Shown here: piece after piece, positions 1 to 64,000 of the stretch
Numbering within the stretch: the stretch's first letter is position 1
Layout of the letters: each line of letters opens with the position of its first letter
Assembly: GCA_963841755.1 (NCBI GenBank)
Contig: CAWJDX010000009.1
Coordinates: 10,880-74,879 of the forward strand
Length of the DNA: 64,000 nt
Source: an uncultured Candidatus Rokubacteria bacterium
GTDB lineage: Bacteria > Methylomirabilota > Methylomirabilia > Rokubacteriales > CSP1-6
Reading direction: 5' to 3'
The notes under the pieces: model-generated
What the model saw: only the letters and a program-made list of their open reading frames with translations
What the model was told of the DNA's origin: nothing
The model's database searches: none
Made by a program: the position numbers and the translations under genes

Positions 1-2
1 GC

Positions 3-1442
3 CGCCGGGTCTGGGTCATGGGCGAGGGGCTGGTCGAGGACGTCACCGTCCACCCGGCCACCCGTCCGATGGTCGACGAGTACGCCGCGTGGTACGACCG
101 CCACCACGATCCGGCGTGGCAGGACGTGCTCCTGACCGCGCCCGACGAGCGGGGCGCGCGCCGGCCGTGGGCTTTCGCTACGCCGCGGACCCCGGCCGAT
201 CTGCGCGCGATGGGCCGGAGCTACGCCGCGACGATCTTCCTCACCGCGGGCAACATGACCCACACCCCCGGCTACGGGAACCTCATCGCGCTCGGCATCC
301 AGGACGTGGTCCGGCAGCGCAAGGTCTCGCCCGAGCAGGGCGCGAGCGCCGCGGCGTATCGCGACCTGCTCGCCCGCACCGGACGCTTCCTCACGTTCTC
401 GGCCGGCGCGGCCACCATCGGCTACCGGCTCCGCGAGGATCCCGACCAGCGGGCGGCGCTCCGCATCGTCCGCGAGACCGGCGCCGGCCTCGTGCTGAGC
501 GGCAAGGTGGGCATGCACACGAGCCCGGTCTACGCGGAGGACGTCTACGTCGGCGCGCACTCCGGGGTGGATCGCGACGGCCACCGGGCCACGTTCATCG
601 TGCCGGTGAACGCGCCCGGCGTCACCGTGCTGTGCCGCAAGGTCTCGGCCCGCCACGCGAACCCGTTCCTCGCGCCGCTCAGCAGCCGCTTCGACGAGCT
701 GGACGGGCAGCTCTGGCTCGAGGAGGTGCTGGTGCCGTGGGAGCGCGTGTTCCTCACCGAGGCGTCGCCCGATCCGATCGCGGCGTGGTGCTTCTGGCAT
801 CAGCTCTACGCCTGGCTCGCGAAGGCCGAGTTCACGCTGGGGCTCGCGCTGGCGTGCGCCCACGCGATGGGCCTCCGGGACCACGAGCCGACCATCGAGC
901 ACCTGATGGACCTGGTGGTCGACGTGCAGACCGTCCGGAGCTGCCAGACCGCGGCCGAGCTGGATCCGGACGTCTCGGAGGAGGGCTACTGCATGCCCGG
1001 CCGCGCCCACGTGGCCGCGGGCAGCATCGCGATGCAGAAGGCGCGGCAGCGCATGGCGGAGATTCTGCGGATCGTGCCCGGCTCGTCGCTCGTGGTGGCG
1101 CCGTCGGACAAGGACCTGACCTCGCCCGAGGTGGGCGCCGGCCTCGAGGAGTCGTTCGGCGGGGGCGAGTACACCGCGCTGCAGCGCGCGGCCCTGCTCC
1201 AGCTGGCCGCCGACCACGTGGCCTCGGCGCTGGACGGCCGCGAGTCCGCGTTCGAGCTGCACGCCAACGGCGGGCTCGTGGCCTGGCGCGCCCGTCTCCG
1301 GCGCGCGTTCCCCGACTACAACGCGCTCGCCAACGGCGTGCTGCGCGCCCTGAGCCTCGACATGCCGGCGATCGACCTGGACTCGCTCCGTGCGATCGCC
1401 CTGCCGCAGCGCCGCCCGGTTTCGCCTCCGCGCCGGGCCTAG
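3..1442 (+). CDS. 4-hydroxyphenylacetate 3-hydroxylase family flavin monooxygenase, oxygenase component (HpaB-like), 5' partial
   Basis: Frame is open from the window edge (RRVWVMGE..VEDVTVHPATR). Family-like segments LSGKVGMHT, ATFIVPVNAPGV, LSSRFDELD and FELHANGG. Confidence 0.75.
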   Translation, partial: RRVWVMGEGLVEDVTVHPATRPMVDEYAAWYDRHHDPAWQDVLLTAPDERGARRPWAFATPRTPADLRAMGRSYAATIFLTAGNMTHTPGYGNLIALGIQDVVRQRKVSPEQGASAAAYRDLLARTGRFLTFSAGAATIGYRLREDPDQRAALRIVRETGAGLVLSGKVGMHTSPVYAEDVYVGAHSGVDRDGHRATFIVPVNAPGVTVLCRKVSARHANPFLAPLSSRFDELDGQLWLEEVLVPWERVFLTEASPDPIAAWCFWHQLYAWLAKAEFTLGLALACAHAMGLRDHEPTIEHLMDLVVDVQTVRSCQTAAELDPDVSEEGYCMPGRAHVAAGSIAMQKARQRMAEILRIVPGSSLVVAPSDKDLTSPEVGAGLEESFGGGEYTALQRAALLQLAADHVASALDGRESAFELHANGGLVAWRARLRRAFPDYNALANGVLRALSLDMPAIDLDSLRAIALPQRRPVSPPRRA

Positions 1443-1447
1443 GTGGC

Positions 1448-1496
1448 CCCCTCACCCCGCGCCCCTCACCCTGCCCTCTCCCCGGAGGGGAGAGGG
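1448..1496 (+). repeat. REP-like palindrome, family A (cccctcaccctgccctctcccc-gga-ggggagaggg), intergenic between convergent genes
   Basis: Perfect 10-bp stem (1474-1483/1487-1496) with a 3-nt loop, and a duplicated cccctcacc module (1448, 1462). Nearly identical copies at 5519-5562 and 5949-5992. May also act as a terminator. Confidence 0.85.
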
Positions 1497-1509
1497 TGGG
1501 TGGAGGAGG

Positions 1510-3120
1510 TTACTTGCCTTCGAGGGCGGCGAGGGGGGCGTAGTCGGCGGTGGAGCCGTGGCCGCCCGCGAACTTCGCGGGCTCGATGCCGGCCTTCTTC
1601 ACGCCCGCGACCAGCGCGGCGAGACCCGGGTTGAGCTTGTCCGGCAGCGGCCCCGCGCCCGGGCTCCAGATGTCGGTCGCGTAGGCGAGCTTGGCGTCGG
1701 GGACGAAGCCGATCAGCAGGCCCTGCGCGTGCGGGTTGGGCTCGATCGCGTAGACCTGCACCTCGCGCTGCCCGTCGATGATCGAGTACTTGTCCGCGAC
1801 CTCGACGATCGGGGTGCGGGAGAGATCCTGCGGCGAGAGATCGGGGTTGCGCGTGTACGGCGCGGCCAGCACGCGGCGATAGTGCTCGGTGGTGCCCTTG
1901 CCCACGACCAGCGTGGCCCCCGTGCTCGCGTAGGCCCGGAGCCCGCCCGCGTGGTCCATGTGGTGATGGGTGAGCACGAGGTACTTCACGGGCTTGCCCA
2001 GGTACTTCGCGCGCAGCGTGCTGAGCGTCCAGTTCGACTGCCAGTCGGAGACCGGCGAGTCGAACACCACGAGCGAGTCCTTCATCTCCACGACCAGGCT
2101 GTTGTGCGAGCCGCCCACCACGTGCTGGATGCCGGGGCCCAGCTCCACCAGGCGCAGGCTGCCGGTCGCCCGCCGGTCGAAGCTCGGCGCCTCCGAGTCG
2201 AGATAGGTGCCGATGAACTGGCGGCGGATGACCCACTGGTACGGCACGTTGCGGTCGGCGGGCCCGGCCGCTCCCTCGCGGAACGCGGCGGGGATCGCCA
2301 CCCGGTCGGCGGCGACCGGCGCGTTGATCTTGACCTCGGTGATCTTGGCGTCGACCACGGTGCGGCCGTTCAGCTCGTACTTCTGCGACGTGGCGACCTG
2401 CACGCCCTCGACCACCTGCCAGTCGGCCAGCACCAGGTCGTAGGTGACGTCGCCCCAGATGTTGTCGTAGTCGAGCGTGCGCACCCGCGCGGGCAGACCG
2501 GTGGTGCGGTCGAACATCACGGTGAAGGTCTGGGTGACCGCGCGGTAGGTCACCGCCGGGTAGCTGGCGCCGCCCACCGTGACGTCCCGGGTGGCCGCGA
2601 CGCGGTCGGGGTTCTTCGACATCTCGAGCAGCAGCACCGGCGAGGTGCGGAGCAGCTCGCGCTGGACGGCGGCCAGCCGCAGACTCGACATGGAGTGCGC
2701 GGGCGGGTTCGACTCCAGGCTCTGCTTGTTGCGCCCGCTGCTGTCGATGCCGGCCACGTAGCCGGCCTCCGCGGTGACGATCTCGCTGAAGGTGTAGGAC
2801 CGCGGCGCCGGGTACTCGTACTTGCGCACCCAGTCCATGCGGGTCGCGCGGCCGCTCACGTCGGTGTCCATCACGAGCGTCGACTCGTTGGCGAAGCGCA
2901 TCTCCCCGCCGGCCACCGCGGACTGCTCGGGCTCCCAGTAGCGCACCGTCGCCTTCTGGGAGACGGTCTTGACCGCGGTCAGCGCGTCGGCGCCGCCCTG
3001 GGCCTGGAGGCCCCGGGCCACGAGGTCCGGGCCGCCGCCCGACATGGAGGCGCAGGCGGCGACGACCAGCGCGATGACCAGCGAAACGGCGAGCGTCGTT
3101 GCGGCACGCTTCGTCTTCAT
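1510..3120 (-). CDS. MBL-fold metallo-hydrolase with N-terminal extension, probable lipoprotein
   Basis: Signal peptide with lipobox VVAAC. THHHMDH metal motif, with downstream H (PHAQG, GGHG). Confidence 0.8.
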   Translation of the reverse strand: MKTKRAATTLAVSLVIALVVAACASMSGGGPDLVARGLQAQGGADALTAVKTVSQKATVRYWEPEQSAVAGGEMRFANESTLVMDTDVSGRATRMDWVRKYEYPAPRSYTFSEIVTAEAGYVAGIDSSGRNKQSLESNPPAHSMSSLRLAAVQRELLRTSPVLLLEMSKNPDRVAATRDVTVGGASYPAVTYRAVTQTFTVMFDRTTGLPARVRTLDYDNIWGDVTYDLVLADWQVVEGVQVATSQKYELNGRTVVDAKITEVKINAPVAADRVAIPAAFREGAAGPADRNVPYQWVIRRQFIGTYLDSEAPSFDRRATGSLRLVELGPGIQHVVGGSHNSLVVEMKDSLVVFDSPVSDWQSNWTLSTLRAKYLGKPVKYLVLTHHHMDHAGGLRAYASTGATLVVGKGTTEHYRRVLAAPYTRNPDLSPQDLSRTPIVEVADKYSIIDGQREVQVYAIEPNPHAQGLLIGFVPDAKLAYATDIWSPGAGPLPDKLNPGLAALVAGVKKAGIEPAKFAGGHGSTADYAPLAALEGK

Positions 3121-3224
3121 ATGGGGGTCCCCTCCGGGGGTGTTTGGTTGCCGGACAGTATAGCCGAGGCCATGCCGAGGGTGCGCTCTTGGGATAGGAT
3201 AGGCAGCCGGCGGCCACCACGAAG

Positions 3225-4253
3225 GTGCACCGGAGCGGAGGCGTCATGACGGGGGTCGGGCTCGGGCAGGGGGGAGCGGTGTCGCGCCGGGCCGTGCTCG
3301 CCCTGCTGCCGGGCCTGCTCGCCCTCTGGGCGTCCCCCGCACTGGCCCAGCGGTCGGCCGGCCCCGCCCGCATCGGCTGGCTCTCGTACATCAGCCAGCC
3401 CGACGTGGGCCTGACGAACCTCCGGGAGGGGCTCGGCGAGCTGGGATACGTCGAGGGCAAGGGCTACGTGCTGATCCCGCGCTTCGCGGACGGGGACTTC
3501 ACCCGGCTCCCCAGGCTGGTCGACGAGCTGATGGTCGAGCGCATCGACGTGCTGGTCTCGCGCGGCCCCTCGGTGGACTACACGGTGCCGGTCCGGTCCC
3601 GCGTGCCGGTGGTGTTCGCCTACAGCGGGGATCCGGTCGCGGCCGGCTTCGCGGACAGCCTGGCCAAGCCCGGGCGCAACATGACCGGCATCACGTTCAT
3701 GGCGCTCGAGCTCTCGGCCAAGCGGGTCGAGGTGCTGAAGGAGCTGGTGCCGCAGGCCACCCAGATCGCGCTGCTCTCGAACCCGGAGCACGCGGGCGAG
3801 CTCGCGGAGTACAAGGTGACCGAGGACGCGGCCCGCCGCGTCGGCGCCACCATCACCCGCTTCCTGGCCCGGAGCCCCCGCGAGCTGCCGACCGTGTTCG
3901 ACGAGATCCGCGCCGCGCGCCCCGGGGCCATGCTCGTGTTCCCGGATTCCCTCACGCTCGCGCGCCGCCAGGAGATCGTGGACTTCGCGGCCCGGGAGCG
4001 GATCCCCAGCATGTTCGGCTGGACCGAGTTCACCGACGTCGGCGGCCTCGCGTGCTACGGGCCGAGCGTGCTCCCGAGCTTCAAGCTCCTGGCCAAGTTC
4101 GTGGACAAGGTGCTCAAGGGCGCCGAGGCGGGCAAGGTGCCCATCGAGCAGGTCAGCCGCATCTCGCTGACGATCAACATGACGACGGCGCGCCGGATGG
4201 GCCTGGCCGTGCCGTCGTCGGTCCTGGCCCGGGCCGATCGCGTCATCGAATAG
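3225..4253 (+). CDS. Orphan ABC transporter substrate-binding protein (ABC_sub_bind / Trp-Tyr-binding type)
   Basis: SRRAVL signal-like N-terminus, GDPVAAGF..SLAKPGRNMTG and C-terminal LARADRVIE. The start may be 3246. Confidence 0.8.
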   Translation: MHRSGGVMTGVGLGQGGAVSRRAVLALLPGLLALWASPALAQRSAGPARIGWLSYISQPDVGLTNLREGLGELGYVEGKGYVLIPRFADGDFTRLPRLVDELMVERIDVLVSRGPSVDYTVPVRSRVPVVFAYSGDPVAAGFADSLAKPGRNMTGITFMALELSAKRVEVLKELVPQATQIALLSNPEHAGELAEYKVTEDAARRVGATITRFLARSPRELPTVFDEIRAARPGAMLVFPDSLTLARRQEIVDFAARERIPSMFGWTEFTDVGGLACYGPSVLPSFKLLAKFVDKVLKGAEAGKVPIEQVSRISLTINMTTARRMGLAVPSSVLARADRVIE

Positions 4254-4262
4254 CGCCAACCA

Positions 4263-5264
4263 GTGGTGAAGGAGACGCTCATGGGCGAGCGAGAGCTGAC
4301 GTACGGGGACGCGGTCAAGGAAGCCATCGCGGAGGAGATGCGGCGCGACCCGCGCGTCTTCATCATCGGGGAGGACATCGCGGAGGCGGGCCATCCCTTC
4401 AAGACCCTGGTCGGGCTGGTGCAGGAGTTCGGCACCGAGCGCGTGATCGACACGCCGATCTCCGAGCCCGGCTACGCGGGCATCGGCGTCGGCGCGGCCA
4501 TGACCGGCATGCGCCCGGTGGTGGACGTGATGTTCGGCGACTTCATCACCCTGACCATGGACCAGATGGTGAACCAGGCCGCCAAGGCGCACTACATGTC
4601 GGGCGGCAAGATCAAGGTGCCGATCGTCTTCCGCACCACGCTCGGGGCCACCCGCCGCTCGGCCGCCCAGCACTCGCAGTCGCTCCACGCCTGGGTGAGC
4701 CACATCCCCGGCCTCAAGGTGGCGCTGCCCTCCGGCCCCTACGAGGCCAAGGGGCTCATGAAGACCGCCATCCGCGACGACAGCCCGGTGGTCATCTTCG
4801 AGGACAAGATGATGTACCGGATGAAGGGCCCGGTGCCGGAGGGCGACTACACGATCCCGTTCGGCGTCGCCGAGGTGAAGCGCGCGGGCAAGGACATCAC
4901 CATCGTCGCCACCAGCAGCATGGTGGGCGTGGCGCTCGGCGCGGCCAAGATGCTGGAGGACGCGGGCATCAGCGCGGAGGTGATCGACCCGCGCACCACC
5001 TGGCCGCTCGACAAGCAGGCGCTGATCGAGTCGGCCAAGAAGACCTCGCGCGCGCTGGTGGTGGACGAGGGCTACGAGCGCTACGGCGTCACCGCCGAGA
5101 TGGCCGCGGTCATCGCGGAGGGCGCCTTCTACTACCTGGACGCGCCGGTCAAGCGCATGGGCGCCATGGACGTGCCGGTGCCGTTCTCCCCCGTGCTCGA
5201 AGACCTCACGGTCCCGTCGGAGAAGACCGTCTTCGAGGCCGCCCGCACCCTATGCCGCAAGTAA
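4263..5264 (+). CDS. 2-oxoacid/acetoin dehydrogenase E1 beta subunit
   Basis: GEDIA, DTPISE, AAQHSQS and EVIDPRT motifs. ATG alternative at 4281. Confidence 0.92.
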   Translation: MVKETLMGERELTYGDAVKEAIAEEMRRDPRVFIIGEDIAEAGHPFKTLVGLVQEFGTERVIDTPISEPGYAGIGVGAAMTGMRPVVDVMFGDFITLTMDQMVNQAAKAHYMSGGKIKVPIVFRTTLGATRRSAAQHSQSLHAWVSHIPGLKVALPSGPYEAKGLMKTAIRDDSPVVIFEDKMMYRMKGPVPEGDYTIPFGVAEVKRAGKDITIVATSSMVGVALGAAKMLEDAGISAEVIDPRTTWPLDKQALIESAKKTSRALVVDEGYERYGVTAEMAAVIAEGAFYYLDAPVKRMGAMDVPVPFSPVLEDLTVPSEKTVFEAARTLCRK

Positions 5265-5271
5265 TTCTCTG

Positions 5272-6653
5272 ATGGCGACCAACGTCATCATGCCCGCGCT
5301 CGAGCTGGCCCAGGAGACCGGCAAGCTCCTGCGCTGGATCAAGGCGCCGGGCGACACGGTGCGCAAGGGCGAGCCCATCGCCGAGATCGAGACCGACAAG
5401 GTCACGATCGAGCTCGAGGCCCCCGCCTCCGGCGTCCTGAGCGCGGTCACCGCCCAGGAAGGCGACGTCGTCCCCGTCGGCCACACCATCGCCCAGATCG
5501 CCGCCCCCAACGAAGCCGCCTCCCCCCTCTCCCCTCTGGGGAGAGGGCAGGGTGAGGGGCCCAAAGGTGAGGGGCCCAAAGGTGAGGGGCCCAAAGGTGA
5601 GGGGCCCGCGCCGAAGCGCCCCCCGGCGACACGCGCCCGAAAGCCTCCCCCCTCGCCCGCAAGATCGCCGAGGAGCACGGTGTCGACCTCGCCCGCGTCA
5701 AGACCGCGAGCGGCAAGATCGAGAAGGCCGACGTGCTCGCCTTCGTCGAGAGCCAGCGCGTGGTCGCGGCGCCGACGAATGGCTCGGCGGGGCGCCTCGT
5801 CGCCGCGTCGCCGAAGGCGCGGCGGCTGGCGGCGGAGCGCGGGATCGATCTGCGCGCGCTGAAGGGGTCGGGGCCGGGGGGCGCGGTGCTGACGCTGGAT
5901 GTGCCGGAGGCCACTGCGCCTTCCACCACTACCAAGCCCCTCACCACCGGGCCCCTCACCCTGCCCTCTCCCCAGAGGGGAGAGGGGGGAGGGGTGGGGA
6001 CGGTGTGGCGGATCATGGCGGAGCGGATGACCGCGTCGTGGACGAGCGCGCCGCACTTCTACCTGGTGCGCGAGGTCAACGTGACGCGGCTGGCCGCGTG
6101 GCTTCAGACGGCGCGCAAGCAGACGGGCGCGCACGTCACGTACACGGACCTGCTGGTCAAGCTGGTGGCGGCCACGCTGGCCCAGCACCCGCGCGTGAAC
6201 GTGTCGTGGAAGGACGGCACGCTCGAGCGTCACGCCGACATCAACATCGGCCTGGCCGTCGCGCTGGAGGACGGGCTCGTCGTCCCGGTGCTCCACAAGG
6301 CCGACACGCTGGGGCTCAAGGAGATCGCCACCCGTCGCGAGGACCTGGTGACGCGGGCCCAGTCCGGCAAGCTGCGGCCGGCCGACATCCAGGGCGGCGT
6401 CTTCACGATCAGCAACCTCGGCATGTACGGCGTGGACGCGTTCAGCGCCATCGTCAATCCGCCGCAGGCCGCGATCCTGGCGGTGGGCCGCATCACCGAT
6501 CGCGTCGTCCCGGTCAACGGCCAGCCGGCCGTGCAGCCGACCATGGTGCTCACGCTGTCCTGCGACCATCGCGCCCTCGACGGCGCCCGGGGCGCCCAGT
6601 TCCTCGGGGCGCTCGCGGATCTCGTCGAGGAGCCGCTGGCCCTGCTCGTCTGA
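5272..6653 (+). CDS. Dihydrolipoamide acyltransferase E2 (lipoyl domain, two PSBDs, catalytic domain); one frameshift near 5620
   Basis: ETDKV lipoyl-Lys, two PSBDs (KASPLARKIA; AASPKARRLA), catalytic DHRALDG. One C is missing in the C run 5619-5624; adding it joins ORF 5272 to the frame of ORF 5733. Confidence 0.9.
5519..5607 (-). repeat. REP-like family A copy inside the E2 linker, with 15-bp tandem tail (ggtgaggggcccaaa x3 + partial)
   Basis: 5519-5562 is the exact 44-bp reverse complement of 5949-5992. The tandem units at 5551, 5566, 5581 and 5596 encode GEGPK repeats. Confidence 0.9.
5937..5992 (+). repeat. REP-like family A copy inside the second E2 linker
   Basis: cccctcacc duplicated at 15-bp spacing (5937, 5952), followed by a 10-bp hairpin. 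Translates as PLTTGPLTLPSPQRGEGG. Confidence 0.9.
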
Positions 6654-6666
6654 GGATAATTCGGAC

Positions 6667-7971
6667 ATGGCATTCACCGACCGCTACGGCCTGACCGTCA
6701 CGACCGATTCACCCGTCGCCTTCGAGCGCTTCCAGAAGGGCATGGACGACCTGCTGTCCTACGGCCCCACCGGCGAGGAGCGGATGGCCGAGGCGCTCCA
6801 GGCCGATCCCGGCCTCGCGGTGGCGCACGCCGGCGTCGCGCTGATGGCGCTGGTGCAGGGCGACGCGGCCACCGCGCGCGACGCCATGGCCCGCGCGCGC
6901 GAGACGGTGGGCGGCGCCACCCGGCGCGAGCGGCAGCACGTGGAGGCGCTCTCCGCCTTCGTGGGCGGCGAGAGCGCCCGCGGCTTCGCGCTCGCGGACG
7001 AGCACGTCAAGGACTTCCCGCGCGACGCGGTGCTGGTGAACCAGGTGAGCAGCGCCATCGCCCTGGCCGGGGCCGCCGATCGCGAGGAGCACCGGGTGGG
7101 CTTCATGGAGCGGCTCGCCCCCGCCTACGGCGACGACTGGTGGTACCAGTCCGCGCTCGCGTTCACCTACCACGAGGTGGACCGCTTCGAGGAGTCGCGG
7201 CGCCTCTCGGAGGCCTCGCTCCGGCAGTACCCGCGCAACGCGCACGCCTCGCACAACCTGGCCCACATCGCGTTCGAGACCCTCGACGTCGCGGCGGGCG
7301 CCGCCTTCCTCGACGAGTGGATGGCGGGCTACGACCGGCGCGCGTCGTTCCACTGCCACCTGGCCTGGCACCAGGCGATGTTCGCGCTCCACGAGGGCCG
7401 CTACGCGAAGGCCCTCGACATCTTCGAGCGCGACATCCTGCGCTCGGGCAACCCGCGCTCGGCGATGACCGACGGCACCGCGCTGCTCTGGCGGGTGAAG
7501 CTCGACGGCGCGAGCGAGCAGCCGCTGCCCTGGCGATCCCTGGCCGAGCTGGCCGCGAAGGTCTCGCGCCCCGGCTTCCTCTTCGGCGAGGTGCACGCCG
7601 CCTTCGCCTACGCCGCGTGCGGCGACGAGGCGGCGCTGGCGAAGATGATGGACGGCCTGCGGGCGCTGGGCGCGAAGGGCCATCCGATCGCGGCCAGCCT
7701 CGTGCTGCCGCTGGTGCAGGGGACCGCCGCGTTCGCGGCGGGCGACCACGCGGGGGCGCTGCGCCTCTTCGAGCCGGTCGAGGCCGAGATGCACCGCATC
7801 GGCGGCAGCCACGCCCAGTGGGAGATCTACGAGGAGACCATGGTGCAGTGCTACCTCGCGCTCGAGCGCTACGACGACGCCACGCGCCTCGTGCGCCGCC
7901 GCCTCGCGCGCCGCGCCTCGCCGCGCGATCAGCAGTGGCTCGCCCGCGCGAGCCGCGGGCCGGCGGCGTGA
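6667..7971 (+). CDS. TPR protein, TTC38-like family
   Basis: Helical TPR pattern. HASHNLAH, HCHLAWH and RIGGSHAQ are typical of TTC38-like proteins. Confidence 0.75.
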   Translation: MAFTDRYGLTVTTDSPVAFERFQKGMDDLLSYGPTGEERMAEALQADPGLAVAHAGVALMALVQGDAATARDAMARARETVGGATRRERQHVEALSAFVGGESARGFALADEHVKDFPRDAVLVNQVSSAIALAGAADREEHRVGFMERLAPAYGDDWWYQSALAFTYHEVDRFEESRRLSEASLRQYPRNAHASHNLAHIAFETLDVAAGAAFLDEWMAGYDRRASFHCHLAWHQAMFALHEGRYAKALDIFERDILRSGNPRSAMTDGTALLWRVKLDGASEQPLPWRSLAELAAKVSRPGFLFGEVHAAFAYAACGDEAALAKMMDGLRALGAKGHPIAASLVLPLVQGTAAFAAGDHAGALRLFEPVEAEMHRIGGSHAQWEIYEETMVQCYLALERYDDATRLVRRRLARRASPRDQQWLARASRGPAA

Positions 7972-7984
7972 AGGCGGGCTGACA

Positions 7985-8461
7985 ATGGCCAAGCTCACGC
8001 TCAAGGTGAACGGCACGAGCCGGGAGGTCGAGTCGGACGATCCCGACATCCCGCTGCTGTACGTCCTGAGGGGAGATCTCGGGCTGACCGGCACCCACTT
8101 CGGCTGCGGCCTCGCGCAGTGCGGGGCGTGCACCGTGCTGGTCGGCGGCCGCGCGGTCCGCTCGTGCATCGCGCCGGCGCGCTCGGTGGTCGGCCAGGAG
8201 GTGGTGACGATCGAGGGCCTGGGCTCGCCCGAGCGCCCCGATCCGGTGCAGGCCGCGTTCATCGCGGAGCAGGCCGCGCAGTGCGGGTACTGCACCGCCG
8301 GCATGGTCATGAGCGCGCGCGCCCTCCTGGCGCAGACGCCCCGCCCGACCGAGCAGCAGGTGCGCGAGGGCCTGGCCGGCAACCTCTGCCGCTGCGGCAG
8401 CCACGCGCGCGTGATCCGGGCGGTGCTCCGCGCGGCCGCCGCCACCCCGAGGGCGCGCTGA
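7985..8461 (+). CDS. (2Fe-2S)-binding small subunit of a xanthine-oxidase-family enzyme (IorA-like)
   Basis: GCGLAQCGACT..C, AQCGYCT and NLCRC motifs. Confidence 0.92.
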   Translation: MAKLTLKVNGTSREVESDDPDIPLLYVLRGDLGLTGTHFGCGLAQCGACTVLVGGRAVRSCIAPARSVVGQEVVTIEGLGSPERPDPVQAAFIAEQAAQCGYCTAGMVMSARALLAQTPRPTEQQVREGLAGNLCRCGSHARVIRAVLRAAAATPRAR

Positions 8462-10713
8462 TGGACGCCCGCGTCTCGCGACGGAGCTTCCTCGCCACGA
8501 GCCTCGCGGCGGGCGGAGTGCTGGTCGTCGGCTTCGGCCTCGACGGGCCCGGCCGGTCCGGTCGAGCGGTGGCGCAATCGATCCCCGACGCCGACCGCTT
8601 CCTCGGCAAGTCGCTGGCCCCCGACATGGTCGACTCGATGCTGGCGGTGCAGCGCGACGGCTCGGTCACCGTCTTCGTCGGCCGGGTCGACGTCGGCACC
8701 GGGGCGCGCATCGCGCTGCGCCAGATCGTCGGCGAGGAGCTCGACGTCCCGCTCGAGCGCATCGCGATGATCGAGGGCGACACCGCGCTGACGCCCAACC
8801 AGGGCGGGACCGGCGGCAGCTACGGCGTCGCCCGCGGCGGCGTCCAGCTCCGCCGCGCCGCCGCGACCGCGCGCCAGGCGCTGCTGGAGATGGGGGCGCA
8901 GCGCCTCGGCCGGCCGGCCGGAGACCTCGAGGTGGCCGACGGCGTGGTGCGGGGCAAGGACGGCACCGGCTCGGTGAGCTACGGCGAGCTGATCGGCGAC
9001 CGCGCGTTCAACCTGAAGGTGGACGCGGCGGCCCCGCTGAAGTCCCCCGATCGCTTCCGGTTCATCGGCAAGTCGCTGCCCCGGCCCGACGTGCCGGAGA
9101 AGGTCACCGGGCACCATCGCTATCTCCACGACCTGACGCTGCCGGGCATGCTCCACGCCCGCGTCATCCATCCGCCCGCGTTCGGCGCGACGCTGGTCTC
9201 GGTGGACGAGGCGTCGATCGCGGGAATCGGGGGGGCGCGCGTGGTGCGCATCCAGAGCTTCCTCGCGGTGGTGGCCGAGCGCGAGTGGGACGCGGTGCGC
9301 GCGGCGCGCGCGCTGAAGGCGCAGTGGAGCGCGGGGACCGGCCTGCGGGATCATTCGAAGGAGTTCGAGGCGATGCGGGCGGCCCCGGTCGTGCGCGACC
9401 AGGAGATCGCCAAGCGGGGCGACCTGGCCGCGCTGACCGCGCCGCCCGCGGGGACGCGCACGCTGGCCGCGACCTATCGCTGGCCCATGCAGACCCACGG
9501 CTCCATCGGGCCGTCCTGCAGCGTGGCCGACGTGCGGGCGGACCGCGTCACGGTCTGGAGCTCGTCCCAGAACGTGCACGGCTTCCAGGGCACGTGCGCC
9601 CGCATGCTCGGGGTGGAGCGCGACCGGGTGCGCGTCATCTACATGGACGGCGCCGGCTCCTACGGCGCCAACGGGGCCGACGACGCGGCGGCGGAGGCGG
9701 CGCTGCTCTCGAAGGCGGTCGGCCGCCCGGTGCGCGTGCAGTGGAGCCGGCAGGAGGAGCACGGGCTCGATCCCAAGGGCCCCGCCCAGCTCCTGGAGCT
9801 GCGGGGCGCCGTCGACAAGGACGGCGAGATCGCGGCGTGGGAGACGCAGGCGTGGCTGCCCATCTCCACCGCGAACCTCCCCAACATCCCGCTGGTGTCG
9901 CTCGACGCGGCGGGCATCCCGCAGACGCAGGGCCGCGCCACCGGCCTGATCTACCAGAACGTGGACCCGCCCTACGCGATGCCGAACCTGAACGCGGTGG
10001 TGCACTGGGTCGCGGACGCGCCGCTCCGCACCTCGCCCCTCCGCGCGCCCGGCAAGATCGCCAACACCTTCGCGGTGGAGTCGTTCACCGACGAGATGGC
10101 CGCGCTGGCGCGCGTGGACCCGCTCGAGTTCCGGCTGCGCCGGCTCTCCAACCCGCGGGGCATCGAGGTCCTGAAGCGCATGGCGGCGCGCATGGGCTGG
10201 CAGCCGCGGCCGTCGCCCCGGCCCGTCAGCCGCGGCGCGGTGCTCACCGGCCGCGGGCTCGCCTACGTGCACTACAAGCACGAGGAGACGATCGTGGCGA
10301 TGGGCATGGAGGTGGCGGTGGAGCGCGCCACCGGCCGCATCCGGGTGACGCGGGTGGTGGCGGCCCAGGACTGCGGGCTCATGATCAACCCGGACTGCGT
10401 GCAGGCCCAGCTCGAGGGCAATATTCTCCAGACGCTCTCGCGCGCGCTGCACGAGGAGATCGTCTACGACGGCGACCGCGTCACCACGGTGGACTGGGCC
10501 TCGTACCCGATCCTCACCTTCCCGGAGGTGCCGAAGCTCGAGCTCGACGTGATCCAGCGGCTCGACCAGCCCCCGCTGGGCGCGGGGGAGGCGGCCTCCA
10601 CCCCGGTGGGCGCCGCGCTCGCCAACGCGGTGTTCGACGCGACGGGCGTGCGCCTGCGCACCGTGCCGTTCCGGCCGGACCGGGTGAAGGCCGCCCTCGC
10701 GGGCCGCTCATGA
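8461..10713 (+). CDS. Molybdopterin-binding large subunit with Tat signal (IorB/NicB-like)
   Basis: ATG at 8461 overlaps the upstream TGA. SRRSFL Tat motif, GGTGGS, PLRAPG loop, AQLEG and GAGE. Confidence 0.9.
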   Translation: MDARVSRRSFLATSLAAGGVLVVGFGLDGPGRSGRAVAQSIPDADRFLGKSLAPDMVDSMLAVQRDGSVTVFVGRVDVGTGARIALRQIVGEELDVPLERIAMIEGDTALTPNQGGTGGSYGVARGGVQLRRAAATARQALLEMGAQRLGRPAGDLEVADGVVRGKDGTGSVSYGELIGDRAFNLKVDAAAPLKSPDRFRFIGKSLPRPDVPEKVTGHHRYLHDLTLPGMLHARVIHPPAFGATLVSVDEASIAGIGGARVVRIQSFLAVVAEREWDAVRAARALKAQWSAGTGLRDHSKEFEAMRAAPVVRDQEIAKRGDLAALTAPPAGTRTLAATYRWPMQTHGSIGPSCSVADVRADRVTVWSSSQNVHGFQGTCARMLGVERDRVRVIYMDGAGSYGANGADDAAAEAALLSKAVGRPVRVQWSRQEEHGLDPKGPAQLLELRGAVDKDGEIAAWETQAWLPISTANLPNIPLVSLDAAGIPQTQGRATGLIYQNVDPPYAMPNLNAVVHWVADAPLRTSPLRAPGKIANTFAVESFTDEMAALARVDPLEFRLRRLSNPRGIEVLKRMAARMGWQPRPSPRPVSRGAVLTGRGLAYVHYKHEETIVAMGMEVAVERATGRIRVTRVVAAQDCGLMINPDCVQAQLEGNILQTLSRALHEEIVYDGDRVTTVDWASYPILTFPEVPKLELDVIQRLDQPPLGAGEAASTPVGAALANAVFDATGVRLRTVPFRPDRVKAALAGRS

Positions 10714-11541
10714 TCGAGGTGCGACGGCTCGGGCCGCAGATCGGCGCCGAGATCCTGGGCGTGGACGTGCGAAAGCTCGACGACGCGGGCTTCGCGACCA
10801 TCTACCGCGCGTGGCTCGACCACAACGTGGCGGTGGTCCCCGGCCAGGAGCTCGAGCTCGACGACTTCGTGACCTACAGCCGCCGCTTCGGCCAGGTGGT
10901 GCCGCACCCGTCGAAGATGACGCGCCACCCGGAGCGCCCGGAGGTCACCCTGCTCGGCGTGAACAAGTTCGGCGCCGACGGCGCGCTCGACCTGGCGATC
11001 TATCGCCGCGGCGCCGAGGGCTGGCACACCGACGGCGCCTACGACGAGGAGCCCTTCAAGGCCACCCAGCTCTACGCCCTCGCGGTGCCGAGCCGCGGCG
11101 GCGACACCCACTTCGCCAGCATGTACGCCGCCTACGACGCGCTTCCGTCCCGGTTGAAAGACCGCCTGGACGGCCGCAAGGGCGCCTTCACCTACGGCGG
11201 GCCGGAAGAAGGCCACCGCGCTGCTCAACGCCGAGGACCGCGACTGGACGCCGGTCTTCCACCCGATCATCCGCACGCATCCGGAGACCGGCCGCAAGGG
11301 CCTCTACTTCGACCCGGGCAAGATCCTCTACATAGACGGGCTCGAGGCGGCGGAGAGCGACGCGTTGATCGACGAGCTGACCGAGCGCATGATCCAGCCC
11401 GAGGGCTGCTACACGCACCACTGGCGCCGGGGCGACATCGTGATCTGGGACAATCGCTGCTCGTACCACAAGGCGGCGGGCGATTACCCGCCGGAAGAGG
11501 ACCGCATCCACTGGCGCGTCTCGATCAAGGAGCGGGCATGA
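10710..11541 (+). CDS. TauD/TfdA-family Fe(II)/2-oxoglutarate dioxygenase; frameshift near 11200
   Basis: WHTDG, GGDT, HPIIRTHPETGRKGLY and WDNRCSYH..R. Removing one extra G in gggccgg joins the two halves. Confidence 0.88.
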
Positions 11542-12255
11542 ACGTCGTCGCGAGAATGCTCACGCAGGAGCAGGACGGCATCCCCGGCTACATGGCGCAG
11601 CCGGAAGGGCCCGGCCAGCGGCCGGGCATCCTGATGGTCCACCACGCCCACGGGGTCACCGCCGACTACAAGATCGACGCCTACCGCCTCGCGTGCCTCG
11701 GCTTCAACGTGCTCGCGCCCGATCTGTTCAACATGTTCGGCATCGCGGGCACCGACCACATCGGCATGGGCGCGGATCTGCAGGCCAAGCACGGCGACGA
11801 CGAGTTCCTGGGCAAGATGGACGAGGCCTGGCGCTACCTCATCGACCGCATGCGCTCCGATCCGGCGCGCACCGGCTGCATCGGCCACTGCATGGGCGGG
11901 CGGCTGCTGATCCCCTTCGCGGCCGATCACCCGTCGGTGAAGGCGATCGTGCTGTACTACCCCTCGGTGCGCGACGAGCCCGAGACCTCGCACCGGCCGC
12001 GCCACGCCTTCCACCTGGCCAAGACGCTCCAGTGCGCCTCGCTGGTCTTCTGCGGCGGGGCTCGACTACATCGCGACGCCGGCCATCCAGGGCCCGCTCT
12101 GGCAGAGCTTCATGCAGAACGGCAAGCTCGTGGAGTGGCACTTCTTCTCCGACGCCAACCACGGCTTCCGCCACCCGGACAACGCGGGCTTCCAGCCGTA
12201 CTACGCGGACCTGACCTGGCCGCTGACCACCAGCTTCCTGCAGCGCACCGTCTGA
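11538..12255 (+). CDS. Dienelactone hydrolase family protein; frameshift near 12060
   Basis: GHCMGG nucleophile motif. After removing one G from a gggg run the frame continues to D..ANHGF and stops at 12255. Confidence 0.85.
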
Positions 12256-12275
12256 CCACGAGAGGAGAGACCGAC

Positions 12276-12701
12276 ATGAGCGAGCCCAAGCAGAAGTTCA
12301 GCGCGAGCCTGGCCAAGGACGCCGTCTACCAGCAGGGCCTCCGCAGCTTCATGGAGTACCGCGACCTCGGCATCGCGGACGCCACCCACGGCAAGATGCG
12401 CGCCCACATCGTGCGCGTGAAGCAGGGCGGCGACACCCACGATCTGCACACCACCGGGCTCCACAGGCACGAGTGCGACTTCCAGATGTTCTACGTGCTC
12501 AAGGGCACGATCAAGTTCGTCTACGAGGGCCAGGGCGAGCGCACCTTCGGCCCCGGCGACTGCGTGCTCCAGCCCGCCGGCATCGTCCACAACGAGCTCG
12601 AGTGCACCGACGACCTCGAGATCCTCGAGATCTACTCGCCCGCGGTGCATCCGACGGTGAAGGTGGAGAAGATGCCGGAGGCTGTCGCGGCCACGCGCTG
12701 A
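12276..12701 (+). CDS. Cupin domain protein
   Basis: HRHECDFQMFYVLKG and GDCVLQPAGIVHNE cupin motifs. SD aggag upstream. Confidence 0.85.
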   Translation: MSEPKQKFSASLAKDAVYQQGLRSFMEYRDLGIADATHGKMRAHIVRVKQGGDTHDLHTTGLHRHECDFQMFYVLKGTIKFVYEGQGERTFGPGDCVLQPAGIVHNELECTDDLEILEIYSPAVHPTVKVEKMPEAVAATR

Positions 12702-12708
12702 GAGTCTC

Positions 12709-13748
12709 GTGACGTCGGAGCATCCCGCCTCACTCTGGGCGGCCACCGCCACGCCGGCGGCCGCCCATGCGCCGCTCCAGGGCGAGCAGCGGGCTGACGT
12801 CTGCGTCATCGGCGGAGGGTTCACCGGGCTCTCGGCGGCGTTGCATGCGGCGGAGGGAGGCGCCTCCGTGGTGCTGCTCGAGGCCGGTCCGGTTGGCTCG
12901 GGCGCGTCCGGCCGCAACGGAGGCCAGGTGATCCCCGGACTCAAGCTCGATCCGCGCGAGCTCGAGGCAAGGTTCGGGACCGAGCGGGGCGCGCGATTGA
13001 CCGAGCTGGTGGGGGGCGCGGCGGACTTCGTCTTCGACCTCGTACGGCGTCACCGCATCGAGTGCGACGCGCGTCAGGACGGATGGCTCAAGGCGTGTCA
13101 CTCGCAGGCGGCGCTTCGGGCCGCCATCCTGACGGCTCGCGACTGGAGCCGGCTCGGCGCGGCGGTGGAGGAGATCGATCGCGTCCGGATCGCCGAGCTC
13201 ACCGGTACCGGCGGCTACCTCGGCGGCTTCGTCGACCACCGCGGCGGAGTGCTGCAGCCGCTCAGCTACGCCCGCGGACTCGCCCGGGCCGCGACCGAGG
13301 CCCGTGGCCAACCTCGCGCATGACGCATCACCGGCGACCGGCGGCATGCTCCTCCTCCAGCGACCCTGCACGCGCGAGTCGGCCGACCGCGTCGGACTAC
13401 GCGAGCATCATCGGCAGCGCGCTCGAGCTCTACCCCGCCCTGCGCAGCTGCGACTGGGAGTTCGTGTGGGGCGGCAAGGTCGCGGTCACGCTGGACCATC
13501 TGCCGCATCTTCACGAGCTGGCCCCGGGCATTCACGCCGCCCTCGGCTACAACGGGCGCGGGGTGGCCATGGCGACGGTCATGGGGAAGGTACTCGCCGA
13601 TCGCGTGCTCGGAGGCGGCGCTTCGGTCTTTCCCGAGAGCCCGCTCCGGCCGGTGCCGTTCCACCGCTGGCGCCGGCCGTTCTTCGAGCTCATCGTGGCG
13701 TGGAAGCGGGCCCTCGATCGTCTCGAGGGCATTTCTCGTCGACCCTAG
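12709..13748 (+). pseudogene. FAD-dependent amine/amino-acid oxidoreductase (DAO/PuuB-like), internally disrupted near 13300-13390
   Basis: GGGFTG dinucleotide motif, GASGRNGGQ and C-terminal GYNGRGVAMAT. The middle (roughly 100 aa) is missing and replaced by a snippet matching the start of the next gene. Could be an assembly artefact. Confidence 0.65.
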
Positions 13749-13764
13749 GGGGGCCAATCGAATC

Positions 13765-15491
13765 ATGCGCAAGACCATCACCGGCACCGGCGGCATGCTG
13801 CTCCTCCAGACGCTCAAGGACGCGGGCGTGGAGTACCTCTTCACCAACCCGGGCTCCGCGGAGACCGGCCTCTTCGCCGCCATCGCCGAGGATGGTGATA
13901 ACCGGTTGGTGGTCGGCAAGCACGAGGGCCTGGTGGCCGCGATGGCCGACGGCTACCACCGGGTCAGCGGCAAGGTCGGCGTGGTCATCGCGCACGTCAT
14001 GGGCGGCTCCTACCAGCTCGCCGGGCCAGCTCTTCAACGCCCAGGTGGCCGGCTCGTCCTTGCTGGTGATCGCGGGCGACTGGGCCTCCGAGCTGCAGGA
14101 CTACCGCGGCCTCGCCCCGTTCCCCGGGCTGAGCCAGGCGGAGTCGATGCGGCCCATCACCAAGGAGGCGCGCTGCGCCTACCAGGTGCACACGAATCCG
14201 AAAGCCATCAGCGTGGCCACGATCCGCGCGCTGCGCGAGGCCACCACGCCGCCCACCGGGCCGGTGTACCTCTCGATCAGCGCGGAGCTGCTGCACACCG
14301 AAGGGCTCGAGGCGATCGTCGGCGAGGGCGCGAACTACCAGATCGAGCGGCCGGGGCCGGCGCGGGCGAAGACCGTCGAGGCCATCGCCAAGCGGCTCGG
14401 CGAGGCGCGCTGCCCGGTGCTGATGTTCGGCGACGACGTGTGGCGCGAGGGCGCGCAGGCCGAGGCGGTGCGGCTGGCCGAGGCGCTGGAGGCGCCGGTG
14501 TTCGCGAGCCGGCAGATCTTCCCGAACTTCCCGACGCGGCATCCGCTCTTCTGCGGCAACTACCCGGTGTCGAAGGACTTCACCAAGACCACCGGGCTCG
14601 AGCCGGACCTGATCTTCCTGGTGGGCTGCCAGGGCGTGCACGGCAGCGTGAACGAGCCCGTCATCATGCAGATCGGGCCGAACCCGCTCCTGATGGGCCG
14701 GCACTACCCGCTCGACCTGGCCGCGCAGTGCGAGCTGCCCGAGACCCTCAAGGCCATCACCCAGGCGCTCGGCCGCGTGGCCGGCGCCGACAAAGGGCCG
14801 AAGCAGCGCTCCAAGGTGCGCGCGTTCGCGGCGATGCTGATCGAGCGGGAGGAGCAGCTCGTGCGCGAGCACGAGCACGACACGCCGGTGCACCCCGCGG
14901 TGCTGGAGGCGCACCTGGCGAGCGTGCTGCCGAAGAACACGGTGATGGTGCAGGAGAGCTCGACCGCGCGCACCGCGCTGATGGCGTTCGGCCACGGCGG
15001 CATGGACTGGACGCGCAGCGGCGGCGGCTCGCTCGGCTTCGGGGTCGGCGCCGCTATCGGCGCAAAGATAGCGGTGCAACGTGACCGGCCTGTAGTCCTG
15101 CATCTCGGGCGACGGGGCGCTCGGCTACAGCGCCTCGGGCTTCTGGACCATGGCGCGCTACAACACCGCGATCCTCACGATCGTGTCCAACAACGAGAGC
15201 TACCAGATCGTGCGCCACAACTGGGCCAAGGAGATGCCGGACTCCAAGATGATCCGCGAGGGCAAGTACCCCGGCCTCTGGCTCAGCGCCCCCGCGACCG
15301 ACCACGTGGCGCTGGCCCGCTCGCAGGGCGTGGACGGCGAGGCGGTCACCTCGGTGAAGGAGCTGGAGCCGGCGCTCCGCCGCGGCATGGACAAGATCAC
15401 GCGCGAGAACCGACCCTACCTGATCGACGTGTCGGTGCAGCGCGAGGGCATCGGCGCCGAGTCCACCTGGTACCAGGACTGGCAGCTCTAG
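13765..15491 (+). CDS. ThDP-dependent decarboxylase (benzoylformate decarboxylase-like); frameshifts near 14020 and 15110
   Basis: FTNPGSAE, HEGL..AMADGY, and a GDG..(N)N ThDP motif restored by removing single extra Gs. Confidence 0.85.
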
Positions 15492-15519
15492 CCCGCGCGG
15501 GCGTCCCGGCGGACGCGCG

Positions 15520-16388
15520 TCAGGGCGCGGTGAAGTCGAGCCGCGGGTAGGTGCTGGAGGCGGTGCGCTCGAAGATGCTCACCGCGAGCATGAAGCGCCC
15601 GGCGGTCGCCGGGTCCTCGCCCCGCTGCTCGTCGTCCACCCGCTTCGGCTCCAGGTGGAGCAGCGCCTCACCCTTGAGCCAGTAGGTGCGGTCGCCCTCC
15701 GACGTCTTGCCGCCGTGCAGCGCCTGCTGCTCCGGCGTGCGGTAGACGAAGCGCCCCGGCTTCCACCCGTCGGCCTGCAGGCGCTCCTGCACCCGCCGAC
15801 GCTCGTCGTCGTGCTCCGGCCGGGTCATCGCGTGCGGTGAGACGCCCACGTTCATGGACTCCACGTGCGGGTCGCCGTGCGAGCGCGTCACGATGAAGTA
15901 GTAGCGGCACTCCGGGAAGCGCGTGCCGGTGTCGGCGATGTCGAGATCGAAGACGACGTCGGCGGCCAGGCGGCCGAGCCGGTCAGCGACTCGCCGCGGG
16001 GCTCGGACATCGGGAGAGTCGACCGGCGGCGAATGTCCTCGAGGGTCATGCCGACGTTGGCGGTCAGCACGCCCCGGCTCGCGCCGCGCAGCCTGGCCTC
16101 GAACCAGAGCTTGGCCGGCCGCCCGAAGAACTCGTCGGTGAGCATGGCGGGCAGGGCGATTGCGAGCCCGAGCGCGAAGACGATCCAGACCGCGACTACC
16201 ACGCCGGTCTGATGATCGGCGAGGAAGCGGACCATCGGGACCGACTCGTTGCCAATGCGGCGCTGCCCCCAGAGGAAGACCCGCAGCATGAGAGGGATCG
16301 CCGCGAAGCCCAGCGCCAGGAAGAGGGCGAACGCCACGATCTTCGCAAGTGTGGGCGCGAGCGTGGGCGCCAGGATGGGGCCGACCAT
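15520..16388 (-). CDS. Hypothetical membrane protein (two N-terminal TM helices plus soluble domain); frameshift near 15975
   Basis: ORF 15888-16388 supplies the TM part. A globular-looking reading (RLAADVVFDLD...PRLDFTAP) continues in another frame to the stop at 15520. Confidence 0.55.
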
Positions 16389-16397
16389 GCCCCGATT

Positions 16398-17822
16398 CTA
16401 CTGGTCCGGCCGCCACTCCACCGCGCCGAAGCGCGTGTGGCCGAGGAAGTTGTAGGAGATCGTGACCGTTTGCACCAGCTGGTGACGGTCGCGCAGATCG
16501 TGGGAGCCGGTGTTCCGGCTCGAGACGAGGTACTGGATCCCGATGGCGTGTGGGCCCCAGAGACGTACCGTGAGTCCCGCGCTGCCGCGCAGGATGACGT
16601 CCTGGGTGAAGTTTCGGGTGTCCACGCCGGTCTCCTTGTTCGAGCTCGTCCCGGCCACGTAGTACTGACGGCCCGTCGCCTCCAGCATCGCCCGGTCCCC
16701 GAAGATGAGGCGCATGCCGAGCAGGGTCAGCGGGGTCAGGCCATAGTGATAGTCGCGCTCGGCCCGGTCGCCGGCGGTGCCGGCCGCGCCCAGCCCGACG
16801 CCACCGAGCGCGGTGCCCTGCAGCGCGATGTGACGCGTGAGCCACCACTGGAAGACGGTGCCCATCGACACCGCGGTGGCGGAGACCCGGAAGATCTGCG
16901 GCGAGAAGTAGTCGTAGTTGCCGAAGACGCCCCAGACGCCGCGGAAGTCGTCGCCCAGGCTGTAGCGGCGCCCCCCGAGCAGCCCGCGGATCGACACGTT
17001 CTCGATGGCGTCGGTGATGTCGCGAGCGGTGGGGACCGCGGTGAACTCGAAGTGGAAGTAGTCGAACGGGCGCTTGTACTCGTAGCCGGGCTTGCCCGGG
17101 AGGCCGTAGGTGATCGAATAGTCCAGCGCGCCGTCCTGCCGCTTCACGTCCTTGCTGAGGTCGTCGTTGTGCACGTCGTTGGTCAGGGTCGCGCCGAGGC
17201 GGAGGCGGATGAAGACCTCCGGGTTACGGCTCGGGAAGACCGCGTCGAAGCGGTCGCCGAAGGCGAGCCGGTTGAACCCGGTGGGAGGCGAGATGATCGC
17301 GGCGCCCAGCTCGCGCCAGAACCCGGGCCGGTCGCCGCCGCCCTCGAGCAGGAGGCTCGCCATCCGGAACGCGGCCTCCCCGATGAACGCGCCGCCGATC
17401 GCGGTGTTGATGTGGTCGTTCAGCGACGGCGGCGTGGTCTCGCCCGCGGTCTCCCAGAGCAGGCTGCCGCCCAGGCTGTAGGCCAGCGAGCGCCAGAAGT
17501 CGAGGCCGGCGGAGCGGGCGAAGCCGAAGTAGATGTTGCCCTGGTACGGATGCCCTATCTGGTTGACGCTGAACGGATCCCGGTCGATCACGAGCGGCCC
17601 GGTCAGGTTGTTGCCGATCGACTTGAAGTCGCTCCCGTACTCCTTGGAGTCGATGAAGTGCCGGTTGACCTGGTTGAGCCCGAGGAGGAAGCCGCCGATC
17701 TCGAGGGCCGGGATCACGTAGCTCTTGCCCTCGCCCGTCTCCCAGTCGAGCTTGGGCGACTCCGCGAAGGCCACCGCCGGCGCCAGCAGACTCAGGACCA
17801 GCAGGGTGACGAGGGCTCTCAC
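16398..17822 (-). CDS. DUF3943-domain exported / outer-membrane protein
   Basis: Signal peptide, NQIGHPYQG..YF..ARS..and LLWETAGE..PSLND..GE pattern, followed by alternating beta-strands. Confidence 0.7.
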   Translation of the reverse strand: MRALVTLLVLSLLAPAVAFAESPKLDWETGEGKSYVIPALEIGGFLLGLNQVNRHFIDSKEYGSDFKSIGNNLTGPLVIDRDPFSVNQIGHPYQGNIYFGFARSAGLDFWRSLAYSLGGSLLWETAGETTPPSLNDHINTAIGGAFIGEAAFRMASLLLEGGGDRPGFWRELGAAIISPPTGFNRLAFGDRFDAVFPSRNPEVFIRLRLGATLTNDVHNDDLSKDVKRQDGALDYSITYGLPGKPGYEYKRPFDYFHFEFTAVPTARDITDAIENVSIRGLLGGRRYSLGDDFRGVWGVFGNYDYFSPQIFRVSATAVSMGTVFQWWLTRHIALQGTALGGVGLGAAGTAGDRAERDYHYGLTPLTLLGMRLIFGDRAMLEATGRQYYVAGTSSNKETGVDTRNFTQDVILRGSAGLTVRLWGPHAIGIQYLVSSRNTGSHDLRDRHQLVQTVTISYNFLGHTRFGAVEWRPDQ

Positions 17823-17823
17823 G

Positions 17824-18737
17824 CTAGCCGGCCGGCCCGATCGGGATCTTGGGCATCCAGTCGAGCCACTCGTTCTGCGGCTTCTCGTGCAGCAGGAACA
17901 GGGTGCCGTCCTTCACCGGGCCGCCCGCGTCGTCCGGCGTGGCGAACGCGATGCCGCCCGCCACCAGCGAGCGCAGCGACTCGATGTTGACCTCGAGGCC
18001 GCGGAAGAGGCCGAAGTTGACGTCGACGCCGCTCTGCAGCCAGAAGCGCGAGCCGAGCCGCACCAGCCGGGCGTAGCGCTGCGGGACGAACACCTTGATC
18101 TGCGCCGCGGTGGCGTCGGGACCCAGATCGGCCGCGGTGACCGAGCCCACCTCGATCCCCCGGTAGAAGACGGGCGAGCCGATCCGCACCGAGCCGACCT
18201 GCCGCGCGGACAAGGTCACGCTGAGCCCCGCCTGGCCGAGCGTGGGCGAGGCGCTCTCGAGGCCGGTGAACGTCCTTGCGGTCCTTGCCGCGGCCCGGCA
18301 GCGACTGGATGTAGGCGCCGGTGAGCACGGTGCTGAGACCGCGCACGGTGCCGAAACCGACCTCGGGACGGACGATCCAGAACAGCGCGCCCTCCTTGGC
18401 GAGCCCGGCCGCGGTGTGGCGCAGCCGCGCGGTCACCACCACGTGCTCGTGATCCGGGGTCAGCTCGATCGTCGTGACCTGGCCCACCGGTACGCCGCGG
18501 TAGCGGATCTCGGTCTGGCTGGCCTTCACGCCGCTCCCGTCCCGGAACTTGATCGTGATGGTCGGGCCCGAACTCCTGCAGACGATTGTAGACGAGGGTG
18601 GCCGCCACGATGGCGGCGATAAGCGGGACGACCCAGACGACCGGGAACCGCCACCGCCGCTTGCGGACCGTGGCGGCCGGCAGGGAACCGTCGGGGCCGG
18701 GCTCCGGGGCCGGCTGCTCCGGCGAGGGATCGGTCAC
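17824..18737 (-). CDS. pqiB: MCE-domain protein (PqiB/LetB-like) with TM anchor and two MCE domains; frameshifts near 18565 and 18285
   Basis: WVVPLIA anchor, IRYRGVPVGQV..FWIVRP and PVFYRGIEVGSV..FW..SG..SLRSLVAGGIAFATP. GTG overlaps the pqiA stop. Confidence 0.78.
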
Positions 18738-19343
18738 GGCCGATCGCCGCGATCGGCCCAGATGAGGGTCGGGTCGAAGCTGCTCGAGGCCAGGATGGTC
18801 AGCACGACCACCGCGGTGAAGGCGAACAGCCCCGGCCCCGGGATCACGGTGGCCAGCTCGCCCAGCTTGACCAGCGAGACCAGGATCGCGAGCAGGAACA
18901 CGTCGAGCATGGCCCACGGCCCGACCCGGTCGATCGTGCGGTAGATCCACGTCCGGACCGGCCGCCGGCGGTTGGAGCCGCGGCGGGTGGTCACGACCAG
19001 GAAGAAAAGACCGAGTAGTTTGAGGGCCGGGATGACCAGGCTCGCCATGAAGACCACCACCGCGACCAGCATCTCCCCGTGCTGGAAGAGCGTCTTGCAC
19101 CCCTCCCACACCGTGTTCTCGGAGTGGACGCCGTAGAGGTCCATCTCGAGGATGGGGAAGATGTTGGCCGGCACGTAGAAGAGGAGGGCGGCCAACGAAA
19201 ACGCGGCGGTACGGGCGAGGCTGTTGGGCTTGTGGTCCGCGAGCTGCGCGCCACAGCGAGCGCACTCGGCCACCAGGCCCGGCGCCGAGCCCCTCCAGGC
19301 GCTGCACCAGGCCACAGGTCTCGCAGGCGACGACGGTATTCAC
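18734..19343 (-). CDS. pqiA: Paraquat-inducible protein A family (single PqiA repeat); frameshift near 19290
   Basis: CETC...CARC zinc ribbon, YVPANIFP, S..IP..K and W.MLDVFL motifs. Confidence 0.82.
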
Positions 19344-19435
19344 GATGCCGGTACGCCGTCGTGCAATTCCGAGGCCCGCGCGGCCGTGAGGCGCCCGCCC
19401 GCCGCGAGGCGTATGATGCCGCCGCCGGTCACTCG

Positions 19436-20146
19436 ATGCGGAGCAGAGCCTGGGCGCTCGCTGTTCTCTGGCTGACGCTGGCGCTCGTCGCGCCCGGGCG
19501 CGTCGCCGCGCAGGCCGGCTCGCCGAGCACCGCGAGCCTGCTCGACTTCGTCACCTTCGACGGCATCGACTACATCCGCTTCCTGGACGAGCCCGGCCGG
19601 GCGCTGACTCGCGACGACCTCGGGATCGAGTTCGCGACCGTCGCCTGCTCGATCGGCGAGGACAACCGCACCTGCTCGTACGGCCTCGACGGCGGCGCCG
19701 CTTTCCTGCCCGCCGGCACGAAGGTGTACGCGGTGCGCGGCTACGCGACCGAGTTCCGGCTCGCCGCGGTGTGGCGGGATCACATCTACCTCTACCAGGC
19801 CTGGCGCAATCCGCGCGCGCGGGTCGGCGCGGCGCTCTTCGACATCGCGGGCAAGGTGCGCACCATCGAGGTGCGGATCGGCGAGCCGACCGCGGAGGCG
19901 CCCGGGACGCCGGCGGTGATCGCGGCGCGCGCGGACGTGGACGCGCTGGTCGACATGATCGGGCGCGGGACGGCCCGCCGGCCGCTCCCGCACGCGGTGG
20001 GCGAGACCCGCTACTGGCTCATCTTCTGGCTCGCGGACGGCACGACGCTCGGTCGCGCCTACTTCCCCGAGGCGAGCGAGCTGATGGGCGGCGTGATCGT
20101 GCCCGGCGAGTTCCGCGCCCTGCTCGACCGCTACCTGGCCCGATGA
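19436..20146 (+). CDS. Hypothetical exported protein
   Basis: Signal peptide MRSRAWALAVLWLTLALV..AAQ, followed by a globular region with genome-typical codons. Confidence 0.6.
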   Translation: MRSRAWALAVLWLTLALVAPGRVAAQAGSPSTASLLDFVTFDGIDYIRFLDEPGRALTRDDLGIEFATVACSIGEDNRTCSYGLDGGAAFLPAGTKVYAVRGYATEFRLAAVWRDHIYLYQAWRNPRARVGAALFDIAGKVRTIEVRIGEPTAEAPGTPAVIAARADVDALVDMIGRGTARRPLPHAVGETRYWLIFWLADGTTLGRAYFPEASELMGGVIVPGEFRALLDRYLAR

Positions 20147-20157
20147 AGGTCGAGGGT

Positions 20158-20186
20158 TTGTGCGATCGCCCGGCTTGCACTAGAAT
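20158..20186 (+). promoter_or_regulatory. Putative sigma70-type promoter for the SBP gene at 20202
   Basis: TTGTGC-17 nt-TAGAAT, ending 15 nt before the ATG. Confidence 0.45.
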
Positions 20187-20201
20187 GCGCTCCATCCAGG
20201 C

Positions 20202-21741
20202 ATGGCCCACCGGTCCTCCCTCGTCCGCCGGCTGATCCCCCTCCTCGGCGCCGCACTCTGGCTGGCCGTCGCCGGCCCCGCGGACGCCGCGCCCGGAGGG
20301 CACGCTGACGATCGCGATGCACTTCAGCCCGGTCACGCGCTGGCTCGATCCGGCCGAGGGCGAGAGCACGATCACGCCCTATCTCATGCTGGCCGCCCTG
20401 CACGACGGGCTGCTCCGGCCCACCGCGGGCCAGGCCTCCGCGCCGAGCCTGGCCGAGTCGTGGGCGATGGCGAAGGACATGACGAGCGCCGAGTTCACCC
20501 TGCGAAAGGCGAAGTTCCACAACGGGGACCCGGTGACCGCGGAGGACGTGAAGTTCTCCTTCGAGCGCTACCGCGGCGGCGCGGCCAAGGTGCTGAAGGA
20601 CGGCGTGAAGGAGATCCAGGTGCTCGCGCCGAACCGGGTGCGGTTCGTGTTCAAGGAGGCCTGGCCCGACTTCCCCGCGTTCTACGGCACGTTCGTGGCC
20701 AGCGCGGGCTGGGTGGTGCCGAAGAAGTACTTCGAGCGGGTCGGAGAGGAAGGCTATCGCAAGGCGCCGGTCGGGGCCGGGCCCTACAAGTTCGTGAGCT
20801 TCAACCCGGGCGTGGAGCTGGTCGTCGAGGCGTTCGACGGCTACTGGCGAAAGCAGCCGTCCATAAAAAGAATCGTCTTCCGCAGCCTGCCCGACGAGAC
20901 CACGCGCGCGGCCGCGCTCAAGAGCGGCGAGGTGGACCTGGCCATGCTGCTGAGCGGTCCCACCGCGCAGGAGATCAAGCGGACGCCGGGCCTGCGCCTG
21001 GCCGCGCCGCTGCTCGGCGTCTTCTGGCTCGACTTCCCCGACCAGTGGGATCCGAAGTCGCCCTGGGCGGACAAGCGCGTGCGGCAGGCCGCGAGCCTCG
21101 CGCTGGACCGCCAGGCCCTGAACGAGGCGGAGACGCTGGGGCTCTCGCGCCCGGTCGGGAACACCGTCCCGCGCGACTACGAGTTCGCGCTGCCGGTGGA
21201 GCCGCCTCCTTATAATCCCGCCCGCGCCCGCCAGCTCCTGGCCGAGGCCGGCTACCCGAACGGCTTCGACGCGGGCGAGCTGACCCCGTTCCCGCCCTAC
21301 AACTCGATGGGCGAGACCATCCAGGGGTGGCTCCAGGCGGTCGGCATCCGCACGCGCGTCCGCGCCATGGAGCGCGGGGCGTTCATGACGTCGTGGCGCG
21401 AGAAGAAGCTCCACGGGGTGGTTCTGACCATCAGCGGCGTCTCCGGCAACGCGGCCACCCGGCTCGAGTCGTTCGTCACCAAGGGCGGGGCGTTTTCCTT
21501 CGGCTCGCTGCCCGAGGTGGACGAGCTGTTCCGCCGGCAGGCCGGCGAGCTGGACCGCAAGAAGCGCGAGGCCCTGCTCCACCAGATCCAGCGCATCCTC
21601 CAGGAGCAGGTCATCCAGGCCCCGATCTACCATCTGGGCTTTCCGATCGGGGTGGGGCCCCGCGTGGACGACATCATGGCCACCGCCATCCCCGGTTTCT
21701 ACATGTCCCCCTACGAGGATCTGAAGCTCCGACGCCCCTGA
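20202..21741 (+). CDS. Orphan family-5 (peptide/nickel-type) ABC substrate-binding protein; frameshift near 20295
   Basis: FHNGDPVTAEDVKFSF, PVGAGPYKF and QWDPKSPW..RVRQA. One extra G separates the signal peptide from the rest. Confidence 0.88.
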
Positions 21742-21814
21742 CACGGCCCCGGCCGGTTGGGGTATCATGTCGGCCGGTGCATAGAGACCCTAGACCAGAG
21801 GTGACACCAGACTG

Positions 21815-22678
21815 ATGCGATACGAGGCGCCGGATTCGTTGGAAGGGGCGGTGGCCCTGCTGGCAGGGGCCCAGGGTGAGGCCCGGGTGCTGGCGGGGGG
21901 GACCGACCTCCTGGTCCAGATGCGGGCCGACGTGCTGGACCCCGAGCTGATCGTGGACATCAAGAAGATCAAGGAGACCCGGGCGGTTACCGAGGAGAAG
22001 GGCGGCTGGCGCATCGGCGCCGCGGTCACCGGGGCGGAGCTGAAGGAGCACGCGCGGCTCAAGAAGGCCTGGCCGGGCGTGGTCGAGGCCGCGAACCTCA
22101 TCGGGTCCACCCAGGTGCAGGGCCGCGCGACTCTGGGCGGCAACCTCTGCAACGGCTCGCCGGCGGCGGACAGCGTGCCCGCGCTCATCGCGGCGGGGGC
22201 GGTGGCCACCCTGATCGGGCCCAAGGGCAAGCGCGACCTCCCGGTGGAGGACGTCATGCTCGGGCCGCGCAAGCTGGCGCTGCAGAAGGGCGAGATCGTC
22301 GCCTCGTTCCTGCTGCCGCCCCGGGCGGCGCGGTCGAGCGACGCCTACCTGCGCTTCATCCCGCGGACGGAGATGGACATCGCGGTGGTGGGGGCGGGGG
22401 TAAGCTTGACGGTGGACGGCGCCGGCCTCATCACCGCGGCCCGCGTGTCGCTGGGCGCGGTGGCCGCGCGGGTGCTGCTGGTGGCGGAGGCGGCCCAGGC
22501 CATCGTGGGCAGCCGGCTCGACGCGCCGGCGCAGGAGCGGCTCGAGGCGGCGGCGCGGGCGACCTGCCGTCCCATCGACGACAAGCGGGGCACGGTGGAA
22601 TTCCGAATCCAGGTCGCGGGCGTGCTGGCACGCCGGGCGGCCCTGATCGCGCTGGACCGGGCGAGGAGCAACAACTGA
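21815..22678 (+). CDS. FAD-binding medium subunit of a xanthine-oxidase-family enzyme (CoxM-like)
   Basis: LAGGTDL, ATLGGNLCNGSPAADS and PIDDKRGT motifs. Confidence 0.92.
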   Translation: MRYEAPDSLEGAVALLAGAQGEARVLAGGTDLLVQMRADVLDPELIVDIKKIKETRAVTEEKGGWRIGAAVTGAELKEHARLKKAWPGVVEAANLIGSTQVQGRATLGGNLCNGSPAADSVPALIAAGAVATLIGPKGKRDLPVEDVMLGPRKLALQKGEIVASFLLPPRAARSSDAYLRFIPRTEMDIAVVGAGVSLTVDGAGLITAARVSLGAVAARVLLVAEAAQAIVGSRLDAPAQERLEAAARATCRPIDDKRGTVEFRIQVAGVLARRAALIALDRARSNN

Positions 22679-23154
22679 TGGCCAAGCACCACATCGAGGC
22701 GACGGTGAACGGAGACGCGGTCGAGTTCCTCTGCGAGACGGAGGACACGCTGCTCGACGTGCTGCGCGACACGCTCAACATGACCGGCAGCAAGGAAGGC
22801 TGCGCCTCCGGCGACTGCGGGGCGTGCAGCGTCATGCTGGACGGGCGGCTGGTCTGCTCCTGCCTGGTGCTGGGCTGCGAGGTCTCCGGCCGCAAGGTCG
22901 AGACCATCGAGGGCATGGCCAAGGGCGAGTCGCTGCACCCGCTGCAGCAGCAGTTCTTGAAGAGCGCCGCGCTCCAGTGCGGCATCTGCACCCCGGGCGT
23001 GCTGGTGGCCTCCAAGGCCCTGCTCGAGCGGTCGCCCGACCCGACGGAGACCGAGGTGCGCTACTGGCTGGCCGGCAACCTGTGCCGGTGCACGGGCTAT
23101 GACAAGATCGTGAGCGCGGTGATGGACGCGGCCGCGACTATGAGAAAGGGCTAA
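22678..23154 (+). CDS. (2Fe-2S) small subunit (CoxS-like)
   Basis: GCASGDCGACS..C, QCGICT and NLCRCTGY motifs. Confidence 0.93.
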   Translation: MAKHHIEATVNGDAVEFLCETEDTLLDVLRDTLNMTGSKEGCASGDCGACSVMLDGRLVCSCLVLGCEVSGRKVETIEGMAKGESLHPLQQQFLKSAALQCGICTPGVLVASKALLERSPDPTETEVRYWLAGNLCRCTGYDKIVSAVMDAAATMRKG

Positions 23155-23158
23155 CGCC

Positions 23159-25457
23159 ATGGCCGAGACGAACGGACACGCGAACGGACACACCAACGGG
23201 GGCTTTGTCGGCACGCGCCAGATCCGACCGGACGGGGTCGACAAGGTGACCGGGCGCGCCCGCTTCGGGGCCGACTTCAACCTGCCCGGCCAGCTCATCG
23301 GCCGCGTGCTGCGCAGCCCGCACCCGCACGCGCGTATCGTCTCGATCGACACCTCGAAGGCGGAGGCGCTGCCCGGGGTGAAAGCCGTCATCACCAGAGA
23401 AGACTTCGGCGATCAGCCGTCCGAGTTCATCCCGGCCGGCGAGATGATGATGAACTACAAGGACGTGGTGCGGAACGTGATGGCCCGCGAGAAGGTGCTC
23501 TACGAGGGCCACGCGGTGGCCGCGGTCGCCGCCACCACCACCGCCATCGCCCGGCGCGCGCTCAAGCTCATCGACGTGAAGTACGAGGTGCTCCCGCACG
23601 TGATCGACGTGGTCGAGGCCATGCGCCCCGACGCGCCCGCTGCTGCACGACGACCTCTTCACGGTGGGCGTCGAGCCCAAGCCCGAGAAGCCCTCCAACA
23701 TCGCCAAGCGGGTCGAGATCAAGGTGGGCGACGTGGAGGCCGGCTTCAAGAAGGCCGACCTGATCGTGGAGCGGGAGTTCAAGACCGCGCCGGTGCACCA
23801 GGGCTACATCGAGCCGCACGCGGCCCTGGCCACCGTGTCCGAGGACGGCGCCACCGAGCTGTGGACCACCACCCAGGGCCACTTCATCGTGCGCGCCCAC
23901 TGCGCGCGGCTGCTCGGCCTCGACATGGGCCAGGTCCGCGTGACCGCCACCGAGATCGGCGGCGGCTTCGGCGGCAAGACGGTGGTCTACCTCGAGCCGC
24001 TCGCCATCGCGCTGTCCCGGAAGGCCAAGCGGCCGGTCAAGATGGTGATGTCGCGCGAGGAGGTCTTCAAGTCCTCCGGTCCGACGTCGGGCGCGACGGT
24101 CCGGGTGAAGATGGGCGCCACCAAGGATGGCAAGTTCGTGGCCGGCTTCGCGGAGCTCAAGTACCAGGCGGGCGCCTTCCAGGGCTCGCCGGTGCAGCCC
24201 GGCACCATGTGCGCCTACGCCCCCTACGACATGGAGAACGTCCACGTCATCGGCTACGACGTGGTGTCGAACCGTCCCAAGGTGGCGGCCTATCGCGCTC
24301 CCGGCGCGCCGATCTCGGAGTACGCGGTCGAGAGCGTGGTGGACGAGATCGCCAAGAAGCTCGGCCTCGACCCCATCGAGCTGCGCATGATGAACGCGGC
24401 CCACGAGGGGACGAAGGCGGCCTACGGGCCGAAGTTCGGGCCCATCGGCCTCGAGGAGACGCTCAACTCGATCAAGAAGACCGAGCACTGGAACACCCCG
24501 CTGCGGAAGTGGCAGGGCCGCGGGGTGGCCTCCGGCTTCTGGTTCAACATCGGCGGCGAGACCTCGGTCTCGCTCACCGTGAACGAGGACGGCACCATCT
24601 CGCTGATGGCCGGCACCCCGGACATCGGCGGCCTGCGCGCCGCGCTCACCTCGGTGGTCGCCGACGAGCTGGGCGTCCCGTACGACAAGGTGCGGCCGAT
24701 CATCGGCGACACCGGGTCGGTCAGCTTCAACTTCCTCACCGGCGGCAGCCGCTCCGCGTTCTCGGGCTCGATGGCCATCGTGGAGGCGGCCAAGCAGATC
24801 AAGAACGAGCTGATCGCGCGGGCCTGCAAGCTGTGGGAGGCCAAGCCGGACCAGGTCGAGTTCAAGGACGGCGCGGTGCGGCCGCTCGGCGCGCTCGCCG
24901 AGAAGGTCAAGCCGATGACCATCGCGGAGTTCGCCAAGATCTCCGGCAAGCTCGGCGGCCCCATCGGCGGCGTCGGGCGCATCAACGCCCAGGGCGCGGG
25001 CCCGAGCTTCGGCACGCACCTGGTGGACCTCGAGGTGGATCCCGAGACCGGGCGGACCACGATCCTGCGCTACACGGTGGCCCAGGACGCGGGCCGGGCG
25101 CTGCATCCGGCCTACGTCGAGGGGCAGTTCCAGGGCGGGGCGGTGCAGGGCATCGGCTGGGCGCTCAACGAGGAGTACATCTACGGCGACGACGGCAAGC
25201 TCCAGAACGCGGGCTTCCTCGACTACCGCATGCCGGTGGCCTCGGACGTGCCGATGATCGACGCGATCCTGGTCGAGGTCGGCAACCCCAAGCATCCGTA
25301 CGGCGTGCGCGGCGTCGGGGAGACGCCGATCGTGCCGCCGCTCGGGGCCATCGCCAACGCCATGGAGAACGCCACCGGCATCCGGTTCACCGAGCTGCCG
25401 ATGTCGCCGCCCAAGGTGCTGAAGGCGCTCAAGGAGCAGGGCCGCAACAAGGCCTGA
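23159..25457 (+). CDS. Molybdopterin-binding large subunit, xanthine-oxidase family; frameshift near 23635
   Basis: DKVTGRA, GGGFGGK, AYRAPG loop, GQFQGG and GVGE. One extra C in gcgcccgc. Confidence 0.9.
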
Positions 25458-25467
25458 GAACCGACGC

Positions 25468-25713
25468 ATGGCGCGAGTGGTGCTGATCGGCAACCTCGCG
25501 CAGCTCACCGGGGGCGTCGCCGAGTTCCAGCTATCGGCGACGTCCGTGAAGCAGCTCTTCCAGCAGCTCGCCGAGCTGCACCCCGCCCTGGGCCCGCACC
25601 TCGAGGAGGGCGTCGCGGTGGCCATCGACGGGCAGATCTACCAGGACACGCTGTTCGAGCCGATCGGCCCCGACAGCGAGGTCTTCGTCCTCCCGCAGAT
25701 CGCGGGCGGGTAG
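25468..25713 (+). CDS. MoaD/ThiS-family ubiquitin-like sulfur carrier
   Basis: 81 aa, AVAIDG, C-terminal PQIAGG. Confidence 0.85.
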   Translation: MARVVLIGNLAQLTGGVAEFQLSATSVKQLFQQLAELHPALGPHLEEGVAVAIDGQIYQDTLFEPIGPDSEVFVLPQIAGG

Positions 25714-25769
25714 ACCACGGTCGGCCTCACACTCCGCCCTCTCCTCGCGCGGCGCTGAGGCTACCGGTT

Positions 25770-25797
25770 GAAAATGTCGGGATGTAAGACCTGACCC
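25770..25797 (-). repeat. REP/MITE-like family B copy (reverse orientation)
   Basis: gaaaatgtcgggatgtaagacctgaccc matches 35852-35879 with one mismatch. Confidence 0.85.
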
Positions 25798-25810
25798 AAC
25801 GGAGGCGTCA

Positions 25811-26329
25811 ATGGCACGGATGGAGCCGCTCGGGATTCACGAGGTCGACGACCAGATCCGGCACATGTGCGAGGAGTCGGAGCGCCAGATCGGCACCTCG
25901 GCCAGCACGCGCACGTACGCCCGCAACCCGATGGTGGTCAAGGCGCTCGCCGCCTTCCGCGGCACCCTGACCCGCGAGGGGACGATCGACCCGGTCGTCC
26001 TGGAGCTGGTGCGGATCAAGATCGCGGGGCTCAACGCCTGTCGCTACTGACTCAAGGCGCGCTATGCCGGGGCCCGGCATGCGGGAGCGACCGAGCAGAA
26101 GATCGCCGCGATCAACGACGAGACGTCCACGCTGCTGACCCCGAGGGAGCGGGCCGCGGTCCGCTTCGCCGAGAAGCTCGCGGTGGATCACCAGAAGGTC
26201 GACGACGAGCTGTGGGCCGAGGTGCGCGCCCAGTTCTCGGAGGCCGAGGTGATCGAGCTGGTGGCGCACACCACGCTCTACATCGGGTTCGGCCGGTTCA
26301 ACGAGATCGTGGGGATCGACCCGGCCTAG
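25811..26329 (+). CDS. AhpD/carboxymuconolactone decarboxylase-like selenoprotein (CxxU)
   Basis: In-frame TGA at 26048-26050 in NA-C-R-Y-U. The same frame continues 92 codons with CMD-like LTPRERAAVRFAE..FSEAEVIEL..GFGRFN to TAG. SECIS-like hairpin follows. Confidence 0.85.
26060..26083 (+). promoter_or_regulatory. Putative bacterial SECIS element
   Basis: CGC, bulged U, AUGCCGG-[GGC]-CCGGCAU, GCG. The loop starts 21 nt after the UGA. It uses codons (tat, cat, gga) that are uncommon in neighbouring genes. Confidence 0.7.
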
Positions 26330-26342
26330 CGGGATCCGGGCG

Positions 26343-27860
26343 ATGACGACCGGCCGGCGGCTCGTCATCGTCTTCGTGGTCGACGGCCTCCGGCCCGACT
26401 CCATCACCGCCGAGGACACGCCCACCCTCTTCCGCCTGCGCGCGGAGGGCGTGAGCTTCGCGGACAGCCACGCGGTCTTCCCCACCGTGACCCGCGTCAA
26501 CGCGGCCGCGCTCTCGACCGGGACCCAGCCGGGCACCAGCGGCCTCCTCGGCAACCAGCTCTACCTGCCGGCCGTCGATCCCCGGCGCGCGGTCGACACC
26601 GGCAACTACCGGAACCTCCTCGCGCTCGACCAGGCCACCGGCGGGCGGCTGCTCATGGCGCCCACGCTGGCCGAGCGGCTGCACGCGCGCGGGCACCGGC
26701 TGGTCGGGGTCAGCTCGGGCTCGACGGGCAGCGCGTTCCTCCTGAACCCGAAGGCGCCGTCCGGAGTCGGCGCGGTCGTGAACGGCTACTTCGATCCCGG
26801 CAAGACCGTCGCCTATCCGGCGCCGGTCAGCGAGGCCATCCTCTCGAAGTTCGGGCCCGCTCCGCCCAAGGCGCCGGGCGGGGCCCGCTACGACGCCTCG
26901 GTCACCTGGACGCAGCGGGTGCTGCGCGAGTACGTGCTGCCGGAGCTCGCGCCCGACGTGGTGATCAACTGGCTGACCGAGCCCGATCACAGCCAGCACC
27001 ACGTGGGCGTGGGCTCGCCCGACGCCCGCGAGGCGCTCCGTCACGACGACGCCGAGATCGCCTCCGTGCTGGCGAGCCTGGACGCGCTGGGCCTGGCCTC
27101 CCGCACCACCGTGCTGGTGGCCTCCGACCACGGGTTCAGCACGAACACCGGCGGAGTCGACGTGGTCGGCGCGCTCGTGGACGCGGGGCTGAAGGCGGCG
27201 CCCGACTCGACCGACGTGATCCTCGCGAGCAGCGGCCAGGCGGTCGCGCTGCACGTGGAGGATCACGACCCGGATCGCATCGCGCGCATCGCCCGGTTCA
27301 TCCAGGCGCAGGATTGGGGCGGGGTGATCTTCACCGCCGGGCGCGCGCCCGGCGAGGCGCGCGGCGCCGTCGACGGCACCTTCGCGCTCGAGCTGATCCA
27401 CGCCGCGAACCCCGAGCGCGGCGCCGACCTCGTCGCCACGTTCCCCTGGAGCTCGCAGCCGAACGCGCACGGGGTGGCGGGGACCGACCTGGCCTGCGTC
27501 AGCGGTGGCGCCCGGCTCTACGCGAGCGATCACGGCAGCATGAGCCCGTGGAACGTGCGCAACACGCTCTTCGCCTGGGGCGCGGGCGTCAAGCAGCGCA
27601 CGACGGTCCGGGTGGCGGCGGGCAACGTGGACGTGACGCCGACGATCCTCGCCCTACTCGGCGTCGACCAGGATCCCGGAGCCTCGACCGGGCTCGACGG
27701 CCGCGTGCTGGCCGAGGCGCTCGAGGGCGGCCCGGATCCCGAGCGGGTGGTGGCCGAGACGCGCGTGCACACCGCGGAGGCCGGCGCGTACCGCGCCGCG
27801 ATCCAGGTGTCCCACGTGGACGGGCGCCGCTACGTGGACAAGAGCTGGCGCGTCCGGTGA
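26343..27860 (+). CDS. Alkaline phosphatase superfamily / nucleotide pyrophosphatase-phosphodiesterase
   Basis: VVDGLRPD, FPTVTRVN (Thr nucleophile), EPDHSQH, VASDHG and SDHG. Confidence 0.85.
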   Translation: MTTGRRLVIVFVVDGLRPDSITAEDTPTLFRLRAEGVSFADSHAVFPTVTRVNAAALSTGTQPGTSGLLGNQLYLPAVDPRRAVDTGNYRNLLALDQATGGRLLMAPTLAERLHARGHRLVGVSSGSTGSAFLLNPKAPSGVGAVVNGYFDPGKTVAYPAPVSEAILSKFGPAPPKAPGGARYDASVTWTQRVLREYVLPELAPDVVINWLTEPDHSQHHVGVGSPDAREALRHDDAEIASVLASLDALGLASRTTVLVASDHGFSTNTGGVDVVGALVDAGLKAAPDSTDVILASSGQAVALHVEDHDPDRIARIARFIQAQDWGGVIFTAGRAPGEARGAVDGTFALELIHAANPERGADLVATFPWSSQPNAHGVAGTDLACVSGGARLYASDHGSMSPWNVRNTLFAWGAGVKQRTTVRVAAGNVDVTPTILALLGVDQDPGASTGLDGRVLAEALEGGPDPERVVAETRVHTAEAGAYRAAIQVSHVDGRRYVDKSWRVR

Positions 27861-27931
27861 CGTAGCCGCCGTGCGCGACCTCCCGGAGCCGACCGGGGAG
27901 GCCGCGCACGACGCTCGACGCCGAGGTCGGG

Positions 27932-28355
27932 TCAGACCCCGGTGTGCGTGTGGGTCGTGTGGCGAACTTCCTCCTTCCGGCGGCTCATCGACACGAAGGC
28001 GAACACGATCACGACCAGCAGCGCCGCCCCCACCATCAGGGCGATCGTGGGATTGACGCCCAGGAACGTACCGGGCTCACGCTCCACGATGCGCTCGGTC
28101 TTCTCGGTCCGGGTCTCGGTCTGCACGTTGCTCGACGGGGCCTGCTGCATCGCCGGCGGCTGCGACTGCGGCGTGCTGCTGCTGGGTGCGCTGCTGTCGG
28201 GTGCGGGCGCTGCCGGCTTCGGAGTCCGAGGGCGCGGCCGCGGGCGGAGCCGGCGCGGTCGGCTGCTGCGCGCTCGCATCGAAGGCCAGGCCCCCGATGA
28301 GAAGCGAAGTGAGAAGCAAGGTCAGGCAGAGTCCAATCGTCCGGTTGCGATTCAT
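27932..28355 (-). CDS. Small exported Pro/Ser/Gln-rich protein with C-terminal TM helix; frameshift near 28230
   Basis: Signal peptide MNRNRTIGLCLTLLL..ASAQ in one frame, low-complexity linker and TM (IALMVGAALLVVIVFAFVSM-SRRK) in another. SD aaggagg upstream. Confidence 0.55.
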
Positions 28356-28500
28356 GAGCGCGTCCTCCTTTGTCGCCACAGAGGAGGCAATGGCAATGCC
28401 AGCGGCGTTCCGCGCAAGATCAGACACTTGCGTCGGTGTGCAACGCCGGTGCGGCACTTTCACCCGGGTAGGGGTTACCCGGCCCGCGCTTGCCGGCCCG

Positions 28501-28961
28501 TCAGCGCTTCTCGGCGGGAGTCGAGGTGGCCGGCCCGATGCCCCAGACCTGGATGACGGTCTCCTCGTCCTTCGCGCCGTCGTAGTGCACCTTGCTCGCG
28601 TAGTGGATCACGTAGCTGCCCGCCGGCGCGGGCACGGTGGCGTCCGGATCGAACTTCTCGCCGGTGCCCATCCACCAGGTGCCGGAGATCACCACGAAGT
28701 GGCGGTCGTTCGGGTGGAAGTGCGGGCGGCTCATGTTGCCGGGCAGCCACTTGAGGCGGACGACGTACGGCCCCGGCTTGCCGGGATCGCCGAAGAGCAC
28801 CGCCTGCTCGTTGGTGCCCGCCGCGTTCCGCACCCACTTGATCTCGGCCGGCGTCTTGAAATCGACCGCGCTCCGGTCGATGTCGGGCGCTCCGAAGCCC
28901 GAGGGCACGATCAGCAACAGGGCCAGCACCGCGAGAGCCAGCACCCGGGTCGGCCGCTCAT
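28501..28961 (-). CDS. Exported cupin domain protein
   Basis: RPHFHPNDR and GSYVIH..KVHYDG motifs. The SD-led ATG at 28961 is out of frame with GTG 28944, implying a 1-nt error. Confidence 0.75.
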
Positions 28962-29013
28962 ACCGCCTCCTTCAGTGATATGGGAGTTGAAGTGAGGGTA
29001 TGATGCGCCAGTC

Positions 29014-30306
29014 ATGGCCGAGACACCAGGCGCGCCGCTGCCCATCGAGCCGATCACGCGGCCGTTCGACGCGGTGGTCGCGCTGCCCGGCTCGAAGAGC
29101 TACTCGAACCGCGCGCTGCTCGTGGCCGCGCTGGCCCGCGGCACCTCCGAGATCACCGAGGCCCTGGCCTCCGACGACACCCGCTACATGCACCGCGCCC
29201 TGGAGGCGCTCGGCGTGCGGGTGCGGGCCGACGAGGCGGCGCGCACCTTCGTGGTGGAGGGCGTGGACGGCCGCTTCCCGGCCACCGAGGCCACGCTCCA
29301 GATCGGCAACGCGGGCACCGCGGCGCGCTTCCTGACCGCGGCGGTCGCGCTCGGGCGGGGGACCTTCGTGGTGGACGGCTCGCCCGCAATGCGCAAGCGC
29401 CCGATCGAGCCGCTGCTCGACGGCCTGCGCGCGCTCGGGGTCGACGCGGTCAGCCGCGAGGGCACCGGCTGCCCGCCGGTGGTGGTGCGCGCGGCCGGCA
29501 TCGCGGGCGGGCGCGCGCGCATGCGGGGGGACATCTCGAGCCAGTACTTCAGCGCGCTCCTGCTCGCCGCGCCCTACGCGCAGCGGGACGTCGAGATCGA
29601 GGTGGAGGGCGATCTCGTCTCGGCGCCCTACATCACGATGACGCTCTCCACCATGGAGGCCTTCGGGGTGCGCGCGGAGCGCGACGGCGACCGGCGATTC
29701 CGGGTGCCCGCGGGGCAGCGCTACCAGGCGCGCGCCTACGCGGTCGAGCCCGACGCCTCCGGCGCTTCCTACTTCTTCGCGGCGGCCGCGGTCACCGGCA
29801 GCCGGGTGGTCGTCCCGCGCCTGGGCCGCGCCTCCGCCCAGGGCGACCTCGGGCTGCTCGACGTGCTGGCGCGCATGGGCTGCGAGGTGACGGTGGAGGC
29901 GGACTCGGTCACGGTGCGCGGTCCCGCGCGGCTGCGCGCGGTGGACGCCGACTTCACGCGCATGGGCGACGTGGCGACCACCCTCATGGCGATCGCGCCC
30001 TACGCGGACGGGCCGGTGACGGTGCGGGGGATCGCCCAGACCCACTTCGAGGAGAGCGACCGGCCGGTGGCCGCGGCCACCGAGCTGCGGCGCATGGGGC
30101 TCCAGGTGGAGAGCACCCACGACTCGGTCACCATCCATCCGGGCGCGCCGCGCCCCACCGACGTGCAGACCTACGACGACCACCGCATCGCGATGAGCTT
30201 CGCCCTGACCGGCCTGCGCGCGCCCGGCATCCGCATCGTCAACCCGGGCTGCGTGTCCAAGACCTTCCCCGAGTACTTCGACGTCCTGCGCGGGCTGTCC
30301 GCCTAG
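29014..30306 (+). CDS. aroA: EPSP synthase (3-phosphoshikimate 1-carboxyvinyltransferase) family, divergent paralog
   Basis: PGSKSYSNR, GNAGTAAR, SSQY, DDHRIAM and VSKTFPEY are present. The RxKETDR motif reads HFEESDR. Confidence 0.85.
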   Translation: MAETPGAPLPIEPITRPFDAVVALPGSKSYSNRALLVAALARGTSEITEALASDDTRYMHRALEALGVRVRADEAARTFVVEGVDGRFPATEATLQIGNAGTAARFLTAAVALGRGTFVVDGSPAMRKRPIEPLLDGLRALGVDAVSREGTGCPPVVVRAAGIAGGRARMRGDISSQYFSALLLAAPYAQRDVEIEVEGDLVSAPYITMTLSTMEAFGVRAERDGDRRFRVPAGQRYQARAYAVEPDASGASYFFAAAAVTGSRVVVPRLGRASAQGDLGLLDVLARMGCEVTVEADSVTVRGPARLRAVDADFTRMGDVATTLMAIAPYADGPVTVRGIAQTHFEESDRPVAAATELRRMGLQVESTHDSVTIHPGAPRPTDVQTYDDHRIAMSFALTGLRAPGIRIVNPGCVSKTFPEYFDVLRGLSA

Positions 30307-30323
30307 CCCGGGAGGAGACCGCC

Positions 30324-30878
30324 ATGCCCCGCATCGCCCCGATCACCGGCAAGTCCGACGTGCCCGCGGAGCACCACGCGGTGGTGGACGAGGTGGTGCG
30401 CGTCTTCGGCAACGTGCGCGGGCCCTTCAGCATGCTGCTGCACAGCCCGAAGCTGGCCGAGCGGCTGCTGCCGCTGGTCACCTTCTTCCGCGACGAGAGC
30501 GTGGTGGAGGGGCGCCTGCGCTCGGTGGCCATCCTGGCCGCGGTGCGCGAGCGCGAGGCGGCGTACGTCTGGTCGGCCCAGGTCGCGGCGGCCCGGCGCA
30601 ACGGGGTGGCGGACCAGGTCATCGACCTCCTCCGCGCCAAGGGCGACCCGGCCGGGCTGCCCGCGGAGGAGCGCGAGATCGTGACCTACGTGCGGCAGCT
30701 CATGCGGACGAACCGGGTGGACCGGGCGGCCTTCGACGCGCTGGCCAAACGCCGGGGGCCGCAGTGGCTCGTGGAGATGACCGCGGCCGCGAACTACTTC
30801 GCGATGCTCTCCGGGGTGGTCAACGCGCTCGAGGTGGAGGCGCCCCCGGACGGCGACAAGCTGCCCGCCTCGGCCTGA
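30324..30878 (+). CDS. Carboxymuconolactone decarboxylase-like protein without redox Cys
   Basis: MLLHSP, LRSVAILAAVR..AYVW and EREIVTYV..L pattern. No CxxC. Confidence 0.7.
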   Translation: MPRIAPITGKSDVPAEHHAVVDEVVRVFGNVRGPFSMLLHSPKLAERLLPLVTFFRDESVVEGRLRSVAILAAVREREAAYVWSAQVAAARRNGVADQVIDLLRAKGDPAGLPAEEREIVTYVRQLMRTNRVDRAAFDALAKRRGPQWLVEMTAAANYFAMLSGVVNALEVEAPPDGDKLPASA

Positions 30879-32059
30879 CTCACGCGGCCGGCAGCGCCTG
30901 CGTAGATCGCGCGCTCGAAGCGGCCGTACAGCGCGACCACGCGCGGGTCGGCGAAGGGCAGGACCTGGGTCATGATGAGCCCGGTGACGCGCCGGACCGG
31001 ATCGAGCCAGTAATACGTGTTGTAGAGCCCGCCCCAGCTCACGGTGCCCGCGCTGCGGCCGTTCGGTCCCGGGTCCAGGTTGAGCATGTAGCCGAGGCCC
31101 CAGCGGATGCGCGCCCCCGGGAAGAAGTCCACGTCGCTCGACATCTCGGGCAGCGCGGTCTTCATGACGCCGGCCGGGATCTCGCCGGTGTGGTTCTCGC
31201 CCATCAGGGCCACCGTCTCCGGGCGCAGCAGGCGCGCCCCGTTCCAGCTCCCGCCGTGCAGCAGCATCTGGAGGAGCTGGAGATAGTCGCGCCCGGTCGA
31301 GTAGAGCGGCCCGCCGCCCGACCAGAACTCCGCCGCGGTCGCGGGCGGCTCGAGCGGCTGGAGCAGGAGCGAGCCGTCGGCCTGCCGCTGGTGCAGCCGC
31401 GCCTGGCGGGCCCGCTGCTCGGCGGTGGTGACGAAGCCGCTGTCGGTCATGCCGAGCGGCGCGAAGATGCGCTCGCGGAAGTAGGCGTCGAGCGGCCGCC
31501 CGCTGGCGGCTTCCACGAGCCGGCCCACCCAGTCCGTGTTGATGCCGTACTCCCACCGCTCGCCCGGATCGAAGACGAGCGGCATGCGGATGGACGCCAC
31601 GTGCCCGCCGCCCCGCGCGGGCAGCCCCGCGGTCTCGAGATAGCGGCCGACGGTCGGATCCCACACGCTGTAGCCGAAGCCGGCGGTGTGGGTCAGCAGG
31701 TGGCGCAGGGTGATCGGTCGCCGGGCGGGGCGGAGGCGCGGCGTGCCCGATGCGTCGAAGCCTTCCAGGACCTGGGGCGAGCCGAGCGTGGGATCGATGT
31801 CGGGCACCGGCGCCTCGAGCGCGAGCTTGCCCTGCTCGACCAGCTGCATCGCGGCGACCGAGGTGATGGCCTTGGTCATCGAGGCGATGCGGAAGACGCT
31901 GTCGAGCGTCATCGGCTCGGGCTGGTCGAGCGCGCGCCGGCCGAACGCGCCCTCGTAGAGGACGCCGCGGTCGGTGGCGGCCATCGCCACCACGCCCGGC
32001 ACCTCGCGGGATGCGGCGGCCTGCCGGAGGACGGCGTCGACCTGCGGCAGCGGGGTCAT
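30794..32059 (-). CDS. Serine hydrolase, beta-lactamase/EstA-like family
   Basis: ASMTK (SxxK), LLTHTAG, WEYGIN and WGG. The last ~30 codons overlap the convergent CMD gene and may be read-through from a lost stop. Confidence 0.85.
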   Translation of the reverse strand: MTPLPQVDAVLRQAAASREVPGVVAMAATDRGVLYEGAFGRRALDQPEPMTLDSVFRIASMTKAITSVAAMQLVEQGKLALEAPVPDIDPTLGSPQVLEGFDASGTPRLRPARRPITLRHLLTHTAGFGYSVWDPTVGRYLETAGLPARGGGHVASIRMPLVFDPGERWEYGINTDWVGRLVEAASGRPLDAYFRERIFAPLGMTDSGFVTTAEQRARQARLHQRQADGSLLLQPLEPPATAAEFWSGGGPLYSTGRDYLQLLQMLLHGGSWNGARLLRPETVALMGENHTGEIPAGVMKTALPEMSSDVDFFPGARIRWGLGYMLNLDPGPNGRSAGTVSWGGLYNTYYWLDPVRRVTGLIMTQVLPFADPRVVALYGRFERAIYAGAAGRVSQAEAGSLSPSGGASTSSALTTPESIAK

Positions 32060-32068
32060 GCGATCGGT

Positions 32069-32860
32069 CTACAGGATGGAGCGGACGAGGCCGCCGTCGA
32101 CCAGGATCGTGGTCCCGGTGATGTAGCTCGACTTGCCGGAGGCGAGGAACGCGACCAGGTGGGCCAGCTCCTTCGGCTCGCCCACGCGGCCCACCGCGGT
32201 CTCGGCCGCGCGCTGGGCCAGCGCCTCCTCGAGCGGGATGCCGAGCTGCTTGGCGCGCGCGGTCACGTTGGACAGCATGCGCTCGCTCATGATCGAGCCG
32301 GGGCACACGTTGTTGACCAGGATCCCGTCGCGGCCGACCTCGTCGGCCAGCGTCTTGGCGAACGCGACCACGCCCATGCGGGTGACGCCGGAGAGCACCA
32401 GGTTGGGGATGGGCTGGTAGACGGTGCTGGCCAGGATGTTGATGATGCGGCCGGCGCGCTGGCGCTTGAGATGCGGCAGCGCCTCGCGGCACATCCGCCC
32501 GAAGAAGAAGAGCGAGCGCTGCACCGCGGTCTCCCACTGCTCCTCCGTCGCGCTCTGGGCCTGGGCCAGGGGCGGGCCGCCCGAGTTGTTCACCAGGACG
32601 TCGAGGCGCCCGAAGCGGGCCACGGTGGCCGCCACCAGGTCGCGGATGGTCTCGGGCCGGTCCAGGTCGCCCGCGAAGACCAGCACCTCGCGGCCGGTCG
32701 CGGCGCGGATCTCGGTCGCGGCCTTCTCCAGATCGTCCTTCGAGCGGCTGCAGATGGCCACGTGCGCGCCCTCCTGCGCGAGCACCTCCGCGCAGGCCCG
32801 GCCGAGGCCCTTGCTGGCGCCGCCGACGATCGCCACCTTGTCCCGGAGCTCGAGGTCCAT
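32069..32860 (-). CDS. Short-chain dehydrogenase/reductase with atypical SxxxR active-site motif
   Basis: GGASKGLG, LVNNSGGP, LSGVTR in place of YxxxK. Confidence 0.88.
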   Translation of the reverse strand: MDLELRDKVAIVGGASKGLGRACAEVLAQEGAHVAICSRSKDDLEKAATEIRAATGREVLVFAGDLDRPETIRDLVAATVARFGRLDVLVNNSGGPPLAQAQSATEEQWETAVQRSLFFFGRMCREALPHLKRQRAGRIINILASTVYQPIPNLVLSGVTRMGVVAFAKTLADEVGRDGILVNNVCPGSIMSERMLSNVTARAKQLGIPLEEALAQRAAETAVGRVGEPKELAHLVAFLASGKSSYITGTTILVDGGLVRSIL

Positions 32861-32960
32861 GGGGCAGTGTTATACCACAGGGGCTGTGATACGCTTCCCC
32901 GCGCGCCGGGCGAAGCCGGCTACCCCCACGGGATCCCCCAATACGACGAGGTGTGACGCG

Positions 32961-33728
32961 ATGCGAGCGAACAAGATCAAGCAGATGTGGCGCGAGGGCA
33001 AGTGCGTGACGATGGGCTGGCTCTCGGTGTCGAACGGGTTCACCGCCGAGGTCATGGCCCGGCAGGGCTTCGACGCCCTGGTCATCGACATGCAGCACGG
33101 CCTCACCGACATGGCCAACCTCTGGCCCATGCTGCAGGCGGTCTCGCAGACCGACACGGTGCCGGTGGTGCGGGTGGCCGCGAACGACCCCGCCACCATC
33201 ATGAAGGCGCTCGACTTCGGGGCGTACGGCATCCTGGTGCCCCTGATCAACACCGCGGAGGACGCCGCCAAGGCGGTGGCCGCCTGCCGCTATCCCCCGG
33301 TGGGCATGCGCTCCTCGGGCCCGGTGCGCGCGGTGCACTACGGCGGCGCCGACTACGTGGCCAAGGCCAACGACGAGATCGTGGTGATGGCGATGATCGA
33401 GACCAAGGAGGGCCTCGCCAACCTCGACGCGATCTGCGCCACCCCGGGGCTCGACTGCATCTACATCGGCCCCGCCGACCTCTCGTTCGCGCTCGGGCTG
33501 GCCCCGCGCGGCGACAACCCGGACCCGGTGCACATCGCCACCTGCGACAAGATCCGCGACGCGGCCCACAAGCACGGCAAGAAGGCGGCCATGCACTGCG
33601 CGAGCGCGGCCTTCGCGGCGGGCTCGGTGAAGCGCGGCTTCGACCTGGTCATGCTCTGCTCCGATCTCGCGTCGATGGTCGCGGGCGTGCGCAAGCAGCT
33701 CGACGACCTGAAGGCCGCCACCGCCTGA
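32961..33728 (+). CDS. HpcH/HpaI-family class II pyruvate aldolase
   Basis: IDMQHG, VVRV, AMIETKEG and IGPADLS motifs. Confidence 0.88.
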   Translation: MRANKIKQMWREGKCVTMGWLSVSNGFTAEVMARQGFDALVIDMQHGLTDMANLWPMLQAVSQTDTVPVVRVAANDPATIMKALDFGAYGILVPLINTAEDAAKAVAACRYPPVGMRSSGPVRAVHYGGADYVAKANDEIVVMAMIETKEGLANLDAICATPGLDCIYIGPADLSFALGLAPRGDNPDPVHIATCDKIRDAAHKHGKKAAMHCASAAFAAGSVKRGFDLVMLCSDLASMVAGVRKQLDDLKAATA

Positions 33729-33729
33729 G

Positions 33730-34842
33730 ATGACCGCGCCCCTTCGCCCGACCACGCTCGAGATCGATCTCGATGCGGCGGCGGACAATCTGCGCGCGGT
33801 TCGCGGGCTCGTCGGCCCGTCGCGGTCGATCTTCGCGGTGGTCAAGGCCGACGGGTACGGCTTCGGCGCCGCGGAGATGGGCGCGGTCTTCGCCCGCAGC
33901 GGCGCGGACTGGCTCGCGGTGGCCGATCTCTCCGAGGGAGTGCGGCTCCGCGAGCGCGGCATCACCATCCCCATCCTCGTCTATCCGAACTCGCTCCCGG
34001 AGGCGGCCGCCGCGGCGCTCGCCCATCGCCTGGTGCCGACCCTCGTCGATCTCGAGTCCGCCCGCGCCTACTCGCAGGCCGCGTCCGGCCCGTGCCCGGT
34101 GTTCGTCAAGGTGGACGTCGGGCTCGAGCGGCTCGGGGTCCCGGCCGAGCAGGCGGTCAAGACCATCCTCGCGATGCTGGAGCTGCCGCACCTCACCCTG
34201 GGCGGGCTCTGCGCGCACCCGCACGCCGAGGTGGGCGGCGATCCCGCCTACGCCGACTGGCAGGCGGGCCGCTTCACCGCGGTGGTCGACGAGCTGGAGG
34301 CGCGCGGGGTGCGGGTGCCGGTGCGGCTCCTGGCCGCGAGCCCGTTCGTGCTGCGCTTCCCGCACACCTATCTGAACGCGGTCGATCCGGGCCGGATGCT
34401 CTACGGCATCACGTTCCCCGGGGAGACGCCGCCGGTGCCCCTGCGGCCGGCGCTGCGCGCGCTCGCCACGCGGGTGATCGCGCTGAAGGAGCTGGCCCCG
34501 CGCGAGCGGTTCGCCGAGGCGGCGCCGTTCCCGGTGACCGGGCCGATGCGGCTCGGGGTGGTGCCGATGGGCTCGGCCGACGGGCTGCGCTGGCTCCACG
34601 CCGGCCGCGTCCTGGTACGCGGCCGCGCGGTGCCCCTGATCGGGACGCCGTCTCTCGAGCACACCCGGATCGACCTCACCGCGGTGCCGGACGCGGCGGT
34701 CGGCGACGAGGTCATCATCATCGGCCGCCAGGGCGATCTCGAGATCACCCCCGCCGAGGTGGCCGCCCACCACGGCCTCGGCCTTCACCACGTGGCGACG
34801 ACCGTCGGCCCCCGCGTCGCCCGCATCTACCACGGTGCCTGA
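33730..34842 (+). CDS. Alanine racemase-fold PLP enzyme, non-canonical paralog
   Basis: AVVKADGYG PLP-Lys motif is present. The C-terminal VSYG and GYADG motifs read FAEA and GSADG. Confidence 0.8.
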   Translation: MTAPLRPTTLEIDLDAAADNLRAVRGLVGPSRSIFAVVKADGYGFGAAEMGAVFARSGADWLAVADLSEGVRLRERGITIPILVYPNSLPEAAAAALAHRLVPTLVDLESARAYSQAASGPCPVFVKVDVGLERLGVPAEQAVKTILAMLELPHLTLGGLCAHPHAEVGGDPAYADWQAGRFTAVVDELEARGVRVPVRLLAASPFVLRFPHTYLNAVDPGRMLYGITFPGETPPVPLRPALRALATRVIALKELAPRERFAEAAPFPVTGPMRLGVVPMGSADGLRWLHAGRVLVRGRAVPLIGTPSLEHTRIDLTAVPDAAVGDEVIIIGRQGDLEITPAEVAAHHGLGLHHVATTVGPRVARIYHGA

Positions 34843-34858
34843 TGGGGCGCCGCCTGAT

Positions 34859-34926
34859 GGGGTCAGGTCTTACATTCCGACATTTTTCCGCCCGACGTTT
34901 TCCTGGCCGACATTTGTCCGGCCGTC
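34859..34926 (+). repeat. REP/MITE-like family B copy with degenerate 15-bp tandem tail
   Basis: ggggtcaggtcttacattccgacattttt, with ccgac modules at 34877, 34892, 34907 and (ccgtc) 34922. Confidence 0.85.
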
Positions 34927-34944
34927 GATGAGGAGGCTCACGAT

Positions 34945-35790
34945 ATGCCCAAGGTCCTGACCGAAGCACAGGTCGAGCGGTACCAGCGCGACGGCTGTCT
35001 CTCCCCGGTGCGCGCGATGAGCGCGGAGCGGGCGCGCTACTACCGCGAGAAGTTCGAGGCGCTCGAGTCGCGCGTCTCCGACATCAAGAAGATGAAGACC
35101 AAGTCGCACCTGCTCGCTCCCTGGGTGCTCGAGATCGCGGAGGACCCGCACATCCTCGACGTCTTCGAGGACCTGGTCGGCCCGAACCTCCGCTGCTGGT
35201 CCATGGCCTGGCGGGTGAAGAAGGCCGACGGCGAGACCTTCGCGGGCTGGCACCAGGACTCCGCGTACGGGGCCGCGCAGCCGGTGGTGCTGGGCGGGCT
35301 CGCGCTCTCCAACTGCGGCGTGACCCAGGGCTGCCTGCGCGGGGTGCCCGGCTCGCACAAGTGGGGGATCCTGAAGCACGACGAGAAGGACGACCCCAAG
35401 TCCATCCTCGCCAAGGGCCAGTTCATCACCGACGAGTTCGACGAGTCCAAGGCGGTCGACTTCCCGCTCGAGCCCGGCGAGATGGTGATGTTCGACAACT
35501 CGCTGGTCCACGGCTCCGGCACGAACTTCGGCCCCGACCGCCGCTTCCTGCTGCTGGTCGAGATGGTGCCGACGTGGGCCAAGCCGGCGCGCGTCCGTCA
35601 GTCCGCGATGCTGGTGCGCGGGACCGACACCTCCGGCAACTTCGACGACGAGGCGCGGCCCGACGCGGAGTGGTCGGACTACGCGGTCGGGAACTGGAAC
35701 CGGGTGGTCGAGTCGCGCGCCAAGCTCATCTTCGAGAACAGCAAGGTCGCCCCCAGCGTCGCCTACGGCGGCACCCGCGCCGCGACGTAA
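34945..35790 (+). CDS. Phytanoyl-CoA dioxygenase (PhyH) family Fe(II)/2OG oxygenase
   Basis: GWHQD, NGCL-like QGCLRGVPGSHK, LVHGS and DRR. Confidence 0.88.
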   Translation: MPKVLTEAQVERYQRDGCLSPVRAMSAERARYYREKFEALESRVSDIKKMKTKSHLLAPWVLEIAEDPHILDVFEDLVGPNLRCWSMAWRVKKADGETFAGWHQDSAYGAAQPVVLGGLALSNCGVTQGCLRGVPGSHKWGILKHDEKDDPKSILAKGQFITDEFDESKAVDFPLEPGEMVMFDNSLVHGSGTNFGPDRRFLLLVEMVPTWAKPARVRQSAMLVRGTDTSGNFDDEARPDAEWSDYAVGNWNRVVESRAKLIFENSKVAPSVAYGGTRAAT

Positions 35791-35793
35791 GAA

Positions 35794-35880
35794 GGGGTCA
35801 GGTCTTACATTCCGACATTTTCATCGCCTGGGGCGACATGACGCGCTCCACGAAAATGTCGGAATGTAAGACCTGACCCC
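35794..35880. repeat. 87-bp family B element: two 29-bp perfect inverted repeats around a 29-bp spacer, between convergent genes
   Basis: 35794-35822 is the exact reverse complement of 35852-35880. Confidence 0.92.
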
Positions 35881-35881
35881 A

Positions 35882-36793
35882 TCAGCGGGCGGGGGCGGGG
35901 TGGGTGGCGGCCCAGTGGCGGGCGATGTCGATGCGGCGCGTGAACCAGACGTCCTTGTGGCCCGCGATGTAGTCGAGCGCGCGCTCGAGGCCGGCGGCCC
36001 GTGACGGGTGGCCGATCAGGCGCAGGTGCAGGCCGAGCGACATCATCTTGGGCTGGGTCTGGCCCTCGCGGTAGAGCACGTCGAAGCCGTCCTTCACGAA
36101 CGTGAAGTAGTCGGCGGCGGTGAAGAAGCCGCCGCTGCCGAACTTGGAGTCGTTGGCGGTGAGGCTGTACGGCACGACCAGGTGTGGCTTGCTCCCCACC
36201 CGCACCCAGTAGGGCAGCTCGTCGTTGTAGGCGTCGGAGTCGTAGAGGAAGCCGCCCTCCTCCACGATCAGCCGCCGGGTGTTCACGCTCGGGCCGTAGC
36301 GGCAGTACCAGCCGAGCGGCCGCTCGCCCACCGTCTTCTTCATCGACTCGATCGCCTTGCGGATGTGCTCCCGCTCCTCCGCCTCGGACAGCTCGTAGTG
36401 CTTGACCCAGCGCCAGCCGTGGGAGCACACGTCCCAGCCCGACTCACGGATCGCGGCCGCGACCTTCGGGTTGCGCTCGAGCGCGAGCGCGCACCCGAAC
36501 ACGGTGAGCGGCAGGCCGCGCTCCTTGAAGAGCCGGTGCACGCGCCAGAAGCCCACCCGGCTGCCGTACTCGAACATGCCCTCGGCGGCGAGGTCGCGCC
36601 CCTTGACCCCGTAGTTGGAGGCGCCGGATTCGGTGAGGGTGGCCTCCGAGACGCCGTCGTCGAGCGCGTTGTACTCGGAGCCCTCCTCGTAGTTCATCAC
36701 GAAGTTGACCGCGATCCGCGCCTCCCCCGGCCAGTGGGGATGCGGGGGAGTGCCGCCGTAGCCGACGAGGTCGCGCGCGAAGTCGGTCGTCAT
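35882..36793 (-). CDS. puuE: Allantoinase PuuE (polysaccharide deacetylase fold)
   Basis: WPGEARIAVNFVMNYEEGSE, FEYGSRVGFWR, SHGWRW, GWYCRYGPS and MSLGLHLRLIGHPSR. Confidence 0.9.
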   Translation of the reverse strand: MTTDFARDLVGYGGTPPHPHWPGEARIAVNFVMNYEEGSEYNALDDGVSEATLTESGASNYGVKGRDLAAEGMFEYGSRVGFWRVHRLFKERGLPLTVFGCALALERNPKVAAAIRESGWDVCSHGWRWVKHYELSEAEEREHIRKAIESMKKTVGERPLGWYCRYGPSVNTRRLIVEEGGFLYDSDAYNDELPYWVRVGSKPHLVVPYSLTANDSKFGSGGFFTAADYFTFVKDGFDVLYREGQTQPKMMSLGLHLRLIGHPSRAAGLERALDYIAGHKDVWFTRRIDIARHWAATHPAPAR

Positions 36794-36796
36794 GTC

Positions 36797-37283
36797 TCAG
36801 GGCTCCTGGGGAAGATCGATGGTGAGCGGGGTGGTGACCGGGACGAACTCCTCGTCACCCGGGGTGCCGTCGCGCCACATGAGCACCGCGAACGAGGCGG
36901 GCCCGTCCAGCACCGTGAGCGGGTGATGCCACGTGCCCATGGCGTAGGTGACGCCCTGGCCCGCGCGCGCCACGAAGGCGCGCAGGCGCGAGAGGTCGGG
37001 CCCGCCGCCGGGCGCGTCCAGGGTGGCCAGCACCAGGTAGCGCGACACGTGGAGCGGGATGAAGGTCTGCGACGAGTGCTCGTGGCGCTCGAGGACCTTC
37101 ACGTCCAGCGGGAAGGTGGCCTTCGGGCGCCACGGTGGCGACCGCGAGGCTCACCGGGGCGTGGGCGCGCCCGCTGGCCAGCGTGTCGCTCAGGTAGGCG
37201 CGCCCCGGCGCGGGCGTGCCCTCCAGCACGGCTCCGAAGGGCTTGAAGGCTTCCGCGGTCAATGGCTCGGCGACGATGCGCAT
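36797..37283 (-). CDS. allA: Ureidoglycolate lyase; frameshift near 37125
   Basis: EPLTAEAFKPFG N-terminus, LERHEHSSQTFIP and GQGVTY..GTWHHP. Confidence 0.85.
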
Positions 37284-38101
37284 CAGGAGATCCTCCGGGT
37301 CAGGCCGACGATGCGGTCCATGACCACGACGAGCAGGGCGGTGGAGAAGATCAGCACGCCGGACACCGCGGCGGTACGCACGTCGAGCGTGCTCTCGAGC
37401 ATGCTCCACATGCGGATCGGCAGGACGTCGTTCTCGGGCCCGGCCAGGAACAGAGAGACCGACACGTTGTCGAGCGAGGCCATGAAGGCGATGAAGGCCC
37501 CGGCCAGGATGCCCGGCCGGATGATGGGCAGGGTGACCCGCCGGAAGGTGTAGAAGGCGCCCGCCCCCAGGCTCGCCGAGGTGTCGAGCAGCCCGCGGTC
37601 GAGCTGCGACAGGCTGGCGATGGTGGTGCGCAGGACGAACGGCACGATGACCGCCACGTGGCCCAGGATCATCAGGGGGATCGAGAGGGGGAAGCCGAGC
37701 GTGCTGAAGAACATGAGCGCGGCGAGCCCGAAGGCCAGGGTGGGCAGGACGAGCGGCGACATGAAGAGCCCGTCGAGGGCCTGGGCCCACCACGCGCGCC
37801 GCCCCGCGATGCCGAGGGCGGCCGCGGTGCCGAGGGTCACCGCGATGGCGGTGGCGGAGAACGCGATCACCAGGCTGTTCCACACCGCGGTGTGAATCTG
37901 GGCGGACTGGACCGGGTCGAAGAGGCTCCGGTACCAGCGGAGCGACAGGGCGGGCGGGGGGAAGCGCAGCGACCGCGAGTCGGTGAAGGAGGTGATCAGC
38001 ACCACCAGCACCGGCACGATCAGGATGAGCAGCGCGACACCGGCGAGCGCACCGAGCACCAGCCGGTAGGAGATGTCGCCGCCGGTCGATCGCCGGGCCA
38101 T
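37283..38101 (-). CDS. ABC permease (PotC-like)
   Basis: PPPALSLRWY, EAA-loop region SASLGAGAFYTFRRVTLP. Confidence 0.9.
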   Translation of the reverse strand: MARRSTGGDISYRLVLGALAGVALLILIVPVLVVLITSFTDSRSLRFPPPALSLRWYRSLFDPVQSAQIHTAVWNSLVIAFSATAIAVTLGTAAALGIAGRRAWWAQALDGLFMSPLVLPTLAFGLAALMFFSTLGFPLSIPLMILGHVAVIVPFVLRTTIASLSQLDRGLLDTSASLGAGAFYTFRRVTLPIIRPGILAGAFIAFMASLDNVSVSLFLAGPENDVLPIRMWSMLESTLDVRTAAVSGVLIFSTALLVVVMDRIVGLTRRIS

Positions 38102-38111
38102 GGCCGCGCGC

Positions 38112-38972
38112 CTAGCCGGCCGCGAGCGCGCGGGTGCGGCGCCCGAGCGCGTTCAGGGTGGTCACCACCGCCAGCACCGAGACCAGGAGCACCATCGAGA
38201 GGGTCGCCGCGAACGGCCAGTTGAAGAGCGTGGTCGCCTGCTGCCAGATGTAGAAGGGCATCAGCACCATGCGCCCGCCGCCGATGATGGTCTGCGAGAC
38301 GAAGGCGGTGACCGAGCTGGCGAACACGAGCAGGCAGCCCGCGACCAGCCCGGGCAGGCTGAGCGGCAGGGTCACCCGGAAGAGGGTGCGCCAGCGGCCC
38401 GCTCCGAGCGCGGCCGAGGCGTCCTTCAGGTTCGGGTCGAGGCGCGACATCACGCTGATCAGCGGCAGCAGCATGAGCGGCATCTCGATCTGGGAGAGCG
38501 CGATCACCAGGCCGAGCTCGGTGCCGAGGAGCCGGATCGGGGTCGTCACGACCCCGAGGCTCATGAGGACGTTGTTGAGGAGGCCCTCTCGGCCCAGGAG
38601 GACGATCCACGCGAAGGTGCGCACCACCACGCTGGTCAGCAGTGGCAGCACGATGATGAAGAGGAGCACGGGCTGCAGGCGCCGGGGGGCCTCCATGAAC
38701 AGGAGGCCGAGCGGCACCCCGATGCACGCGGTGACCACCACCGTCTTCACCCCGAGCAGCAGGGTCTGGCCGAGCACGCTCCAGTTGAAGGCGTCGCCCG
38801 CGAACTTGGCGTACTGCTGCGGGCCCCAGCCCGCGAACTGGGGCGTGACCCGCAGGCTGATGCCCGCGAGCAGCCCCAGGGGGGCGAGGAAGAAGAGCAG
38901 GAAGAACAGCGCGAGGGGCACGGTGAGGAGCCCCTCGCGCTCCCGCGGCGCGGCGGCGCGACGCTCGGCTAT
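38112..38972 (-). CDS. ABC permease (PotB-like); start uncertain (ATA 38972 or GTG 38921)
   Basis: LPLLTSVVVRTFAW, DASAALGAGRWRTLFRVTLPLSLPG. Confidence 0.85.
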   Translation of the reverse strand: MAERRAAAPREREGLLTVPLALFFLLFFLAPLGLLAGISLRVTPQFAGWGPQQYAKFAGDAFNWSVLGQTLLLGVKTVVVTACIGVPLGLLFMEAPRRLQPVLLFIIVLPLLTSVVVRTFAWIVLLGREGLLNNVLMSLGVVTTPIRLLGTELGLVIALSQIEMPLMLLPLISVMSRLDPNLKDASAALGAGRWRTLFRVTLPLSLPGLVAGCLLVFASSVTAFVSQTIIGGGRMVLMPFYIWQQATTLFNWPFAATLSMVLLVSVLAVVTTLNALGRRTRALAAG

Positions 38973-40012
38973 TGCCGGATCTCCTTGTTGAACCGCTCGA
39001 TCCACGCAGCGCGGTTCGGGTTGATCTTGGTCCAGTCGTGGTGGATGAAGCTCGCCAGCTCCGCGTGCGACTTCACGATGTCGACCGGCATGTCCGGCTG
39101 GAGCGGCACGTTCTTGTTCACCGACAGGAGGCTGTAGGGCGGCTTCTGGAGGGCGGCCTGCACCTCGGTGCTGAGCACGGTGTCGATGAACTTGTAGGCG
39201 TTGTCCTTGTTGGCCGCGTTCTTCACCACGTGCAGCGTGGTGTAGAAGGCGATCGGGCCGCTGTCCGGCTTCACGAACTCGATGTCCACCCCTCGACCCT
39301 TGAGCGTCGAGACCGTTTGATAGTTGGTGTAGGTCACGTCCATCTGCCCCTGCTGGAAGAGGGTGTTGACTGCCACCGGGTTCTGGGCGATCACCGCCAC
39401 GTTGGGCAGCCACTTCTTGAGCTGCTCGAAAGCGGGGTCCACGTTGGTGAGCGAGCCGCCGTACTGCTTGGAGATCTCGATCAGGGACGAGGTGCCGAAG
39501 GTGGTGCCGAACCCCGAGATGCCGACCTTGCCGTTGTACTTGGGATCGAACAGGTCCTTCCAGCCCTTGGGCCGCTCGACCTTCTTCGGGTTGTAGGCGA
39601 TGCCCACGATCTGCGCGGCCACCGCCACGCCCCAGTCGTCGTAGAAGGTCTTCTGGAGGTTCGCGATGTTCTTGCAGCGCGCGGGGTCGAACTTGTCCAC
39701 GAGGCCGTCCTCGACTGCGACCACCGCCGGCCCCGGATCGAGCATGAAGATGTCGAGCGGCGGAGTCGCGCGCGATGCCTTCACCTTCGCGACCTGATCG
39801 AGCGCCAGCAGCGGGGTGATCACGGTATCCACGTCCGCGGTTTTCTTCACCGCGGGCAGCACCACCGCGCGGTACGCCTCCTCCCACGGGCCCGGATAGG
39901 CCGGCGTGACGACGCGGCCGGCCGCGAGGGCGTGGCGCGGCAAGAGCATGGTGGTCGCGAGGACCGCACCGCCGGCCAGGAGCACGCGGCGCGAGAGCAG
40001 GGGAGTGGACAT
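38969..40012 (-). CDS. ABC substrate-binding protein (PotD/PotF-like), Tat-type signal
   Basis: LSRRVLL, GIAYNP, WKDLFDPKY and AYKFID..LS. Confidence 0.88.
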   Translation of the reverse strand: MSTPLLSRRVLLAGGAVLATTMLLPRHALAAGRVVTPAYPGPWEEAYRAVVLPAVKKTADVDTVITPLLALDQVAKVKASRATPPLDIFMLDPGPAVVAVEDGLVDKFDPARCKNIANLQKTFYDDWGVAVAAQIVGIAYNPKKVERPKGWKDLFDPKYNGKVGISGFGTTFGTSSLIEISKQYGGSLTNVDPAFEQLKKWLPNVAVIAQNPVAVNTLFQQGQMDVTYTNYQTVSTLKGRGVDIEFVKPDSGPIAFYTTLHVVKNAANKDNAYKFIDTVLSTEVQAALQKPPYSLLSVNKNVPLQPDMPVDIVKSHAELASFIHHDWTKINPNRAAWIERFNKEIRQ

Positions 40013-40023
40013 GGGGAGCCTCC

Positions 40024-41169
40024 TCAGGGGCGCGCCGGCTCCGATGCCGGCGCAGGGAATAGGGACACGGCCGAGGCCGTGACGATGCCGCAGTAGAGCG
40101 TGCCGCCCGCCTCGCCTGGAGGAGCCAGGCTCTCGCGGGGCTCGGTGACCTTGAGCGACTCTCCGGCGGCCGTGCCGACCTCGCTCACGGTCTGGGCGCC
40201 CACCGGCATGCGGATGCGCAGCTCGACCGGCCAGCGGCCGGGAGCGGGGGCCGGATACAGGCGCAGGTTCTCCGGCCGAGCGGAGACCACCACGCGCTTG
40301 GCCTCGGGGCCGCCGGGCAGGTCGCCCGCGCGTATTTCCCCCGCGGTTAGTTCAACCATCGCGCCCGCCTCGAGCGCGACGGTGCAGGCGGCGCCGCGGC
40401 GCTCCACGATCTCGCCCGCGAGGAGGTTGGCGGTGCCCACGAAGCTGTTCACGAAGAGCGTGCGCGGCCGGTCGTAGACCTCGACCGGGCTCGCGAACTG
40501 CTCGACGCGCCCGCGGTGCATCACCGCGATGCGATCGGCCAGGCTCATCGCCTCCTCCTGGTCGTGGGTGACCAGGATCGCGGTGATGCCGAACTGCCGC
40601 TGCAGGCGCTTGACCTCGATCTGCATGTCGAGGCGCAGGTTCTTGTCGAGCGCGCCGAAGGGCTCGTCGAGGAGCAGGATGCGCGGCTCCACCGCGAGCG
40701 CGCGCGCGAGCGCCACCCGCTGCTGCTGGCCGCCGGAGAGCTGGCGCGGCATGCGGTCGGAGAGCGCCTCGAGCTGGACGGTGGCCAGCATGCGCGCCAC
40801 CCGCTCGCGCACGACCTCGCGCGGGGCGTGGCGCGCGCGGAGGCCGTAGGCCACGTTCTCGTAGACGGTCATGTGCGGGAACAGCGCGTAGTTCTGGAAC
40901 ACCACCCCGATGTCGCGCCGGCTCGCGGGCAGGTGATCGATCGAGCGGCCGTCCACCCGCACCGAGCCCGCGGTGGGCACGATGAAGCCCCCGATGACCC
41001 GCAGGAGCGTGGTCTTGCCGCAGCCGCTCGGACCGAGGAGCGCGATCAGCTCGCCCGCCTCGATGGTGAGGGAGACGTCGTCCGCCGCGGTGGTGGCGCC
41101 GAAGCGATGGGTGATGGATTCGAGCTGGACGCTGTGGCCGGTCCGGGGAGCCGCCGTCGTCGACATCAA
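40024..41169 (-). CDS. ABC ATPase (PotA-like) with TOBE domain
   Basis: GPSGCGKT, LSGGQQQR, LLDEP and VTHDQEEA. Confidence 0.93.
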   Translation of the reverse strand: MMSTTAAPRTGHSVQLESITHRFGATTAADDVSLTIEAGELIALLGPSGCGKTTLLRVIGGFIVPTAGSVRVDGRSIDHLPASRRDIGVVFQNYALFPHMTVYENVAYGLRARHAPREVVRERVARMLATVQLEALSDRMPRQLSGGQQQRVALARALAVEPRILLLDEPFGALDKNLRLDMQIEVKRLQRQFGITAILVTHDQEEAMSLADRIAVMHRGRVEQFASPVEVYDRPRTLFVNSFVGTANLLAGEIVERRGAACTVALEAGAMVELTAGEIRAGDLPGGPEAKRVVVSARPENLRLYPAPAPGRWPVELRIRMPVGAQTVSEVGTAAGESLKVTEPRESLAPPGEAGGTLYCGIVTASAVSLFPAPASEPARP

Positions 41170-41336
41170 GCGTGCCGGCGGAGGGCGTGCTTATGGATTG
41201 TGCGACCGGGCCGGATGGGTATCTCCACGTAGCTGGCCTCGCCGATGGTGGCGCATCCTACCACACGCCGCGCGCGCGGGTTATCCTGCCTGCGCACGCG
41301 GGTTGTCGACGCCCCGATCTCGAGGAGGAGGGGTCC

Positions 41337-42374
41337 ATGCGCTACCGTCCGTTCGGTCGGACCGGGCTGCAGGTGTCGGTGGTGGGCTTCGGCTGCTGGC
41401 CGATGGCGGGCGACCGCTACGGGGCCATCGAGGACGGCGAGGCGATCCGGGCGATCCACCGCGCGCTCGACCGGGGCGTGAACTGCGTCGACACCGCGCC
41501 GGCCTACGGGGCGGGCCACTCGGAGGAAGTGGTCGCCCGCGCGCTCGAGACCCGGCGAAAGGACGTGATCCTGGTCACCAAGTGCGGGGTGAAGGTGCCC
41601 CCGCCGGGCCAGCCCGGGCCGCTGCGGGACGCGAGCCGGGCCAACATCCTGCTCGAGGTCGACGCGAGCCTGAAGCGCCTGCGCACCGACTGGGTGGACG
41701 TGCTGCTCGTGCACTGGCCCGACGCGTCCACCCCGTTCGAGGACACGATGCGCGCCCTCGACGAGGTGGTGGCCTCCGGCCGCGCGCGCTTCGTCGGCGT
41801 CTCCAACTTCACCGGCGCCATGCTGGCCGAGTGCCTGCGCACCCGGCGGGTCGACGTCTCGCAGGTGGGCTACCACATGCTCGACCGCCGTCAGGAGCAG
41901 GAGACCTTCCCGCTCTGCCTGCGCGAGGGCATCGGGGTGATGGGCTACGGCTCGCTCGGCCACGGGCTCCTGACCGGGGCCTTCACCTCCGCCACCACGT
42001 TCGAGGCGGGGCGCGACTGGCGCGCGGCCGGGGTCGCCTTCGGGCAGCCGATCTTCCGCGGCGACAACCTCAAGACCAACGTGGGCGTGGTGGAGCGGAT
42101 CCGGCGGGAGATCGCGGAGCCGCGCGGGGTGGCGGTGAGCCAGATCGCGCTCGCGTGGGTGCTCGCCAATCCCGCGATCAGCACCGCGCTGGTGGGCGCG
42201 CGCACCCCCGCCGAGGTGGACGCCAACGACGCGGGGGCCGAGCTCGAGCTGACCGCGGAGGAGCGCGCGAAGATCGACGCGATCCTCGCGGGGGCGGCCG
42301 GCCGCGTGCGGGAGTTCACCCCGCTGCGGCCGGCGATGGAGCCGTGGGGCGAGGAGCTCCCCGCCGGGCGCTAG
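41337..42374 (+). CDS. Aldo/keto reductase
   Basis: DTAPAYG, LVTKCG, DVLLVHWPD and GVSNF. SD gaggagg before ATG 41337. Confidence 0.9.
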   Translation: MRYRPFGRTGLQVSVVGFGCWPMAGDRYGAIEDGEAIRAIHRALDRGVNCVDTAPAYGAGHSEEVVARALETRRKDVILVTKCGVKVPPPGQPGPLRDASRANILLEVDASLKRLRTDWVDVLLVHWPDASTPFEDTMRALDEVVASGRARFVGVSNFTGAMLAECLRTRRVDVSQVGYHMLDRRQEQETFPLCLREGIGVMGYGSLGHGLLTGAFTSATTFEAGRDWRAAGVAFGQPIFRGDNLKTNVGVVERIRREIAEPRGVAVSQIALAWVLANPAISTALVGARTPAEVDANDAGAELELTAEERAKIDAILAGAAGRVREFTPLRPAMEPWGEELPAGR

Positions 42375-42377
42375 CCG

Positions 42378-43922
42378 CTAGCGCAGCGACATGTCGTAGG
42401 CGCGGATCAGCTCGTCGCTGCGGGCCTTCCAGTTGAGCCGCTTGTTGGCCCCGTAGAGATCGATCTGCTGGTAGAGCGGGATCGCGGGGACCTCCTCGAT
42501 CCAGAGCTTGTTGATCTTCTGGTACTCCGCGTAGCGCTTCTTCTCGTCCATCTGCGACTGCGCCTGCTCCACCATCCCGTTGAAGTCCTCGTTCTGCCAG
42601 TTCACGAAGATCCCGGGCGACTTGAAGAGCGGCACGTAGATCGCCTCCGCGTCCATCGTCGGATGGCCCCAGCCGATGAGCCACACCGGGCCCGCCTTGT
42701 GCACGTAGACCATGTTGTTCAGGTAGTTCACGAACTCGTAGGTCCGCAGCGTGGTCTTGATCCCGGCCTTGTTGAGCTGGCCGGTGACCGCCTCCCCGAC
42801 CTCCTTGTCGCGGACGTAGCGGCCCTGCGGGCCGTTCAGCACGATCTCGACCCCGTTGGGGAAGCCGGCCTCCGCGAGGAGCTTCTTGCTGCGGGCCAGG
42901 TCCTGCTTGATCGGCTTGAGCGAGGCGTCGTAGCCGAAGTGCAGGCTCGGCAGCATGGTGGCCACCCGCACCGCCTTGCCGTCCATCACGCCCTTGATGA
43001 TCTCGTCCGCGTCGATCGCGTAGGCGAGCGCCTGGCGCACGCGCTTGTCCGCGGTCGGTCCCGCGTAGGGGCCGGTGGGCTTGTGGTTGGCGTCCATCTG
43101 GTGGGTGTAGATCATGAGCTGGATCGTCCGGATGGACGGCGCGGTGCTGAGGTAGATCTTGGGGTGCTTCTCGATGATGCCGGCCAGGTGGGGCGGGATG
43201 TTCACCGCCACGTCGATCTCGCCGTTCTGGAGCGCGGCCACCCGCACCGCGTCGTCGGGGATCGGCTTGAACACGATGGTCTTGATCTTGGCCGCCCCGG
43301 CCCAGTAGCCCGGGAAGGCCTCCATCACGATCTCCTCGTCCTTCGACCAGCGGACGAACTTGTAGGGCCCGGTGCCGATCGGGTTCCGGGAGATCGCGGC
43401 CGGGTCCTTGCCCGCGTACTCCTTGGGCGGGTACATCGCGGCCTGGCGCAGGGCCAGGTGGACCACGAAGACCGGCCACGGCTTCTTGGTGTGGACCTTC
43501 ACCGTGAACGGATCGACGATCTCCACCCGGTCGATCGGCGCGAAGGACGTCGAGCCGCGCAGCTTGTTGGCCGGATTGGCCAGCCGCTCGAGGCTGAACT
43601 TCACCGACTCCGCGTTGAAGTCCTCGCCGTTGTGGAACTTGACCCCGCGGCGCAGCTTGATCTCCCAGATCGTCGGCGCCACCAGCTTCGGCATCTCGAC
43701 GGCCAGGGCGGGCACGATCTTCAGATCCGGACCGCGCTCGACCAGCGACTCGAAGATCTGCGCGCCCACGTTGGAGGCGGGCTGCTCCTGCTGGTGCATC
43801 ATGTCGAGCGTGGTCGGATCCACGCCCTGCGCGATCACGACCCGGCCCTCGGGCGCCGCTTCCGCCGCCACCGGGCCCAGCGCGACGCCCATCAGCACCA
43901 CCGCGATCCGCCAGTTCCTCAT
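42378..43922 (-). CDS. Orphan family-5 ABC substrate-binding protein
   Basis: LRRGVKFHNGEDF, PIGTGPYKF and RVRQALAYAID. SD ggaggt before ATG 43922. Confidence 0.9.
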   Translation of the reverse strand: MRNWRIAVVLMGVALGPVAAEAAPEGRVVIAQGVDPTTLDMMHQQEQPASNVGAQIFESLVERGPDLKIVPALAVEMPKLVAPTIWEIKLRRGVKFHNGEDFNAESVKFSLERLANPANKLRGSTSFAPIDRVEIVDPFTVKVHTKKPWPVFVVHLALRQAAMYPPKEYAGKDPAAISRNPIGTGPYKFVRWSKDEEIVMEAFPGYWAGAAKIKTIVFKPIPDDAVRVAALQNGEIDVAVNIPPHLAGIIEKHPKIYLSTAPSIRTIQLMIYTHQMDANHKPTGPYAGPTADKRVRQALAYAIDADEIIKGVMDGKAVRVATMLPSLHFGYDASLKPIKQDLARSKKLLAEAGFPNGVEIVLNGPQGRYVRDKEVGEAVTGQLNKAGIKTTLRTYEFVNYLNNMVYVHKAGPVWLIGWGHPTMDAEAIYVPLFKSPGIFVNWQNEDFNGMVEQAQSQMDEKKRYAEYQKINKLWIEEVPAIPLYQQIDLYGANKRLNWKARSDELIRAYDMSLR

Positions 43923-43938
43923 GCGCGCCACCTCCATT

Positions 43939-43964
43939 GGGGTCAGGTCTTACATTACGACATT
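43939..43964 (+). repeat. REP/MITE-like family B copy
   Basis: ggggtcaggtcttacattacgacatt has one mismatch to 35794-35819. It abuts the SD of the minus-strand SBP gene. Confidence 0.85.
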
Positions 43965-43988
43965 CGGAATATTGCTGGACTGGCGGTC

Positions 43989-44747
43989 CTACTGGGCCAG
44001 CGCGCCGCCGTCGATGACCAGCTCGCTGCCGGTCATGTAGGAGGAGTCGTCGGAGGCGAGGTAGAGCACCGCGCTCACGATCTCGGGGACGGTGCCCATC
44101 CGGCGCAGGGGCACGCGCTGGAGGCGCTTCTCCATGGCGTCGCGGTCGCGGAAGGCGCTGTGGAACATCTCGGTGTCGACCGGGCCCGGGTGGACCGAGT
44201 TGCAGCGGATCTTGTCCTTGGCGTGCTGGGACGCGGTCACCTTGGTGAAGATCCGGATCGCGCCCTTGCTCGCCGCGTAGGCCGGCTCCTGGTGCAGCGA
44301 CTGGCCGATGCCGGCCACCGAGGAGATGTTGACGATCGAGCCGCCGCCCGAGCGGCGCATGGCCGGGATCGCGTACTTGGTGCCGAGGAAGACGCCCTTG
44401 GCGTTCACCGCCATCACCTGGTCCCACTCCGCGACGGTGCGCTCCTCGATCGGCACCTTGGGGATCACGATGGCCGCGTTGTTGACCAGGACGTCGAGCC
44501 GGCCGTGGCTATCGAGCGCGGTCTGCACCGCGGCCCGCCAGTCCGCCTCGCTGGTCACGTCCAGGTGGAGGTAGATGGCGTCGCCGCCCCCCGCCCGGAT
44601 GCCCGCCTCGACCTTCTTCCCCTCGTCGTCCCGGATGTCGCCGAAGACGACCTTGGCGCCCTCGCGCGCGAAGGTCTCCGCCTCCGCCGCGCCCTGCCCC
44701 CGGGCCCCGCCGCTGATCAGCGCGACCTTCCCGTCCAGTTTGCCCAT
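43989..44747 (-). CDS. Classical SDR (3alpha,20beta-HSD / cyclopentanol dehydrogenase-like)
   Basis: SGGARGQG, VNNA, YAASK and NSVHPG. Confidence 0.92.
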   Translation of the reverse strand: MGKLDGKVALISGGARGQGAAEAETFAREGAKVVFGDIRDDEGKKVEAGIRAGGGDAIYLHLDVTSEADWRAAVQTALDSHGRLDVLVNNAAIVIPKVPIEERTVAEWDQVMAVNAKGVFLGTKYAIPAMRRSGGGSIVNISSVAGIGQSLHQEPAYAASKGAIRIFTKVTASQHAKDKIRCNSVHPGPVDTEMFHSAFRDRDAMEKRLQRVPLRRMGTVPEIVSAVLYLASDDSSYMTGSELVIDGGALAQ

Positions 44748-44848
44748 AGTGTTCTCCCTGGCCAGCCGCCCTCGCCCATCGGAATTGCCGACGCGTCCCG
44801 GTGCTTCCGCAAATAGTAGTCCGATCGGGTTGGAGGAGTGGCAGAAAT

Positions 44849-45961
44849 GTGGTTGACTTTCACCCCGTGGGGCCTCGCTCGACGTGGTGGCGGATCTTCG
44901 AGCGGCCGAGCCTCGGCGGGGTGCTCGCCGGGGTGGCCGTCTGGGTGGTGGTGGTGTCCGCCCTGCACGTCGTCGTCAATCACCGCGGCGCGCTCACTCC
45001 CGGCGCGGAGGCCCGCACCCTGGAGGTGGGCGGCCTGCCGGTCACGTGAAACCTCACGCTGCCGATCGCCAGTCTGGCGATGTCGCGGGACGCGGAGGGC
45101 CGGTCGGTGGTCGACGTGACCCTCGCCGACTCCCCGGCCGAGTACAGCAAGTACAGCGGGTGGCCCGAGCTGAAGGAGTCGTTCATGGCCGGCAAGGTCA
45201 AGGCGGCCTACCTGCTCGCGCCGATGGTGATGGATCTCGTGGAGAGCGGGGTGGACGCCAAGATCGTGTCGCTCGGTCATCGCTCGGGCGCGGTCATCAT
45301 GGTGCGGAAGGACTCGCCCGCGAAGAGCTTCCGCGACCTGCGCGGCCGGCGCATCGCGATCCCGAGCCGGTTCGCGGTCGACCACCTCTTCGTGCGCCGC
45401 ATGCTCAAGGAGAGCGGCATGACCGTCCGCGACGTGGAGCTGGTGGAGATGGCGCCGCCCGAGATGCCGGCCGCCCTCTACGCGGACCAGGTCGACGCCT
45501 ACGCGACCGGTGAGCCGTTCGGGGCGGTGGCGGAGGTGGCGGGCTACGCGCGCCCCCTCTACATGACGCGCGACAAGTGGCCGGACTACGTCTGCTGCGT
45601 GCTCACGGTGCGCCAGGAGCTGATCGACCGCGACCGGCGGCAGGTGCAGCAGATCGTCAACCACGTGCTGTCCGCCGGCGCGTGGCTCGAGACCGCGCAG
45701 GCCAACCGCGACCGGGCCGCCGACATCGCGGCCGGCCCCACCCTGTTCAACCAGCGCGCCGACATCATCAAGCACGTGCTCACCAATCCCCGCGACCGGG
45801 TGACCTACGCGGACCTGCGGCTCATCAAGTCCGAGATGGACGAGCTGATGGAGGCCGCGCTCGAGGCCGGCATCATCCGCCAGCGCATCCCCTACGAGCG
45901 GTACGTGGACGAGAGCTTCCAGCGCGCCGCGCGCCCGGTGGACATCCGTGTGGAGCGGTAG
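44849..45961 (+). CDS. NrtA/CmpA/SsuA-type ABC substrate-binding selenoprotein (in-frame TGA 45047-45049)
   Basis: ORFs 44801-45049 and 45080-45961 share a frame and are separated only by TGA plus 10 sense codons. The joined read is TM anchor, LEVGGLPVT-U-NLTLP, SGWPEL, YLLAPM, GEPF, WPDYVCCVL. Start is GTG 44849 or 44867. Confidence 0.82.
45065..45081 (+). promoter_or_regulatory. Putative bacterial SECIS element
   Basis: AUCGCCA-[GUC]-UGGCGAU perfect 7-bp stem. The loop starts 23 nt after the UGA and includes a rare AGT codon. Confidence 0.68.
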
Positions 45962-46709
45962 GCTCGCCTGGCTGCCCCTGCTGGGCCCGGTGGCCCTGCT
46001 GGTCGCGGTCTGGCACGTGGCGGTCGCGCTGAGCGGCAGCCTGATCTTCCCGACGCCCTGGCAGGTGGCGGTGGGCCTCGGGGACCTCGCCTGGCGCGGG
46101 CTCCTGCTCAAGCACGTGATCGCGTCGCTCTTCCGCGTCACGTGCGGCTACCTGCTGGCCGCCGCGCTCGCCATTCCGATCGGCATGCTGATGGGCTGGT
46201 TCGCCACCGCGCACGCCTTCCTGAACCCGCTCGTGCAGGGGCTCCGCCCGATCTCGCCGATCGCCTGGATCCCGCTCGCGATCCTCTGGTTCGGGGTGGG
46301 GGACCTCTCGCCGATCTTCCTGATCTTCCTCTCGTCGTTCTTTCCCATGGTGGTGGGGACCGCGGCGGGGGTGATGACGATCGACCGCAAGTACCTCCGG
46401 GCCGCCCGCAACTTCGAGTACCGCGGCTTCCGGCTCTTCCGCTCGGTGATCCTGCCCGCCGCGCTGCCCCAGATCGTGACCGGCATGCGCATCGGGCTCG
46501 GGGTCGCCTGGCTCGTGGTGGTGGCGGCGGAGATGATCGCGGTGAGCTCCGGCCTCGGCTACCTGATCATCGACTCGCGCAACGCGGGCAACCGCTACGA
46601 CCTCGTGGTGGCCGGCATGCTCACGATCGGGGTCGTCGGGTTCGTGCTCGACACCCTCATGCGCGGGCTCGAGCGCCTCGACGAGGTGCGCTGGCGCTAT
46701 GAGGCCTGA
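45948..46709 (+). CDS. ABC permease (NitT/TauT/SsuC type)
   Basis: SLFRV..GY, RPISPIAWIP and LPQIVTGMRIG..WLVVVAAEM. Overlaps the SBP stop. Confidence 0.92.
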   Translation: MWSGRLAWLPLLGPVALLVAVWHVAVALSGSLIFPTPWQVAVGLGDLAWRGLLLKHVIASLFRVTCGYLLAAALAIPIGMLMGWFATAHAFLNPLVQGLRPISPIAWIPLAILWFGVGDLSPIFLIFLSSFFPMVVGTAAGVMTIDRKYLRAARNFEYRGFRLFRSVILPAALPQIVTGMRIGLGVAWLVVVAAEMIAVSSGLGYLIIDSRNAGNRYDLVVAGMLTIGVVGFVLDTLMRGLERLDEVRWRYEA

Positions 46710-46715
46710 GATCCC

Positions 46716-47480
46716 GTGAGGCCCAAGATCGAGATCCGGTCGATCTCCAAGACGTTCGTGACGCGCGGGGGGCCGGTGCCGGTGCTGGACGACCTGAGCT
46801 TCGAGGTGGCCGACGGCGAGTTCGTCGCGATCATCGGCCCGTCGGGCTGCGGGAAGTCGACGCTCCTCGGCGTGCTCGCCGGCTTCGAGCGCCCGGACCG
46901 GGGCGAGGTCCGCGTCGACGGCGAGCCGGTGCGGGAGCCCGGGCGCAAGGGCATGTTCATCTTCCAGCAGCCGTCGCTCTTCCCCTGGCTCGACCTGGAG
47001 CGCAACCTCGTCTTCGGCCTGAACGGCGAGTCCGCCGAGACGCGGCGCAGCCTGGTCGCGCACTACATCGCGCTGGTCGGCCTCGAGGGGTTCGAGCGCG
47101 CCTTTCCCAACCAGCTCTCCGGCGGGATGCAGCAGCGGGCCGAGCTGGCGCGGGCCCTGATGGTGAAGCCGGAGATCCTCTACCTGGACGAGCCGTTCGG
47201 CGCGCTCGACGCGCTGACCCGGCTGCGCATGCGGGCCGAGCTGCTCCGGATCCTGTCGCGCGAGCGCCACACCGTGCTGCTGGTGACCCACGACGTGGAG
47301 GAGGCGCTGCACCTGGCCGATCGCGTGCTCGTGCTCTCGCCGCGGCCGGCCCGCATCCAGCACGTCGTCGAGGTGACGCTCCCGCGCCCCCGCGCGCTCT
47401 CGAATCCGGAGCTGATCGCGCTCAAGGCGTCGCTCCTGCGCGAGCTGGGCGTGGACGAGCAGGCGGGGGAGCCCTCGTGA
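46716..47480 (+). CDS. ABC ATPase (SsuB/NrtD type)
   Basis: [26 protein letters not shown] and VTHDVEEA. Confidence 0.93.
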
Positions 47481-48091
47481 TCGGCGCGCGCGTCCTCGCG
47501 GCCGGCGGCGCTCGCGATCGCCTGCCTGGCGGCGGGCCCGGCCGCCCACGCGGCGCCCGCCGGCGCGGCCGGGCTCCGCAGCGGCGCCTTCGATCCGCCG
47601 CGGCCGGCGCCCGAGTTCGCGCTGCCCTCGACCGGCGGCGCCGAGTTCCGGCTGAGCCGCCAGCTCGGCAAGGTCATCGTGCTGACCTTCGGCTACACGA
47701 GCTGCCCCGACATCTGCCCCACCGTGCTGGCCGAGCTGGCCCAGGTGCGGGAGCGGCTCGGCGGGGCGGCGAAGCGGGTGCAGGTGGTCTACGTGAGCGT
47801 CGACCCCGAGCGGGACACGCCGGCGCGCCTCCGCGCCTACACCGAGCAGTTCGACAAGACCTTCCTCGGGCTCACCGGAGCCGACGGAGCAGCTCGCCCC
47901 GGTGTGGAAGGCCTACGGGGTCTCGGTGGTGCGGCGCGAGCTGCCCGGCACCAAGCCGCGCGATGTACCTGATCCATCACTCCGCGTCCGTGTTCCTGAT
48001 CGACCCGGCCGGCCGCCTGCGCGTGATGGCGCCCTTCGGGACTCCGGTGGACGACGTCCTGCACGACATCCGCACCCTGCTCGAGGAGTGA
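47477..48091 (+). CDS. SCO family copper chaperone; frameshifts near 47505, 47880 and 47960
   Basis: Signal-like N-terminus, FGYTSCPDICP (CxxxC), VSVDPERDTP and IHHSASVFLIDP (Cu-binding His). GTG overlaps the ATPase stop. Confidence 0.88.
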   Translation: MIGARVLAAGGARDRLPGGGPGRPRGARRRGRAPQRRLRSAAAGARVRAALDRRRRVPAEPPARQGHRADLRLHELPRHLPHRAGRAGPGAGAARRGGEAGAGGLRERRPRAGHAGAPPRLHRAVRQDLPRAHRSRRSSSPRCGRPTGSRWCGASCPAPSRAMYLIHHSASVFLIDPAGRLRVMAPFGTPVDDVLHDIRTLLEE

Positions 48092-48095
48092 GCCG

Positions 48096-48540
48096 ATGCG
48101 CCGACTGCTCGTTCTCGCGCTGGCCGGCCTGGTCGTGGCTCCGGCCGCCGTCGCCCAGGAAGCGCGCCATCCGTCTGGAGAAGCCGTGGGTCCGCCGGGC
48201 CCCGGCCATGCCGGACGCGCGGCCGGGCGCGGAGAGCACCGCGGCGGGCTACGTCACCCTGCTGAATCGCGGGCCCGACCGCGACGCCCTGGTCGCGGCG
48301 TCGGCCGACGTCGCGGCGCGGGTCGAGCTGCACGAGACCCGCAACATGTCCGGGATGATGATGATGGAGCGGGTGGACAAGGTCGAGCTGGCCCCGGGCT
48401 CGCGCGTCGAGCTCCGGCCGGGCTCCTATCATCTGATGCTGATCGGGCTCAAGCGCGCGCTGACCCCGGGCCAGACCGTCACCCTCACCCTCGAGTTCGA
48501 GCGGGGCGGACGGATGACGACCCGCGCGGAGGTGCGGTGA
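48096..48540 (+). CDS. PCuAC-family periplasmic copper chaperone; frameshift near 48165
   Basis: Signal peptide, AAGYVTL.N, ELHET..MSGMMMM and PGSYHLMLIGL (H-M-H-M ligands). Confidence 0.88.
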
Positions 48541-48964
48541 CCCGCCGGCCCGCGGCGCTCGCGGCGGTGGCGGGCCTCGCGCTCGCTCTCGTCGCGCTCG
48601 CCTGGGCCGCGCTCGCGCCGCTGCCGGCGGGCTCGCACGCGCTGACCTTCGTGATCCCGCCGGGCACCGCGGCGCGCCTCAAGGCGGGCGAGGCGGCGAG
48701 CGTCCTGCCCTCGCCGATCCACCTCACGTCGGGGTGCGCGACGTGCTCGTGCTCACCAACGACGACGACGTCATCCACCAGGTCGGCCCCATCATCCTCG
48801 GCTCGCGCCAGACCTACCGGATCCCGTTCCGCAAGCCGGGGCGGTTCCAGTACGCGTGCTCGCTCCACGCGGCGGGCACGCTCGCGCTCGTCATCGACCC
48901 GCCGCCCGCGGCCGGCCTCGAGCGGCTGCGGTGGCGCCTCGGTCAGCTCACCGCCCGCTCCTGA
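48537..48964 (+). CDS. Membrane-anchored cupredoxin-like protein; frameshift near 48728
   Basis: TM helix, FVIPPGT, LTNDDDVIHQVG and FQYACSLH (His...Cys-x2-His). GTG overlaps the PCuAC stop. Confidence 0.7.
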
Positions 48965-48980
48965 CTGGAGACATCGGCCC

Positions 48981-50358
48981 ATGCTCGAGGAGCCCACGTC
49001 CCTCCGGATCGACGACCCCGGCGTCCGCGCGCTGTTCACCGAGCCGGCACGCTTCCAGTCCTGGCTGGACGTCGAGGCGGCGCTGGCCCGGGCGCAGGCC
49101 GAGCTCGGCATCATCCCGGAGGCGGCGGCCCGCGAGATCGTCCGCAAGGCGCACCTCTCCTTCCTGGACCTGGCCGCGGTGCGGGAGGGCCTGGCCCGCA
49201 CCGGCCATCCGCTGGTGCCGCTGGTGTGGGAGCTCGATCGCGCCTGCGAGGGCGACGCGGGCGGCTTCGTGCACTGGGGCGCGACCACCCAGAACGTCAC
49301 CCAGACCGGCCAGCTCCTGCAGGTGCGGCGGGCGCACGAGATCTTCCTGCGCCAGCTCGCGGCCGATCCTCACCACGCTCGCGGACCTGGCCGAGCGCAC
49401 CCGGGACGTGCTGCTGCCCGGCCGCACCCACGGTCAGCACGCGGTGCCGGCCACCTTCGGCTTCAAGGTCGCGGTGTGGATCGACGAGCTGGGCCGCCAC
49501 GTCGATCGCCTGCAGGGCTGCGAGGCCCGCGTGTTCGTGGCCATGCTGGGCGGCGGCGCGGGCACCCTCGCCTCGCTCGGCGAGCTGGGCCTGGCCACCC
49601 AGGAGAAGATGGCGGCGCACCTCGGCATGGCCCCGATGCGGCTGCCCGCGCGCACCATCGGCGATCACCAGGCCGAGTACGTGACCCTGCTCGGCATGCT
49701 CGCCTCGACGTGCAGCAAGATCGGCCGCGAGATCTACACCCTCATGAAGCAGGAGTTCGGCGAGGTCGAGGAGCCGGTGCCGCCCGGCACCGTCGGCAGC
49801 AGCACGATGCCGCAGAAGCGCAACCCCAAGCTCTCGCAGGACATCATCGCGGCCGCCGCGCAGGTGCGGGCGCTGGTGCCGCTGGCCCTCGAGGCCATGC
49901 AGACCGAGCACGAGGCCGACCGCACCACCAGCATCATGATGAGCCGCGCCCTCGTGCAGGCGTGCGAGCTGACCGGCGACCTGCTGCAGCGGATGATGGT
50001 GCTCTTCGACGGGCTCCAGGTCTTCCCGGACCGCATGCGCGAGAACCTCGACCTCTCGGGCGGCCTGATCATGGCCGAGGCGCTGATGCTCGAGCTGGGC
50101 CGGCAGATCGGGCGGCAGCGCGCGCACGACGCGGTCTACGAGGCGGCGCAGGCCTCGGTGACCGAGTCGCGCCCGTTCCGGGAGATGCTGGCGCTGGACC
50201 CGCACGTGAGCGCGGGGCTCACCCCGTCGCAGATGGAGACGCTGCTCGACCCCGCCCGCTACACCGGGCTCTGCCGCGAGTTCGCGGAGCGGGGCGCCGC
50301 GCTCGGGCGCGAGATCGCGGCGGCCATCGAGCGGCGGCCCGCGGGCCGGGTCACCTGA
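48981..50358 (+). CDS. Fumarase/aspartase superfamily lyase (adenylosuccinate lyase / 3-carboxymuconate cycloisomerase-like); frameshift near 49360
   Basis: HWGATTQN, GRTHGQHA and GSSTMPQKRNP signature. Confidence 0.9.
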
Positions 50359-51908
50359 GCCGCAGATCCTCGTAGGGCGAGAGGTAGGGGTGCCCCGGGA
50401 TCGTGGGCACCTCCGCCAGGCGCGGCCCGACCCCGGTCAGCAGCGGCGGCTCCACGATGGGCGCGAACATCGCGCGCTCGTGCATGAGCTGCTGGATGCG
50501 GTGGAGCAGCGCCTCGCGGCGCTTGCGGTCGGGCTCGGCGGCCTGGTCCCGGAAGAGCGCGTCGATGTCCGGATAGCCTCCGTACGAGCGGATCCCGCTC
50601 GAGAGCACGAACGCCTCGATCCGGGTCGCCGCGTTGCCGGCGGTGCCGCTGCCCACCCGGATCAGGTGCTTGAACTGCTTGTCCTGGTCCGCCTTGTAGA
50701 ACGCGGCCCGCTCCATCGGGCGCAGCCGCGCCCGGATGCCGACGGACCGCAGGCCGTTGATGACCGCCTCCGCCTCCGGCGCGAACACCACGTCGGTGGC
50801 GACCTCGCCCGCGTCGAAGCCCTTCGGGTAGCCCGCCTCGGCCAGGAGCTGCTTCGCCCGCGCCGGATCGTGCGGGTACTCGGGGGGCGCCCAGTAGAAC
50901 TCGTACTCGCGGGGGATGATGCTGGAGGCCGCCTTGCCGAACCCGAGATACTCCGCCTGGCTCAGGGTCTTCCGGTCGATGGCGAGGTTCGCCGCGAGCC
51001 GCACCCGCTGATCGGCCCAGGGCGACTTCGGATCCCACTGCTGGGTGAACGTGAGCCACTGGGTGAAGGTCGGGTAGGTGACCTTGAGGGCGAGGCCCGG
51101 CGTACGTCGAACTTCCTCCCCGAGCGGGCCGCGCAGCGAGTACGCCACGTCGGCCTCGGCGCGCTTGAGCATGGCCAGGCGCGTCGAGTCGTCGGGGATC
51201 GACTTGAACACGAGGCGCTTCACCGCCGGCGCCTTCCGCCAGTAGCCGTCGTGGGCCTCCAGCACCAGCTCGATCCCGGGGCTGAAGGACACGAAGCGGT
51301 AGGGGCCGGCCCCGACCGGCGCCTTCTTGAACCCGTCGTCGCCGACGCGCTCGAGGTAGGCCTTCGGCACGATCCAGGCGGCCCCGCTGGCCGGCGTCGC
51401 GTAGAACGTCATGAAGTCGGGCCACGGCTGCTTGAGCCGGAAGCGCACGCGGTGGGCGTCGACGATCTCGACCGCGGCGACGTGCGCCTTCAGGGTTCCC
51501 GCCGCGGCGCCCTTGTACCGCTCGAAGGAGAACTTCACGTCCTCCGCGGTGAGGAGGTCGCCGTTGTGGAATCGCACGCCCTTGCGGAGCGACGAACTCG
51601 TAGATGAGCCCGTCCTTCGACTGCGTCCACGACTCGGCCAGGCTCGGCGTCCACGCGTTGCCCGGCATCGGCTTCACGAGCGCGTCGTGGAGCGCGTACA
51701 GCATCAGGAAGGGGGTGATGACGCCCGCGGTCTCGGCCGGGTCGAACCACGTGGGGGCCAGCGAGATATGGACCGCGAGCGTGATCTGCCCGTCCGCGGC
51801 CCGGGCGGGCGGGGGCGCCGGCCAGAGGGCCAGGGCGCCCAGAGGGCCAGGGCCCCGATGACGAGGGATGACGAGGACGCCGAGCGGTCGCGACCGGCCG
51901 GGCTCCAC
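50351..51908 (-). CDS. Orphan family-5 ABC substrate-binding protein; frameshift near 51590
   Basis: WFDPAET, FHNGDLLTAEDVKFSF and QWDPKSPWADQRVR. Likely start GTG 51908. Confidence 0.88.
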
Positions 51909-51972
51909 GGCGGGGAGCATACACCCCGAGGCCGGGGCTGGGAACCGGGCCGGTCCGGCGCGCGGCGGCCGG

Positions 51973-52374
51973 TCAGTCGACGACCGCGATCGCCTCCACC
52001 TCCACCACCAGGTCGGGGTGGGCGAGCTTGCGCACCTCCACCGTGGTGCTGGTCGGCAGCGCGCCGAAGTACTCCATGCGGACGTCGACGTGCTTGAAGA
52101 ACTCCTCGATGTCGGTGACGTAGGTGTTGGTCTTCACGATGTCGGCGAGGGTGGCGCCCGCCGCGGCCAGCGCGGCCTTGATGTTCTCGCCCACCTGGCG
52201 GAGCTGGGCGCGCATGTCGCCCGCCCCGACGACCTCGCCGGCCGGGCCGCGGGCGAGCTGGCCCGACACGAAGATCGTCTTCTTGCCCTCGACGACCACC
52301 ACGTGGGAGTAGAGGACGTGGCCGCCCACGACCCGCTTGCTGAGCGACGCCGGCTGGATGTTCTGGCGCTTCAT
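51973..52374 (-). CDS. RidA/YjgF/UK114 family protein
   Basis: YSH, IFVSGQL, NIKAAL..AG and VEVEAIA. The catalytic Arg position reads LPTST, so it may be a non-deaminase Rid subfamily. Confidence 0.88.
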   Translation of the reverse strand: MKRQNIQPASLSKRVVGGHVLYSHVVVVEGKKTIFVSGQLARGPAGEVVGAGDMRAQLRQVGENIKAALAAAGATLADIVKTNTYVTDIEEFFKHVDVRMEYFGALPTSTTVEVRKLAHPDLVVEVEAIAVVD

Positions 52375-52384
52375 GACCGCCTCC

Positions 52385-53959
52385 TCACTTGAGACGCAGG
52401 TCCTCGAACGGGGCCGAGTAGGAGAAGCCGGGGATGCGGCCGTCGCCCGCCTCGGCCACCCGCGGCCCCACGCCCCAGATGAACGCCTGCTCGAAGAGCG
52501 GGATGTTGATCACCTTGTCCCGGATGATCTGCTGGATGTGGTGGACGAGCGCCTCCCGCTTCTTGACGTCGAGCTCGCGCGCCTGCTGGACGTAGAGATC
52601 GTCGATCTCGGGGACCGACCCGTAGGCGTAGACGCCGCCCTTGATGACGTAGGGCTCGAGCCGGGTGGCCGCATTGCCGAAGGCGGCGGTGATGACCTTG
52701 ATCACGCCGTGCAGCTTCTTCTCCCGCCACGCGGTGAAGTAGGCCGCGCGCTCCATCGTGCGAAGCCGGCTGCGGATGCCGACGGTCTGGAAGTTGCCCA
52801 GGATGGCCTCGCCCATCGTGTCGTAGGGCGGGAACGGGTAGAAGTCGCCCGCGTCGAAGCCGTTGGGGTAGCCGGCCTCGGCGAGGAGCTTCCGGGACCG
52901 GGCCGGATCGTAGGCGTGCGGCTCCATCGGCACCGCGAACTGGAAGATGCGCGGGATCATGTTGCCGGTGAGCCGCCCGAAGCCGAGCATCTCCGCCTGG
53001 TTGATCCCGGGCCGGTCGATGGCGTGGCTCGCGGCGAGGCGCACGCGCGGATCGGACCAGGGCGACTTGGGATCCCACTGCTCGGGCAGCTCGATCCAGA
53101 ACGCCCCGCTCACCAGCGGGGCGGCCAGCCGGAAGCCCGACGTCTTGCGGATCGAGTCCGCGGTGGGCCCGGTCAGGAGATAGGCGATGTCCACCTCGCC
53201 GGCGCGGAGCGCGGCGGCGCGGGTCGCCTCCTCCGGCATCGAGCGCATGACCAGGCGCTTCACCGAGGGCGCCTTGCGCCAGTAGCCGTCGAAGGCCTCC
53301 AGCACCAGCTCCACCCCCGGCTTGAACGAGACGACCTTGTAGGGGCCCGCGCCGACCGGCGCCGCCTTGAAGCCGTCGTCGCCGACCTTCTCCACGTACT
53401 TCTTCGGCACGATCCAGCCCGCCCCGGAGGCGGTGGTGCCGTAGAAGGTGATGAAGTCGGGCCACGGCTCGCGCAGGACGAAGCGCACCTGGCCCGGGTC
53501 GACGACCTGGACCTCCTTGACCTTGTCCTTGAGCAGCTTGGCGCTCGCGCCCTTGTAGCGGTCCCAGGAGAACTTCACGTCCTCCGCGGTGACCGGCTCG
53601 CCGTTGTGGAAGCGCACGCCCTTGCGCAGCACGAAGGTGTAGGAGAGGTGGTCCTTCGCCTCCGTCCACGACTCGGCCAGGCTCGGGGTCGTGAGCCCGG
53701 CCGGCATCGGCTTCAGCAGCGCGTCGTGGAGCGCGTACATGACCATGAACGGCGTGCTGAAGGCCTCGGTCTCCGCCGGGTCGAGCCAGCGGGCGGCGAG
53801 GGTCACGTGCAGCGCCCAGCGCATCTCGCCCGGCGACGCCTTGCCGGACTGGGCGTGGGCCGCGATCGGGGCGGCGAGGACGAGCACGGCGAGCGCGAGG
53901 CCGAGCAGCGCGAGCGGACGGGAAAACCTCGAGCGGGAGCCGTCGTTGGCGGTTAGCAT
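52385..53959 (-). CDS. Orphan family-5 ABC substrate-binding protein
   Basis: WLDPAET, FHNGEPVTAEDVKFSW and QWDPKSPWSDPRVR. Intact ORF. Confidence 0.92.
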   Translation of the reverse strand: MLTANDGSRSRFSRPLALLGLALAVLVLAAPIAAHAQSGKASPGEMRWALHVTLAARWLDPAETEAFSTPFMVMYALHDALLKPMPAGLTTPSLAESWTEAKDHLSYTFVLRKGVRFHNGEPVTAEDVKFSWDRYKGASAKLLKDKVKEVQVVDPGQVRFVLREPWPDFITFYGTTASGAGWIVPKKYVEKVGDDGFKAAPVGAGPYKVVSFKPGVELVLEAFDGYWRKAPSVKRLVMRSMPEEATRAAALRAGEVDIAYLLTGPTADSIRKTSGFRLAAPLVSGAFWIELPEQWDPKSPWSDPRVRLAASHAIDRPGINQAEMLGFGRLTGNMIPRIFQFAVPMEPHAYDPARSRKLLAEAGYPNGFDAGDFYPFPPYDTMGEAILGNFQTVGIRSRLRTMERAAYFTAWREKKLHGVIKVITAAFGNAATRLEPYVIKGGVYAYGSVPEIDDLYVQQARELDVKKREALVHHIQQIIRDKVINIPLFEQAFIWGVGPRVAEAGDGRIPGFSYSAPFEDLRLK

Positions 53960-54018
53960 GGCGCATACCGTAGTCTGTGGAGCCGGGAAGGTCAATCGAC
54001 CGACGGGGGGACCGCGAC

Positions 54019-54921
54019 ATGCTGCCGACGCACGGACGCTACGACTACTCGAACATCACCACGCGGCCCGACTACTCGTGGCCCGGGGGCCGGCGGCTCG
54101 CGGTGTACCTGGCGCTCAACATCGAGGCCTTCGGCTTCGGGGTGGGCAAGGGCGCGGCGATCGCGCCGCCCGACCAGGCGCAGAGCCACAGCGTCTACAG
54201 CTGGCGGGACTACGGCAACCGGGTCGGCATCTGGCGGCTCTTCGAGCTGCTCGACGAGCTGGGGCTTCCCGCCGAGGCCCAGATGAACGCGGCGGTCTAC
54301 GAGATGGCGCCGGACATCCCCGCGAAGCTGCGCGCGCGGGGCGACGAGATCCTGGGCCACGGCCTCACCAACTCCGACGAGCAGGGGCACCTGGCCGAGG
54401 ACCGCGAGCGCGCGCTGATCGCGGAGGCGACCGCCGCGATCGAGCGGCACGAGGGCGCGCGGCCGGTGGGCTGGATGAGCCCGTGGCTCTCCAACAGCGC
54501 GGTCACCATGGATCTGCTCCAGGAGGCGGGCTACCGCTACGTGATGGACTGGACCATGGACGACCAGCCCATCTGGCTCTCCACGCGTAAAGGCCGCATC
54601 CTCTCGATCCCGTATCCGATCGAGGTGAACGACACGCGGGGCATCATCTGGTACCACCACACCTCGCAGGAGTTCGCGGAGATGATCACCGACCAGTTCG
54701 ACGAGATGCTGGCCCAGTCGGCCCGCCAGCCGCTGGTCTGCCCCATCTCGCTCCACCCCTTCGTGTTCGGCCGCCCGTACCGCATCCGCCGGCTGCGCCG
54801 GGCGCTCCAGCACATCCTGGGGCACGGGGATCGCGTCTGGATCACGCGCCCCCGCGACATCTGCGCCCACATCGAATCGCTCCCCGCCGGCACCGTGCCG
54901 GGTAGCAGGAGGACCCCATGA
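54019..54921 (+). CDS. Polysaccharide deacetylase-fold hydrolase (PuuE/urate catabolism-like)
   Basis: WPGGRRLAVY, RDYGNRVGIWR, GHG, GWMSP and ISLHPF..GRPYR. Confidence 0.85.
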   Translation: MLPTHGRYDYSNITTRPDYSWPGGRRLAVYLALNIEAFGFGVGKGAAIAPPDQAQSHSVYSWRDYGNRVGIWRLFELLDELGLPAEAQMNAAVYEMAPDIPAKLRARGDEILGHGLTNSDEQGHLAEDRERALIAEATAAIERHEGARPVGWMSPWLSNSAVTMDLLQEAGYRYVMDWTMDDQPIWLSTRKGRILSIPYPIEVNDTRGIIWYHHTSQEFAEMITDQFDEMLAQSARQPLVCPISLHPFVFGRPYRIRRLRRALQHILGHGDRVWITRPRDICAHIESLPAGTVPGSRRTP

Positions 54922-55791
54922 AGATCGGCGTCGTGCTGCCGCAGACCGAGATCGGGAACGACCCGGGGGCCATCAAGGCCTACGCGGAGGCGGTCGAGGA
55001 GATGGGCTTCACCCACATCCTGGTCTTCGACCACGTGCTGGGGGCCAACCCGGAGCGCCCCGGCGGGTGGAAGGGGCCCTACACCTATCGCCACGCCTTC
55101 CACGAGCCGTTCGTGCTCTTCGGCTTCCTGGCCGCGGCCACGCGCCGGGTCGGGCTCGTGACCGGCATCATCATCCTCCCGCAGCGGCAGACCGCGCTGG
55201 TGGCCAAGCAGGCCGCGGCGGTGGACGTGCTCTCGGGCGGGCGCCTGCGGCTCGGCGTCGGAGTGGGCTGGAACCCGGTGGAGTTCGAGGCGCTCGGCGA
55301 GGATTTCCACACCCGCGGGCGGCGCGTCGAGGAGCAGCTCGAGGTGATGCGCGCGCTCTGGACGAAGGAGCTGGTCACCTTCGCGGGCCAGCACCACCGC
55401 ATCACGGACGCGGGGCTGAACCCGCTGCCGGTGCAGCGGCCGATCCCGGTGTGGATGGGCGGGGAGAGCGAGGTCGTCCAGCGGCGCATGGCCCGCGTCG
55501 CCGACGGGTGGATGCCGCACTTCCGGCCGGGCGCCGCCTCGCAGGAGATCGTCGACCGGATGCACGGCATGATCCGGGAGGCCGGCCGCGACCCGAAGGC
55601 GTTCGGCATCGAGGGCCGCATGACGCTGCCCCAGATCCCGCCCGCCGAGTGGGGCAAGGAGCTGCAGGGGTGGCAGGCGATGAAGGGGGTCACGCCATCT
55701 CTGCGTGAACACGGGCGGCATGGGCCTCAAGACGCCGGCGGATCACGTGCAGACGCTGCGGCGGTTCCGGGAGGCGGTCGGCCTCAAGTAG
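54918..55791 (+). CDS. LLM-class flavin/F420-dependent oxidoreductase; frameshift near 55693
   Basis: FDHV, HEPFVLFGFLAA, LPQRQT..VAKQAA..D.LSGGR..LGVGVGWN..EF. Removing one C gives a stop at 55791. Confidence 0.88.
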
Positions 55792-55853
55792 CGCGGCGTC
55801 GCCGCGAGCCGCGGTCCCTTACTGGCCGCACCGGCGTAGAGTTGAGGGATCCC

Positions 55854-56723
55854 ATGGCGACGCGAGTTGCCCGAGCCGTCCCCCGCCGGACCCGTGCCGG
55901 ACGCGCCCGCCGCGCGCTCCGCTGGCTCCGCTCGCCCCGGGCCCGGCGGCTCTGGCGCCGCCTGTGGGCCGCGCCGCTCGCGATCCGCCTCGTGGTCGGG
56001 CTGATCGTGCTGGTGGCGGTCTGGTCCGCGGTGAACTGGACCTATCACGTGATCCGCAAGCCGACCGAGCTGTTCTTCCCGGTGAGCGGCACCCTCGCCA
56101 AGGCGCCCCCCGAGACCTGGCGGCAGTACGCGCCGCTCTTCCGGCGCCACTCCACCGCGACGATCTCCCCGGAGCTGCTCGCCGCGCTGGCCCAGGTCGA
56201 GGGCTCGGGCGACCCGGTGGCCCGCACCTACTGGCGCTGGCAGGTGGCCTGGAACCCGTTCGACGTGTACCGGCCCGCGTCGAGCGCGGTCGGCATGTAC
56301 CAGATCACCGACCCGACCTTCCGGGAGGCCCGCCGCTACTGCGTGCGAGACCACGTGGTCATCGAGGACGGCTGCTGGTTCCGGGCGCTCTACGTGCGGG
56401 TGCTGCCGAGCCACGCGGTGGAGATGACCTCGGCGCTGCTCGACCGCGACGTCGCGCGCACGCTGGAGCGCCGGCGGATCGTCACCGCCGCCGTCCGCCA
56501 GAAGCAGGACCTGGCCGCGATCATCCACCTGTGCGGGACGGGTCCCGGCGACGACTTCGCCCGGCGCGGCTTCCGGCTCGCCCCGGGCCAGCGGTGCGGC
56601 GACCACGACGTGGCGGGCTACCTGGCGCGGGTCAACGGGATGAAGCGCCAGTTCGCGCGGCTCGCCGCCGCCGAGGCGGGGGCCGAGCCCGCGGCCGAGC
56701 CGGTCTGGTCGCGTCCCCGCTAG
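55854..56723 (+). CDS. Membrane-anchored lysozyme-like / SLT-domain protein
   Basis: Basic N-terminus plus TM, then LAALAQVEGSG (catalytic Glu) and SSAVGMYQIT. Confidence 0.7.
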   Translation: MATRVARAVPRRTRAGRARRALRWLRSPRARRLWRRLWAAPLAIRLVVGLIVLVAVWSAVNWTYHVIRKPTELFFPVSGTLAKAPPETWRQYAPLFRRHSTATISPELLAALAQVEGSGDPVARTYWRWQVAWNPFDVYRPASSAVGMYQITDPTFREARRYCVRDHVVIEDGCWFRALYVRVLPSHAVEMTSALLDRDVARTLERRRIVTAAVRQKQDLAAIIHLCGTGPGDDFARRGFRLAPGQRCGDHDVAGYLARVNGMKRQFARLAAAEAGAEPAAEPVWSRPR

Positions 56724-56845
56724 CCAGTCCCCGCGCCGCGCGCCGGTTGAATTCCCGTCCGCCCCCGGCATAGGCTAGCGGCCATGACGGAGCGCGCACC
56801 CCTCGCCACGCCCGGCGACCGACCCAGCTCGACGGAGAGAGGCCC

Positions 56846-58106
56846 ATGCGGACACCCCGGCTCGCCCCGCGTCTCCTGTTCGGCATCGCCCTCCTGCTGG
56901 CCGGCGCCGCGGGCCTCGCGCCCACGCCCGCCGCCGCCCAGTCGAGCAAGCCGATCAAGATCGGCTTCCTGGCCCCGCTCACCGGGGCGGCGGCCCAGAT
57001 CGGGCGCGACATGGAGAACGGCTTCGCGATGTACATGGAGGAGGCCGGCCACCAGATGGCGGGCCGCAAGGTCGAGGTGATCGTGGAGGACACCGCGGGC
57101 AACCCGGGCACCGCGATCACCAAGTTCCGCAAGTTCGTGGAGAGCGACCGCGTGGACATGGTGGTGGGGGAGACCTTCGCGCACATCGGCTACGCGCTCG
57201 CGCCGAAGGCGGACGAGTACAAGATGCCGACCATCTTCCCGGTGATCGCGGCCGACGACCTGACCCAGCGCAAGCCGTCGAAGTGGGTGGTGCGCCTCGG
57301 ATGGACCGGGAGCCAGCCCTCGCATCCGTTCGGGGAGTACGCGGCCAAGACGCTCGGCTACAAGAAGGTCGCGGTGTTCGGCACCGACTACGCGTTCGGC
57401 TACGAGGTGGTCGGCGGCTTCCAGCGCTCGTTCGAGGAAGCGGGCGGCCAGATCATCCAGAAGCTGTGGGCCCCGCTCGGCACCAGCGACCTGGCGCCCT
57501 ACCTGAGCCAGCTCAAGCGCGACGCGGACGCCGCGTTCATCATCGTGGTCTCCAACTCCGCGCTGCGCTTCCCGGCCCAGTACCGCGACGCGGGCCTGCT
57601 GGGGCGGCTGCCGGTCATCGGCGGGGCGGTGATCGCCGACGAGTCGGTGCTGCCCACCTTCGGCGACGAGGCCCTCGGCATGGTCACCCCGCTCATGTAC
57701 AGCGCCGCGCTCGACACCCCGGCCAACCGGAAGCTTCGCGGCCGAGTATCGCAAGAAGTTCGGCAAGGTGCCGTCCTACTTCTCCGAGACCTGCTACACG
57801 AGCGGCCGATGGATCGCGGAGGCGGCGAAGGTGGTGGGCGGCCGCGTGGAGGACCGCGAGAAGTTCATGGCCGCCTTCCGCACCGTGGAGATCCCCGACG
57901 CCCCGCGCGGACCGTTGAAGCTCGATCAGTGGGGCAACCCGATCCAGAACATCTACGTGCGGAAGGTCGAGCGGAAGAACGGGGAGCTGCAGAACACGGT
58001 GATCCACACCTTCCCGGCCATCTCCCAGTTCTGGACCTACAAGCCGGAGGAGTACCTGAAGCTGCCGGTGTACAACCGCGACTACCCACCCTGCCGGTTC
58101 TGCTAG
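56846..58106 (+). CDS. Orphan branched-chain amino acid-type (Peripla_BP_6) substrate-binding protein; frameshift near 57735
   Basis: IKIGFLAPLTG, DYAFG and APLGTSD. Confidence 0.88.
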
Positions 58107-58113
58107 GCGCCCG

Positions 58114-58990
58114 ATGCTGACCCGCGTCGACCACGTGATGATCTGCGTGCCCGATCTGGCGCGCGGGATCGACGCCTACCAGCGGCTCGGGTTCAACATC
58201 TACCCGGGCGGCGCCCACACCGGCCGGGCCACCCACAACGCGATCGCCTTCACCGGCGAGGAGTACATCGAGGTGCTGAGCATCCGCGACCGGAGCGCGG
58301 TGGCGCCCGGCACCGCGGACGAGGGGCTCGCGCGCTACCTGGACGAGGGCGGCGGGTTCCGCGTCATCGCGGTGCAGAGCGACGACCTCGAGGCGGACGT
58401 GGCGGCCATGCGCCGGCGCGGGGTGGACGTGGGGGAGATCCGCGACGGGGGTCGGCGCACCCCGGCGGGGCAGGAGCTGCGCTGGCGCGCCGCGTTCCCC
58501 GGGCCCACCGTCCCGCTGCCCATCTTCTTCATCCAGCACCTGACGCCGCTCGAGGAGCGCCGGCGGCAGGTCGCCAAGGCGGGCGACCATCCGAACGGGG
58601 CGCTGCGGGTCGATCGCGTCTACATCACGGTGCCCGACGTGGTCGCGCACCTCCCGGCTCTGCTCCCGCGTGCTCGGGCTGCCGGAGGCGACGATCCAGC
58701 GCGGCGCGGTCATCAAGGCGGACATGGCGGTGTTCAACCTGGGGCCGACCGGGCTCACGGTGGCCCAGCCCGCCGAGCCCGGTCCCGCCGCGGAAGCGCT
58801 CGCCCGGCGCGGGCCGGGCCCGTTCCAGGTGCTCTACCGCACGACCAGCATGGACGCGGCGGTGCGGTGGATGATCGGCCACGGGCTGCCGGAGCCGATC
58901 CAGGGCGTGCGCAACACCGGCGAGCGCGCCATCCTGGTGGGACCGGAGCACACCGGCGGCGCGTACGTCGGCTTCGTCGGCCCCGCCTAG
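58114..58990 (+). CDS. VOC/glyoxalase-like protein (Glyoxalase_3 type, two domains); frameshift near 58660
   Basis: VDHVMI, GGAH..THNA, YIE, GGRRTP.G..LRW and PIFFIQH. Confidence 0.82.
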
Positions 58991-59832
58991 TCGTCCTTCC
59001 GCTCGCGCTCCCGGTAGTCGCCGAAGGCGGCGTCGCGCTGGCTCAGGAGATCGCGCACGCTGCTGCCGTCGCGCTTGAACTGGGCGCGGTAGGCCTGGCT
59101 CGCCGCGGTCGAGAACGCCAGCGCCTGCAGCTCGGTGCCGGCCCGGATGGCCGCGCGCAGCCCCATCACCTCCATCGCCCGGTGGACCGCCCGCTTGTTG
59201 ATCTGGGCGAGCTCGGTGGGCACCAGCGCGATGCGCTCGGCCACCGTCAGCACCGTCTTCTCGAGCTCTGCCGCGGGCACCGCCCGGTTGGCGAAGCCCT
59301 TGGCCGCCGCCTCGGTGCCGCTGATCGCGTCGCCGGTGAGGTACATCTCCATCGCGGTGCGCATGCCCATCAGGAACGGGTGGAACTGGTTGTCGGGCGG
59401 GCTCATGAGCCGGGTCGGCGGGTAGCCGATCCGCGCGTCCTCCGCCACGTAGACCAGGTCGCAGCACGCGGCCAGCTCGCTGCCGCCGGCCAGGCAGTAG
59501 CCGTGCACCTGCGCGATGACCGGCTTGGCCAGGTCCCAGATCGTGAACCAGCCCTCCACCACGTGGCGGGCCCACTGGCCGGGGCCGCCCGGGGAGTAGA
59601 AGGGCTGGTCCTTGGTGTTGTCGGCGGAGAGATCGTAGCCGGACGAGAAGCACGGTCCCGCCCCGCGCAGGACGGAGACCTTGACCGTCGCGTCCGCGTC
59701 CGCCGCCCTCAGCGCGGCGAGGATGGCGCCGCGCAGCTCGTTGCTGAGCGCGTTGCGCTTCTCCGGGCGGTTCAGGGTGAGGCGGCGGACTCCGGGGAGC
59801 GGATCGTCGAGCACGAGCACGGGGGTGGCCAT
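58987..59832 (-). CDS. Enoyl-CoA hydratase/isomerase family protein
   Basis: LNRPEKRNAL, FSSGYDL and VHGYCLAGGSEL..CD. Confidence 0.9.
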   Translation of the reverse strand: MATPVLVLDDPLPGVRRLTLNRPEKRNALSNELRGAILAALRAADADATVKVSVLRGAGPCFSSGYDLSADNTKDQPFYSPGGPGQWARHVVEGWFTIWDLAKPVIAQVHGYCLAGGSELAACCDLVYVAEDARIGYPPTRLMSPPDNQFHPFLMGMRTAMEMYLTGDAISGTEAAAKGFANRAVPAAELEKTVLTVAERIALVPTELAQINKRAVHRAMEVMGLRAAIRAGTELQALAFSTAASQAYRAQFKRDGSSVRDLLSQRDAAFGDYRERERKDD

Positions 59833-59895
59833 GGAGCCGAGCATGCCCCAGGCGGCGCGGCGGGCGCAACGCCCGGGGTCGAGCTCGCGCCCGGC

Positions 59896-60945
59896 TCAGG
59901 CGAGCTGGGCGCGGACCGCGCGGGCGCCGTCGACGAGCGCGCGGAGCTTGCCGAACGCGGTGTCGCGCGGCAGGTACTTCATCCCGCAGTCCGGCGCGAG
60001 GACGAGGCGGTCCGGGGTCACGCGGGCGAGGCCGGCCCGGATGCGCGCGGTGACCTGGTCCATCGTCTCGACGGCGGGGTCGGCGAGATCGATCACCCCC
60101 AGGATGATGGTCTTGCCCGCGAGATCGGCGAGCACGCCCAGGTCGAGCCGGGGCTGCGCGGCCTCGATCGAGATCTGCTGCGCGGTGGTGGCGGCGAGCT
60201 GCGGCAGGAACGAGTAGCCGGTCGGCTTCTGGTGGCGCACCACCGCCGCGTAGCCGAAGCAGAGGTGGAGCGCGGTCGGGACGGTGAGGCCCTCGAGCGC
60301 CCGGTTGATCGCGGGCACCGCGTAGCGCTTGGCGCCCTCCGGGTCGTTGCGCAGCCACGGCTCGTCGAGCTGGATGAGATCGGCGCCCGCCGCCTGGAGG
60401 TCGCGCGCCTCCTCGTTCACCGCCGCGGCCAGGTCCATCGCGAGCGCTTCCATGTCCTCGTAGAACTCGTTCTTGGCCTGCTGGGCCATGGTGAACGGGC
60501 CGGGCAGGGTGATCTTGGCCGGCCGGTCGGTGTGGCGGCGGAGGAACTGCATGTCGCGCAGCTCCACCGGCCGCATCCGCCGCACCCGCCCGACCACCCG
60601 CGGCACGTGGGTCTGGTTGCCGTAGCGGTCGGTGATCACCCCGGGCGACTCGACGTCCACGCCGTCGAGCGCGGTGGCGAAGCGATTCGAGTAGCTCTCG
60701 CGCCGGATCTCGCCGTCGCTGACGATGTCGATGCCGGCCCGCTCCATCTCGCGGATGGCCACGATGGTGGCGTCGTCCTGGGCCTGCTCGAGCCAGGGCT
60801 CGGGCACCCGCCAGATCTCGCGCTGCCGCACGCGGGGCACGCCCTTCGACAGCAGCGCGCGATCGACGAGCCAGTCGGGCTGCGGGTAGCTTCCGACCAC
60901 GGTGGTCGTGAGAACGGGGGTCGTCGTGAGGATGGGCTGGGCCAT
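59896..60945 (-). CDS. Cobalamin-independent methionine synthase II family (single-barrel 'core MetE'-like)
   Basis: VVGSYPQP, DGEIRR, QLDEP, HLC and E..PDCG zinc ligands. Confidence 0.85.
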   Translation of the reverse strand: MAQPILTTTPVLTTTVVGSYPQPDWLVDRALLSKGVPRVRQREIWRVPEPWLEQAQDDATIVAIREMERAGIDIVSDGEIRRESYSNRFATALDGVDVESPGVITDRYGNQTHVPRVVGRVRRMRPVELRDMQFLRRHTDRPAKITLPGPFTMAQQAKNEFYEDMEALAMDLAAAVNEEARDLQAAGADLIQLDEPWLRNDPEGAKRYAVPAINRALEGLTVPTALHLCFGYAAVVRHQKPTGYSFLPQLAATTAQQISIEAAQPRLDLGVLADLAGKTIILGVIDLADPAVETMDQVTARIRAGLARVTPDRLVLAPDCGMKYLPRDTAFGKLRALVDGARAVRAQLA

Positions 60946-60949
60946 GACG

Positions 60950-61709
60950 TCACGCTCCTTGGCGATACGCGGCGACCTTGCGCTCCAGGCCGCGAAGTAG
61001 GATCTCGTGCAGGCCGGTGATCAGGAGCACGAGGACGATGCCGGCGTAGACCCCGGGACTGTTCAGCAGGGTGCGATGGCGGGTGATCAGGAAGCCGAGG
61101 CCCTCGGCGGCGCCGAGCATCTGGGCCACGATCACGCCCACGATGACGAGCGCGCCGCCCAGGCGGAGCGCGGCCACGATGGAGGGCAGGCTCGCGGGCA
61201 GGGCCACGTAGAGGATCTGCTGGGCGCGGGTGGCGCCGAAGGCGCGCGCGGTCTCGGCGAGCGCGGGGCTGAGCGCGCCCACTCCCGCGACCGCGGTGAG
61301 CATGGTGGGGATGAAGGCGTAGATCGAGGCGAACGCGATCTTCGACTGCGAGCCCAGGCCGAACCACACCATCATGACCGGGTAGAGCACCACCAGCGGG
61401 ACCGCGTAGGCGGAGCGCAGCACCGGCAGGAGCATCCGCTGCGCGGTCGCGGAGGATCCGACGAGCTGGCCGGCCAGGATGCCGCCGCCGCAGACGATCA
61501 CGTAGGAGACGAGCGATCTCGCCGAAGGTGGTGGGCAGGCTGCCGAGGTACTCGCGATGGTCGGCCACGAGGGCCCCGAGCGCCTCGCTGAGCGGCGGCA
61601 CGAAGAGCCGCGGGACCAGGCCGGCGCGCGGCAGGATCTCCCAGGCGGCGAGGATCCCCAGGTAGAGGATGGCCTGGGCGAGGCGCAGGTGGCGCTCCGG
61701 CCAGGTCAC
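60950..61709 (-). CDS. ABC permease (NitT/TauT type); frameshift near 61515
   Basis: AVPLVVLYP..WFGLG..SKI and LPSIVAALRLG. Confidence 0.85.
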
Positions 61710-62479
61710 GCCCGCTCCGCGCTCTTGATGTGCTGCCAGATGCGGTCCTTGAGGGCGCCGAAGCGCTCGCTCGCGGTCATCGCGAAGCTGCGCGGGCGGG
61801 GCAGGTCGACGAGGACGTCGTCGACCACCCGCCCCGGCCGCGCGCTCAGCACCACCACGCGGTCGGCCAGGTAGACCGCCTCGTTCAGGCTGTGGGTCAC
61901 GAACAGGACCGTCTTGCGCGTCTCCGACCAGATGCGCAGCAGCTCGTCGCCCAGCACCATGCGGGTCTGCTCGTCGAGCGAGGCGAAGGGCTCGTCCATC
62001 AGGAGGACCGCCGGGTTCTGCACGAGCCCGCGGGCGATGGCCACGCGCTGCTTCATGCCGCCGGAGAGCTGGTGCGGGAGGCGGTCCTCGAACCCGGCGA
62101 GGCCGGTCAGCTCGAGCATGCGCCGGGCCGCGAGGAGCCGCTCCGCCTTCGCCACCCGCCGCAGCTTGAGCGGGAAGGCCACGTTGTCGACCGCGGAGAG
62201 CCAGGGCAGGAGGTTCGCCTCCTGGAAGATCATGCCCACCTTGCGCGGCATCGGGGCGGTGATCGGCTCGCCGTCGCAGAGCACGGTGCCGCTCGAGGGC
62301 AGCCGCAGGCCCGCCACCAGCGAGAGCAGGGTGGACTTGCCGCAGCCGCTCGGGCCGACCACCGCCACGAACTGGGCGTCGGGGATCTCGAGGCTGATCG
62401 ACTCGAGCGCGGCCACTCCTGATTCGCCGGCGCCGAAGCGCTGCGAGACCCCGCGGATGGCGACGAGGGCGCGGCTCAC
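61706..62479 (-). CDS. ABC ATPase (NitT/TauT type)
   Basis: [22 protein letters not shown] and VTHS. GTG at 62479 overlaps the upstream stop. Confidence 0.92.
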   Translation of the reverse strand: MSRALVAIRGVSQRFGAGESGVAALESISLEIPDAQFVAVVGPSGCGKSTLLSLVAGLRLPSSGTVLCDGEPITAPMPRKVGMIFQEANLLPWLSAVDNVAFPLKLRRVAKAERLLAARRMLELTGLAGFEDRLPHQLSGGMKQRVAIARGLVQNPAVLLMDEPFASLDEQTRMVLGDELLRIWSETRKTVLFVTHSLNEAVYLADRVVVLSARPGRVVDDVLVDLPRPRSFAMTASERFGALKDRIWQHIKSAERA

Positions 62480-63231
62480 GCGCGCTGCCGCCACGCGCCG
62501 AGCCGCGTCTCGACCGCGCGCAGCGCCTCGTTGACCGCCACCGCGGCGGCGGCCACGATCACGAGGGCGGCGTAGAGCTGCGGCATCTGGAGGTTCTCGC
62601 CCCACGCCGCGATGCGGTAGCCGATGCCGTCGCGCGCCCCGTAGATCTCGCACAGGAGCACCGCGGTGATGTTGAACACCATGCCGAGCCGCGCCGACTC
62701 GAGCAGGATCGGCGCCATCGCGGGCAGGTAGATCTCGCGGATGATCTGCCCGCGGGTCGCCCCGTAGACGCGGCTCACCGTGATCAGCTCGCGCGGCACC
62801 GACTGCACCGCCGCGATGCCGCCCATGATCAGCACGAAGACGGTGGTGAAGACGCCGAAGGCGATCTTCTGCGGGATGCTCACCCCGAACACCAGGATGA
62901 AGACGGGGAGGAAGATGGACTTGGGCACCCCGAAGAGGAAGTTGACGAGGGGCCGGAAGAGCGCGCCCAGGACCGGCACCTCGGCGAGCACGAAGCCCAG
63001 GAGCAGGCCGACCGGCAGCGCCACCAGGAAGGCGGCGAGCACCTCCCACGCGGTCACCCACAGGCTGGCGAGCACCTCCGGCCGCCCGGCCAGCCGGACG
63101 AGCGATTCGACCACCGTGCTCGGCGCGGGCGCGAGGCTCGCGTCGAGCCGGCCCGCCCGCACCAGCGCTTCCCAGAGCGCGAAGAGGCCGAGGACGGCGG
63201 CGGCGACGATCAGGCGCTCGTGCCGCCGCAT
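62476..63231 (-). CDS. ABC permease (NitT/TauT type)
   Basis: VPKSIFLP..FG..QKI and YLPAMAP..LESAR. Confidence 0.9.
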   Translation of the reverse strand: MRRHERLIVAAAVLGLFALWEALVRAGRLDASLAPAPSTVVESLVRLAGRPEVLASLWVTAWEVLAAFLVALPVGLLLGFVLAEVPVLGALFRPLVNFLFGVPKSIFLPVFILVFGVSIPQKIAFGVFTTVFVLIMGGIAAVQSVPRELITVSRVYGATRGQIIREIYLPAMAPILLESARLGMVFNITAVLLCEIYGARDGIGYRIAAWGENLQMPQLYAALVIVAAAAVAVNEALRAVETRLGAWRQRA

Positions 63232-63241
63232 GGGCGCGGCC

Positions 63242-64000
63242 CTACGGCTTGGTCGGCGTGATCGGCATGTTCATGAAGACCTCGGCGGCCGGCGCCATGT
63301 CCTTCACCCCGCTCGCGGCGGCCAGCTCCATCGCCTTCTCCACCGAGGCCAGCGTGATCTTGCCGTCGCGGGAGAGGCGCAGGAAGGTCTTCTCGTACTC
63401 CATCTTGGCGATCTCCATCGGCAGCTCGTTGTTGGCCGCGATGGTCTTGATCGCGTAGTCGGGGTTGTTGCGCAGGTACTCGAGCGCGCCGTAGAGCGCG
63501 TTCAGCCCCTTCTGGATGAACGGGCGCCGCTCGGTCAGGTTCTTCTCGGTGGCGGCCCAGCCGCCGATCAGGTTCGGGGGCATCGCGGTGGCGAAGTCCA
63601 TCAGCACCCGCACCTTGCCCTCCGAGACGACCTGGTAGCTGAGCGGGGAGTAGATCACCGCGGCGGCCAGGTTGTCGTTGAGCAGGTTGGGCACGAGGCC
63701 GCCGCCGCCCACCGGGACGCGCTGGAACGTCACCTTGTGCTCGCTCTGCCCCCACAGGGCGAGGGTGTCGGTGCCGGAGCCGGCCGAGGTGATGCCGACC
63801 TTCTTGCCGTCGAGCTCCTTGGCCGACTTGATCGGCGAGGCGGTCCGCACCCCGAGGATCCAGCCCGACCACTCGTCGCCGTTGCCGCCCACGATCTTGG
63901 TCAGCACGCCGCGCTTCCGGGAGGTCGCCACGAGCGGCACCGCGACCGGGCCCAGGTCGGCCGAGTTCGCCGCGATCGCCTCGAAGGTCTCGCCGCCGCC
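63242..64000 (-). CDS. ABC substrate-binding protein (SsuA/THI5-like), 5' partial
   Basis: LDGKKVGITSAGSGTD. The frame is open to the window end. Confidence 0.85.
   Translation of the reverse strand, partial: GGGETFEAIAANSADLGPVAVPLVATSRKRGVLTKIVGGNGDEWSGWILGVRTASPIKSAKELDGKKVGITSAGSGTDTLALWGQSEHKVTFQRVPVGGGGLVPNLLNDNLAAAVIYSPLSYQVVSEGKVRVLMDFATAMPPNLIGGWAATEKNLTERRPFIQKGLNALYGALEYLRNNPDYAIKTIAANNELPMEIAKMEYEKTFLRLSRDGKITLASVEKAMELAAASGVKDMAPAAEVFMNMPITPTKP

What the first reader, a model, noticed from the sequence alone, without database searches (positions are those of the whole stretch)
5519..5992. Palindromic DNA repeats inserted in-frame into both flexible linkers of the E2 subunit
Seen: the intergenic hairpin element at 1448-1496 recurs twice inside the E2 CDS as a perfect 44-bp inverted pair (5519-5562 / 5949-5992). 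One copy follows the lipoyl domain (ASPLSPLGRGQ-GEGPK x3-GEGP), the other precedes the catalytic core (PLTTGPLTLPSPQRGEGG), so they bracket the two PSBDs. Established: coding insertions of palindromic elements are known in Rickettsia (RPEs), and E2 linkers tolerate length change. Inference: a mobile REP-like element is writing new peptide into an enzyme, in both orientations. The pair could also invert or excise the PSBD segment or form a long mRNA stem.
Basis: partly seen in the sequence, partly recalled or inferred. Interest (0 to 1): 0.62.

Follow-up and report, generated by a model that had tools for sequence, protein, structure and literature searches.

The report
REP-like repeats encoding E2 linker peptides
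A short palindromic DNA repeat that litters the genomes of one genus of uncultivated soil bacteria (Rokubacteria) has long been built into both flexible linkers of a 2-oxoacid dehydrogenase E2 gene, a well-documented new example of a known phenomenon; the reading-frame break beside it is most likely an assembly error.

Summary
5519-5562 and 5949-5992 are a perfect 44-nt inverted pair, and a third copy lies between convergent genes at 1462-1496. They belong to a REP-like family: a 36-nt core CCCCTCACCCTG-CCCTCTCCCC-NNN-GGGGAGAGGG, often preceded by 15-nt CCCCTCACC units. This 5-Mb MAG has about 89 copies. Genomes of the same genus have 7-185 and sister families 0-9.

The interpretation needs three corrections.
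1. The insertions are old. Both linker copies sit in the same place, orientation and frame in nearly all species of the genus. More distant Rokubacteria have plain Ala/Pro linkers.
2. E2 is not in one frame here. The lipoyl domain is out of frame with the rest of the gene, and a G4 run (5601-5604) stands where five short-read relatives have G5. This assembly has about one frameshift per 4 kb of conserved coding sequence, so this is probably an assembly error.
3. No RAYT link was found.

New points:
- E2 linkers were colonised independently several times.
- The 15-nt unit number varies between species.
- Copy 1 in this lineage was converted to match copy 2.
- The element also encodes peptide in ABC-F, Fmt, MetRS, ImuB-like and ImuA-like proteins and an aldehyde-oxidase-type subunit.

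This is a new member of a known kind.

The parts
1462..1496 (+). Intergenic copy of the element. Tail CCCCTCACCCTG at 1462-1473, hairpin at 1474-1496, and a degenerate CCCCCTCACCCC unit at 1447-1458. It lies in the 67-nt gap between two convergent genes: the HpaB-like gene (stop codon at 1440-1442) and a minus-strand metallo-beta-lactamase-fold gene (ends at 1510).
4263..5264 (+). E1 beta subunit gene (Transket_pyr + Transketolase_C), immediately upstream of E2.
5272..5505 (+). E2 lipoyl domain (frame of 5272).
5519..5562 (-). Element copy 1, reverse orientation, in linker 1. The hairpin is at 5525-5547. It reads ASPLSPLGRGQGEGP in the lipoyl frame.
5551..5607 (-). Array of 15-nt tail units of copy 1 (GGTGAGGGGCCCAAA x3.8), reading (GEGPK)3-GEGP. 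Unit number varies between species.
5601..5604 (+). G4 run where five short-read relatives have G5. This is the most likely site of the one-base deficit that puts the lipoyl domain and the rest of E2 in different frames. With G5 the reading is GEG-ARAEAPPGDTRPK-ASPLARK, as in relatives.
5643..5903 (+). Two peripheral-subunit-binding (E3_binding) domains, in the frame of 5274. The second spans 5799-5903.
5934..5992 (+). Element copy 2, forward orientation, in linker 2. It has one extra 15-nt unit plus the 36-nt core, with the hairpin at 5964-5986. It reads PLTTGPLTLPSPQRGEGG in frame with the PSBDs and catalytic core, and is predicted to be disordered.
6006..6653 (+). E2 catalytic acyltransferase domain (2-oxoacid_dh, with the DHRALDG motif), including the stop codon at 6651-6653.

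Best explanation
The organism is a Candidatus Rokubacteria (Methylomirabilota) MAG. Its genus carries a REP-like family of small GC-rich hairpin repeats. The 36-nt core is CCCCTCACCCTG-CCCTCTCCCC-NNN-GGGGAGAGGG, often preceded by a variable number of 15-nt CCCCTCACC-NNNNNN units. The family lies mostly just downstream of genes.

Shown by comparison:
- Early in the genus one copy entered E2 linker 1 in reverse orientation and another entered linker 2 in forward orientation.
- Core and units are multiples of three, and five of the six frames are open unless the variable loop supplies a stop. The insertions therefore read through as Pro/Gly/Ser/Leu-rich peptide (TLSPxGRGQGEG and PLTLPSPQRGEG).
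- Total linker length stays similar to that of element-free relatives, so element-derived sequence now makes up much of each linker.

Inferred: the peptides serve as ordinary flexible swinging-arm linkers. The insertions were neutral or nearly so and were kept for that reason.

Later evolution at the DNA level (shown by comparison):
- The number of 15-nt units changes between species. Slippage is the inferred mechanism.
- Further copies entered the same linkers in some lineages.
- Hairpins decayed in other lineages.
- In the window's lineage the loop and distal part of copy 1 were replaced by the sequence of copy 2. The inferred mechanism is gene conversion between the inverted copies. This is why the pair is perfect here.

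The frame break between the lipoyl domain and PSBD1 is most likely a one-base error at the G run 5601-5604 in an indel-rich, long-read-type assembly. The real gene probably encodes one continuous E2 (inferred; reads not available).
For: Repeat family:
- 85-89 hairpins in the genome.
- 7-185 full matches per genome in 18 other genomes of the genus, against 0-9 in 12 genomes of sister families. Reversed-pattern controls gave 0.
- 28 copies lie between convergent genes and 4 between divergent genes. The genome-wide ratio is 788:787.
- The hairpin folds at about -28 kcal/mol.

Old, shared insertions:
- All 13 same-genus E2 loci with linker 2 resolved carry a copy there, in the same orientation and frame.
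- 11 of the 13 carry the linker-1 copy.
- Outgroups at 70-85% identity have Ala/Pro linkers of similar length and no element.

Recurrent colonisation:
- L005, L007 and L024 have an extra forward copy in linker 1.
- L059 has the linker-2 copy in the opposite orientation.
- Several species have a copy upstream of E2.

Linker behaviour: in the AlphaFold2 model, residues 93-120, which include the copy-2 peptide, have pLDDT below 50 and no secondary structure. The flanking domains are confidently modelled.

Gene conversion:
- Copy 1 (reverse complement) against copy 2 is 42/44 in the register and 44/44 over 5519-5562 / 5949-5992. In relatives it is 30-37/44.
- The 97%-identical relative L002 has an identical copy 2 (44/44) but differs in copy 1 (38/44).

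Assembly error:
- About 22 frameshift junctions in about 85 kb of conserved coding sequence in this genome. The same test among short-read relatives gave 2 in about 110 kb.
- Lipoyl-to-PSBD frame breaks occur only in G000, two Microflora Danica long-read-type MAGs (G012, G013) and L049 (also labelled MFD). No k141/NODE short-read MAG has one.
- L003, L004, L006, L007 and L010 have G5 where the window has G4, and the corrected reading matches their ARAEAPPGDTR.

Other hosts of the element in this genome: ABC-F, Fmt, MetRS, an IMS-family (ImuB-like) protein, a RecA-like (ImuA-like) protein tail and a molybdopterin aldehyde-oxidase/xanthine-dehydrogenase-type subunit tail.
Against:
- The closest relative, L002, is a short-read MAG and also has G4 at the equivalent unit. 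It is in frame only because it lacks the following GCGCC. One reading is that G4 was real in the common ancestor and L002 compensated.
- An unequal exchange between a G4 unit and the G5 last unit would produce exactly the window's sequence, including its extra unit.
- Linker function is inferred from position, composition and predicted disorder, not tested. Only copy 2 was modelled.
- The mobilising enzyme is unknown and target-site duplications could not be defined, so 'mobile element' rests on distribution alone.
- The near-invariance of the core between species could mean it has a function that I have not identified.
Confidence: 0.8

Rival explanations
1. The frameshift is real. A one-base loss, for example by unequal exchange between a G4 unit and the G5 last unit of the 15-nt array, has split E2 in this population. 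The result is a free lipoyl-domain protein with a junk tail (5272-5862) and a PSBD-plus-core remnant. This would be a pseudogene or a two-piece enzyme.
For: - The assembled sequence reads this way.
- The closest relative, L002, from short reads, also has G4 in the equivalent unit and keeps frame only through a 5-nt difference downstream.
- The window has one more 15-nt unit than L002, as such an exchange would give.
- Paralogous E2 genes exist in the genome (C2:153680, C5:306722), so loss could be tolerated.
Against: - The assembly has about one frameshift per 4 kb in conserved genes, roughly ten times more than the same test finds among short-read relatives.
- Breaks in this linker occur only in long-read-type MAGs, and one of them (L009) needs two shifts.
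- Both halves keep high third-position GC and 97% identity to the intact L002 gene.
- There is no start codon upstream of PSBD1 in the downstream frame. The first listed start in that frame is GTG 5733.
Confidence: 0.1
2. Full-length E2 is made by programmed -1 ribosomal frameshifting at the C CCC CCG run (5619-5625), 15 nt downstream of the G run.
For: C CCC CCG in the lipoyl frame formally fits the X XXY YYZ slippery pattern. A -1 shift there would join the lipoyl frame to the PSBD frame, giving ...GEGPAPKRPP-GDTRPKASPLARK (read directly).
Against: - All short-read orthologs encode E2 in one frame, so no conserved frameshift signal exists.
- No stimulatory structure was examined.
- The assembly-wide indel rate explains the break more simply.
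Confidence: 0.02
3. The inverted pair is kept because it acts at the nucleic-acid level. It could form a long-range mRNA stem enclosing the PSBD region that modulates translation or decay, or act as a recombination substrate that inverts the PSBD segment.
For: - The two copies pair in the minimum-free-energy fold of 5490-6020 (z = -10 against shuffles).
- The pair is perfect in this genome through conversion.
- The inverted arrangement is conserved in the genus.
Against: - In relatives the two copies are only 30-37/44 complementary. Some hairpins have decayed without compensatory change (L004, L008, L013, L016).
- Two species lack copy 1, and L059 has the copies in direct orientation.
- No relative has an inverted PSBD segment.
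- Translating ribosomes would open such a stem (general knowledge).
Confidence: 0.05
4. Recent, ongoing mobile insertion: the element has only lately jumped into this E2 and is now creating new peptide.
For: - The 44-nt identity of the two copies looks young.
- Copy number differs more than tenfold between species of the genus.
- Extra copies have entered the same linkers in some lineages.
Against: - Both copies are orthologous across species whose E2 catalytic region is only 81-90% identical.
- The perfect identity is explained by conversion of copy 1 in this lineage.
Confidence: 0.03

Closest known systems
Intragenic REPs (GTAG- and CGTC-tagged palindromic repeats; Di Nocera et al. 2013, PMC3733652)
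   Same: - A small GC-rich stem-loop of 20-40 nt in tens to hundreds of copies.
- Lies mainly downstream of genes, between convergent or co-directional ORFs.
- A minority of copies lie inside genes and encode 12-30 residues, sometimes twice in one gene.
- The paper proposes that such copies are tolerated in flexible linkers or loops, and notes error-prone polymerase and repair genes among the hosts. Here ImuA-like and ImuB-like genes are hosts.
   Different: - No GTAG or CGTC tag in the consensus.
- No REPtron.
- An asymmetric 12-nt tail plus a variable array of 15-nt units.
- The host phylum (Methylomirabilota/Rokubacteria) was not among the hits in my two literature searches.
- The E2 linker as host, and the genus-wide conservation with repeated re-colonisation, are documented here.
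Rickettsia palindromic elements (RPEs; Ogata et al. 2000, as reviewed in PMC10969869)
   Same: Palindromic repeats inserted in frame into unrelated housekeeping genes. They add a peptide that is compatible with protein fold and function, and are conserved among related species.
   Different: RPEs are about 100-150 bp with family-specific conserved peptides, and occur in reduced AT-rich genomes of intracellular bacteria. This element is 36 nt plus 15-nt units, in a 71% GC free-living soil lineage. There is no sequence relationship.
Ala/Pro-rich swinging-arm linkers of 2-oxoacid dehydrogenase E2 chains
   Same: Same positions: after the lipoyl domain and before the catalytic core. Similar length, Pro-rich, and copy 2 is predicted to be disordered.
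   Different: The sequence comes from a dispersed DNA repeat. It is Gly/Pro/Ser/Leu/Glu/Arg-rich rather than Ala/Pro-rich. Its length changes in 5-residue steps through 15-nt unit gain and loss.

Membership tests
REP (repetitive extragenic palindrome), broad sense | Short (20-40 nt) imperfect palindrome present in many dispersed copies | tested here: met
   The core is 36 nt with a 10-bp stem and a 3-nt loop. There are 85-89 copies in 4.97 Mb, with 0 expected by chance in the window..
REP (repetitive extragenic palindrome), broad sense | Predominantly extragenic, downstream of genes (convergent or co-directional contexts) | tested here: met
   28 convergent, 40 co-directional and 4 divergent contexts, against a genome-wide convergent:divergent ratio of 788:787. 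About 8 of 89 copies are inside or at the end of coding sequence.
RAYT-mobilised REP / REPtron | GTAG (or CGTC) tetranucleotide tag at one end of the palindrome | tested here: not met
   The consensus CCCCTCACCCTGCCCTCTCCCCNNNGGGGAGAGGG, taken from 89 aligned copies, contains neither tag nor its complement. The definition is from PMC3733652.
RAYT-mobilised REP / REPtron | A Y1 (HUH) transposase gene flanked by copies of the repeat | tested here: not met
   There is one PF01797 gene (G000:C4:268387-269166, minus strand) with no copy within about 1 kb. Twelve homologous loci in relatives show no flanking pair. The gene also occurs in element-free sister genomes. The genome is only 84% complete, so a second gene cannot be excluded.
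MITE | Terminal inverted repeats with target-site duplication, 70-300 bp | tested here: inconclusive
   The element is shorter (36 nt plus units). Its only inverted repeat is the hairpin itself. Empty and filled sites (L016 and L011 against the others) are too diverged to define a duplication.
Rickettsia palindromic elements (RPE) | 100-150 bp palindromic element of the Rickettsia families, encoding a conserved peptide | tested here: not met
   Size, sequence and host all differ. Only the behaviour, in-frame insertion, is shared.
Dihydrolipoamide acyltransferase (E2) of a 2-oxoacid dehydrogenase complex | Lipoyl domain, peripheral-subunit-binding domain(s), and a catalytic domain with the DHRxxDG motif | tested here: met
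   Pfam finds Biotin_lipoyl (3.9e-18), E3_binding x2 (1.5e-21) and 2-oxoacid_dh (3.4e-75). SCDHRALDGA is present. E1 beta is directly upstream. The domains lie in two frames in this assembly.

The most novel reading that the evidence does not exclude
The element may be more than a tolerated passenger. It could act as a self-spreading 'linker cassette'. Its 36-nt core and 15-nt units are multiples of three and almost free of stop codons, and they repeatedly colonise inter-domain linkers (E2 at least four times, plus ABC-F, MetRS and ImuB-like proteins). Gain and loss of 5-residue units, together with conversion between copies, would then give the lineage a fast way to tune swinging-arm length, and so the reach of the lipoyl arm. 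Selection would keep the cassette in the E2 linkers.
Probability: 0.12. Interest if true: 0.55.

Novelty: new member of a known kind. Interest (0 to 1): 0.33.

Why it matters
It adds a clean, phylogenetically resolved case of a selfish or structural DNA repeat taken up as protein sequence. The lineage is an uncultivated soil phylum, and the sites are the classic flexible linkers of a textbook multienzyme complex. The case shows recurrent colonisation, step-wise length change and conversion between copies. This helps in understanding how linkers evolve and how much repeat-derived peptide metagenomic proteomes contain. It also matters for annotation: TLSPxGRGQGEG and PLTLPSPxRGEG motifs in these proteomes are repeat-derived.

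The practical lesson is a caution. This assembly carries about one frameshift per 4 kb of coding sequence, and G/C-run-rich repeats are especially affected. Split genes and 'in-frame stop' findings in this genome need read support.

Tried and rejected
- Rfam at permissive E-value over 1-8000: only chance-level miRNA/snoRNA matches far below the gathering scores. The element is not a curated RNA family.
- RAYT/REPtron hypothesis: rejected for lack of flanking copies and lack of co-occurrence.
- First version of the frameshift census: it was contaminated by gene-boundary artefacts from stop-to-stop ORFs. I repeated it with stricter HSP length, identity and gap criteria. The E2 junction itself falls outside those strict criteria because the linker is variable.
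- Homopolymer context of the other frameshifts: not obvious from the +/-25-nt contexts. 7 of 19 contain GCAGC or GCTGC, which is only a weak enrichment by my rough estimate, so I did not pursue it.
- GC3-based automatic intragenic/intergenic classification: too crude on its own, so candidates were inspected by translation and Pfam.
- Programmed frameshifting: considered and judged unlikely (see rival explanations).
- Earlier notes of this scan: none concerns this element.

Full report
**Observation**

- The window is G000:C9:10880-74879 of a 4.97-Mb, 32-contig, 71% GC assembly.
- 5519-5562 and 5949-5992 are exact reverse complements over 44 nt. The arms extend to 57 nt at 95%.
- The hairpin core CCCTCTCCCC-NNN-GGGGAGAGGG occurs three times in the window, at 1474-1496, 5525-5547 and 5964-5986. 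None is expected in shuffles.
- A perfect 15-nt array (GGTGAGGGGCCCAAA x3.8) follows copy 1 at 5551-5607.
- Pfam finds a lipoyl domain in 5272-5610, and two E3_binding domains plus a 2-oxoacid_dh catalytic domain in 5637-6650. E1 beta lies at 4263-5264.
- So the repeat pair does bracket the two PSBDs of an E2 gene.

- The gene is not in one frame. The lipoyl domain and copy 1 read in the frame of 5272. Everything from PSBD1 onward reads in the frame of 5274.
- In the PSBD frame each GGTGAGGGG unit contains TGA, the last at 5597-5599. PSBD1 starts near 5643. The switch must therefore lie within about 5600-5640.

**The organism and the family**

- Record titles of the nearest E2 loci name Candidatus Rokubacteria / Rokuibacteriota / Methylomirabilota MAGs.
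- Aligning all genomic copies gives an oriented element. It has a 36-nt core CCCCTCACCCTG-CCCTCTCCCC-NNN-GGGGAGAGGG, often preceded by one to several 15-nt units of the form (G)CCCCTCACC-NNNNN.
- The genome has 85-89 hairpins.
- A 32-nt pattern with up to two mismatches finds 7-185 copies in each of 18 other genomes of the genus. It finds 0-9 in 12 genomes of sister families, and the reversed control gives zero.
- Copies lie between convergent genes 28 times and between divergent genes 4 times, although the two configurations are equally common in the genome (788 against 787). Forty more lie between co-directional genes.
- The hairpin folds at about -28 kcal/mol. No Rfam family matches.
- This is the behaviour of REP-type repeats.

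**Age of the E2 insertions**

- I compared the E1beta-E2 locus in 19 genomes of the order and in 80 further loci.
- Every member of the genus with the region resolved carries the forward copy in linker 2, in the same frame (PLTLPSPQRGEG).
- Eleven of thirteen carry the reverse copy in linker 1 (TLSPxGRGQGEG).
- G011 lacks the linker-1 copy. G016 has only a GEGEG remnant.
- Rokubacteria whose catalytic domain is 70-85% identical have ordinary Ala/Pro linkers of similar length and no hairpin.
- So the insertions are old and fixed.

**The linkers are a repeated target**

- L005, L007 and L024 have a second, forward copy in linker 1.
- L059, a more distant MAG, has the linker-1 copy plus a linker-2 copy in the opposite orientation. 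That must be an independent insertion.
- L092 has only a decayed linker-1 copy.
- Several species have another copy between E1beta and E2.
- Unit numbers differ between species: GEGPK x1-3 and GPLTT x1-3. L012 and L013 have tandem half-hairpin duplications.
- Some lineages show hairpin decay without compensatory change (L004, L008, L013, L016). The stem is therefore not under strong constraint inside the gene.

**Why the pair is perfect here**

- Within relatives, copy 1 (reverse complement) and copy 2 agree at only 30-37 of 44 positions.
- The 97%-identical relative L002 has a copy 2 identical to the window's (44/44), but its copy 1 differs at six positions (38/44). These lie in the loop and the distal flank.
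- At those positions the window's copy 1 now carries the copy 2 sequence (loop AGA and distal flank GGGGGGAGG), as one search shows.
- The simplest reading is a short gene-conversion tract from copy 2, or from an identical copy, into copy 1 in this lineage.

**The frameshift**

- L003, L004, L006, L007 and L010, all short-read MAGs, have GAGGGGG (G5) at the last unit and read GEG-A... The window has GAGGGG (G4) at 5601-5604. With one more G it would read GEG-ARAEAPPGDTRPK-ASPLARK, the genus consensus.
- I tested assembly quality as follows. ORFs were taken from about 240 kb of short-read relatives' contigs and laid on G000 by tblastn.
- This gave about 22 distinct frameshift junctions in about 85 kb of conserved coding sequence. 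The same test among the short-read relatives gave 2 in about 110 kb, both at gene boundaries.
- Breaks between lipoyl domain and PSBD occur only in G000, G012, G013 and L049. G012, G013 and L049 are labelled MFD (Microflora Danica). To my knowledge those are long-read MAGs.
- One of the broken genes (L009) needs two shifts.
- In G000 the MetRS gene also changes frame right at its element copy.
- I therefore rate an assembly indel at about 0.85-0.9.
- Caveats: L002 also has G4 and is in frame only because the next five bases are absent. An unequal exchange between a G4 unit and the G5 last unit would create the window's sequence. Reads could not be consulted.

**Protein level**

- An AlphaFold2 model of 5637-6650 with a 33-sequence alignment has confident PSBDs and catalytic domain. 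Residues 93-120, which include the copy-2 peptide, have pLDDT below 50 and no secondary structure. This fits a flexible linker.
- Read directly from the consensus, five of the six frames of the element are open unless the variable loop supplies a stop. Core (36 nt) and unit (15 nt) are multiples of three. In-frame tolerance is therefore easy.

**Other hosts in the same genome**

- An ABC-F ATPase, between the second ABC domain and the C-terminal domain.
- Methionyl-tRNA formyltransferase, inside the C-terminal domain, with three units.
- Methionyl-tRNA synthetase, between the anticodon-binding and tRNA_bind domains.
- An IMS-family (ImuB-like) protein.
- The C-terminal tails of a RecA-like (ImuA-like) protein and of a molybdopterin aldehyde-oxidase/xanthine-dehydrogenase-type subunit.
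- About 8 of 89 copies are coding.

**Mobility**

- There is only one Y1_Tnp (PF01797) gene in the genome. It has no element within about 1 kb.
- Homologous loci in relatives show no flanking pair, and the gene is also present in sister genomes that lack the element.
- The consensus has no GTAG or CGTC tag.
- The element behaves like a REP but fails the tests for a RAYT-mobilised REP. How it spreads is unknown.

**Nucleic-acid-level roles**

- The two copies dominate the predicted fold of 5490-6020 (z = -10).
- However, the weak complementarity in relatives, the loss of copy 1 in two species, the direct orientation in L059 and the absence of any inverted PSBD segment all argue against a conserved RNA stem or inversion switch.

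**Comparison with the literature**

- Intragenic REPs are described in Di Nocera et al. 2013 (PMC3733652). That paper covers two insertions in one gene, placement in flexible linkers or loops, and a bias to repair and error-prone polymerase genes.
- In-frame Rickettsia palindromic elements are reviewed in PMC10969869.
- My two searches found no description of such a family in Rokubacteria.

**Verdict**

- This is a real and nicely documented new member of a known kind.
- Added points are genus-wide conservation, recurrent colonisation of E2 linkers, 5-residue step variation and an intragenic conversion event.
- The frame break is most likely an assembly artefact.

Noticed in passing
G000 genome-wide; in the window e.g. 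near 12056, 15109, 23156, 23633 and 54907 (contig C9 22935, 25988, 34035, 34512, 65786): The assembly has about 22 frameshift junctions per 85 kb of conserved coding sequence, against 2 per 110 kb among short-read relatives. Split genes and apparent in-frame stops elsewhere in this genome need read support. 7 of 19 junction contexts contain GCAGC or GCTGC, which could hint at methylation-linked basecalling errors.
   Followed up: partly
G000:C21:7807-7843; C3:216138-216217; C4:221898-221934; C17:233519-233583; C17:234588-234667; C6:25595-25631: The same element is translated in an ABC-F ATPase, Fmt, MetRS (with another frame change at the element), an IMS-family ImuB-like protein, and as C-terminal tails of a RecA-like ImuA-like protein and a molybdopterin aldehyde-oxidase/xanthine-dehydrogenase-type subunit.
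   Followed up: partly
L059:848-870 and 1074-1096 (JBKPDT010000191.1): A more distant Methylomirabilota MAG has the linker-2 copy in the opposite orientation, so its two E2 copies are direct repeats. This is an independent insertion. As direct repeats they could in principle delete the PSBD segment.
   Followed up: partly
window 3225-4253: The gene directly upstream of E1 beta is an ABC-transporter substrate-binding protein (PF04392), not an E1 alpha subunit. No E1 alpha gene is adjacent to this E1beta-E2 pair.
   Followed up: no
G000:C4:268387-269166 (minus strand): A single-copy Y1/HUH transposase-like gene (motifs GIYHVTARGN and SNHYHLLL) is conserved as a single copy in many genomes of the order. 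It is not flanked by repeats, so it looks domesticated rather than mobile.
   Followed up: partly
L012:1351-1503 and L013:1318-1503 (linker 1 of G002 and G007): Linker 1 carries tandem duplications of half of the hairpin, reading SSLSPPGS/SSLSPQGS or ATLSPQGSS/ATLSPQENS repeated three times before the complete copy. This is a second way in which the element lengthens the linker.
   Followed up: no

Follow-up and report, generated by a model that had tools for sequence, protein, structure and literature searches.

A very probable AhpD/CMD-like selenoprotein gene divided at its in-frame TGA codon in a Candidatus Rokubacteria genome

Does the TGA at positions 26048-26050 of this DNA end a short open reading frame, or does it encode selenocysteine (Sec) in the middle of a longer gene? 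The window (the whole stretch of 64,000 nucleotides that was analysed, from an uncultured Candidatus Rokubacteria bacterium) contains an open reading frame of 79 codons at 25811-26050, whose tail reads AAC GCC TGT CGC TAC TGA. Past the TGA, the same frame is open for another 92 codons, and 79 + 1 + 92 gives a product of 172 residues if the TGA is translated. A sequence-only reading of the locus had noticed that the shorter frame stops exactly where the second Cys of a CRY[C] motif belongs, and that 92 codons of CMD-like sequence follow. The coordinates and counts given there are exact, the frame is open up to a TAG codon, and the CMD domain extends across the TGA. In our view the locus is, with high confidence, a genuine Sec-encoding AhpD-like gene for a selenoprotein of 172 residues, and standard annotation almost certainly divides it wrongly into two genes at the Sec TGA. 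The features on which the argument turns are the following:

25801-25805, forward strand: Shine-Dalgarno-like GGAGG, 5 nt 5' of the ATG at 25811 (from reading the sequence)
25811-26329, forward strand: predicted AhpD/CMD-like selenoprotein coding sequence, 172 residues, translated with TGA as Sec; terminator TAG at 26327-26329
26039-26041, forward strand: Cys77 codon TGT, opening residue of the C-R-Y-U redox motif (a near-invariant Cys column in distant homologs)
26048-26050, forward strand: predicted Sec codon U80, an in-frame TGA (kept in orthologs; aligns with the second Cys of CxxC)
26060-26083, forward strand: predicted bSECIS hairpin (fold, published criteria, synonymous invariance, rare codons and a shared design)

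One domain and one fold across the TGA

The Pfam CMD domain (PF02627) matches residues 42-121 as one stretch that includes the TGA, scoring 58.9 bits against a cut-off of 23, and the AhpD core domain of NCBIfam (TIGR00778, ahpD_dom) is also passed (32.1 vs a cut-off of 27.8). An AlphaFold2 model of the readthrough product, built with an input alignment of 23 distant homologs, is all-helical and confident (mean pLDDT 95.8, pTM 0.89). In this model C77 lies immediately before the helix of residues 78-90, and U80 lies within the first turn of that helix. Foldseek comparison with AhpD-type 'peroxidase-related' structures gave TM values of 0.88 to 2oyo and 6k40, and of 0.86 to both 2prr and the debrominase Bmp8, the range of 0.86-0.88 for the solved structures referring to 180-residue forms. 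The product is thus predicted to have the AhpD 'peroxidase-related' fold, with its redox pair at the usual CxxC site at the N-terminus of a helix.

Comparison with Cys homologs had been proposed as a check on the reading of the TGA as Sec, and it agrees with that reading: distant full-length relatives have CxxC at the position of the motif. Cys makes up 90% or more of both motif columns (C77 and C80) across 23 full-length homologs of 26-37% identity, and the C-A-Y-C of PA0269 aligns with C-R-Y-U. One part of the classical active site is different. The His of the CxxCxxxH motif is part of a proton relay in Mycobacterium tuberculosis AhpD, and it is without a counterpart here, since Arg84 aligns with the His of PA0269, four residues past the second Cys. 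The same replacement occurs in an 'R-Y' subgroup of the Cys homologs (CxxCxxxRY). Because Arg84 stands in place of the His, the catalytic detail may differ from that of classical AhpD.

Conservation of the TGA, of both halves and of a hairpin

A search of 251 genomes of the phylum gave a match in 140 of them, and about 70 contained an ortholog, with identities of 52-93%. These approximately 70 orthologs, which come from Methylomirabilota/Rokubacteria and belong to one family, each contain exactly one TGA. The TGA is at codon 80, with intact frames, in 15 species-representative genomes (mostly labelled Methylomirabilota/Rokubacteria), and several metagenome contigs have the same arrangement. 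In the same genomes there are also more distant AhpD-like paralogs, with 30-44% identity, several of which have one TGA. Pairwise dN/dS after the TGA is 0.10-0.46 and does not exceed the value before it; as judged from these comparisons, the part 3' of the TGA is under purifying selection. The orthologous group is limited to one Methylomirabilota/Rokubacteria family, and within that family the Sec codon is apparently obligatory.

Protein databases give a very different impression of the same genes. In an exhaustive HMMER search, all relatives above about 50% identity were fragments broken at residue 79/80, and full-length relatives started at 37% identity or less. A word-indexed protein search likewise returned mostly fragments of about 95 aa, which either end in ...ACRY or start right after the TGA. 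Three JGI proteins of 172 aa that read 'CRYW' (P0002-P0004) contain the same TGA translated as Trp under genetic code 4. Two further proteins of 145 aa (P0005 and P0006) were considered as natural deletions; they are without exactly 27 residues round the TGA, and are read as gene-prediction artefacts. Other 'spliced' predictions, and N-terminal fusions of MoaD-like and CMD sequence that end at the TGA (P0013, P0026, P0027), look like annotation artefacts as well, and the fusion in P0013 could be explained by a single additional G at the stop codon of MoaD. One ortholog, on ENA contig_87831 (L022, 4730-4830), has CGA (Arg) at the Sec codon and a frameshift about 70 nt downstream. We considered this variant as evidence of a form without Sec; because the frameshift accompanies the CGA, it was discounted and is treated as a pseudogene or decaying copy, or as a long-read error.

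These database entries bear on the simplest alternative, which is that the TGA is a true stop and that the locus is either a pseudogene or two small genes, one for the 79-aa N-terminal piece and one for a C-terminal piece. Gene callers annotate the locus in this way, most relatives in the databases are fragments of some 79-95 aa that end in ...ACRY or begin just past the TGA, and TGA is the most frequent stop in the genome. Against this, about 70 genomes have the same TGA, at identities as low as 52%, the downstream half is kept by purifying selection, and one CMD domain and one confident fold extend across the TGA. The C-terminal piece is also without a visible means of expression: between the TGA and 26183 there is no in-frame ATG, GTG or TTG, and no ribosome-binding site, so the downstream half could not be made by itself. 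Finally, a conserved SECIS-type hairpin follows the TGA, as described below. A consistent split of the homologs into two genes would have been the mark of a true stop; what is found in the orthologs is one in-frame TGA in a single frame with both halves conserved. Taken together, we regard a true stop as barely credible, and Sec decoding remains the preferred reading.

The hairpin had been seen in the sequence-only reading as one with a bulged U and a G-containing loop, and it is present at 26060-26083. Its lower stem pairs CGC with GCG (26060-62 and 26081-83), a bulged U follows at 26063, and the upper stem pairs AUGCCGG with CCGGCAU over 7 bp (26064-70 and 26074-80), closing a GGC loop at 26071-73. 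The upper stem starts 13 nt past the UGA, which places the loop 20 nt from it. Folding was calculated at -9.7 kcal/mol for the core alone and at -14.5 kcal/mol once the bulged U and the lower stem are included. In the published bSECIS consensus, the loop has 3-9 nt and the stem 4-16 bp, at least one of the first two loop nucleotides is G, the loop lies 16-37 nt past the UGA, and the minimum free energy is -7.5 kcal/mol or lower (PMC13188914). The hairpin agrees with all four of these requirements in its GGC loop, 7-bp stem, 20-nt distance and energy, and this check too came out in favour of Sec. A perfect 7-bp stem with a triloop that starts with G, within 10-18 nt of a given TGA, has an expected frequency of about 0.26% in this genome.

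Folding energy is a different matter. The 71-nt region folds no better than shuffled sequence (z = 0.10), and in such GC-rich DNA energy alone is for this reason not evidence; it was dropped here as a criterion for a SECIS element. The case for the hairpin therefore rests on conservation and architecture. Among 18 distinct orthologous sequences, synonymous variation was compared in degenerate codons whose amino acid is invariant: none of the 6 such codons among codons 84-89 varies, vs 52 of 66 (79%) elsewhere (P ~9e-5). Two codons in the stem are rare ones, Tyr85 being TAT (8.4% of the Tyr codons of the genome) and His90 being CAT (11% of the His codons), and in both of them the third base forms a stem pair with the middle base of the codon opposite, so that the rare codons are needed for the pairing. 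The stem encodes A-G-A-R, residues that do not change within the Sec clade but vary among Cys homologs. In one divergent ortholog, the fourth pair of the stem has changed from C-G to G-C, at the cost of an Arg to Pro substitution.

Across an alignment of 29 distinct sequences, 91% of the cells in the hairpin are paired, while the outermost pairs (13-36 and 17-33) are frequently unpaired. This one compensatory event in the 29 sequences is not significant as covariation on its own, as 26 of 500 shuffles reach the same count. Conservation of the hairpin in these sequences is mainly by invariance. Rfam and tRNA scans of the window gave no match, and among the Rfam models no generic bacterial SECIS match was obtained.

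Selenocysteine machinery and other candidate Sec genes in the genome

For UGA to be read as Sec, the organism needs the corresponding machinery, and a lack of it had been named in advance as a result that would speak against the gene. Its components are present, with selA in a frameshifted form. The genome, which is assembled in 32 contigs, contains a tRNA-Sec with a UCA anticodon (71.3 bits), and about 1.4 kb downstream of it selA and selB lie adjacent to each other, selB scoring 369.6 bits. A selD gene with an in-frame TGA of its own is found elsewhere (338.9 bits). The selA gene (C2:200218-201571) is present as well, but a change of frame near C2:200,912 breaks it in this assembly. A single frame holds the whole of selA in 10 of 12 genomes of the genus, and the window contains a second frameshift of the homopolymer type; for these two reasons the selA break is read as probably an assembly error. 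If it were real, it would conflict with the many conserved Sec genes.

The second frameshift is in the gene for the large subunit of a molybdenum hydroxylase (23159-25457), where the frame changes after ...AMRPDAP, at 23625-23645. A relative (L031) reads ...AMRPGAPLLHDDLF... in one frame, and the window has apparently one extra C in a run of C, which looks like a homopolymer-type assembly error.

It could then be asked whether sequencing or assembly wrongly introduced the TGA itself into this metagenome-assembled genome, the true codon being TGC or TGT. The assembly does have single-base indel errors in conserved genes (selA and the large subunit of the molybdenum hydroxylase), and the ortholog on ENA contig_87831 has CGA at this codon together with its frameshift. 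However, the errors seen are indels and not substitutions, and dozens of assemblies made independently, in different studies, have an identical TGA, which makes a read error at this codon implausible. Its probability is so small as to be negligible.

Another possibility is that the TGA is read through without Sec, by near-cognate insertion of Trp or Cys or by a local reassignment as in genetic code 4. The JGI pipeline has in fact translated close homologs with TGA as W, and the selA frameshift in the assembly, if real, would block the synthesis of Sec-tRNA. On the other hand, homologs have a catalytic Cys, and not Trp, at the aligned position. TGA also ends most genes in this genome: it is the commonest stop of the long open reading frames (1635 of 2764), and is therefore not generally reassigned. 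The presence of tRNA-Sec, selB and selD, with selA intact in the rest of the genus (10 of 12 genomes), and the resemblance of the hairpin to those of selD and a formate dehydrogenase gene, also speak against readthrough without Sec, which we consider extremely unlikely. Sec insertion is thus retained as the explanation of the TGA. The earlier suggestion was judged correct in taking this gene as support for Sec decoding by the organism.

Similar hairpins follow other in-frame UGA codons. In selD, the UGA is followed by 13 nt and an 8-bp stem with a GAUC loop, and in a formate-dehydrogenase-like gene (...QARIUHSSS...) by 12 nt and a 7-bp stem with a GGC loop. A second gene in the window with an in-frame UGA, for a solute-binding protein (SBP), has 15 nt between the UGA and AUCGCCA-GUC-UGGCGAU, a 7-bp stem with a GUC loop (45047-45081). 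From these sequences, a SECIS design that is typical of the lineage can be proposed: a UGA, 12-15 nt, a stem of 7-8 bp, and a small loop that starts with G.

A crude genome-wide scan for this hairpin design, limited to sites where the frame is open both before and after the TGA, gave 52 matches, and about 12 of them have a coding-type GC3 of at least 0.88 on both sides. Some of the loci that were seen are worth describing. At C26:8204, on the reverse strand, there is a second AhpD/CMD-like gene, whose in-frame TGA gives the motif N-R-C-V-H-U; 13 nt past the TGA, a stem of 7 bp closes a GUU loop. This gene and the nearest Cys homologs are also below all NCBIfam equivalog cut-offs. In five paralogs from the hairpin scan, an in-frame TGA falls within (S/G)-(A/G)-D-U-G-S-C-(T/S)-S-(W/G)-S and has a hairpin of the same type at +12, and by this motif they may be of the 'UGSC-containing' selenoprotein type:

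C5:279613: UGSC-motif paralog
C5:285617: UGSC-motif paralog
C10:150484, reverse strand: UGSC-motif paralog
C17:145586, reverse strand: UGSC-motif paralog
C4:346855, reverse strand: UGSC-motif paralog

Two more genes (C11:23547 and C8:34932) read P-(S/T)-U-P-(V/F)-C through an in-frame TGA that has its hairpin at +11, and look like Prx/Trx-type UxxC selenoproteins as far as their motifs go. At C5:7702 and, on the reverse strand, C2:246950, a TGA is followed by a near-identical TCTYCCC...GGGGAGA hairpin and by similar downstream 'peptides' (...P.GRGQ); these two sites may belong to Sec genes, but they may equally be terminators or two copies of one repeat.

Placement in the family, gene neighbourhood and possible function

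AhpD-like selenoproteins with a CxxU motif have been described before. In the GOS survey, Zhang and Gladyshev (2008) reported 'AhpD-like 1' (COG2128) and 'AhpD-like 2' (pfam02627) as CxxU selenoproteins (PMC2398784), a 2026 catalogue has four AhpD-related entries including 'AhpD-like protein' (TIGR01926) and 'CMD-like protein' (PF02627) (PMC13188914), and BSepDB lists an AhpD-like family. All three sources agree with the statement at the outset that such proteins are known from environmental selenoproteomes. The present gene resembles the AhpD-like and CMD-like CxxU selenoproteins in its PF02627 domain, in the Sec at the second motif position, in having Cys homologs, and in a predicted SECIS directly downstream. 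It differs from the AhpD-like entry in scoring 46.5 with TIGR01926, vs a cut-off of 81.8, and it differs from the many members of these families that have the His in having Arg84, and in forming an orthologous group of its own in one Methylomirabilota family.

Among the curated NCBIfam models, the best match is NF053654 ('GroundWater_YciW', a YciW-related (seleno)protein), which belongs to the same wing of the superfamily and gives an end-to-end alignment, with residues 1-164 on positions 1-166 of the 179 in the model. The score of 76.6 bits is however far from the equivalog cut-off of 310. Scores are lower still for NF041238 (AhpD_rel_CFYUT; 21.1 bits vs a cut-off of 175) and for the GSU3128 family NF041047 (24.7 bits vs 110). 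With all NCBIfam candidates below their cut-offs, the gene was not assigned to a curated selenoprotein equivalog.

The closest solved structures tell a similar story. PA0269 of Pseudomonas aeruginosa (2o4d, 2ijc, 7xw1), the Deinococcus 'peroxidase-related' proteins and AhpD (2oyo, 6k40), and Bmp8 (6ohi) have the fold predicted for the product, with a redox pair in the same place. All of these are Cys proteins with 18-31% identity to it, and the substrates known for them are not transferable. AhpD of M. tuberculosis (1knc, 1gu9) is in the same superfamily and shares the CxxC redox motif and the TIGR00778 core model, but is remote, with a TM of about 0.56 and a TIGR00777 score of 13 bits vs 192. 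Compared with the catalogue by domain and motif, the gene thus appears to represent an uncatalogued orthologous group within the known AhpD/CMD-like CxxU selenoproteins.

The surroundings of the gene were considered as a source of information on its function. The neighbours are all on the strand of the Sec gene:

20317-21741, forward strand: family-5 solute-binding protein
21815-22678, forward strand: FAD subunit of an XDH/CODH-type molybdenum hydroxylase
22678-23154, forward strand: 2Fe-2S subunit of the molybdenum hydroxylase
23159-25457, forward strand: Mo subunit of the molybdenum hydroxylase
25468-25713, forward strand: MoaD/ThiS-like protein of 81 aa with a C-terminal GG
26343-27860, forward strand: type I phosphodiesterase / alkaline-phosphatase-like protein

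The order Mo subunit, MoaD-like protein, CMD-Sec gene and phosphodiesterase is found in 12 of the 17 related loci compared, and holds only in the close relatives. In orthologs with 78-83% identity this gene order is lost, and in the neighbourhoods that were read, both these and the more divergent orthologs adjoin unrelated genes. No peroxiredoxin, thioredoxin, AhpC or lipoyl-protein partner was found near the gene. At one related locus (L034, 2-1300, forward strand), the DNA about 1.7 kb upstream of the ortholog encodes a fusion of a DedA-like membrane domain with a rhodanese-like one. Because the neighbours are conserved only among close relatives, no functional conclusion is drawn from context.

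The same observations bear on the idea that the Sec clade is not a peroxidase, and instead works with the MoaD/ThiS-like carrier and the molybdenum hydroxylase, for example in handling S or Se for the Mo centre. The clade has Arg in place of the usual catalytic His, and the gene order is kept in the 12 of 17 loci. Against the idea, the more divergent orthologs do not have this linkage, and nothing else joins these proteins, which makes the idea very unlikely. The likelier reading of the gene is as a redox protein of the AhpD type. The anatomy of the gene and the machinery in the genome suggest that SelB with Sec-tRNA(Sec) would bind the hairpin at 26060-26083 during translation, and that Sec would then be inserted at the UGA (26048-26050) in place of termination, in a SelB-dependent manner. 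In the likeliest chemistry, a selenolate at position 80 would act as the nucleophile on a peroxide, an oxidised partner protein or a small-molecule disulfide. Cys77 would resolve Sec80 as a selenenylsulfide, and a reductant would then recycle the pair. The function as a peroxidase or reductase is inferred from family membership only, and any specific substrate would be considerably less sure than the Sec gene itself.

The gene leaves the current understanding of Sec biology unchanged. As a well-delimited group of AhpD-like proteins with an obligate Sec, outside all NCBIfam equivalogs, it is a useful but incremental addition to what is known. It also corrects a systematic annotation error, as the public entries for this group are almost only fragments of about 79-95 aa, 'spliced' predictions, or translations with TGA as Trp. 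Methylomirabilota are reported to have the largest predicted bacterial selenoproteome, with 63 selenoprotein genes predicted in one metagenome-assembled genome (PMC13188914). For this organism, the shared SECIS design can be used for finding the remaining selenoproteome, about a dozen candidates having come from the crude scan, and the gene gives independent support for UGA being read as Sec at many genes of this Methylomirabilota genome.

Follow-up and report, generated by a model that had tools for sequence, protein, structure and literature searches.

The window analysed here, a stretch of 64,000 nucleotides with a G+C content of ~71% and close protein relatives labelled as Methylomirabilota (Rokubacteria-type) MAGs, harbours a gene for an alanine racemase-like protein, here named AlrL (Table 1). 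The upstream gene encodes an HpcH/HpaI class II aldolase, which among solved structures best matches the entries 6r62/7o5i, hydroxyketoacid aldolases (E ~1e-59). Its TGA stop codon (33726-33728) ends one base before the AlrL ATG (33730), in agreement with the translational adjacency described by the first-pass annotation. On the opposite strand lies a divergent short-chain dehydrogenase (SDR) gene, an arrangement repeated in the same-genus locus L033 (89% identity). The spacer downstream of AlrL contains three tandem CCGAC(A/G)TTT repeats spaced by 15 nt (34877-34927) and a GAGGAGG ribosome-binding site, and GCCTGATGGGG is duplicated across the AlrL stop codon. In another same-genus relative (L118), AlrL and the following gene are only ~15 nt apart. 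The PhyH-type protein encoded behind the spacer has 6ZYK as its best PDB match, and its HxD motif indicates a putative hydroxylase rather than a halogenase; L118, L033 and a third relative, L128, likewise have the gene in the vicinity of their HpcH-AlrL pair. A search of 32700-36000 for sigma-70-like promoters and intrinsic terminators gave no match. A role as D-aminopeptidase was considered for a divergent beta-lactamase-family gene and is unsupported, its best matches being family VIII esterases and LovD-type transesterases.

Table 1 Features of the AlrL locus; positions are counted from the first nucleotide of the window and Alr numbering refers to the Geobacillus stearothermophilus enzyme.
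Feature	Position	Strand	Remarks
Short-chain dehydrogenase	32069..32860	-	Pfam; divergent from HpcH gene
HpcH/HpaI class II aldolase	32961..33728	+	255 aa; first operon gene; PF03328, E 8e-36
AlrL (Alr-fold PLP enzyme)	33730..34842	+	370 aa; ATG start, TGA stop; Asp219/Glu313 clade member
K39 codon, PLP Schiff-base lysine and D-face base	33844..33846	+	Retained; 122/122 orthologs
H163-P164-H165	34216..34224	+	H163 equivalent to His166; H165 additional, invariant in orthologs
D219 codon, Arg219 -> Asp	34384..34386	+	D in 120/122 orthologs
E263 codon at Tyr265 position	34516..34518	+	HMMER alignment; residue variable in orthologs
S282 codon at Tyr284 (inner gate) position	34573..34575	+	Alignment and orthologs
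L309-E310-H311-T312-R313 for Met312-Asp313-Gln314-Cys315-Met316	34654..34668	+	Alignment, orthologs, clade
Spacer, AlrL to next gene	34843..34944	+	102 nt; sequence
PhyH-type Fe(II)/2-oxoglutarate dioxygenase	34945..35790	+	281 aa; PF05721, E 5e-22

AlrL has the two-domain fold-type III architecture of the alanine racemase (Alr) family, with matches to Ala_racemase_N (PF01168, E 9e-51) and Ala_racemase_C (PF00842, E 4e-20). An AF2 model built with 40 clade sequences as input reached a mean pLDDT of 94, and Foldseek comparison of this model with crystal structures of Alr and VanT gave a TM-score of ~0.9. Against the TIGR00492 "alr" model the protein scores 213 bits; since this lies above the cut-off of 168, annotation pipelines name it alanine racemase. 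The score accounts for the database name and is no proof of function.

Alanine racemase is a classic among PLP enzymes: Lys39 takes the alpha-proton from D-amino acids, Tyr265', contributed by the partner subunit, is the second catalytic base and Arg219 hydrogen-bonds the pyridine nitrogen of PLP. The near-exclusive racemisation by this enzyme is ascribed to Arg219 together with the Lys39/Tyr265 pair, and the laboratory Alr mutants Y265A and R219E reportedly show that these residues control the choice of reaction. We mapped the active site of AlrL by HMMER alignment to the G. stearothermophilus enzyme (1sft/1bd0; E 4e-50, ~36% identity), which has zero gaps and high posterior confidence across residues ~250-285, and verified the residues at codon level in the DNA. 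Lys39, Tyr43, Lys129, Arg136 and His166 of Alr are kept as K39, Y43, K127, R134 and H163, the last four of which belong, with S204 and G221, to the retained cofactor pocket. Other alanine racemase hallmarks are replaced: Tyr265' by Glu263, Arg219 by Asp at an unambiguously aligned site (NMVRFG in Alr versus NAVDPG in AlrL), Met312-Asp313 by L309-E310 (GRICMD to GTPSLE) and the gate tyrosines 284 and 354 by S282 and H353. In addition, His45 is changed to F45 (YGHG to YGFG). The C-terminal domain holds no substitute tyrosine except Y367, at the last strand, so that no other tyrosine can take the catalytic position.

The first-pass annotation had described the gapless match with Glu at Tyr265 and Ser at Tyr284, the YGFG and GTPSLE motifs and the intact PLP lysine, and had named a different tyrosine at the catalytic position as one observation that would overturn its reading; every one of these sequence statements is correct, and the search for another tyrosine in the C-terminal domain yielded Y367 only. 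What it missed is the exchange of Arg219 for Asp, the most diagnostic change of all. A further change of possible catalytic relevance is the Glu310-His311 pair. The equivalent residues of the Mycobacterium tuberculosis enzyme, the partner-subunit Asp313' and Gln314', face the phenolic oxygen O3' of PLP via waters (PMC10288493), and the pair may therefore be placed for a catalytic role. Besides that, the extra histidine H165 is a candidate for a relocated acid/base.

Conservation was analysed in 122 orthologs sharing 81-96% identity with AlrL. K39, Y43, H163, H165, L309, E310 and R313 are found in all 122 sequences, and H311, C161, R274, H353 and H354 in 121 of them. Altogether, 97 of 370 positions are invariant, including the cofactor-binding residues checked, among which only S204 alternates with T. 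Tyr265 is consistently missing, and the residue in its place varies (E91/A16/D8/Q4/G2), although the neighbouring F261 (122/122) and A262 (119/122) are fixed or nearly so. As a control, a scan keyed on the Lys39 motif with one genome per species returned 80 loci. About 70 of these are canonical Alr from many phyla, all with R219, Y265, Y284 and M312, and D313 is present in every one except a single locus; nine others carry D219/E313 without Tyr265 and are clade members rather than canonical Alr. Judged by this conservation, the active-site substitutions of AlrL are not due to chance. The family has lost the function of Tyr265 at that site, the position being relaxed and not catalytic. Consequently, the headline claim of the first-pass annotation, that Glu serves as the second catalytic base, has to be dropped, and we rejected Glu263 as a new base for the same variability. 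Its broader reading is retained: AlrL is not a standard alanine racemase, and a non-racemase or a PLP enzyme of altered specificity is most likely. The constrained novelties, as far as the alignments tell, are Asp219 and the Glu310-His311 pair.

These novelties extend far beyond the close orthologs. We scored AlrL against 1.8 billion cluster representatives and aligned 113 full-length matches, the alignment comprising 115 sequences. At positions 219/265/313 (Alr numbering), 38 of them show the canonical R-Y-D combination and 54 show D-(not Y)-E, with seven D-Y-E and three N-Y-E intermediates and a few C-x-E sequences besides. In the D219/E313 group (n = 63), E310 is invariant (63/63), H311 and R313 are nearly so (52/63 each), R274 occurs in 51/63 and H165 in 39/63 sequences, whereas position 265 is occupied by E in 17, D in 16 and Y in 7, the rest being gaps and other residues, including S. 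We define this clade by Asp (rarely Glu) at 219 and Glu at 313, usually with His314 and Arg316 and with Tyr265 mostly absent; AlrL carries D219, E310, H311 and R313 at these sites. A FastTree phylogeny groups the canonical sequences into a single clade separate from the AlrL group, and the Tyr-retaining forms with D/N219 and E313 lie between the canonical clade and the large Tyr-less group to which AlrL belongs. This topology suggests that Glu313 arose before Tyr265 was lost, and by these alignments it is Asp219 with Glu313 that defines the clade. Members were found in Dehalococcoidia, Actinomycetota, Reyranella, Rhodobacterales and Acetobacteraceae, as well as on plasmids of Agrobacterium vitis and Sinorhizobium, the plasmid-borne genes being annotated as "alr, peptidoglycan biosynthetic process". 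Their database label is always alanine racemase. The PDB contains no solved structure of a clade member, the top matches all being canonical Alr or VanT; a literature search for an Alr-family enzyme with Asp at 219 returned no paper, and no characterised member was found. The clade is thus large, conserved, widespread and uncharacterised, and it probably has a different job from that of alanine racemase.

The genome itself encodes five Ala_racemase_N proteins, AlrL included. One of them (L001, contig C8) is the canonical alr that the first-pass annotation had suggested looking for, recognisable by KANAYGHG, R219, SYG and GRVCMDQ; with such a gene in the genome, AlrL is by sequence not the alanine racemase, and hence not the D-alanine supplier, of the cell. 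Two others (L004 and L005) match Ala_racemase_N only and, with their HxKTHK lysine motif, are read as putative DSD1/D-threonine-aldolase-type enzymes. The fifth (246 aa) is probably, from its length alone, a YggS-type PLP-binding protein. Ala_racemase_C occurs in two genes only, AlrL and the canonical alr, and a heterodimer of AlrL with a Tyr-donating paralog was rejected because this other gene is the canonical alr, located on another contig. Of 61 genomes surveyed in the bacterial family, 56 encode classical DapF, some of them alongside AlrL, which makes a role of AlrL as diaminopimelate epimerase unlikely. DapF gave no match in the 84%-complete assembly of this genome; given its presence in 56/61 relatives, this is best explained by incompleteness, and the idea that AlrL replaces DapF was rejected. 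The tally of 61 genomes, like that of 201 genomes used below, includes the unpublished genomes G029, G047, G152, G058 and G101, on which no single claim depends.

A search of 201 genomes from the phylum recovered orthologs (62% identity or more) only from order-level relatives, and gene context was compared at the 27 loci where the gene was called. HpcH lies directly upstream of AlrL on the same strand in six genomes from two genera (five of the 27 loci and, additionally, L128, whose HpcH is partial and lies at the end of a contig). The HpcH-AlrL link is real but shallow, being confined to these two genera. In one genus, it forms part of a tight cassette of D-2-hydroxyacid dehydrogenase, HpcH, AlrL, aldo-keto reductase (AKR) and luciferase-like oxidoreductase (LLM), and no other deaminating enzyme is encoded in the tight HpcH-AlrL cassettes. 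The luciferase-like oxidoreductase adjoins AlrL in eight of the 27 loci, mostly in divergent orientation, Amidohydrolase_2 is found in six, TauD or PhyH dioxygenases in approximately five and a solute-binding protein of family 3 in four. The three most divergent orthologs are clustered with DctP, a class III aminotransferase and hydantoinase A-B. Overall, the ortholog neighbourhoods are heterogeneous, and no dap genes were found near AlrL.

More distant clade members add further arrangements. Rhodobacterales members show the order HyuB-HyuA-AlrL, a Dehalococcoidia member has a class IV aminotransferase as neighbour, and the A. vitis plasmid member lies in a polar-amino-acid ABC operon next to traR. 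In two Alphaproteobacteria (36-37% identical), the AlrL-like gene is flanked by a triple-RidA gene together with a 2-hydroxyacid dehydrogenase, an SDR and an LLM protein. RidA is an enamine/imine deaminase. As no further orthologs were found among 151 genomes from the order of one alphaproteobacterial member, this link rests on two loci.

On the basis of these data, we tentatively favour the view that AlrL is a one-base, D-face PLP lyase yielding a 2-oxo acid, a wider lyase reading included; we hold this to be possible rather than probable. In this view, AlrL would use the two-domain scaffold of alanine racemase for PLP-dependent catalysis. Asp219 would protonate the ring nitrogen, and PLP, made a strong electron sink in this way, would stabilise a quinonoid carbanion. 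With Tyr265 gone and no replacement in place, the only C-alpha base would be K39 on the D-face, in a pocket that is presumably widened and furnished with two new conserved arginines (R274 and R313). K39 may deprotonate a larger D-configured (2R) amino acid, probably beta-hydroxylated and/or acidic. Instead of reprotonation from the opposite face, elimination or C-C cleavage would follow in a one-base reaction, most likely an alpha,beta-elimination (dehydratase/ammonia-lyase), with retro-aldol cleavage as second choice. Elimination is favoured because the recurring neighbours (HpcH, 2-hydroxyacid dehydrogenase and RidA) handle 2-oxo acids or their precursor imines, and because the tight cassettes lack another deaminating enzyme. 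The 2-oxo acid product could then be passed to the co-translated HpcH aldolase and, in sister genomes, also to the D-2-hydroxyacid dehydrogenase, the aldo-keto reductase and the luciferase-like oxidoreductase. Nearby PhyH or TauD hydroxylases could supply a beta-hydroxy substrate. Candidate substrates would include beta-hydroxy-D-amino acids, e.g. 3-hydroxyaspartate, and 2-amino-2-deoxy-aldonates.

To our knowledge, the enzymes combining PF01168 with PF00842 that have been characterised, namely Alr, DadX, VanT, Bsr, Lyr, OrnR, HisR and DapF2, are all racemases or epimerases, and the prior thus favours racemisation and weighs against a lyase. AlrL could accordingly be a two-base racemase or epimerase acting on a non-alanine substrate, with E310' or H311' of the partner subunit or H165 on the His166 loop as relocated base and Asp219 only tuning the cofactor; this is the main alternative, which we regard as less likely than not. 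OrnR, which lacks the tyrosine, uses Cys164 on the His166 loop (PMC13397332), showing that loss of Tyr265 is compatible with racemase activity via a relocated base. DapF2/Alr2, long labelled alanine racemase, complements a dapF mutant (PMC13759103). E310 and H165 are invariant and H311 almost so among the orthologs, each of the three could provide such a base, and the tree contains intermediates that combine D/N219 with Tyr265 and Glu313. The class III/IV aminotransferases and hydantoinases next to some members, and likewise the amino-acid ABC transporters, would suit a racemase; the heterogeneous context and the restriction of the HpcH link to two genera also speak against the lyase. However, OrnR keeps Arg220, and we found no characterised Alr-family racemase with an acidic ring-nitrogen residue. 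Moreover, H165 is present in only 39 of the 63 clade representatives, the cassettes of HpcH, 2-hydroxyacid dehydrogenase, AKR and LLM contain no enzyme to deaminate a racemised product, and the presence of RidA next to two members from Alphaproteobacteria would be better explained by an enzyme that forms an enamine.

A D-specific retro-aldolase resembling D-threonine aldolase, which would cleave a beta-hydroxy-D-amino acid into glycine and an aldehyde, appears improbable. The first-pass annotation had raised this idea from the established effect of removing Tyr265, and the precedent is real: engineered Alr Y265A gains exactly this D-specific activity, with His166 as base (PMC4401734). H163 is kept in AlrL, and the AKR and SDR enzymes encoded nearby might serve to reduce the aldehyde. 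Nevertheless, glycine and an aldehyde provide no obvious 2-oxo-acid substrate for the pyruvate-dependent HpcH or for the 2-hydroxyacid dehydrogenase, the genome already has the two DSD1/D-threonine-aldolase-type genes, and a His/Asp metal site like that of AxDTA cannot be mapped onto AlrL.

Aminotransferases and fold-type III decarboxylases as a rule carry Asp or Glu at N1, and Asp at the ring nitrogen might similarly enable another quinonoid-dependent reaction in AlrL, such as transamination or decarboxylation. The single lysine base and the 2-oxo-acid-handling neighbours would agree with this; yet we know of no precedent in the two-domain architecture, the substrate-carboxylate binder R134 is retained, contrary to decarboxylation, and a separate aminotransferase adjoins AlrL in some loci, so that we consider such chemistry quite improbable. 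Finally, an ordinary alanine racemase, as annotated from the TIGR00492 score and the name shared by its relatives, or an inactive relic is very improbable, given the changes at four essentially invariant Alr residues (R219, Y265, M312 and D313) and the canonical alr elsewhere in the genome for the former, and the 97 positions invariant over 122 orthologs, with the cofactor-binding residues checked among them, for the latter.

Extending the one-base lyase to the whole clade, its members may be the first natural non-racemases on the two-domain Alr scaffold, namely D-face single-base PLP lyases (beta-hydroxy-D-amino-acid or amino-aldonate ammonia-lyases, or aldolases), an extension that we put forward with more caution still. 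If true, this would imply an undescribed catabolic route feeding class II HpcH aldolases, and the label of peptidoglycan alanine racemase would be wrong for sequence clusters that number in the dozens and are spread over many phyla, those on the Agrobacterium and Sinorhizobium plasmids among them. As clade genes carry a peptidoglycan-biosynthesis GO term, assigning the reaction would put right an annotation error that is widespread; it could in addition uncover a new degradation route for D-amino acids or amino-sugar acids in abundant soil bacteria and give a new biocatalyst for beta-hydroxy-D-amino acids. Furthermore, with the joint natural change of Tyr265 and Arg219, accompanied by a fixed Glu-His pair, knowledge of the reaction would put mechanistic ideas on Alr to the test.

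Several known systems share individual traits with AlrL. DapF2, the Alr2 of Staphylococcus aureus, is an Alr-family diaminopimelate epimerase once annotated as alanine racemase (PMC13759103). It resembles AlrL in being an Alr-family protein under that label; in a comparison by gene context rather than by residues, DapF2 is located in a dap operon, whereas AlrL is not. D-threonine aldolase and the DSD1 D-serine dehydratases act on D-configured beta-hydroxy amino acids. Like AlrL, they consist of a fold-type III PLP barrel without a Tyr265-type base, and by analogy AlrL may work in a similar way. However, its C-terminal domain is Ala_racemase_C, which places AlrL outside this family, and AxDTA has Gln at the ring nitrogen and needs a His/Asp metal site for catalysis (PMC4401734).

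The ornithine racemase OrnR is, like AlrL, an Alr-family member without the catalytic tyrosine; in OrnR, Arg220 is retained, Asn replaces His166 and Cys164 acts as base (PMC13397332). AlrL differs by Asp219 and by its retained His. Its corresponding loop reads C161-A-H163-P-H165-A166, so that the combination of catalytic Cys and Arg220 is absent. As Cys164 of OrnR is three residues after Asn161, we infer that Ala166 takes its position in AlrL; Cys161, unlike Cys164, lies two residues before the His.

The bacterial alanine racemases Alr and DadX (1SFT) share with AlrL the fold, K39, Y43, K127 (the carbamylated-Lys position), R134, H163 and the phosphate-binding S204/G221. In contrast to them, AlrL has Asp219, Glu263, Ser282, His353, Phe45 and Leu-Glu-His for Met312-Asp313-Gln314. 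A further parallel is the engineered variant Alr Y265A, a D-specific retro-aldolase for beta-hydroxy-D-amino acids in which His166 acts on the beta-hydroxyl group (PMC4401734; the work is that of Seebeck and Hilvert 2003, as cited there). Both proteins represent an Alr scaffold without Tyr265 in which K39 and the His166 equivalent are kept. AlrL, however, is natural and goes beyond this variant with Asp219, the Glu310-His311 pair and two new arginines, and its neighbouring genes point to a 2-oxo-acid product instead of glycine and an aldehyde.

Besides AlrL, the Alr-fold PLP protein of the window, the genome carries two further fold-type III PLP genes, which we read as DSD1/D-threonine-aldolase-type by their HxKTHK lysine motif, so that, judged by sequence, it would encode three or more distinct fold-type III enzymes other than Alr. 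A DAP_epimerase (PF01678) match was found nowhere in the whole 84%-complete assembly and is present in 56 of 61 relatives; its absence here probably reflects assembly incompleteness.

Coordinates of the features discussed
Feature	Location	Strand
Fold-type III PLP gene, contig C24	L004:1114-2214	-
Fold-type III PLP gene, contig C13	L005:1462-2523	+
Beta-lactamase-family gene, divergent operon	window 30794-32059	-
AlrL-PhyH spacer repeats	window 34837-34927	
Polysaccharide-deacetylase (PuuE-like) gene	window 35882-36793	
Ureidoglycolate lyase ORF	window 36797-37150	-
Triple-RidA protein gene, Alphaproteobacteria	L069:6468-7742	-
Triple-RidA protein gene, Alphaproteobacteria	L051:4911-6167	-
'alr' and ABC transporter operon, Agrobacterium vitis plasmid pAvCG78b	L114:5690-9967	

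Between AlrL and the PhyH-type dioxygenase gene, a CCGAC(A/G)TTT-containing unit occurs three times in tandem at 15-nt spacing, and a duplicated 11-nt GCCTGATGGGG spans the AlrL stop codon. Because the corresponding gap is only about 15 nt in one same-genus relative, the longer spacer here resembles an insertion at this locus or else an array of operators. Further downstream, the ureidoglycolate lyase ORF, adjoining the deacetylase gene, is just 101-118 aa long; it covers profile positions 70-146 of 162 and lacks the N-terminal third, which may point to a truncation or frameshift in the gene. The divergent beta-lactamase-family product is close neither to beta-lactamases nor to D-aminopeptidases, its nearest relatives being family VIII carboxylesterases and LovD-type transesterases.

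In other bacteria, two alphaproteobacterial Alr-like genes of the Asp219 type (Asp at the Alr Arg219 position) each lie beside a gene for a protein of about 420 aa with three RidA (Endoribonuclease L-PSP) domains, an unusual fusion architecture. On pAvCG78b, an Asp219/Glu313 'alr' (which also has Glu at the Asp313 position) sits inside a polar-amino-acid ABC transporter operon, a few kb from traR. As an amino-acid ABC operon near traR is a layout typical of opine-catabolic regions, this analogy hints at an opine-like substrate for the plasmid member.

Follow-up and report, generated by a model that had tools for sequence, protein, structure and literature searches.

Organization of the locus

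In the window, by which we mean the entire stretch of 64,000 nucleotides that was analysed, the genes and features of the locus are as follows.

44832..44837, + strand: likely ribosome-binding site GGAGGA, 11 nt 5' of GTG 44849 (read from the sequence)
44849..45961, + strand: ABC substrate-binding protein of the NMT1/SsuA type (joined translation, Pfam, alignments, AF2 model)
45047..45049, + strand: in-frame TGA read as selenocysteine, residue 83 (ortholog codons, Sec machinery)
45065..45081, + strand: SECIS-type hairpin with a 7-bp stem (ATCGCCA/TGGCGAT) and the loop GUC, beginning 15 nt after the UGA
45948..46709, + strand: ABC permease (Pfam BPD_transp_1), overlapping the binding-protein gene by 14 nt
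46716..47480, + strand: ABC ATPase (Pfam ABC_tran; NCBIfam)
47477..48091, + strand: SCO1/SenC copper chaperone, with a GTGA start overlapping the ATPase stop (three-frame translation)
48096..48540, + strand: PCuAC copper chaperone (HETRNMSGMMMM ... YHLM; Pfam PCuAC, 1.4e-34)
48537..48964, + strand: membrane-anchored cupredoxin-fold protein of ~141 aa (alignment, AF2, Foldseek)

The binding-protein gene starts at GTG 44849 or at the in-frame GTG 44801, a choice that is not certain from the ORF listing, and the residue numbers used here (Sec83, His160, and Cys265-Cys266) count from GTG 44801. As the first-pass annotation of this DNA had noticed, the gene contains an in-frame TGA. The codon, at 45047-45049, shares its frame with the ORF upstream of it (from either GTG) and with a downstream ORF of 293 aa; a single Pfam domain (NMT1_2, 1.2e-30, residues 69-310 of the joined protein) crosses the codon, and the sequence on either side of it is that of one NMT1/SsuA-type protein. 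The joined protein has an N-terminal signal anchor, the motif GGLPVT-U-NLTLP, an invariant His160 (in GHRSG), and Cys265-Cys266, and its AF2 model has a pLDDT of 89.7. Its earlier assignment to the NrtA/SsuA type agrees with both the profile and the structure matches, and it is shown, or nearly so, that the gene product is a single full-length ABC substrate-binding protein facing the periplasm. The permease carries the motif GVMTID, where most relatives have GVHTI; its best NCBIfam match is SaoP (191 bits, under the cut-off of 295), and that of the ATPase is SaoA (222 bits, under the cut-off of 360).

Six genes had been described as tightly coupled. This is visible in the window for the first three, while the other three are frameshifted in this assembly; in a relative with 96% identity (L008), all six are coupled: three junctions overlap, by 14, 4, and 4 nt, and the other two have gaps of 6 and 4 nt. 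In comparison with the relatives L003, L008, L009, and L012, the window has single-base indels of its own, namely insertions at ~47879 and ~47959 (probably also at 47507) in the SCO gene, which is thus read in three frames, an insertion at ~48165 in the PCuAC gene, a deletion at ~48727 in the cupredoxin gene, and an indel at ~49363 in the downstream lyase gene. The selA gene of this assembly also has a single-base indel, and none was found relative to the relatives in the genes for the binding protein, the permease, and the ATPase. The indels in the SCO, PCuAC, and cupredoxin genes are probably assembly errors.

Decoding of the in-frame UGA

Among 88 related genes drawn from species-representative genomes, the codon at the position of Sec83 is TGA in 15 (8 distinct sequences), TGC in 66, and TGT in seven, so that the column holds only TGA or a Cys codon, and Cys is invariant there in the alignment of more distant full-length homologs. 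The eight distinct TGA sequences come from several phyla-level groups and from independent, mostly short-read assemblies. More than 100 close homologs in the database are all annotated as truncations of 293 or 284 aa that begin just 3' of the TGA codon.

A SECIS-like hairpin had been proposed behind the TGA, and all eight distinct TGA forms have a hairpin of 7-9 bp in the same register, 15 nt past the codon, with a G in the loop; the stem at this position has a median of 5 bp in the Cys forms. The 91-nt stretch as a whole folds about as expected from its composition (z = -0.65), and support for the hairpin comes, therefore, from its conservation among the TGA forms and not from the folding z-score. 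Furthermore, a search for the Sec machinery, which the first-pass annotation had named as a check, found selA, selB, selD, and tRNA-Sec in the source genome. In six of the eight Sec-form genomes, selB scores above the cut-off, and in a seventh the gene is divided between contig ends; the genomes of Massilia, Steroidobacter, and Povalibacter, which carry the Cys form, have no selB, and most carriers of that form have no Sec machinery. The window also contains a second selenoprotein gene, of the CxxU type, with its Sec codon at 26048 followed by the same hairpin architecture. Because the column is TGA or a Cys codon, the hairpin is conserved, and the Sec machinery is present, the UGA at 45047 is almost certainly decoded as selenocysteine with the aid of the hairpin at 45065-45081.

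A putative metal site in the binding protein

The best match of the binding protein in the PDB, by sequence (E 2.5e-39) as well as by fold (TM 0.83/0.91), is the Staphylococcus aureus structure 3UN6, which is described as "with zinc bound". Both proteins have the Cys-Cys, Gly-His, WPE, and GEPFG motifs, and His46 of 3UN6 (in LPITH) corresponds to Sec in our protein and to Cys in most of its relatives. Most relatives have an additional Cys91, eight residues past the Sec/Cys column, which is Ser in the source protein. In relatives of 3UN6, a site of two Cys plus one or two His has been described (PMC13592312). Given that zinc-bound 3UN6 has the same Cys-Cys and Gly-His motifs, with His in place of Sec, a Sec/Cys/Cys metal site in the binding protein appears plausible by homology. 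As for the cargo, nickel import has been proposed for relatives of 3UN6 (PMC6344411), and the substrate of those whose genes lie beside a clade B CODH is presumed to be a small molecule rather than a metal (PMC13592312).

Copper proteins encoded with the transporter

The SCO protein has the motif CPDICP and a His in YLIHHSA; its ortholog in L008 is intact (202 aa; Pfam SCO1-SenC, 7e-36), and at least 90% of 78 sequences keep the CxxxC and the His. It has a thioredoxin fold and also matches the AhpC-TSA and Redoxin families. The PCuAC protein, likewise intact in L008 (147 aa), is the only one found in the source genome. In the third protein, a C-x2-H-x4-L loop (YACSLHAAGTL) is preceded by a His in VIHQVGP, and Cys107, His110, and Gly113 are invariant in the alignment; the first type-1 ligand position is Gln, not His, in 63 of 72 sequences. 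No Pfam family was matched by this protein, but the AF2 model of its L008 ortholog (pLDDT 94.2) retrieved cupredoxins, CuA domains, and amicyanin with Foldseek. The identities first suggested for the three proteins are thus borne out, by Pfam for SCO and PCuAC and by the model with Foldseek for the cupredoxin.

A module of five genes (binding protein, SCO, membrane-anchored cupredoxin, permease, and ATPase) occurs in Proteobacteria, Myxococcota, Acidobacteriota, Binatia, and Methylomirabilota, with Roseateles saccharophilus and a Massilia strain among the carriers in culture. The SCO gene adjoins the binding-protein gene in all 86 loci examined, and the linkage seen on this contig is hence present in essentially every relative; the cupredoxin gene is found in 77 loci, and those without it carry PCuAC. 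Of the SCO-PCuAC-cupredoxin unit originally envisaged, therefore, SCO and cupredoxin are conserved, whereas PCuAC lies outside the conserved core and is limited to one clade, into which all Sec forms fall. In the neighborhoods of relatives, no further conserved neighbor or cytoplasmic enzyme was found beside the module, and no copper-responsive operator was found upstream of it. Most binding proteins of the Cys type have twin-arginine signals (73 of 84). That the binding protein belongs to a conserved, self-contained module with SCO, cupredoxin and/or PCuAC, a permease, and an ATPase is shown or nearly shown.

Neither this combination of genes nor the selenoprotein family was found described in our literature search, in line with what the first-pass annotation had supposed, and the only ABC components in the table of a 2026 review are SaoB, SaoX, and SaoP (PMC13188914). 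These results point to an import system that is widespread, so far undescribed, and probably linked to copper.

Possible functions of the module

Some copper-related role of the module is quite probable: SCO, cupredoxin, and PCuAC are linked to it, the copper ligands of SCO are kept, and the Cys and His of the cupredoxin are invariant. We infer copper uptake to be its most likely function. Sec83, His160, and Cys265-Cys266 (with Cys91 in most relatives) would make up a metal site with soft ligands in the binding cleft; PCuAC and/or the cupredoxin, and then SCO, would capture copper, hold it reduced, and pass Cu(I) to the binding protein, from which the ABC transporter would carry it into the cytoplasm as a high-affinity uptake route. 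The selenolate, in replacing a thiolate, may allow tighter or faster capture of Cu(I) in this lineage. Transfer could also run opposite to the direction given in the first-pass annotation, so that the chaperones supply the metal to the binding protein or to the cupredoxin. Uptake is favored by a module with no other conserved neighbors or cytoplasmic enzyme, as is usual for metal-uptake cassettes. According to a 2020 review, the MFS-type CcoA is the only established inner-membrane copper importer, and others probably exist (PMC7558416). The whole proposal, comprising Sec decoding, the module, and copper uptake through the Sec/Cys site, is in our estimate about evenly balanced between right and wrong. 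The known recipients of copper from SCO and PCuAC are periplasmic proteins and not importers, and an importer beside them has no obvious fit; the Gln in the cupredoxin, the lack of a copper-responsive operator, the frameshifts in the three chaperone genes of this assembly, and the small-molecule import thought to occur in the CODH-linked relatives of 3UN6 also speak against uptake.

The main rival to copper uptake, which we consider possible but rather unlikely, treats the metal as a fixed cofactor instead of the cargo. The binding protein would then itself be a metalloprotein (copper here, zinc in 3UN6), in which SCO, together with PCuAC or the cupredoxin, builds the Sec/Cys-His-Cys-Cys center in the periplasm, and the metal would coordinate the imported cargo, a small soft ligand or an anion (for instance, sulfide, a thiol, cyanide, thiocyanate, or a similar compound). 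Metallating periplasmic proteins is the established job of SCO and PCuAC, and the twin-arginine signals, typical of folded export, suit a fixed metal center at least as well as uptake; copper enzymes such as NosZ are exported by the twin-arginine route and metallated in the periplasm. A precedent exists in CmpA, which has the same fold (PDB 2I4B is among the structure matches) and holds bicarbonate by means of a bound Ca2+. Also, 3UN6 was crystallised with metal, and import of a substrate molecule has been argued for its CODH-linked relatives (PMC13592312). A cytoplasmic enzyme that uses such a cargo is, however, not conserved beside the module, four to five protein ligands leave little space on the metal for another, and, as a target of SCO/PCuAC, a membrane-anchored cupredoxin is more conventional than a binding protein.

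Improbable in our view is a cargo of another thiophilic metal or metalloid (e.g., Zn, Ni, Co, Ag, Hg, or selenium or sulfur species), in which case the chief task of SCO, as a thiol-disulfide reductase, would be to maintain the Cys/Sec site in reduced form. The zinc in 3UN6, the nickel import proposed for its relatives (PMC6344411), the thioredoxin fold of SCO with its AhpC-TSA and Redoxin matches, and the permease and ATPase, whose top NCBIfam hits (SaoP and SaoA) belong to the SAO system, a proposed organometallic one, are consistent with such a cargo, but three copper-protein families are linked here, the copper-binding His of SCO is conserved, and the change of His in 3UN6 to Cys/Sec softens the site in favor of Cu(I) over Zn or Ni. 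Selenium supply is an unlikely purpose because most carriers of the Cys form have no Sec machinery. Strongly disfavored, with hardly any probability left to it, is a TGA that is a true stop (a pseudogene, a sequencing error, or two genes) in a decaying operon. Single-base indels do occur in the SCO, PCuAC, cupredoxin, lyase, and selA genes of this assembly, and gene callers split the gene at the TGA, with a 293-aa protein as the public annotation; nonetheless, the same column is TGA in eight independently assembled sequences, the gene has the hairpin and the genome the Sec machinery, and the three transporter genes have no indels relative to the relatives. The upstream piece, furthermore, retains the signal anchor, the conserved first strand, and the motif, and the 293-aa piece alone would have no export signal.

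Comparison with known systems

One of the closest counterparts is the SAO system (SaoB, SaoX, and SaoP; Haft and Gwadz 2023; preprint 10.1101/2022.07.06.499078), in which an ABC binding protein likewise has Sec among conserved Cys residues of its predicted binding cleft. SaoX has the same general fold as our binding protein and a Cys-Cys motif in the cleft, yet the match between them scores 43 against an NCBIfam cut-off of 300, SaoB gave no match in the NCBIfam profile search, and the SaoP and SaoA scores of the permease and ATPase are also far under the cut-offs. In contrast to SAO, Sec is absent from the permease here, the neighbors are SCO, PCuAC, and cupredoxin in place of SaoL, SaoC, SaoT, and SaoE, and the hosts are aerobic soil lineages instead of strict anaerobes. 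3UN6 and the binding proteins linked to clade B Ni-CODH (PMC6344411, PMC13592312) have a cleft metal site of two Cys plus His, comparable to the putative site here; in our family, His46 is replaced by Cys/Sec, most members have the extra Cys eight residues downstream, and the neighbors are copper chaperones instead of CODH.

NitT/TauT importers (NrtA, CmpA, SsuA, and TauA) have the same fold and transporter family (NMT1_2, BPD_transp_1, and ABC_tran), but the scores here are under every equivalog or subfamily cut-off, and Sec/Cys, His, and Cys-Cys occupy pocket positions where those proteins have anion-binding residues. The chaperones are of the same families, with metal-binding residues kept, as the SCO and PCuAC that deliver copper to CuA of oxidase subunit II in Thermus and Bradyrhizobium, and they adjoin a membrane-anchored cupredoxin that resembles the CuA domain by fold. 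This cupredoxin has, however, one Cys and is type-1-like, not a binuclear CuA, it is no oxidase subunit, and the chaperone genes lie inside an ABC importer operon. Finally, the MFS copper importer CcoA/CalT (PMC7558416) has the role proposed here, carrying periplasmic copper to the cytoplasm for copper enzymes, but belongs to an unrelated protein family with a different energy source, and ccoA has no attached binding-protein or chaperone genes.

The in-frame TGA of the binding-protein gene

The gene of the NMT1/SsuA-type ABC substrate-binding protein (window 44849-45961, + strand) can be started at GTG 44801 or at GTG 44849, the latter being preceded by GGAGGA at 44832-37, and from either start TGA 45047-45049 is reached as a stop. 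Past this TGA, the frame stays open as an ORF of 293 aa running to 45961. When both parts are joined, a single Pfam match (NMT1_2) covers residues 69-310 across U83 (numbered from GTG 44801), and the alignment of the joined protein with full-length homologs is unbroken across the TGA. In the protein search, the clusters with 67-99% identity, over 100 in number, were all called as 293 or 284 aa, starting just past the TGA codon, and the remoter homologs (57-73% identity) were full length with 335-354 aa. Cys occupies the TGA column in 13 of the 13 full-length homologs, within GGLPVT-C-NLTLP. A scan of species-representative genomes gave 543 relatives, and the codon at this column, which the first-pass annotation had marked for comparison, was tallied in the best 80 of these loci together with a set retrieved separately: 15 genes, representing 8 distinct sequences, have TGA, and the Cys codons TGC and TGT were counted 66 and 7 times, respectively. 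The TGA forms belong to metagenome bins of Methylomirabilota/Rokuibacteriota type, of Binatia, and of "Deltaproteobacteria", most of them short-read assemblies.

A SECIS-like hairpin had also been proposed 3' of the TGA, and it is retained among the TGA-form relatives:

45065-45081, + strand: hairpin ATCGCCA-GUC-UGGCGAU, with a 7-bp stem and a GUC loop, starting 15 nt after the UGA

Indeed, all 8 distinct TGA forms have a contiguous hairpin of 7-9 bp in the identical register with G at loop position 1 or 2; in Cys forms, the longest local stem reaches a median of 5 bp. Among the TGA forms the stem hardly varies and shows almost no compensatory covariation, and hence provides no real covariation evidence. 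When the 91 nt around the TGA were folded as a whole, the stability was not above that of shuffled sequence (z = -0.65); this longer fold was thus dropped as support, and the conserved local hairpin alone was used. Because the 91-nt fold is ordinary for its base composition, the case for selenocysteine (Sec) rests on the relatives and not on energy. A search of 44600-45250 against Rfam gave no SECIS or other RNA family and one match at chance level.

The selA, selB, selC, and selD genes, which the first-pass annotation had considered necessary, were all found in the genome, and those for tRNA-Sec, SelA, and SelB are grouped on its contig 2 (C2; C5 is another contig of the genome):

C2:198708-198805: tRNA-Sec
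C2:200218-201571: selA, split by a frameshift
C2:201605-203488: selB
C5:313378-314313: selD, with an in-frame TGA inside the gene

The selD product is probably itself a Sec-containing selenophosphate synthetase, and a second selD-like gene is present on another contig (C4:260009-260809). Among the eight TGA-form genomes, selB scored above the cut-off in six and was divided between contig ends in a seventh; it was missing from the Cys-form genomes of Massilia, Steroidobacter, and Povalibacter. The window also contains a further gene with an in-frame TGA:

25811-26329, + strand: CMD/AhpD-like gene, second candidate selenoprotein gene (TGA 26048-26050, motif C-R-Y-U, Pfam CMD 5e-16)

Its hairpin (ATGCCGG-GGC-CCGGCAT, with a 7-bp stem and a three-base GGC loop) starts 13 nt past the TGA, and this architecture is common to the CMD/AhpD-like and the binding-protein genes; the former is likely to be a second selenoprotein gene.

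With Cys in the orthologs at the TGA column, the hairpin on its 3' side, and the sel genes in the genome, the earlier reading of this codon as Sec stands, and we are nearly certain that the TGA of the binding-protein gene is a genuine selenoprotein codon; that it is a true stop is highly improbable. Public annotation has the shortened 293-aa product. The Sec-form binding protein is in all likelihood a new selenoprotein family, which is missing from the families tabulated in a 2026 review on prokaryotic selenoproteins and goes unmentioned in the BSepDB paper. In the literature, neither the gene combination nor this selenoprotein family was specifically described, within a coverage that did not extend to Haft and Tolstoy 2025 (PMC12013261).

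Gene set and frameshifts

Downstream of the binding-protein gene, the genes follow in this order:

45948-46709: permease, first gene downstream of the binding protein
46716-47480: ATPase
47477-48091: SCO
48096-48540: PCuAC
48537-48964: small protein, membrane-anchored and cupredoxin-like
after the small protein: Lyase_1 family gene

One operon holds an NMT1-type binding protein, a BPD_transp_1 permease, and an ABC_tran ATPase (Pfam), the set of a NitT/TauT-type ABC importer. Six tightly coupled genes had been described here; their identities, order, and tight spacing are borne out by L008, a 96%-identical related locus in which all six are intact with overlaps of 4-14 nt or gaps of 4-6 nt, but several of them are frameshifted in the window assembly. 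There, SCO occupies three frames, and two frames each are needed to read PCuAC, the small protein, and the lyase. In an alignment with four relatives, single-base indels specific to the window were located at ~47879, ~47959, ~48165, ~48727, and ~49363, and all three transporter genes were free of them. Frameshifts in the assembly also affect selA and, at 50259-51920 (- strand), the gene of a peptide-binding protein. Since L008 is intact and these two genes are likewise affected, assembly error is the likelier cause of the indels in the module; those in the SCO, PCuAC, cupredoxin, lyase, peptide-binding-protein, and selA genes probably all represent long-read assembly error. It is still worth noting that the five indels crowd into 1.5 kb right after the three intact transporter genes. 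Furthermore, 17 extra nucleotides (window 46708-46724) lie between permease and ATPase in the window and L008, and these two genes overlap in the related loci L009 and L012.

Copper-protein families of the module

The identities first assigned to SCO and PCuAC were confirmed by Pfam, and the metal-binding motifs are present in both. The SCO ortholog matches SCO1-SenC (7.3e-36), and the residues C, CP, and H, namely CxxxC and a distal His, are kept in at least 90% of 78 sequences; the window copy retains CPDICP and YLIHHSA in its frameshifted gene. PCuAC matches PF04314 (1.4e-34) with a His/Met motif that reads HETRNMSGMMMM ... YHLM, and no other PCuAC was found in the genome. The genome is 84% complete, with a single COX2 gene.

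The small protein has no match to a Pfam family. In its AF2 model (pLDDT 94.2), a cupredoxin sandwich is preceded by a membrane helix at the N-terminus and followed by a C-terminal helix, and the Foldseek matches were purple cupredoxin, CuA domains, amicyanin, and plastocyanin (including 5FC9 and 2CUA; probability 1.00, E 1e-4 to 1e-3) and, further down, the copper chaperone CupA; its initial description as cupredoxin-like is thus well founded. In the loop C-x2-H-x4-(M/L), Cys and His are invariant among the 59-72 sequences compared. The other two positions of the type-1 copper ligand set (His, Cys, His, Met) vary: for the axial ligand, 56 sequences have Met and 15 have Leu, and at the first ligand position, Gln prevails with 63 sequences over His with 7, including the lineage of the window, and Ala with 2.

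Conservation of the linkage

When the six module proteins were searched against all loci with tblastn, SCO adjoined the binding-protein gene in 86 of 86 loci. Permease, small protein, and ATPase were present in 79, 77, and 75 loci, respectively, and the absences fell mostly at contig ends. Most often, the binding-protein gene is followed by those of SCO, the small protein, the permease, and the ATPase in this order, an arrangement seen in Burkholderiales (Massilia, Roseateles, Rugamonas, Undibacterium), Steroidobacterales, Xanthomonadales, Myxococcota, Acidobacteriota, and Binatia. In terms of the linkage to SCO and PCuAC put forward in the first-pass annotation, therefore, the SCO part is general, but PCuAC occurs in a single clade (support 1.00) when the binding proteins are arranged in a tree. 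The same clade holds every Sec form, and its sole Cys forms make up a subclade with a duplicated binding-protein gene. In this subclade (related loci L007, L014, L018, and L026), two paralogous binding-protein genes flank SCO-PCuAC and the cupredoxin gene is absent; a halogenase-like FAD enzyme is encoded directly upstream in three of the four. Because loci without the small protein carry PCuAC, overlapping roles are suggested for these two proteins.

Clustering of all flanking ORFs in 80 loci gave no conserved neighbor beyond the module, the halogenase-like FAD enzyme being adjacent in 9 of the loci only. A search for a shared upstream operator gave none, with GC-rich words alone recurring. 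Xanthine-dehydrogenase-like genes adjoin the module in the related locus L003 and lie at 21.8-25.5 kb in the window; nonetheless, the genes at both places do not have the AYxCSFR and AYRGAGR signatures, and a link to Mo-Cu CO dehydrogenase was dropped. The module is a conserved copper-linked ABC system that has seemingly not been described. Cultured carriers include Roseateles saccharophilus DSM 654, Massilia, Steroidobacter, and Povalibacter.

Putative metal site of the binding protein

The Sec/Cys column sits in a binding protein of NitT/TauT type (model pLDDT 89.7), of which the nearest structural relative is zinc-bound, presumably through the conserved residues. By both fold and sequence, the top PDB match is 3UN6, a binding protein of S. 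aureus entitled "with zinc bound" (Foldseek TM 0.83/0.91; hmmsearch E 2.5e-39). The alignment with 3UN6 shows Cys-Cys (in YVCCVLTV) and Gly-His (in LGHRSG) to be conserved, and Sec/Cys faces His46 (LPITH). Proteins like 3UN6 accompany clade B Ni-CODH genes (PMC6344411, PMC13592312), and the site predicted in a 3UN6 relative is composed of two Cys with one or two His (PMC13592312). The cleft residues of the binding protein would form a putative soft metal site.

In the subclade of the window, the second conserved Cys of the Sec/Cys motif is replaced by Ser91 (45071-45073, PIAS), nearly all relatives including the other Sec forms having PVAC. In the permease of this subclade, the motif GVHTI has Met for the conserved His, and the cupredoxin has His/Leu, the combination in most relatives being Gln/Met. 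Several putative ligand positions thus changed together in one subclade, and the joint changes were seen in the window, L003, and the related loci L008-L013.

Most Cys-type binding proteins, among them those at 5884-6939 in the related locus L025 and 5863-6930 in L039, have clear twin-arginine signals such as LRRRQVLKSAL, often followed by a lipobox, and the Sec form of the window has a hydrophobic signal anchor only, with no twin-arginine (RR) motif.

Functional readings

The observation itself is real, and its function is what we infer from it. The binding-protein gene is obligatorily associated with copper-chaperone families, and the module is presumably involved with copper. Copper uptake is the best reading, to which we would give about even chances: periplasmic copper would be captured and reduced by the chaperones and passed as Cu(I) to the binding protein, after which import by the transporter would follow. 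The main alternative, which we regard as less probable, is a fixed copper centre assembled by the chaperones in the binding protein, to which a different cargo would then bind. It is favored by the twin-arginine signals, by the direction in which SCO and PCuAC are known to act, and by the relatives linked to CODH; the lack of a partner enzyme beside the module and the many protein ligands weigh against it. Still less probable is a different soft metal as the cargo, with SCO serving as a reductase.

Under copper uptake, it is plausible, with somewhat less than even chances, that this widespread module of five genes is the first ABC-type, binding-protein-dependent copper importer, in which SCO together with a dedicated membrane cupredoxin and/or PCuAC loads Cu(I) on a Cys-rich binding protein for import into the cell, and that the key ligand is now Sec in one soil lineage (Methylomirabilota and neighbors). 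If true, the selenoprotein family would be new, and no nutrient-uptake protein before it would have had a selenolate as copper ligand. The Sec forms would mark the residue that does the chemistry and add a family that is absent from current lists and publicly mis-annotated as a shortened protein. With carriers in culture, genetics and biochemistry are feasible.

Comparison with known systems

For Sec in an ABC binding protein, the nearest precedent is the SAO system (SaoB, SaoX), and the Sec forms described here would extend the theme of selenocysteine as a soft-metal ligand in transport proteins. Membership in SAO was nonetheless rejected, as the NCBIfam scores were far under the equivalog cut-offs (43.4 vs 300 for SaoX, 191.2 vs 295 for SaoP, and 222.4 vs 360 for SaoA, with no match to SaoB) and the neighbors differ: SaoL, SaoC, SaoT, and SaoE are absent from the neighborhood, whereas SCO, PCuAC, cupredoxin, and lyase adjoin. 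A genome-wide search for SaoC, run with no positive control, found nothing. An identity as SsuA, TauA, or NrtA was also discarded with scores below the curated cut-offs (e.g., 108 vs 163.5 for SsuA_fam and 27 vs 304 for TauA).

While the relatives of 3UN6 adjoin clade B CODH genes, the binding-protein family examined here adjoins copper chaperones and may help explain the 3UN6-type proteins beside those CODH genes. As an importer of copper at the inner membrane, only the MFS-type CcoA is established, and others probably exist (2020 review, PMC7558416). For a further route of copper across the inner membrane, the module provides a concrete and testable candidate, namely a conserved operon of an ABC importer together with three copper-protein families.
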